NCBI RefSeq assembly: GCF_004010195.1
Contig: NC_057753.1
Location: 3,071,162 to 3,091,161 of the forward strand
DNA from: Chiloscyllium plagiosum
Lineage: Eukaryota
DNA length: 20,000 nt
Direction: 5' to 3'
The number at the start of each line of letters is the position of its first letter. Position 1 is the stretch's first letter. The notes under the pieces are model-generated. The model was not told the origin of the DNA. It made no database searches and saw only the letters and a program-made list of their open reading frames with translations. Below are positions 1-20,000 of this stretch, piece after piece. The position numbers and the translations under genes were made by a program.

Positions 1-43
1 TCGTACATGCAACTTAGAATAACCTCGTAATCATTGGACAATT

Positions 44-340
44 GCCACGGTGGCACGGTGGTTATTACTGCTGCCTCACAGTGCTAGAGACCCGGGTTCA
101 ATTCCCGCCTCAGGTGAATGTCTGTGTGGAGTTTGCACATTTTCCCCGTGTCTGCGCGTGTTTCCTCCTGGTGCTCCGGTTTCCTCCCACAGTCCAAAGA
201 TGTGCAGGTTAGGTGAATTGGCCATGCTAAATTGCCAGTAGTGTTAGGTGTAGGGGAATGGGGCTGGGTGGGTTGTGCTTCGGCGGGTCAGTGTGGACTT
301 GTTGGGCCGAAGGGCCAGTTTCCACACTAAGTAATCCAAT
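44..340 (+). mobile_element. HE1-like tRNA-derived V-SINE, near full length
   Basis: Pol III A box (TGGCACGGTGG) and B box (GGTTCAATTCC), central V-domain-like TGTGTGGAGTTTGCAC...GGTTTCCTCCCACAGTCCAAAGA, LINE-like 3' tail GGGCCGAAGGGCCAGTTTCC; related copies at 8702, 9090, 12792 and 16717. Confidence 0.9.
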
Positions 341-384
341 CCTGGAGGAATCCCCGCTTGCGTTCCCATAGCACCCATGGGGTT

Positions 385-505
385 TTGGAGCCTGGAGCAA
401 AGCTTCCATGTAACTACCCCTCTGCCTGAGGCAGTGCAATGACTGCAACTCAGCTTCTAGCTCCTTGGCTCAGTTCTGCAGTTGCTTGAGCAGTGAACAT
501 TTGCT
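385..505 (-). mobile_element. Decayed CR1-like LINE ORF1 fragment
   Basis: Minus strand reads SKCSLLKQLQN*AKELEAELQSLHCLRQRGSYMEALLQ, resembling the Cys/coiled-coil start of CR1 ORF1 (recognised from memory); contains a stop. Confidence 0.5.
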
Positions 506-1032
506 ATTTAGGTATTAGATGCAGATCACCTAGATATCCAAAACAATTGCTACAGCTAGAAATCAAACAAGAAAAAGACATGAGTTGGGAGAAGGGGCCA
601 CTCCCCTTCCATTGTAAAACTGAATTGTTCTTGCCTCTGATTTATGACCACTTTTCAAACAGCATGCTTTGTTAAATTACTTTGTTAAAGTGACAGCATC
701 ATCACAACTGTGCTCCTGTTAATGCCAGAGAAGTTTAAAGGGGCAGATGCCTTTTTTTAATGCACAATTTTACACTAATCATGCACTTTGATGGGTTTCA
801 CTATTTGTTTTCAGGTCTTATGCTTTTGATCTGTTAAATGCTTCACCTGAATGGCTGTGTTAAAGCAAGGAAATCAATACCCATAACACACGCCTTAATT
901 ATTGAAGTTGTGCCACATTTCAAAATGCATATTTAACACAGCATCTTGAAAAATTAGCTATTTTGTTGGACTTCAATAGTCATATCCACAATCTGTTATA
1001 ACTTTATATCTCTGTCTCTCTATCTATTACAG

Positions 1033-1958
1033 CTAACCTGGCAGTAATTGTGATCCTGTCTCAACGGAGATGTGGTCTATCTGGATGTATCATTTATTAC
1101 ATCATGTCCATAGCAGTGGCAGATCTTCTGGTTATGGTCATGACCGTAATATTAAACCGGATTGCTGGGATATATTTTCCATACAGCTTCCTGTCCATCA
1201 CACCAGTATGCAGTGTACGCAATGCTTTAAATATGGCAGCTACGGATAGTTCTGCCTGGCTGACAGTCGTTTTCACCTTTGACCGATTTGTGGCCATTTC
1301 TTGCCAGAACCTGAAAATAAAATATTGCACCAAGAAGGTGGCAGCGTGGGTTATAGGAATTGCATGTGCATTGACCTGCCTAAAAAATATCTTCAGGTGC
1401 TTTCAATTTGAACCGAGGTACATAATTAAAGGCATACCCTGGTTCTGTGACATAAAATCAATATATTATACTTCACCAGCATGGACTGCATATGACTGGA
1501 TTCGACCCACTTTAAACCCTTGTCTCCCATTCATTTTGATTTTCCTGCTTAATGCCCTGACCGTCAGACACATTCTCGTGGCTAACAGAGCCCGTAAGAG
1601 ACTTCGGAATCAGAGAATTGAAGAGAATCAGAGTGACCCAGAGGTAGAGAAGCGCAAAAAGTCCATTATTTTACTTTTTGCCATCTCAGGCAGCTTCATC
1701 CTGTTGAATTTATTGTATTTTGTAACAATCCTTTATGTCCGAATTGTGAATTCTACTTATTCCTCAGTTTCTGACTTCAATAATTCCACATTTGTTCTCC
1801 AACAGAGTGGATTTATGCTTCTGTTATTGAGCTCTTGCACCAACCCATTTATTTATGCTGGGACACAACGTAAATTCAGAGACGAGTTAAAGAATGTGAT
1901 TAAATATCCAAAGATCCTATTTTTTAAAACTGTGAAACTGGAAAATAGAAAACTCTAA
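1033..1958 (+). CDS. Class A orphan GPCR, GPR139/GPR142-like; final coding exon (end of TM1 to C-terminus)
   Basis: Pyrimidine tract plus acceptor TATTACAG|CT at 1032/1033, phase 1, giving (A)NLAVIVILS. Contains IAVADLL (TM2), TPVC (C3.25), FTFDRFVAI (DRY-like), PWFC (ECL2 Cys), NPFIY (NPxxY) and stop TAA at 1956-1958. The GTG at 1050 is not the true start; exon 1 was not found. Confidence 0.9.
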
Positions 1959-2990
1959 CATGAACTATTCATTCTCTCTTTCTTTCTCTTTTCCTGAGGA
2001 ACACCATTTGAAATCTGAATGGACGCAGGGTACTTAAGTATATGTCAGAAGTTGTGTAAATTTCAGTCTTGTAAAATGCTCCCAGATAGAATTCAGCTCT
2101 CCCACCTGTTCTGATTCAGGTTTTGCTCATTCCCAATTCCTAATTGTCCTTCTCAAACTAGATTTTGACCTGCCCTGTGCTCATTCCTCAATTGGGAATA
2201 TTTAAACGTGCAACACCATTGCAAACATCGCTGACAGCTCACACGCTGCAACGTCTACGTTTGCAGCTTGATGAAGATTCCAAGCTGTTGTTTCACTCAT
2301 CAGTCATCAGTCATTGGCTACATGCATTATTGCCTCTACTACCCCACAGCATCTAAGGTATTGCTAATGGTCACGTTCACATTGTTTAACCAGAGTGCAC
2401 ACAACCTAAACCTTACAGGGAGGCATTCTGTGAAACAGATCTAAGCTGCAGATTAAGCAGCTTTGCAGTTTCTCGTCAAGAATCATACAACAGACTCATG
2501 CAAAACCACAAGTGACAGCACCTTGCAAAACGACTTAGGACACATAACTTTACACTGCTGAGAACCACCAAAGTTTTAACTGTGGCTCCTTGTAGTCACT
2601 AATTCTGGGTGGCAGAATTTTTCTATGTCGTTACTTGTGCAATATCTTCACAAAAGGTCACTTTCATCAGAGACAATTTTCTGCAGTAAAACGTTTAAAG
2701 ATGGCACACAAATGACCCGCACAGCCAAAGCCATCAGTCGTTGCTGTGAGCTTGAACATGATACAGACAGTGCAGTGAAACAAACTGCTCATGTTCAACT
2801 TCCTTTTCCAAAACACACGAGCAAGATTACTGTGACTCCTGTGAGTATCACAAGGCAACGCCTGATGGGCATTCCTCAGTTAACAAAAAAACTGACTCAT
2901 GGCAAATCCTAAACACTTTCATGTTGTATCTCGTTTTGTTTCTGCCCCTGCCTCCCCACCTCTTCACACGCAGGTCTTAGTCAAGTATTT

Positions 2991-3680
2991 AGAACATAGA
3001 ACATAGAACATTACAGTGCAGTACAGGCCTTCGGCCCTCGATGTTGCGCCGACCTGTGGAACCAATCTGAAGCCCATCTATCCGACTCAATTCTATTTTC
3101 ACATTTCATATGGAATATGGAATATGTTTATCTAGTGACCATTGAAATGCCCTGAAAGTTGGTGAGTCTGCTGCAGTTGCAGGCAGTGCGTACCACGCCC
3201 TTACTATTCTCTGAGAAAAGAAACTACCTCTGATATCTGTCCTATATCTATCACCACTCAATTTAAAGTGATGTTCCCTCGTGCTAGCCATCACCATCCG
3301 AGGAAAATGGCTCTCACTGTCCACCCTATCTAACCCTTTGATTATCCTCTATGTTTCAATTGTCTCCATCAACGTTCTTCTCTCCAGTGAAAACAGCCTC
3401 AAGTCCCTCAGCCTTTGCACATAACACCTTCCTGCCATTAACAGGCAATATCCTGGTACATCTCCTCTGCACCTTCTCCAAAGCTTCCACATCCCTCCGA
3501 TACTGTGGTGACCAGAACTGCACATAATACTCCAAGTGTGGTGCACCGGAGTTTTGTACAGCTGCAGCGTGACCTCGTGGCTCCGAAACTCAAGCCCACT
3601 ATCAATAAAATCTAACATACCCTATGCATTCTTAACAACCTTATCAACCTGGGTGGCAACTTTCAGGGACGTTGCTCGAT
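2991..3680 (-). mobile_element. CR1-like LINE 3' fragment (RT C-terminus, 3' UTR, short-repeat tail)
   Basis: Repeated AGAACAT tail at the left end; frameshifted minus-strand peptides EFRSHEVTLQLYKT, LRLFSLERR and GSFFSQRIVRAW. Confidence 0.85.
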
Positions 3681-4291
3681 GAAAACCCAATGTGAAACTT
3701 TACTTTGAAAATGGGGAGCAGGGTTCCAAGATGCAAGGCATTAAGAAGTGAGCTGTTTATAGATGGAAAGTTAAAGAGACATGAAGTTATAATGCCCTTG
3801 AACTTCCATACTGATACTGGGAATGTGCACTCTGTCCATCTTCCCCAGATAACATCTCCTTCCACATTTGTACACATTATTGGGCTATGACATTGTAACA
3901 TTTTCTCACTGGATTTCAATGTGAGGCAAGTAGAATTACAGTTATTTCATGCTGTGCAGCACTTCAACTCCAAGACAGTGCAACACAGGCTGTGGAACAA
4001 CTTCTGTTTCAACGTGTTCAGCTGCAGGAAGGGGTGTGCACCATTTCAAGGGTCACTGAATCAGTCTGATTCCGATTTTGGTTTTAGAAATGACAGGAAA
4101 ACATCCCACTGAATTTGATCATCGTCTTAACTTTAAAAAGCTGAGATGGTATATTTCATTTGGAGTGAGTAGTAAAATGAGAAAATGGCTGTGGTTGAAA
4201 CCACTATTGTATTGGAAACTCCAAATGATAGAGTTCTGGCACAGAAAGAGGTAATTCCACAAGGTGCGTTACTTTGAAAGAACAGTTGAGA

Positions 4292-4915
4292 CATAAAACG
4301 TAAGAACATTCGAAAAGATCATGGCCAGTCTTTTTGTAGACGCAGCTCCACTTACCTGCCAACTCATCGCTATCCTTAATACCTTTACTCTTCAAAAATC
4401 TATCTATCTTTGTCTTAAAAATATTCAATGAGGTAGCTTCACCTGCCTTCTTGAGCTGGGAGTTGCTCAGATTCACAACCCTTTGGGTGAAGACGTTCCT
4501 CCTCAACTAAGTTCTAAATCTGCTCCCTCTTAATTTTGAGGCTATGACCCCTCGTTCTAGTTTTCCCACCAGTGGAAATAACCTCCCTGTTTCTATGTTA
4601 TCTACTTGCTTCGTAATTTTATCTGTTTCTTATAAGAACCTCCCTCCTTCTCCTATTGTCCCAGCCTTCTCAATCGCTCTTCATAAGCCAACACTGTCAA
4701 CTCTGGAATGAATCCAGTCAAACTTCTCTGCACTCGCTCTAGCGCCAGCACATCTTTTCTCAAGTAAGGAGACCAAAACTACACAGTACTCCAAGTGTGG
4801 CCTCATCAGAATCTACACAACTGCAGCATAACCTCCCTGTTTTCAAACTCGATCGCTCTGAAGTACAATATTCCCTTTGCCTTCTTAGTTACCTGCTGCA
4901 CCTGCAAACCGACTG
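4292..4915 (-). mobile_element. Older CR1-like LINE 3' fragment
   Basis: Minus-strand peptide RRNVFTQRVVNL...ATSLNIFKTKIDRFL, typical of the CR1 ORF2 C-terminus; CCACACTTGGAGTACTGTGTAGTTTTGGTCTCC (PHLEYCV.FWSP-like). Confidence 0.8.
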
Positions 4916-5269
4916 GTTTTTCTTGCCTTGTTGATCGAGAGTGATATTTGTAGCAATGTTAACAGCAGGAAGTTAAATCTTTCACATTATTACCGAGTAT
5001 TTGCCTTGTACCACTAGCTATACATTCGCTATATTGTGTGTTTCCAATCCATTGCAACCTTTCTTTTCATGCCATCATTCCATCTTTAATTTGTGTTATG
5101 GTTTAACAAGATGTGGCCATCACTGGCCAAAGCCAGCATTTTATTCTCCATCCCTCATTTGCCTGGAGAAAGTGGAGATAATCTGCCTTATTGGATCACT
5201 TCAGTCCTTGTGTTCAGGTTCCTGAGTGATTGCATGTGACATTTGCAGTTCTGGTGCGAAGCATCGATG

Positions 5270-5500
5270 TTGAGAGTGTGGTGCTGGAAAAGCACAGTAG
5301 GTCAGGCAACATCCGAGGAGCAGGAAAGTGGACCTTTCAGGTGGGAGCCCGTCATCAAGAATGAGGCCTCATTCGTGATGAAGGGCTCGGGCCCGAAAGG
5401 TCGTTTCTCCTGCTCCTCGTATGCTGCCTGACCTGCTGTGCTTTTCCAGCAACACACTCTCCAACTCTGATCTCCAGCATCTGCAGTCCTCACTATCTCC
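5270..5500. mobile_element. Palindromic Penelope-like terminal-repeat insertion (family A) with degenerate hammerhead cores
   Basis: ~96 bp inverted arms meeting without a spacer at GAATGAGG|CCTCATTC (5366/5367); candidate TSD 5255-5269 / 5501-5515; homologous to 15244, 15489 and 18835. Confidence 0.75.
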
Positions 5501-5613
5501 TGTGAAGCATCAACACCAACTCCACTGATTCTGGTCGACCTATTGTCCCTTTTAAATTTCCAATCAGTAGGAAATGTATGTTCCTTTCAACATTTGCACA
5601 AAATGAATAAATC

Positions 5614-5685
5614 TTCACTGACTGAAGCCAGGAATCGCGCCCTGGTGGCTAAAACACCAAATCCTAGTCACTATGGCACCAGAGA
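5614..5685 (-). pseudogene. Degenerate tRNA-Glu-like pseudogene
   Basis: Reverse complement TCTCTGGTGCCATAGTGACTAGGATTTGGTGTTTTAGCCACC...CGATTCCTGG...GTCAGTGAA aligns with vertebrate tRNA-Glu (TCCCTGGTGGTCTAGTGGCTAGGATTCGGCGCTTTCACCGCC...GTCAGGGAA); the anticodon and T arms are disrupted. Confidence 0.65.
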
Positions 5686-8024
5686 AACTGTCTCTAAGCT
5701 TTAACACTTGACTTGCCTGCACTAACTTTCCCATTTCCTCTTTCATTTCCACCATTTTCACCAGAGACAATTTTCTCTGACAAAATGGCATGTTTAAGTA
5801 GAACACAAGCAATTCCCTCAGTTAATTACACCCATTGCTTTGAGCGTATCGGTAATGCCAACGCTTTTCCTCCTTTCGGACAGTTCCTAATACCTACAGT
5901 CTTTGCCCAAGCTTTTACTTAACTCACCAGAAATGTGTGTCGATGTCAAACTGTGCGTCGGGGCAGCACCATAGGATTTTTCATGAGGCTAAATGAGCTG
6001 CATCAATTTGAATTGTTATCAGACAGAAACAGAAAGAGACAAAATCATCTCTTGCACCTTTTTATAAGGAGATTCTTCAACAGGCGTTTTCTTACTATCT
6101 ACTATGCCCAATACACCAGAAATTTGGAGACTTCAGTCAGAATACAACCTTCTGTTTGCAGGGGACATTAGTTCCAACTATTCATAGTTGTCCACAGAGT
6201 GAAGCTGCCTTATCCCTGCTAATAGCCTTCTTAATCTTCTATGGAAAATCTCTCAGGCCTTTCCATTTTTCCAGATGGTTAGTGCCTAACTGGATGCAAT
6301 ACTTTGTTTGAAGCAAGCTACTGCTCAATATTCGTTCAAAATAAAATCTTTGCAAATGTTCTCAATGCCTCAGTTTTCAAAGTCTGCAATGCAGTATCCC
6401 TCATTCATCCTGGTCACAATGTATCATGGTACATTCACATTTTCGTTCAAATATACATGCCAGAAGCCTCTGTTTATGCAATATCTTTGTAGTCACATGT
6501 GTTATGTCACATTGATTCATTGTGTTTTTCAAAAATATTGAAATACTTCACAGTTCTCTGAATTAAATTTCATATCCCTCTTGACATCTATTCTGAGAAT
6601 CTCTTTATAATCGCTTTGGTGTTCTACTCGATGAACGCACTCATCAACATATCAGAGTGCCTTACTGTACACAGATTTTCCTGTTGCACCAAATTCAGGT
6701 CATCTCGAAATACCAAGTAAGCAGGGTCCTATAATTTGAACCATGAGGGTCTCCACTATAACATTGCATCCAGTTGGGTAAGTGAAAAGAAACTCGGCTT
6801 GCTGAATAACACAATCCCACCAGTAATGGGAATTCAAGTTTAAAATAATCATAGAAAATGCTGTAAATTAACAGAATCTTGGGCAGCACATGAGCAGCTA
6901 GAATAGGTTTTACATTTCATCTTGTGACATTCAGCCATACCTCTTACTTATCTTAGTTTTACGTTTTCTCTGAAACCGTTTAATACGAAGGCTCACGCAG
7001 AAAAATAGAAGTGATTCAGTAGCCCAAAAACAAATACGCTTCATTCACCACAGGAGAAAAAGAAATCTAATCTCAAAAGTAACCCATTCGGCTGTTCATT
7101 ATTTTACATTATTGCACCATCATGATTACCTTTTGGAAATATAGCAGCACTGACCAAGTTTGTAACAATTTTAATTTTATTAACAATCACTAGGGGGAGT
7201 CATTTCTACCCAGAAAGTACACAATGAGAAAGAAATGAAACGCAGAAGAGAGGGGGTAAAAACAGATTTGGTGTTAGATGCATGTTAAAGAGGGTGAAAG
7301 AAACAGACAAATTACCATAGAGAACCATGCTGACACAACAAGGAAGCAGAAACTATGTGTGACTGTGGAACCTGTGCATCTCGTCGCTTTGTTTGGTGCA
7401 TATTTAAACAATGGAAAGGTTTACACAGGTATGACATGTTGCACAGTTCAATTCTCATTTGTCCAGTTCTCCATAAAAATAGGCAGCAAAATGTAATAGG
7501 CTGTGAATGAGAGGACAGTAACATTTTTTTAATCCCACAAGTGTTTCCAAATGTATTTGAGAATGACTTCCTGAAGTTTCACAGTAGCCACAAAATATAT
7601 TTGAATTATTCCAGTAATTGCCTACCAGAAGAGGCACTCACTTCTTGGCTCATATCTTACGCATAAAGATACTAACAACTCCGTTAACCAGCCATGTCGT
7701 AGCTCTCAGTCTCTTGCTTCCTTCTCCAGTGAAACATTGCAACTCGTAATTTAATGGCATTTGGTATCACTGTAGATTGTCCTTTATAGGGGAAAAACAA
7801 AGCTTTCACATTCGCAGCTGCCTGAACTACGAGGTGCAAAGTGAGATGATGAGAAATCGGAGAGAGTGAAAAGGGGACCTCATCAGAAGAAAATATCAAA
7901 AATGGAACTGACAAAACTAATGGGAGGCCACGCAAAGACATTGGCACAAACATGAAACATCTATTCACAAGCATTCAACAACACGCAGACACTCAAAAGT
8001 AAATGTGTACCTTTATGATTTTGA

Positions 8025-8281
8025 TATTTTTCCTTGGATAGTGATGGCGAACATGAGTGGACATGGCTTTAAACTGAGGAGTATTAGATAGTAGTAAGGG
8101 TGTGGAATGCACTGCCTGCAACAGTAGGACACTCGCCAACGTTAAGGGCATTTAAATGATCATTGGATAAACATATGGATTAGAATGGAATAATGTAGGA
8201 TAGATAGGCTTCAGATTGGTCCTACAGGTCAGCACAACATCGAGGGCCAAAGGGCCTGGACTGCACTGTAAAGTTCTATGT
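8025..8281 (+). mobile_element. CR1-like LINE 3' end, same subfamily as 2991-3330
   Basis: GTAGTAAGGGTGTGGAATGCACTGCCTGCAACAG...CAACATCGAGGGCCAAAGGGCCTG...GTTCTATGT matches the reverse complement of 3000-3210; has an internal deletion. Confidence 0.8.
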
Positions 8282-8527
8282 AGATGATAATGAATATTAC
8301 TTATCAGAATTTGCAGTTGCTGTGGTGCTGTAAATTAAATATAATGTACACATTTTGATATAACACTTTTGTATTTAGTGGCACTATTATAAACGTTGCA
8401 ACTAACATCCAGAAAGTAACAAATATTTCCATGTTTGTTTGACATTGTAATGACTCTGGCTTATGTCACAATGGGTTAAATGTTCTAAATATCAAGCCGA
8501 CAAATTAAGAGTTAAATATTTCTGAAT

Positions 8528-8695
8528 TAGAGTCATAGAGTCATAGAGATGTACAGCACGGAAACAGACCCTTCGGTCCAACCCGTCCATGCCGACCAGA
8601 TATCCCAACCCAATCTAGTCCCACCTGCCAGCACTCGGCCCATATCCCTCCAAACCCTTCCTATTCATATATCCATCCAAATGCCTCTTAAATGA
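8528..8695 (-). mobile_element. HER1-like (CR1 clade) LINE, 5'-truncated 3' end
   Basis: (TAGAGTCA)2 tail; nearly identical to the reverse complement of 16243-16398. Confidence 0.88.
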
Positions 8696-8701
8696 ACCGA
8701 G

Positions 8702-8880
8702 CATTATGGGCAATTTAGCATGGCCAATTCACCCTAACCTGCACATCTTTAGACCGTGGGAGGAAACCAGAGCACCCAGAGGAAACCCACGCGGACACGG
8801 AGAGAATGTGCAAACTCCACACAGACAGTCGCCCGAGGCTGCAATCAAACCAGGGACCCTGGTTCTGTGAGGCAGCAATG
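8702..8880 (-). mobile_element. HE1-like SINE, 5' and central part
   Basis: Reverse-complement match to about 65-245. Confidence 0.85.
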
Positions 8881-8955
8881 TCACCATTCAGTATTAATAG
8901 CAGGCTGCCAAATTCAAGTGTAAAATTTGCATCTCATATGTTCTTCCCTTCTTCA

Positions 8956-9050
8956 CTTCTGATGGAGCAATACTGGACTCAAAATGCTAACTCTGCTCTC
9001 CTGCCACAAACACTGCCAGACCCATTAATTTCCTCCTGCAATTTCTCTTT
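8956..9050 (+). mobile_element. Highly decayed Penelope-like terminal-repeat remnant
   Basis: CTGATGG...GACTCAAAATGCTAACTCTG...ACTGCCAGACC resembles the CTGANGA...GAAACG...GATGCTGCCTGACC layout; similar to 14255-14345. Confidence 0.4.
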
Positions 9051-9089
9051 TTCTTTTCCCCTTTGTTGTGTCAACCTTTCCTAATTCCA

Positions 9090-9385
9090 ATTCATAGTCT
9101 CTCATGGAAAGAAACCATTTGGCCCAACAGATCTGCACTGAACCTCTGAAGAGCATCCCACCGTGTCCTCTAAACCCCACATTTACCAAGGCCTACCCAC
9201 CTCGACTGCAAATCCCTGGACGCTATGGTGAAATTTAGTATGGTCAATCCATCTAAACTGTACATTTTTGGACTGTAGGAGGAAACTAATGCAGGCACAG
9301 GGAAAATGTGCAAAGTGACCCAAGGCTGAAATTGACCACAGGACCCTGGCGCTGTGAAGTAGCAGTGCTAACTACACTGCCACCT
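9090..9385 (-). mobile_element. Older decayed HE1-like SINE
   Basis: AATTTAGTATGGTCAATCCATCTAAACTGTACATTTTTGGACTGTAGGAGGAAAC and GGACCCTGGCGCTGTGAAGTAGCAGTGCTAAC match the reverse complement of the SINE at 44-340, with deletions. Confidence 0.75.
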
Positions 9386-9504
9386 ATTCATAGGAGCTAA
9401 CTTTATTTGTCACTGTTTATCATATCTGTTCACTTCATGTTTCATTTCTCCCAGACAATTGGTATTTCTTTTGATACTCACCTCAAGATTTGGATTGATC
9501 TTTT

Positions 9505-10670
9505 TTGTGGTCACGTGTGTCAAAGTACATTGAAAAGCTTTGTTTTGTGAGTAATACAGGCAGACCACAGCAAACAAGGACACACAGATCAGAGGTGCTT
9601 AGACAGAGAGAGGAATACAAGGTTACGATCGCGCAGGTGTACAAAGCAAGATCACCATTTGCAAGATCAACATTATTTGAAGTTAGAGAGGTCCATTCAG
9701 CAGTCTAATAACAGTGGGGAAGAAGCTGTTCCTGAACCTGTTAGTGTGTGTGTTCCAGCTTCTGTATCTTCTGCCCCTGACGGGAGAGTTTGGAAGACAG
9801 CATTACTGGGGTGGGAGGGGTCTCTGATGATGTTAGCAGCTTTTCCGTGCAAGAAGAAGTACAAATGGAGTTCTTGGATGGGAGGTTGGCTTCGGTGAGG
9901 GTCTGGGATATGCACATAACTTTCTTCCAGTCCTGGGCAGAGCAGCTGCCATACCAGGCCATTATGCACTAGATGGTGCATCCGTAAAGGTTGGTGAAGG
10001 TTCTTTTGCACATGCCTAATTTCCTCAGCCACCTGAGGCAGGAGTCGCACTACTGCATCTTCTTGATCATTGTAATTGCATGGGAGATCCAGGACAGATC
10101 ATCGGTTATGGTCACTCCTAGGAACGTAACACTCCCAACCCTCTCCACCTCAGCTTCCTTGACATGGGTAGGGTGATGTTCTCCTCCTTTCTTCCTGAAG
10201 TCAATAATCAGCTATTTTGTTTCACTGACATTGAGAGAGAGGTGGTTGTCATTGCACCATGACACGAAACCCTCCATCTCCTTCCTGGACTCTGACTCAT
10301 CAATGTTTGATAGCCATCCAACCACAGTGTTGCTATCAGCAAACTTGTGGATGGTGTTCATGTGCAATTTGGCAATACAGTCATGGGTGTAACAAGGGGT
10401 ACTGTAGCAGGCTGAGAAAGCATCCTTGCGAGGTGTTAGTACTGAGTATTATTGTGGAGGAGGCACTGTTGTCTATCTTCATGGATGCCTGTGGATCGGA
10501 AACTGAGGATTCAGTGGCAGAGAAGGGAGCCATGACCTTGGTTTCATAGTTTTGAGATGAGTCTGGAAGGGATTATGGTGTTGAGGGAAGAGCTATAGTC
10601 GATGAGTGAGTTCCTGATGTCAATGTCCTTGCTGTCTAGATGTTCCAGGATGAGTGTAGGGCAAGGGAAT
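9505..10670 (-). mobile_element. Rex1/Babar-like non-LTR retrotransposon, decayed RT C-terminal region and 3' UTR
   Basis: Frameshifted minus-strand peptides such as LLRWLRKLGMCK, MAWYGSCSAQDWKK and KAANIIRDPSHPSNAVFQTLPSG are characteristic of Rex1/Babar ORF ends. Confidence 0.75.
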
Positions 10671-11641
10671 GGCCCTCCCAATTTCTTTGCTCAAAACCAG
10701 CAATCATTTTAATGCTCTCCTGCTGACCTCTGTCTTGGTGTGTATTGGTTCAAGCAAATAGGTCTGACCTTTGGATTTTCCACATGTATGTGAGTTCAAT
10801 GTGTTTTCATCCTGACTACGAGGTTTAGCTTCATTCAGTCGCCTATTTAGAGCCGCAAAGCAGACAGAATCCAAAGCTCAGCATTTGCTGTCCTCATAGT
10901 CATTCCATTATGGACTGCCCACAGAACTTCAATGTTGTTTGACCTGGTCTTCCATTTACTTCTGTGTACCATTTCCTGTGACCTGAGTTCACATCATGGT
11001 ATTCTGGGTTCATACTGCACAATGTGTTAAAATCCTAATATATTGTCATTGTCAGGCTGTGATTGCTGGCTACTTCACTGAAATCTCTGGCATTCACTCA
11101 ATAGAATAACTGTGTCACACAGTGTCACTTAAATCTGTAACACTACTGGAGGTTGTACAGGATGTCCAGAACAGTATTGTCCACCAAATAGACGATTGAC
11201 TGAAGACCCGAGGCTTGTGCCAGATGAAAATACATGGACCTTGCATACAAATGAGAAATTGAAATGATAGACAGCCTATTTCAGACCACATAGAGAAATA
11301 CATAGAGTTAGAAATATTAAGAATGGGTCTGCATACTTGATAAAATAGTGTTTAATCTGAATACGTCCAGTTGATTTGGGAAGTATTTATTTTCCATCAA
11401 CACTGCCATTTCTATGGTATCAAGTCAAATGTCTCTATTTTGTTTCAATGCCTGCATTATATGAGCGAACCTTTGAATCTGTGAGCACGAAACATTGCTA
11501 CTGTGCTGGAAAGCGGTCAGAGACAAAGAAACAATAAGGCAAAACATCCAGAAATTTCGTTCTGTTGTGAGAGTGGTTTGAAATCTGCTATGATTTTTGT
11601 TTAGTGTATTGCAGCTTTGATTTGATTCTCTTTCAGTTCAT

Positions 11642-11751
11642 CATAGAATCATTATCATACAGTCCTACAGCACGGAGGCAAGTCCTTCAGCACAAACAAT
11701 GCTTGCCAACCAAAATTACATCCACACTAACCCAATTTCCCTGCACTTGGT
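11642..11751 (-). mobile_element. Short decayed CR1-like 3' tail
   Basis: CATAGAATCAT...TACAGCACGGAGGC...CCCAATTTCCCTGCACTTGG resembles the other LINE 3' ends in the window. Confidence 0.55.
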
Positions 11752-12182
11752 TGAAAACTTCCTTTATTTAATTTTGCATGAAATACTTATTGCTGCATTT
11801 AATTTAAAATAGAAGCATTAGTCCTTTCAATAACTTGGACATCTTAATTCATTCTAATCATGGTTCTTTCCCTTTCAGTTTGTGTTATGTTTCATTCTCC
11901 AGATGTCTGTGGGCTGTGTCTGCTGCATGTAATGGGGGTATCAGTTGCTATCATTTCAACTAGCAAAGCTCTGACATTTGATCTCAGCTACAGCGGATAT
12001 CCTTGCTCCCCAGAAGCTTGCTCTGCAATTAAATTAAATCAAAGTGATTTGCCGAGGTGTGGTAGATGTACTCGGCATATTTTGTTGGCTGCAAGTAAAT
12101 TCTGTGCAACATGATTTCATTCCCTTTCATTGAATCTAGTGGTGATTGTGATACTGTCCACAGGAAGGTGCAACCTCTCCAG

Positions 12183-12440
12183 AAGATATAAAACAGACCT
12201 AAGAGGAAACTTATTCACGCAGAGTGTGTGTCTGTATGGAATGAGCTGCCAGAGGATGTGGTGGATGTTAGTACAATTGCAACATTGAAAAGGCATCTGG
12301 ATGGGTATATGAATAGGAAAGGTTTGGAGGGATATGGGCTGGGTGGTGGCAGGTGGGACTAGATTGGGTTGGGATACCTGGTTGGCATGGACGGGTTGGA
12401 CCAAAGGGTCTGTTTCCATGCTGTACATCTCTATGACTCT
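12183..12440 (+). mobile_element. HER1-like LINE 3' end inserted in the GPCR pseudogene
   Basis: Matches 16141-16398 and ends in CTCTATGACTCT; removing it restores CTCTCCAG|ATGCATC (LSRCI). Confidence 0.9.
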
Positions 12441-12791
12441 ATGCATCGTGCTGTTTATGGCAGTACAGACCTCCTGGTCATTATCGCTGCAGTGATATCA
12501 AATTGAATTGCATTCTTTATTTTCCAGATTGTTTCTTAATCATTACGCGGGATTCAGTTTCAGCATTGCATGATTTTATGCACACTGACTCCGTTCTATA
12601 TGATTAACTATGATTTTCACATTTGACGGACGTAAAACATTTTGTTGCCTGAAACCAAAACCAAAATATTACACTGAGAAAACAGCTGCTGCTGTTATAG
12701 GAATGGTGCAAATGTGTTAGCTTTTTCACTTAATATTCCCCGGTATTTTATGCATAAGTGAATTTGCAGAATTGATAGCACAACATGGTTT

Positions 12792-13063
12792 TAGATTAAA
12801 TTCCCTACAGTGTGGAAACAGGCCCTTCGGCCCAACCAGTCCACACCGACCCTCCGAAGAGTAACCCAACGGGACCCATTTCCCTCTGACAATGCACCTA
12901 ACACTATGGGCAATTTTGCATGGCTAATTTACCTGACCTGCACATGTGGGAGGAAACCAGAACATGCGGAGTAAACCCACACAGACACAGGGAGAATGTG
13001 CAAATTCCACACAGACAGTCGCCCGAGGCTGGAATCGAACCTGGGACCCTGGTGCTGAACCAC
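12792..13063 (-). mobile_element. HE1-like SINE inserted in the GPCR pseudogene
   Basis: Reverse-complement match to 44-340; removing it restores TGG TTT|TGT (WFC). Confidence 0.9.
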
Positions 13064-13188
13064 TGTGGACAGAAGAATACACATTATACTTTCCCTTTAT
13101 GGAGCTCTTTGATTGGTTTGACCATATTATAACTCCTCAGCTCCCACTCTTTCTGACTGTTCTGTTTAATGCTGTGACTGTTAGACAT

Positions 13189-13438
13189 AAGTATGTAAGT
13201 TACCTCACTGAGCTGGAAGGTTCGTTTTCAGATGTTTCATCACCACTACTAGGTAGCATCATCAAAGGGAGTCTCCGGTGAAGTGTTGGGACATACCACC
13301 AGAGCTTCACCGGAGACTCTCACTGATGATGTTACCTAGTCATGGTGACGAAACATCTGTAAGCTAACCTTCCAGCTCAGTGAGCAAACTTACATACTTA
13401 CCATCAACCTGGGCTACAAATCTTCTCAAAAACCACCA
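13189..13438. mobile_element. Inverted-repeat Penelope-like insertion (family B) with hammerhead-like core
   Basis: AAGTATGTAAGTT..CTCACTGAGCTGGAAGGTT...GAGTCTCCGGTGAAG pairs with CTTCACCGGAGACTC...AACCTTCCAGCTCAGTGAG..AACTTACATACTT; core CTGATGA-T-GTTACC/GGTGAC-GAAAC at 13323-13354; TSD ACTGTT(A/G)GACA at 13177-13187 and 13439-13449. Confidence 0.75.
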
Positions 13439-13739
13439 ACTGTTGGACACATTCTGCCGGCCAGTAGAAACCGTAAGGGGGCTCTGCGCTCAAGTGGGGA
13501 AAACAAAGGTCGTCAAAGAGGCAGAGAGCCAGAGAAAGTCTGTCATTTTACCACAGGTATTTGCAGTATCTGGTATTTTCGCCATGACCAGAGTGCACTT
13601 CCTATTTCTCATAGGGTAGGGAAGCTTTTGCAACACTCCATGCACACCGCAGAAACTGGGAAACTGGTGCAAAAACACAACTTGCGACCCAACAACGCCC
13701 CCTGTCCATGACTGGGCTCTGACATTGACCAAGGGAGGG

Positions 13740-14100
13740 CTTGCAAACCCCCGCGCGGGCGCAGTGGCGTCCCCTGACGCAGGCGCGCGGCGCACGCGGG
13801 CGGAAGCGCGCATGCGCGATGCAGCCTGCTGCGGCCTCCCCCTCTCGCCTCGTTCCCCCCGGTGAGAGGCTATAACAGGATGCGGGCGGGCGAGAACGGG
13901 GGTCGACTAGCCTGGGGAGGCTTCTTCAGCACACAGCGGAGGTCCCGATACCGGAATTAGGCCTTCCCGGTCGCGTGTTGACAGCGAACGGGCTGGAAGG
14001 CTGCGGGGTGCCGTCTCTCGGCGGCAGGCCCCGGGTGCCGGTCGCCATCTTTGTCGGGGGCAGCGGGCGGCCTGGGCGCATGCGCGGTCATTGCTTGGGG
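13740..14100 (+). promoter_or_regulatory. CpG island, probable promoter of the zinc-finger gene
   Basis: Sharp rise in GC and CpG; NRF1-type GCGCATGCGC at 13808-13817 and 14076-14085; ETS-type CGGAAG at 13801 and CCGGAA at 13951; YY1-type CGCCATCTT at 14043-14051; possible donor G|GTGAGA at 13861/13862. Confidence 0.7.
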
Positions 14101-14446
14101 CCAGGATCCAGAACATTGTTCCTGTCTTTCCTGAGCAGGCTGGAGGTGGACACCATAAACTCCTTTGACCAGGGGATTTACACACTTGGGGGAGCCAAGC
14201 CAACAGGAACGTTACATAAAACAGAAAGTGCCGGAAAAACTCAGATTCTGCGTGTTGAAGAAGTCAGTGGATTTGAAATGTTAATTCAGATTTCCTCTCT
14301 GCAGATGCCACTGGACCTGCAAGTTCTCCTTTTCCTGTTTCCACTCCAGGCCCTCAGTATTTTGCGTCTACTCAAGCGAAATGTTTGCCTCTTCCGAGTT
14401 TCTATTCTGAGCTGACAGTAAAGAGTCTGTGTCTGTTCTTTTGCAG

Positions 14447-14607
14447 GACATCAGGAGCAGCAAATTGACGCCTGGAAACTGAAATCAAGGGTCACATCAA
14501 AGTCTGACAGAGTCACTCAGTTCATCCGGACCCAAAACATCAAGTTTTAAAATTGGAAGACAAGCGTTCGTATCTTCTGTGGGCAAAGACTTCAGCTAAG
14601 AATTCAA
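14447..14607 (+). other. Candidate internal 5' UTR exon of the zinc-finger gene
   Basis: Strong acceptor TCTGTTCTTTTGCAG|G and donor CAA|GTAAGT between the CpG island and the ZNF exon; no transcript evidence. Confidence 0.45.
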
Positions 14608-15243
14608 GTAAGTAATTGGGAGAAAGCAAACTTCAATTGGGTATGAATGGATCTGATTCAGATTAACTGGAATCAAAACTGCAACTGAACATTGTACTGC
14701 TTTTCAGTAGAGAAAGTTCTGACATTGTCAACGTATATACTCACGAATGAGGGCACACATCTCCAAAGCTCCCGAGATGACAAATTAGATAAATTAAGAT
14801 GGAAAAGGAAAATGCACTTATGACAGATATGAGGTTGATAGTTCGACCGATATCCAGGCTAAATTTGGAATGTTCGGGGAGAATCAAATGATGAGCTATC
14901 CGAAGCAGAGCAGACGTACGAAAAGAAGCCAAAATTAATATAGACGTGAACCAAAATGTCTTCAGTCCGCATATACGTAGTAAAAATGTGTTAAAGGAGA
15001 AGTAGATCCAATTAGGAACTGAAAAGGGAGCAGAGGAGATGGAAATTGATAGAATTTGTGATAGAAACAAACTAAAATAAAAAGATAGAAACTGAAGAGG
15101 AGATGGCTGAGATTTCAAATATAGATTTTGTACCCCCTGTGTAAAGAAAGAAAATGCTATTCAGGCTTTAGAAAAAGGGAAGGAAATTAAGAGACCTGAA
15201 AGGTTTAACATTGTAACAGATATAAAATTGAATAAGCTGTGAG

Positions 15244-15372
15244 CTGAAAAATGTGTTGCTGGAAAAGCGCAGCAGGTCAGGCAGCATCCAAGGAGCAGGA
15301 GAATCGACGTTTCAGGCATAAGCCCTTCTTCAGCTCTGATCTCCAGCATCTGCAGTCCTCACTTTCTCATAG
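15244..15372. mobile_element. Family A Penelope-like insertion: inverted segment joined to the sense 3' end
   Basis: Perfect 16 bp TSD TTGAATAAGCTGTGAG (15228-15243 and 15373-15388); minus-strand core CTGAAGA-AGGGC-TTAT-GCCT-GAAACGTC. Confidence 0.8.
15306..15333 (-). ncRNA. Minimal type I hammerhead ribozyme motif
   Basis: CUGAAGA + stem II GGGC/GCCU + GAAAC-GUC; activity not shown. Confidence 0.55.
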
Positions 15373-15488
15373 TTGAATAAGCTGTGAGTCATACTTGATG
15401 AGATGCGTCCAAGGATTATTGAAGACAGTTACAGTAGAAATTGTAGTGGCAAAGACTAATTTTCCCTGAGACTTGGGACTGGTGACAG

Positions 15489-15636
15489 TCCCTGATTCTA
15501 TTCCTGATGAAGGGCTTTTGCCCGAAACGTCGATTTTCCTGCTCCTCGGATGCTGCCTGAACTGCTGTGCTTTTCCAGCACCACTCTAATCTAGACTCTG
15601 GTTTCCAGCATCTGCAGTCCCTGCTTTTACCTAACC
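15489..15636 (+). mobile_element. Family A Penelope-like terminal-repeat insertion
   Basis: 11 bp TSD ACTGGTGACAG (15478-15488 and 15637-15647); colinear with 5370-5500. Confidence 0.8.
15504..15531 (+). ncRNA. Minimal type I hammerhead ribozyme motif with intact core
   Basis: CTGATGA-A-GGGC-TTTT-GCCC-GAAAC-GTC; palindromic ACGT at the helix III position; helix I pairing is weak. Confidence 0.65.
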
Positions 15637-15907
15637 ACTGGTGACAGAAGGCTGGAGAATTGCAAATGTTACACTTCTCATTCAAAAAAGATAAGGTCAG
15701 CAACTACAAACCAGTTAAACGTGGTGGGGAAGCTTTCAAAAATGATAATTCAAATTAAAATGAACAGTAACTGGAGCAAATTTGGCTTTATTAAGGAGAG
15801 CCATCATGTCTAATGACATGATATTTTTGATGAGGTAATAAAGTTAGTTGTTAGGGTAATGTTGATGTGCTTTACATGGACTTCTGAAATACATGCTGTG
15901 CAACAGA

Positions 15908-16398
15908 AACTTGAAAGGGCTCAGAAAAGATTTACAAGATGTTGCTAGGGTTGGAGGGTTTGAGCTACAGGGAGAGGCTGACCAGGCTGAGGCTGTTTTC
16001 CCTGGAGCATCGGAGGCCGAGGAGTGACCTTACAGAGGTTTATAAAATCATGAGGGGCATGGATAGAATAAATAGACAAGGTCTTTTCCCTGAGGTGGGG
16101 GAGTCCAGAACTAGAGGGTGTAGGTTTACGGTGAGAGGGGAAAGATTTAAAAGGGACCTAAGGGGCAACTGTTTCAAGCACAGGGTGGTGCCTGTATGGA
16201 ATGAGCTGCAAGAGGAAGTAGTGGAGGCTGGTACAATTGCAACATTTAAAAGGCATCTGGATGGGTATATGAACAGGAAGGGTTTGGGGGGATATGGGCC
16301 AGGTGCTGGCAGGTGGGACTAGATTGGGTTGGGATATCTGGTCGGCATGGACGGGTTGGACCGAAGGGTCTGTTTCCGTGCTGTACATCTCTATGACT
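15908..16398 (+). mobile_element. HER1-like (CR1 clade) LINE 3' fragment
   Basis: ORF 15939-16322 GLEGLSYRERL..LFSLE.RR...RVV.VWNEL...FKRHLDGYM is the CR1 ORF2 C-terminus; CTCTATGACT tail. Confidence 0.92.
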
Positions 16399-16424
16399 GA
16401 GGTGGGAGCTCATGGAATAACAGA

Positions 16425-16543
16425 GGGGTTGTCTTGTGGTGCAGTGTTAGTGTCCGTACCTCTGGACTAGGAGACCCAGGTTCAAGTCCTACCTGCTCCA
16501 GAAGTGTGTGATTACATCCCTGAACAGGTCAATTAGAAAAATC
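16425..16543 (+). mobile_element. Short tRNA-derived SINE, distinct from HE1
   Basis: A-box-like TGGTGCAGTGTT (16437), B box GGTTCAAGTCC (16479-16489), A-rich end; interrupts the old CR1 sequence. Confidence 0.65.
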
Positions 16544-16592
16544 GATTAGAAGGGACAGCATCACATTTAATCTGAAACTGACTGAGTGGCAG

Positions 16593-16609
16593 GAGAGAGA
16601 GAGAGAGAG
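16593..16609. repeat. (GA)n microsatellite
   Basis: About 8 GA units. Confidence 0.8.
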
Positions 16610-16716
16610 GTTTCTCGTTAATAGATGCTTTTCAGATTGCGGGAATGTTAATCGTGGAGCTCCCAGGGATTGGTTTTTCTAAGTTGCGTCAAGACCCTTG
16701 AGTACAGAGTATAATT

Positions 16717-16874
16717 TTAGATTACTTACGGTGTGGCAACAGGCCCTTCGGCCCAACAAGTCCACACCGACCCTCCAAAGAGCAACCCACCCAGACCCAT
16801 TCCCCTACATTTACCCCTTCACCTAACACTACGGGCAATTTAGCACGGCCAGTTCACCCTAACCTGCACATTTT
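16717..16874 (-). mobile_element. HE1-like SINE 3' half
   Basis: Reverse-complement match to about 196-340. Confidence 0.85.
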
Positions 16875-17194
16875 TATATTTTGGCAGAGTCTCCCATGAG
16901 TTTGGACTGTCTGGCAGTTCCCATTCCCAGAAGGAATTTATGACAATCCAGCAGCTTTCGCGGTCACACTTTTTTGCCACTGCTGGCCCCACAAACGCTC
17001 GTTCATTTCCATTTCACGACGTGCCTTTGTGTTTCCACGGGTTCTTACTCACTCTGGTTTTCCTTTCTGACATCCGTTTCACAGGGCGTTCGGATGAGGG
17101 ACGCCTCCGGTCGGGGAACCGGCGCCCAACCTCCCACCTGGACCTGATCGAGTCGCCCAATTTGTGACAACCCCAACTCCGTCAAAGATTGGGT

Positions 17195-18469
17195 ATGGAA
17201 GGAGGGAACAGCGGAGGAGAACTGTGCGCCGAGTGCGGGCAGAGCTTCCCTCGGTCGCCTGACCTGCCACGACATGAGTGCGGGCCCGTCGGGGTGAAGC
17301 CGTGGAGGTGTGGAGTCTGCGCAAAAGCGTTCAATTATCCGTCGGATCTGGACCTGCACCAGCGCAGTCACACTGGCGAGAGGCCGTTTATCTGCTCCAC
17401 GTGCGGGAAGGGATTCGCTCGTTCCTCCTACCTGCTGTTACACCAGCGAGTGCACACCGGGGAGAAGCCGTTCACCTGCTCTGTGTGTGGGAAGGGATTC
17501 ACTCAGTCCTCCAACCTGCAGACACACCAGCGGGTTCACACCGAGGAGAGGCCTTTTGAATGTCCGGACTGCGGGAAATTCTACAAAAGCTCCTGGGACT
17601 TGATGCGGCACCAACGTGTCCACACCAACGAGAGGCCGTTCAGGTGCTCGTGCTGCGGGGCCGGTTTCAAACGTTCATCTCACCTCACTGTCCACCAGCG
17701 GACTCACACTGGGTGGAAGCTGTTCACTTGCTCGACCTGTGGCAAGGGATTTACCCAGTCGACCTCCCTGCTGTTGCACCAGCAAGTTCACAGCGGGGAG
17801 AGCCCGTTCACCTGCGCCTTGTGCGGCATGGGCTTCACTCAGAAATCCCATCTGCTGACCCACCAGCGGGTTCACACTGACGAGAGGCCGTTCAAGTGCC
17901 TGGTTTGTGGAAAGGGCTTTAAGAGTCCCGGTGAACTGACGCGGCACCAGCGCGTTCACTCGGACGAGAGACCGTTCAGGTGCTCCGAATGCGGGACTGG
18001 CTTCAAGCAGTCGTCTCAACTGACTGTCCACCAGCGGGTTCACACCGGGGAGAGGCCCTTCACCTGCTCCGAGTGCGGGAAGGGCTTCAGTTGCTCGTTC
18101 AACCTGCTGACCCACCAGCGGGTTCACACCGGGGAGAGGCCCTTTATCTGCTCCCAGTGCGGGAAGGGATTCACTCAGTCGTCCAGCCTGCTGACGCACC
18201 AGGGCGTTCACACCGGCGAGAGGCCGTTCGCCTGCTCCAGTTGCGGGAAGGGGTTCGCCCGGTTGTCCACCCTGCTGACCCACCAGCGCGTCCACACCGG
18301 GGAGAAACCCTTCAGCTGCTGCGAGTGTGGGAAGGGGTTCACTCAGTCGTGCCACCTGCAGAGACACCAGCGTGTCCACACTGGGGAGAGGCCTTTCACC
18401 TGCACCGTGTGCGGGAAGGGATTCACTCAGTCGTCCAACCTCACGATGCATCAGCGAGTTCACAAGTAA
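17195..18469 (+). CDS. Tandem C2H2 zinc-finger protein (14 canonical fingers plus 1 degenerate N-terminal finger), 424 aa from the first ATG
   Basis: Uninterrupted ORF of 28-aa CxxC...HxxxH repeats with TGE(K/R)P linkers; acceptor TTTCACAG|G at 17084/17085; first ATG at 17195; stop TAA at 18467-18469; possible polyA signal ATTAAA at 18591. Confidence 0.93.
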
Positions 18470-18834
18470 GTGCAGCGGTTGGGGCTTGCTGTCGGTCGCT
18501 GAACCACGTTTGTTGAGTCTATTTCCGCTAATGTTCATAAAGTCCAGCCCAGTTATCAGGGACAACACGGTAAAAAAACAAATGAGTTTTATTAAAGGTC
18601 AGTAAGTTCCTTTTGGAAGGGCTGTCTCCTTCTTGGGCCCTTGTCTTTGGAGGTGGGAGAGGTCTGGGATACCTTCTCCGGCAAGTTCGAACAGCACTCG
18701 TGGATCCCGGATATCTGGCGCTCCTTCGGGAATCCGTCCAGCTGAGGAGAGACAGAGGGTCGGGGGGAGGCCATTCAGCCGCTTGTGCCCATGTCACTTT
18801 AACCACACTGTCTTGCCTGCTTCCCGTAGAGGGC

Positions 18835-18920
18835 TAGGCAAAAGTGAAGGCTGCGGATGCTGGAGACATCAGAGTCGAGAGTGTGGCGCTGGAAAAGCGC
18901 GGCAGGTCAGGCAGCATCCG
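18835..18920 (-). mobile_element. Family A Penelope-like 3' fragment without the ribozyme core
   Basis: Reverse-complement match to 5420-5500 and 15547-15633. Confidence 0.75.
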
Positions 18921-18934
18921 GGCGACGCTCGATT

Positions 18935-19235
18935 GAGAGATTGTTTCCTCTGGTGGGAGAAGTCGGAAAGTACAGGGGCCCGGTCTCGGGAGGGAGGGGA
19001 CAGTCTCTCAGCAGTGAGATAAGGAGGCGCCGCCTCAATTGAAGGAACGTGAATTTGGAATTGTCCACCCCAACAGGTTGGGGACGCTTCATTGCTGGAT
19101 ATATTTCGGGCTGAGACATAAACTGGGGTCTTACAGGGAATGGGGTGGGGCGGGGGGATGTAGGGGTGGACAAAAAAGGTGCAGTGAAGCCTGAGATCAG
19201 CCCTTATCCTATCCAGTAACACAGCAGGCTGGACT
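18935..19235 (+). mobile_element. Decayed CR1-like LINE 3' end
   Basis: ERLFPLVGE peptide, GTGAATTTGGAATT and GATATATTTCGGGCTGAGA motifs resembling the CR1 ORF2 end. Confidence 0.55.
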
Positions 19236-19287
19236 CACCAAATGGTCTCAAAAACATCACACAGCAGAAGAGGAACCATAATGTCTG

Positions 19288-20000
19288 CAGAGTCATACAG
19301 CACAGAAACAGACCCCTCAGTCCTACTCATCCATGCAGACCAGATGTCCCAACGTAAGCTAGTCCCATTTGCCAGCACTTGGCGCGTATCCCTCTAAACC
19401 CTTCCTATTCGTATACCCAGCCAGATGCCTTTTAAATGTTGTAATTGTACCAGCCTCCACCACTTCCTCTGACAGGTTACACCCGAAACTCGACTTTTCC
19501 GACTCCTGATGCTGCTGTGTTCTTCCAGCCTCCTGCCTGTCCACATTCCATACACGTACCACTCTCTGTGTGAAAAGGTTTTCCCACCACAGGGAAAAGA
19601 CTTTGTCAATTAACCCCGTCCATGGCCCTCATGACTTTTTAAACCTCCATAAGGTCACTACTCAGCCTCCGACGCTCCAGGGAAAACAGCCCCAGCCTGT
19701 TCAACCTCTCCCTGTAGCTCAAACCCTCCAACCCTGGCAACATCCTTGGAAATCTTTTCTGAGCCCTTTCAGGTTTCACAACATCTTTCCGATAGGAAGG
19801 AGACCAGAGTTGCACGCAATATTCCAACAGTGGCCTAACCAATGTCCTGTACAGCTGCAACATGACCTCCCAATTCCTATACTCAATACTCTGACCAATA
19901 AAGGAAAGCAGACCAAACACCTTTACTATCCTATCTACCTGTGACTCCACTGTCAAGGAGCTATGAACCTGCACTGCAAGGTCTCTCTGTTCAGCAACAC
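19288..20000 (-). mobile_element. HER1-like LINE 3' region running off the window, with a small foreign insert at 19476-19543
   Basis: ORF 19639-19974 QLYRTLVRPLLEYCVQLWSP...GLEGLSYRERLNRLGLFSLERRRL; AGAGTCATA tail at the left end. Confidence 0.92.

What the first reader, a model, noticed from the sequence alone, without database searches (positions are those of the whole stretch)
15244..15636. Short TSD-flanked insertions with intact minimal hammerhead-ribozyme cores
Seen: two related 130-150 bp non-coding insertions with perfect TSDs (16 bp and 11 bp), each carrying CUGANGA-stem II-GAAACGUC (15504-15531 on +, 15306-15333 on -). Further family members lie at 5270-5500 and 18835-18920. Established: Penelope-like element termini carry minimal type I hammerheads whose short palindromic helix III is thought to work through dimerisation. 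Inference: this is an abundant shark family, either truncated Penelope ends or a non-autonomous SINE/retrozyme-like RNA element. No Penelope RT or GIY-YIG coding sequence was seen in the window.
Basis: partly seen in the sequence, partly recalled or inferred. Interest (0 to 1): 0.7.

Follow-up and report, generated by a model that had tools for sequence, protein, structure and literature searches.

The report
Penelope retroelement stubs with minimal hammerheads
The two short insertions are real and belong to a very abundant repeat that carries the known minimal hammerhead-ribozyme motif; they are likely dead stubs of a Penelope-type jumping gene, likely copied from RNA that the ribozyme had not cut, and so are ordinary rather than a new ribozyme element.

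Summary
Observation confirmed with corrections. Both insertions (129 and 148 bp) have perfect 16- and 11-bp TSDs, and their hammerhead cores are far beyond chance (3 strict hits in the window, 0.014 expected). Only 15489-15636 holds a complete minimal hammerhead. 15244-15372 is internally inverted and has lost helix I; the copies at 5266-5500 have broken cores. The family is huge: over 52,000 contigs per DNA run lay on a 71-nt stretch. That is the published signature of endonuclease-bearing Penelope-like elements. No copy starts at the predicted cleavage site, and catalytic G12 decays like other CpGs, so genomic copies look neutral. The link to an RT/GIY-YIG frame could not be tested: no genome is held and all my searches for one failed. 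This scan has reported such stubs many times on other DNA (391 findings, at least 25 genomes; unchecked notes). Verdict: new shark-type members of a known kind; low interest.

The parts
15228..15243 (.). left TSD of insertion 1 (16 bp); its last 3 nt (GAG) are complementary to the first 3 nt of the tail, a likely priming microhomology
   Evidence: joint 15241-15337 on opposite strands
15244..15333 (-). insertion 1: inverted, tail-less body of family 1, starting at C3 of the hammerhead
   Evidence: 90% identity to insertion 2 over 81 nt
15306..15333 (-). hammerhead core CUGAAGA-A-GGGC/UUAU/GCCU-GAAA-CGUC; helix I 5' strand absent, G10.1-U11.1
15334..15372 (+). insertion 1: forward tail (35 family nt plus 4 non-family nt), continuing the family sequence where the inverted body ends; 5-nt TTCAG microhomology at the inner junction
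15373..15388 (.). right TSD of insertion 1
15478..15488 (.). left TSD of insertion 2 (11 bp)
15489..15499 (+). 11-nt non-family filler at the 5' junction of insertion 2
   Evidence: family match starts at 15500; upstream family letters are CCTC
15500..15636 (+). insertion 2: family 1 body plus tail, simple orientation; family match ends near 15632
15504..15531 (+). complete minimal hammerhead core CUGAUGA-A-GGGC/UUUU/GCCC-GAAA-CGUC; helix I C-G, U-A, U.U, A-U; predicted cut after 15531
15637..15647 (.). right TSD of insertion 2
5255..5511 (.). family 1 fold-back insertion 5266-5500 with 11-bp TSD (1 mismatch; 5255-5265 / 5501-5511): inverted arm 5266-5366, forward arm 5367-5467, one-sided 33-bp tail 5468-5500; both cores broken; both arms reach about 8 nt upstream of C3
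   Evidence: (I9)
18840..18920 (-). family 1 3' fragment with tail, no hammerhead, no TSD found; starts 16 nt past the predicted cut
13177..13449 (.). second, unrelated hammerhead family: fold-back insertion 13188-13438 with 11-bp TSD (1 mismatch), arms 13188-13283 / 13305-13400, one-sided 38-bp tail 13401-13438, core at 13323-13357 (+) with 6-bp stem II, degenerate core on the other arm
   Evidence: (I8)

Best explanation
These TSD-flanked inserts carry the minimal hammerhead motif and the inverted-arm-plus-tail layout, and are likely one-off, dead insertion stubs of the terminal repeat (pLTR) of an endonuclease-bearing Penelope-like retrotransposon, likely copied from RNA that the ribozyme had not cut. 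Proposed steps: (1) inferred from PMC11167929: the element's GIY-YIG domain nicks both target strands; the 11-16-nt stagger becomes the TSD (TSDs shown). (2) Inferred: reverse transcription starts at one of two sites 33-39 nt apart, about 90-95 and 130 nt downstream of C3; the stretch between them is the tail (one-sided tails shown at three loci). (3) One primer gives a simple copy (insertion 2). Two primers, one on each strand, give an inverted tail-less arm plus a forward tailed arm (insertion 1, 5266-5500, 13188-13438); the layouts are shown and the priming is inferred. In insertion 1 the forward copy stops where the second primer sat, as in twin priming, with 3-nt and 5-nt microhomologies at the junctions (shown). 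(4) Copying stops at or just upstream of the hammerhead in 4 of 5 family 1 arms (shown), likely because the RNA begins there or by 5' truncation (not separated here). (5) The hammerhead is likely under selection only in the source elements, where it would cut with help from a second copy or the element's protein; genomic stubs decay neutrally (shown for CpG sites) and are predicted not to cleave.
For: TSDs and motif beyond chance. The motif fits the metazoan PLE consensus CUGANGAH-G..C-GAAA-palindrome-UH, with the extra base after A9, G10.1-C11.1 and C15.2-G16.2 (PMC4209133 results and Fig. S3). An inverted 5'-truncated arm with a one-sided 33-39-bp tail occurs at 3 of 4 TSD-flanked inserts, in two unrelated families; published tails are 30-40 bp, with 8-10-bp TSDs in rotifer PLEs. 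A purified PLE cleaves and extends both strands, starts at two adjacent internal sites that delimit the tail, and uses mainly uncut RNA. 0 of 5 family 1 arms begin at the predicted cut: starts are about -8, -8, -4, 0 and +43 relative to C3, with the cut after +27. Fold-back joints recur at several different positions in other copies (5 of the 10 listed joints are opposite-strand), as expected if they form afresh at each insertion. Abundance: 52,387 and 54,666 contigs laid on 71 nt in DNA runs of two organisms, 6,864 in a third. Non-CpG variation of 2% or more: 0 of 10 core positions against 9, 9 and 10 of 20 free positions (Fisher p 0.012, 0.012, 0.006). G12 is lost by CpG decay in 13.5, 15.7 and 7.0% of depth, against 9-18% at the non-core CpG 15547/15548. 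Paralogous contigs match both flanks but hold only 104 and 131 nt where the window has about 533, consistent with an empty site (table 8).
Against: No RT/GIY-YIG frame was linked to the family here: no genome is held, five collection scans gave one chance bacterial hit, and three protein searches gave no Penelope protein. No longer copy lies in the window (0 matches to the upstream motif). No compensatory change in stem II was seen in the 4 window copies, and the read tables cannot phase changes. The Fisher test is weak: 6 rows were hidden, depth sums are not copy counts, and 4 of the 10 core positions lie near the alignment edge where mismatches are clipped (with the other 6 alone, p is about 0.05, worked by hand). 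The empty-site contigs were not displayed, so a single TSD copy was not seen, and they are about 100-125 nt shorter than a clean empty site. No cleavage or priming was tested.
Confidence: 0.85

Rival explanations
1. A non-autonomous, ORF-less short element (SINE-like) derived from a PLE terminal repeat: a roughly 140-nt master RNA transcribed on its own and mobilised in trans by a PLE protein.
For: Most copies seem short: loose ends upstream of 15500 agree for about 4 letters (CCTC) and then fall to 0.33-0.46 agreement, against 0.61-0.87 at 15559 downstream. No ORF was found. pLTR sequences alone can be mobilised in trans.
Against: The five family 1 arms in the window have four different starts and three different layouts. 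Loose-end consensus in two contig sets still shows shared letters further upstream (…AAGCCTC), so longer copies likely exist. Contig loose ends are biased towards unique flanks. Unchecked earlier notes on this genome report protein-coding parents.
Confidence: 0.1
2. A non-LTR retrozyme: tandem units with a working type I hammerhead that cut out, circularise and reinsert as monomers.
For: Solo monomers of PLE-derived retrozymes are described, including in one chondrichthyan genome.
Against: No tandem units in the window; 5 of the 10 listed joints go back 40-51 nt, each in a single contig. Described retrozymes carry canonical hammerheads in tandem repeats, whereas this one is minimal. Copies do not begin at the cut. 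Raw RNA reads lie on both strands, 79% run on into unlike sequence, and no pile-up of starts or ends was found, although that poly(A) library could not capture circles.
Confidence: 0.03
3. The inverted layouts arose after insertion (local inversion or fold-back repair) or by self-priming on an antisense template, not by priming from both target strands.
For: Self-priming on an antisense template is the published proposal for head-to-head PLE junctions with palindromes. The hinge at 5366/5367 contains a short palindrome.
Against: In insertion 1 the inversion breakpoint falls at the tail boundary, and the target's own 3' end is complementary to the RNA at that point. The TSD is perfect around the rearranged unit. 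The same boundary recurs at three loci in two families. Both strands are extended in vitro. This rival concerns the mechanism only, not the PLE identity.
Confidence: 0.15
4. Chance motif in an unrelated repeat (for example a MITE).
For: No Rfam hammerhead match; fold-back copies resemble MITEs.
Against: 0 of 2000 shuffles gave 2 hits against 3 observed. Two families with unrelated stem II sequences keep the same core. The one-sided tail and variable 11-16-bp TSDs are unlike MITE termini (established knowledge, recalled).
Confidence: 0.02

Closest known systems
Minimal hammerheads (min-HHR) in pLTRs of metazoan Penelope-like elements (Cervera and de la Pena 2014, PMC4209133; parts 1-2 of 4 of the main text and parts 1-2 of 3 of the supplement read)
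   Same: CUGANGAH box with the extra base, G10.1-C11.1, GAAA-C-G-U-C with no helix III, short helix I; thousands of dispersed single copies; pairs on opposite strands close together. Insertion 2 closely resembles the listed Acropora Neptune and Nematostella motifs (4-bp stem II).
   Different: No cartilaginous fish is in the paper's Table S1 or in the Fig. S3 alignment as extracted. Copy numbers here appear higher than the 4,000-9,000 reported for coelacanth and Xenopus. The parent ORF was not seen here.
Complex insertions of EN+ PLEs: inverted 5'-truncated copy, one-sided 30-40-bp tail, TSD (Craig 2021 PMC8557442 and Arkhipova 2013 PMC3846280; passages read)
   Same: Inverted tail-less arm at the 5' side, tailed forward arm, whole unit inside one TSD, microhomology junctions.
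   Different: Here the forward part is reduced to 35-135 nt with no coding sequence; insertion 1 keeps only the tail in forward orientation. TSDs are 11-16 bp against 8-10 bp in the rotifer examples.
Poseidon element of Anolis carolinensis, PAc (Frangieh 2024, PMC11167929; parts 1-2 of 4 read)
   Same: Hammerhead about 120-130 nt upstream of the reverse-transcription start region; two start sites that delimit a tail; uncut RNA as template.
   Different: In PAc the ORF starts at stem II. Here no frame is conserved across subfamilies, and the 3' end is pyrimidine-rich, not AC-rich. Clade not determined.
Non-LTR retrozymes of animals (Cervera 2020 PMC7229834, passages; Li 2026 bioRxiv 10.64898/2026.07.22.740005, parts 1 and 3 of 5 and passages)
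   Same: Short, non-coding, type I hammerhead, PLE-related.
   Different: Defined by tandem units that each carry a hammerhead and by circular RNA; these inserts are dispersed, TSD-flanked, often inverted, and not bounded by the cut site.

Membership tests
PLE minimal type I hammerhead | CUGANGA box plus unpaired base before stem II | tested here: met
   15504-15511 and 15333-15326; broken in both arms at 5266-5500
PLE minimal type I hammerhead | Stem II opening with G10.1-C11.1, then GAAA | tested here: met
   insertion 2: GGGC/GCCC; insertion 1 has G-U at this pair
PLE minimal type I hammerhead | Palindromic 15.2-16.2, no helix III, U-H at the cut | tested here: met
   A-C-G-U-C in insertions 1 and 2; ACGU self-duplex only -1.7 kcal/mol
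PLE minimal type I hammerhead | Short helix I | tested here: met
   met in insertion 2 (C-G, U-A, U.U, A-U); absent in insertion 1
PLE minimal type I hammerhead | Conservation of core and covariation of helices across the family | tested here: inconclusive
   core 0 of 10 against free 9-10 of 20 variable positions (with edge bias and hidden rows); no compensatory stem II change in 4 window copies
PLE minimal type I hammerhead | Self-cleavage as dimer or with the PLE protein | not testable with these tools
   needs an in vitro assay
EN+ Penelope-like element | Single ORF with telomerase-like RT and GIY-YIG endonuclease | tested here: inconclusive
   absent from the window; no genome held; indirect searches found none, which is weak because those collections held almost nothing of this host's repeat
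EN+ Penelope-like element | Inverted 5'-truncated copy adjacent to the insertion | tested here: met
   15244-15333, 5266-5366, 13188-13283
EN+ Penelope-like element | 30-40-bp tail on one end only | tested here: met
   35-39, 33 and 38 bp
EN+ Penelope-like element | Short TSD of variable length | tested here: met
   16, 11, 11 and 11 bp
EN+ Penelope-like element | Partial tandem forming direct pLTRs around the ORF | not testable with these tools
   no long copy in the window and no genome
Non-LTR retrozyme | Tandem units, each with a type I hammerhead | tested here: not met
   no tandem array of the family in the window; only single-contig go-back joints
Non-LTR retrozyme | Unit ends at the ribozyme cut; abundant circular RNA | tested here: inconclusive
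   0 of 5 arms start at the cut; no start or end pile-up in one poly(A) raw-read run that cannot show circles

The most novel reading that the evidence does not exclude
The stubs are run-off ('strong-stop'-like) copies of the front of the PLE transcript: the RNA starts about 8 nt upstream of the hammerhead, reverse transcription begins internally about 95 or 130 nt in, from one or both nicked target strands, and falls off the uncut 5' end. Tens of thousands of such stubs would be an in vivo map of transcription start, priming sites, nick stagger and two-strand priming for a retroelement class whose cycle is known from one in vitro system. The run-off idea was taken from earlier notes of this scan; I tested it only on 5 arms and on read loose ends.
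Probability: 0.5. Interest if true: 0.45.

Novelty: new member of a known kind. Interest (0 to 1): 0.2.

Why it matters
As an identification it is ordinary: minimal hammerheads at PLE ends, scattered in thousands of truncated copies, have been described since 2014. What remains is modest. Cartilaginous fish are not in the 2014 survey tables I read, and my five paper searches listed no paper describing these families; most subscription journals, Repbase and Dfam were not searchable. The junctions also record the PLE mechanism: insertion 1 looks like twin priming at the two tail-defining start sites. Counted across a genome, such junctions could test in vivo the internal-initiation model from the Anolis element and whether the ribozyme ever cuts the template that is inserted.

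Tried and rejected
Whole-genome work: no genome held. Rfam at E up to 10: no hammerhead; the miRNA hits at 13253-13335 and 5311-5422 reflect the fold-back arms. Pattern scans for longer copies: viral contigs 0 and 0, metagenome contigs 0 and 1, genome contigs 0, plasmids blastn no match. The one hit, L001, lies inside a GC-rich, bacterial-looking reading frame and was rejected as chance. Protein routes to a parent ORF: 15 and 2 candidates, none significant. The representative search gave 3 hits: two repetitive proteins, and P0003, a gene model joining an LTR-type RNase H fragment to an antisense copy of this repeat, which says nothing on parentage. No RNA holder listed among the indexed runs. 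The raw poly(A) single-cell run shows both strands and no start or end pile-up, but cannot show cut or circular RNA. Summed contig depth was not used as a copy number. A conserved 3' structure (GAUGCUG pairing with CAGCAUC around the tail boundary, z about -2 in one copy) was not supported by covariation: 1 of 14 pairs had a double change, in one sequence. An extra cap-derived G, reported in earlier notes, is not evident at the window's junctions; the hinge at 5366/5367 is ambiguous by one base. Sequence look-up in earlier findings found nothing. Supplements of the 2026 bioRxiv preprint were closed and may list chondrichthyan families that bear on novelty.

Full report
Observation. Insertion 1 spans 15244-15372 between perfect 16-bp repeats, and insertion 2 spans 15489-15636 between perfect 11-bp repeats; chance expectation is 5e-7 and 4e-4. 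A strict minimal-hammerhead descriptor (CUGANGA, optional base, stem II of at least 4 pairs, GAAA, two bases, U, H) finds 3 sites in the window: 15504-15531 (+), 15333-15306 (-) and 13323-13357 (+). The mean in 2000 dinucleotide shuffles is 0.014, and none reached two hits. Rfam lists no hammerhead at E up to 10; I infer this is because the motif lacks helix III. Pfam finds only a C2H2 array (17168-18466) and a 7TM receptor (1002-1955) above curated cut-offs among the 150 longest of 172 frames of 52 aa or more, and no RT or GIY-YIG domain.

Anatomy. Insertion 2 is simple: an 11-nt filler, then family sequence from 4 nt upstream of C3 through the hammerhead to about 15632. It has every feature of the published consensus, including a short helix I. 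Insertion 1 is rearranged: a 90-nt body on the minus strand, beginning exactly at C3, is followed by a 35-nt forward piece that continues the family sequence from where the body ends, plus 4 extra letters. Its core letters are intact but helix I cannot form, and G10.1 pairs with U. The last three letters of the left TSD are complementary to the first three of the forward piece, and the inner junction has a 5-nt microhomology. The locus at 5266-5500 is a head-to-head fold-back within an 11-bp TSD; both arms reach about 8 nt upstream of C3, only the forward arm has the last 33 nt, and both cores are broken. The piece near 18840-18920 lacks the hammerhead and a TSD. A second family, unrelated in sequence, has the same layout at 13188-13438: 11-bp TSD, 96-nt arms, a one-sided 38-nt tail and a hammerhead with a 6-bp stem II.

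Family. On the 71-nt hammerhead stretch, 52,387 and 54,666 contigs were laid from DNA runs of two organisms and 6,864 from a run of a third; these counts show great abundance but are not copy numbers. Depth over both insertions is millions against tens in the flanks. Contigs of a paralogous locus match both flanks but hold only 104 or 131 nt where the window has about 533, consistent with an empty site, though their sequence was not displayed. A contig of the second organism spans the right junction of insertion 2 with no substitutions and one gap, so the insertion likely predates that split. Non-CpG variation at 2% or more falls on N7, loop II and positions downstream of the cut (9, 9 and 10 of 20 free positions) and on 0 of 10 core positions (Fisher p 0.006-0.012). 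This test is weak: six rows were hidden, and four core positions lie near the alignment edge. CpG decay hits the catalytic G12 at 7-16% of depth, like a non-core CpG at 9-18%. I read this as selection on source elements and none on the genomic copies. No compensatory change in stem II was seen. Raw poly(A) reads lie on both strands, mostly run on into unrelated sequence, and show no pile-up of ends; that library cannot show cut or circular RNA.

Mechanism. Published EN+ PLE insertions are mostly 5'-truncated, often carry an adjacent inverted copy, and have a 30-40-bp tail on one end, with short TSDs and microhomology junctions. The purified Anolis element cleaves and extends both target strands, starts reverse transcription at two adjacent internal sites that delimit the tail, uses mainly uncut RNA, and its hammerhead cuts only with the protein present. 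The window's inserts fit this directly. One primer gives insertion 2. Two primers give an inverted tail-less arm and a forward tailed arm; in insertion 1 the forward copy halted at the second primer, and at 5266-5500 and 13188-13438 both copies ran on to the hammerhead's front. None of the five family 1 arms starts at the predicted cut, and four contain the uncut site, so their template was uncut there. The layouts, TSDs, microhomologies and start positions are shown; nicking, priming and the parent element are inferred. Folding predicts that the monomer pairs its core with itself (-11.4 kcal/mol) in preference to the hammerhead fold (-5.2), and that the fold-back loci form long hairpins of about -150 kcal/mol, so these copies are unlikely to cleave. 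Published monomers of this class show no cleavage.

What could not be shown. The defining RT plus GIY-YIG frame was not linked to the family. No genome is held, collection scans found only a chance hit, and protein searches found no Penelope protein. Those collections hold almost none of this repeat, so the blanks are weak. Membership therefore rests on motif and architecture. A short non-autonomous derivative is not excluded (about 10%); a retrozyme is unlikely (about 3%). Whether the clustering of 5' ends just before the hammerhead marks the RNA start or is ordinary truncation is open: 4 of 5 arms start between -8 and 0, and raw-read loose ends agree only over about 4 letters further upstream, but the sample is small and the reads are weighted by expression.

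Comparison and novelty. The motif class, its dispersal in thousands of single copies and its occurrence as close opposite-strand pairs are in Cervera and de la Pena 2014. No cartilaginous fish appears in that paper's Table S1 or Fig. S3 as extracted. A 2026 preprint reports PLE-related retrozymes in its one chondrichthyan genome (supplements closed), and a whale shark preprint notes an expansion of Penelope-like elements (passages). This scan holds 391 findings with the same key words in at least 25 genomes, and several on this genome report protein-coding parents and a shared start point; these are unchecked notes, used as leads only. The run-off reading in the novel case came from them. Verdict: real, correctly spotted, a new member of a known kind; interest 0.2.

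Noticed in passing
Both arms read CAUC, so the palindrome at 15.2-16.2 is lost in both.
   Followed up: partly
window 5266-5500: Both arms share GAAAG in place of GAAAC, a change not among the 40 listed variants in four runs (6 rows hidden). This hints that both arms were copied from one RNA molecule, or were homogenised later.
   Followed up: partly
window 15228-15647: Two independent insertions of different subfamilies of the same family lie only 89 bp apart (TSD to TSD); paralogous contigs appear to lack both.
   Followed up: partly
window 15486-15494 and 15615-15623: A 9-bp repeat links the 5' junction of insertion 2 with its own tail; three tail letters in it differ from the family majority, so the filler and tail may have been copied from one another.
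   Followed up: no
window 15548-15615: Predicted long-range helix (GAUGCUG with CAGCAUC) enclosing a small hairpin and the tail boundary; a candidate protein-binding or priming structure (z about -2); not supported by covariation.
   Followed up: partly
window 17168-18466 (+): 433-aa open frame with about 14 C2H2 zinc fingers.
   Followed up: no
window 1002-1955 (+): Intronless 318-aa rhodopsin-family 7TM receptor frame with no ATG at its start.
   Followed up: no
window 15899-16400, 12228-12438, 8534-8880, 19289-20000 and others: Many high-copy repeats that I recall as CR1-type LINE 3' ends and associated SINEs (families D2-D7; depth); names recalled, not tested.
   Followed up: no
P0003: A public gene model contains an antisense translation of this repeat fused to an LTR-type RNase H fragment, a likely annotation artefact.
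   Followed up: yes
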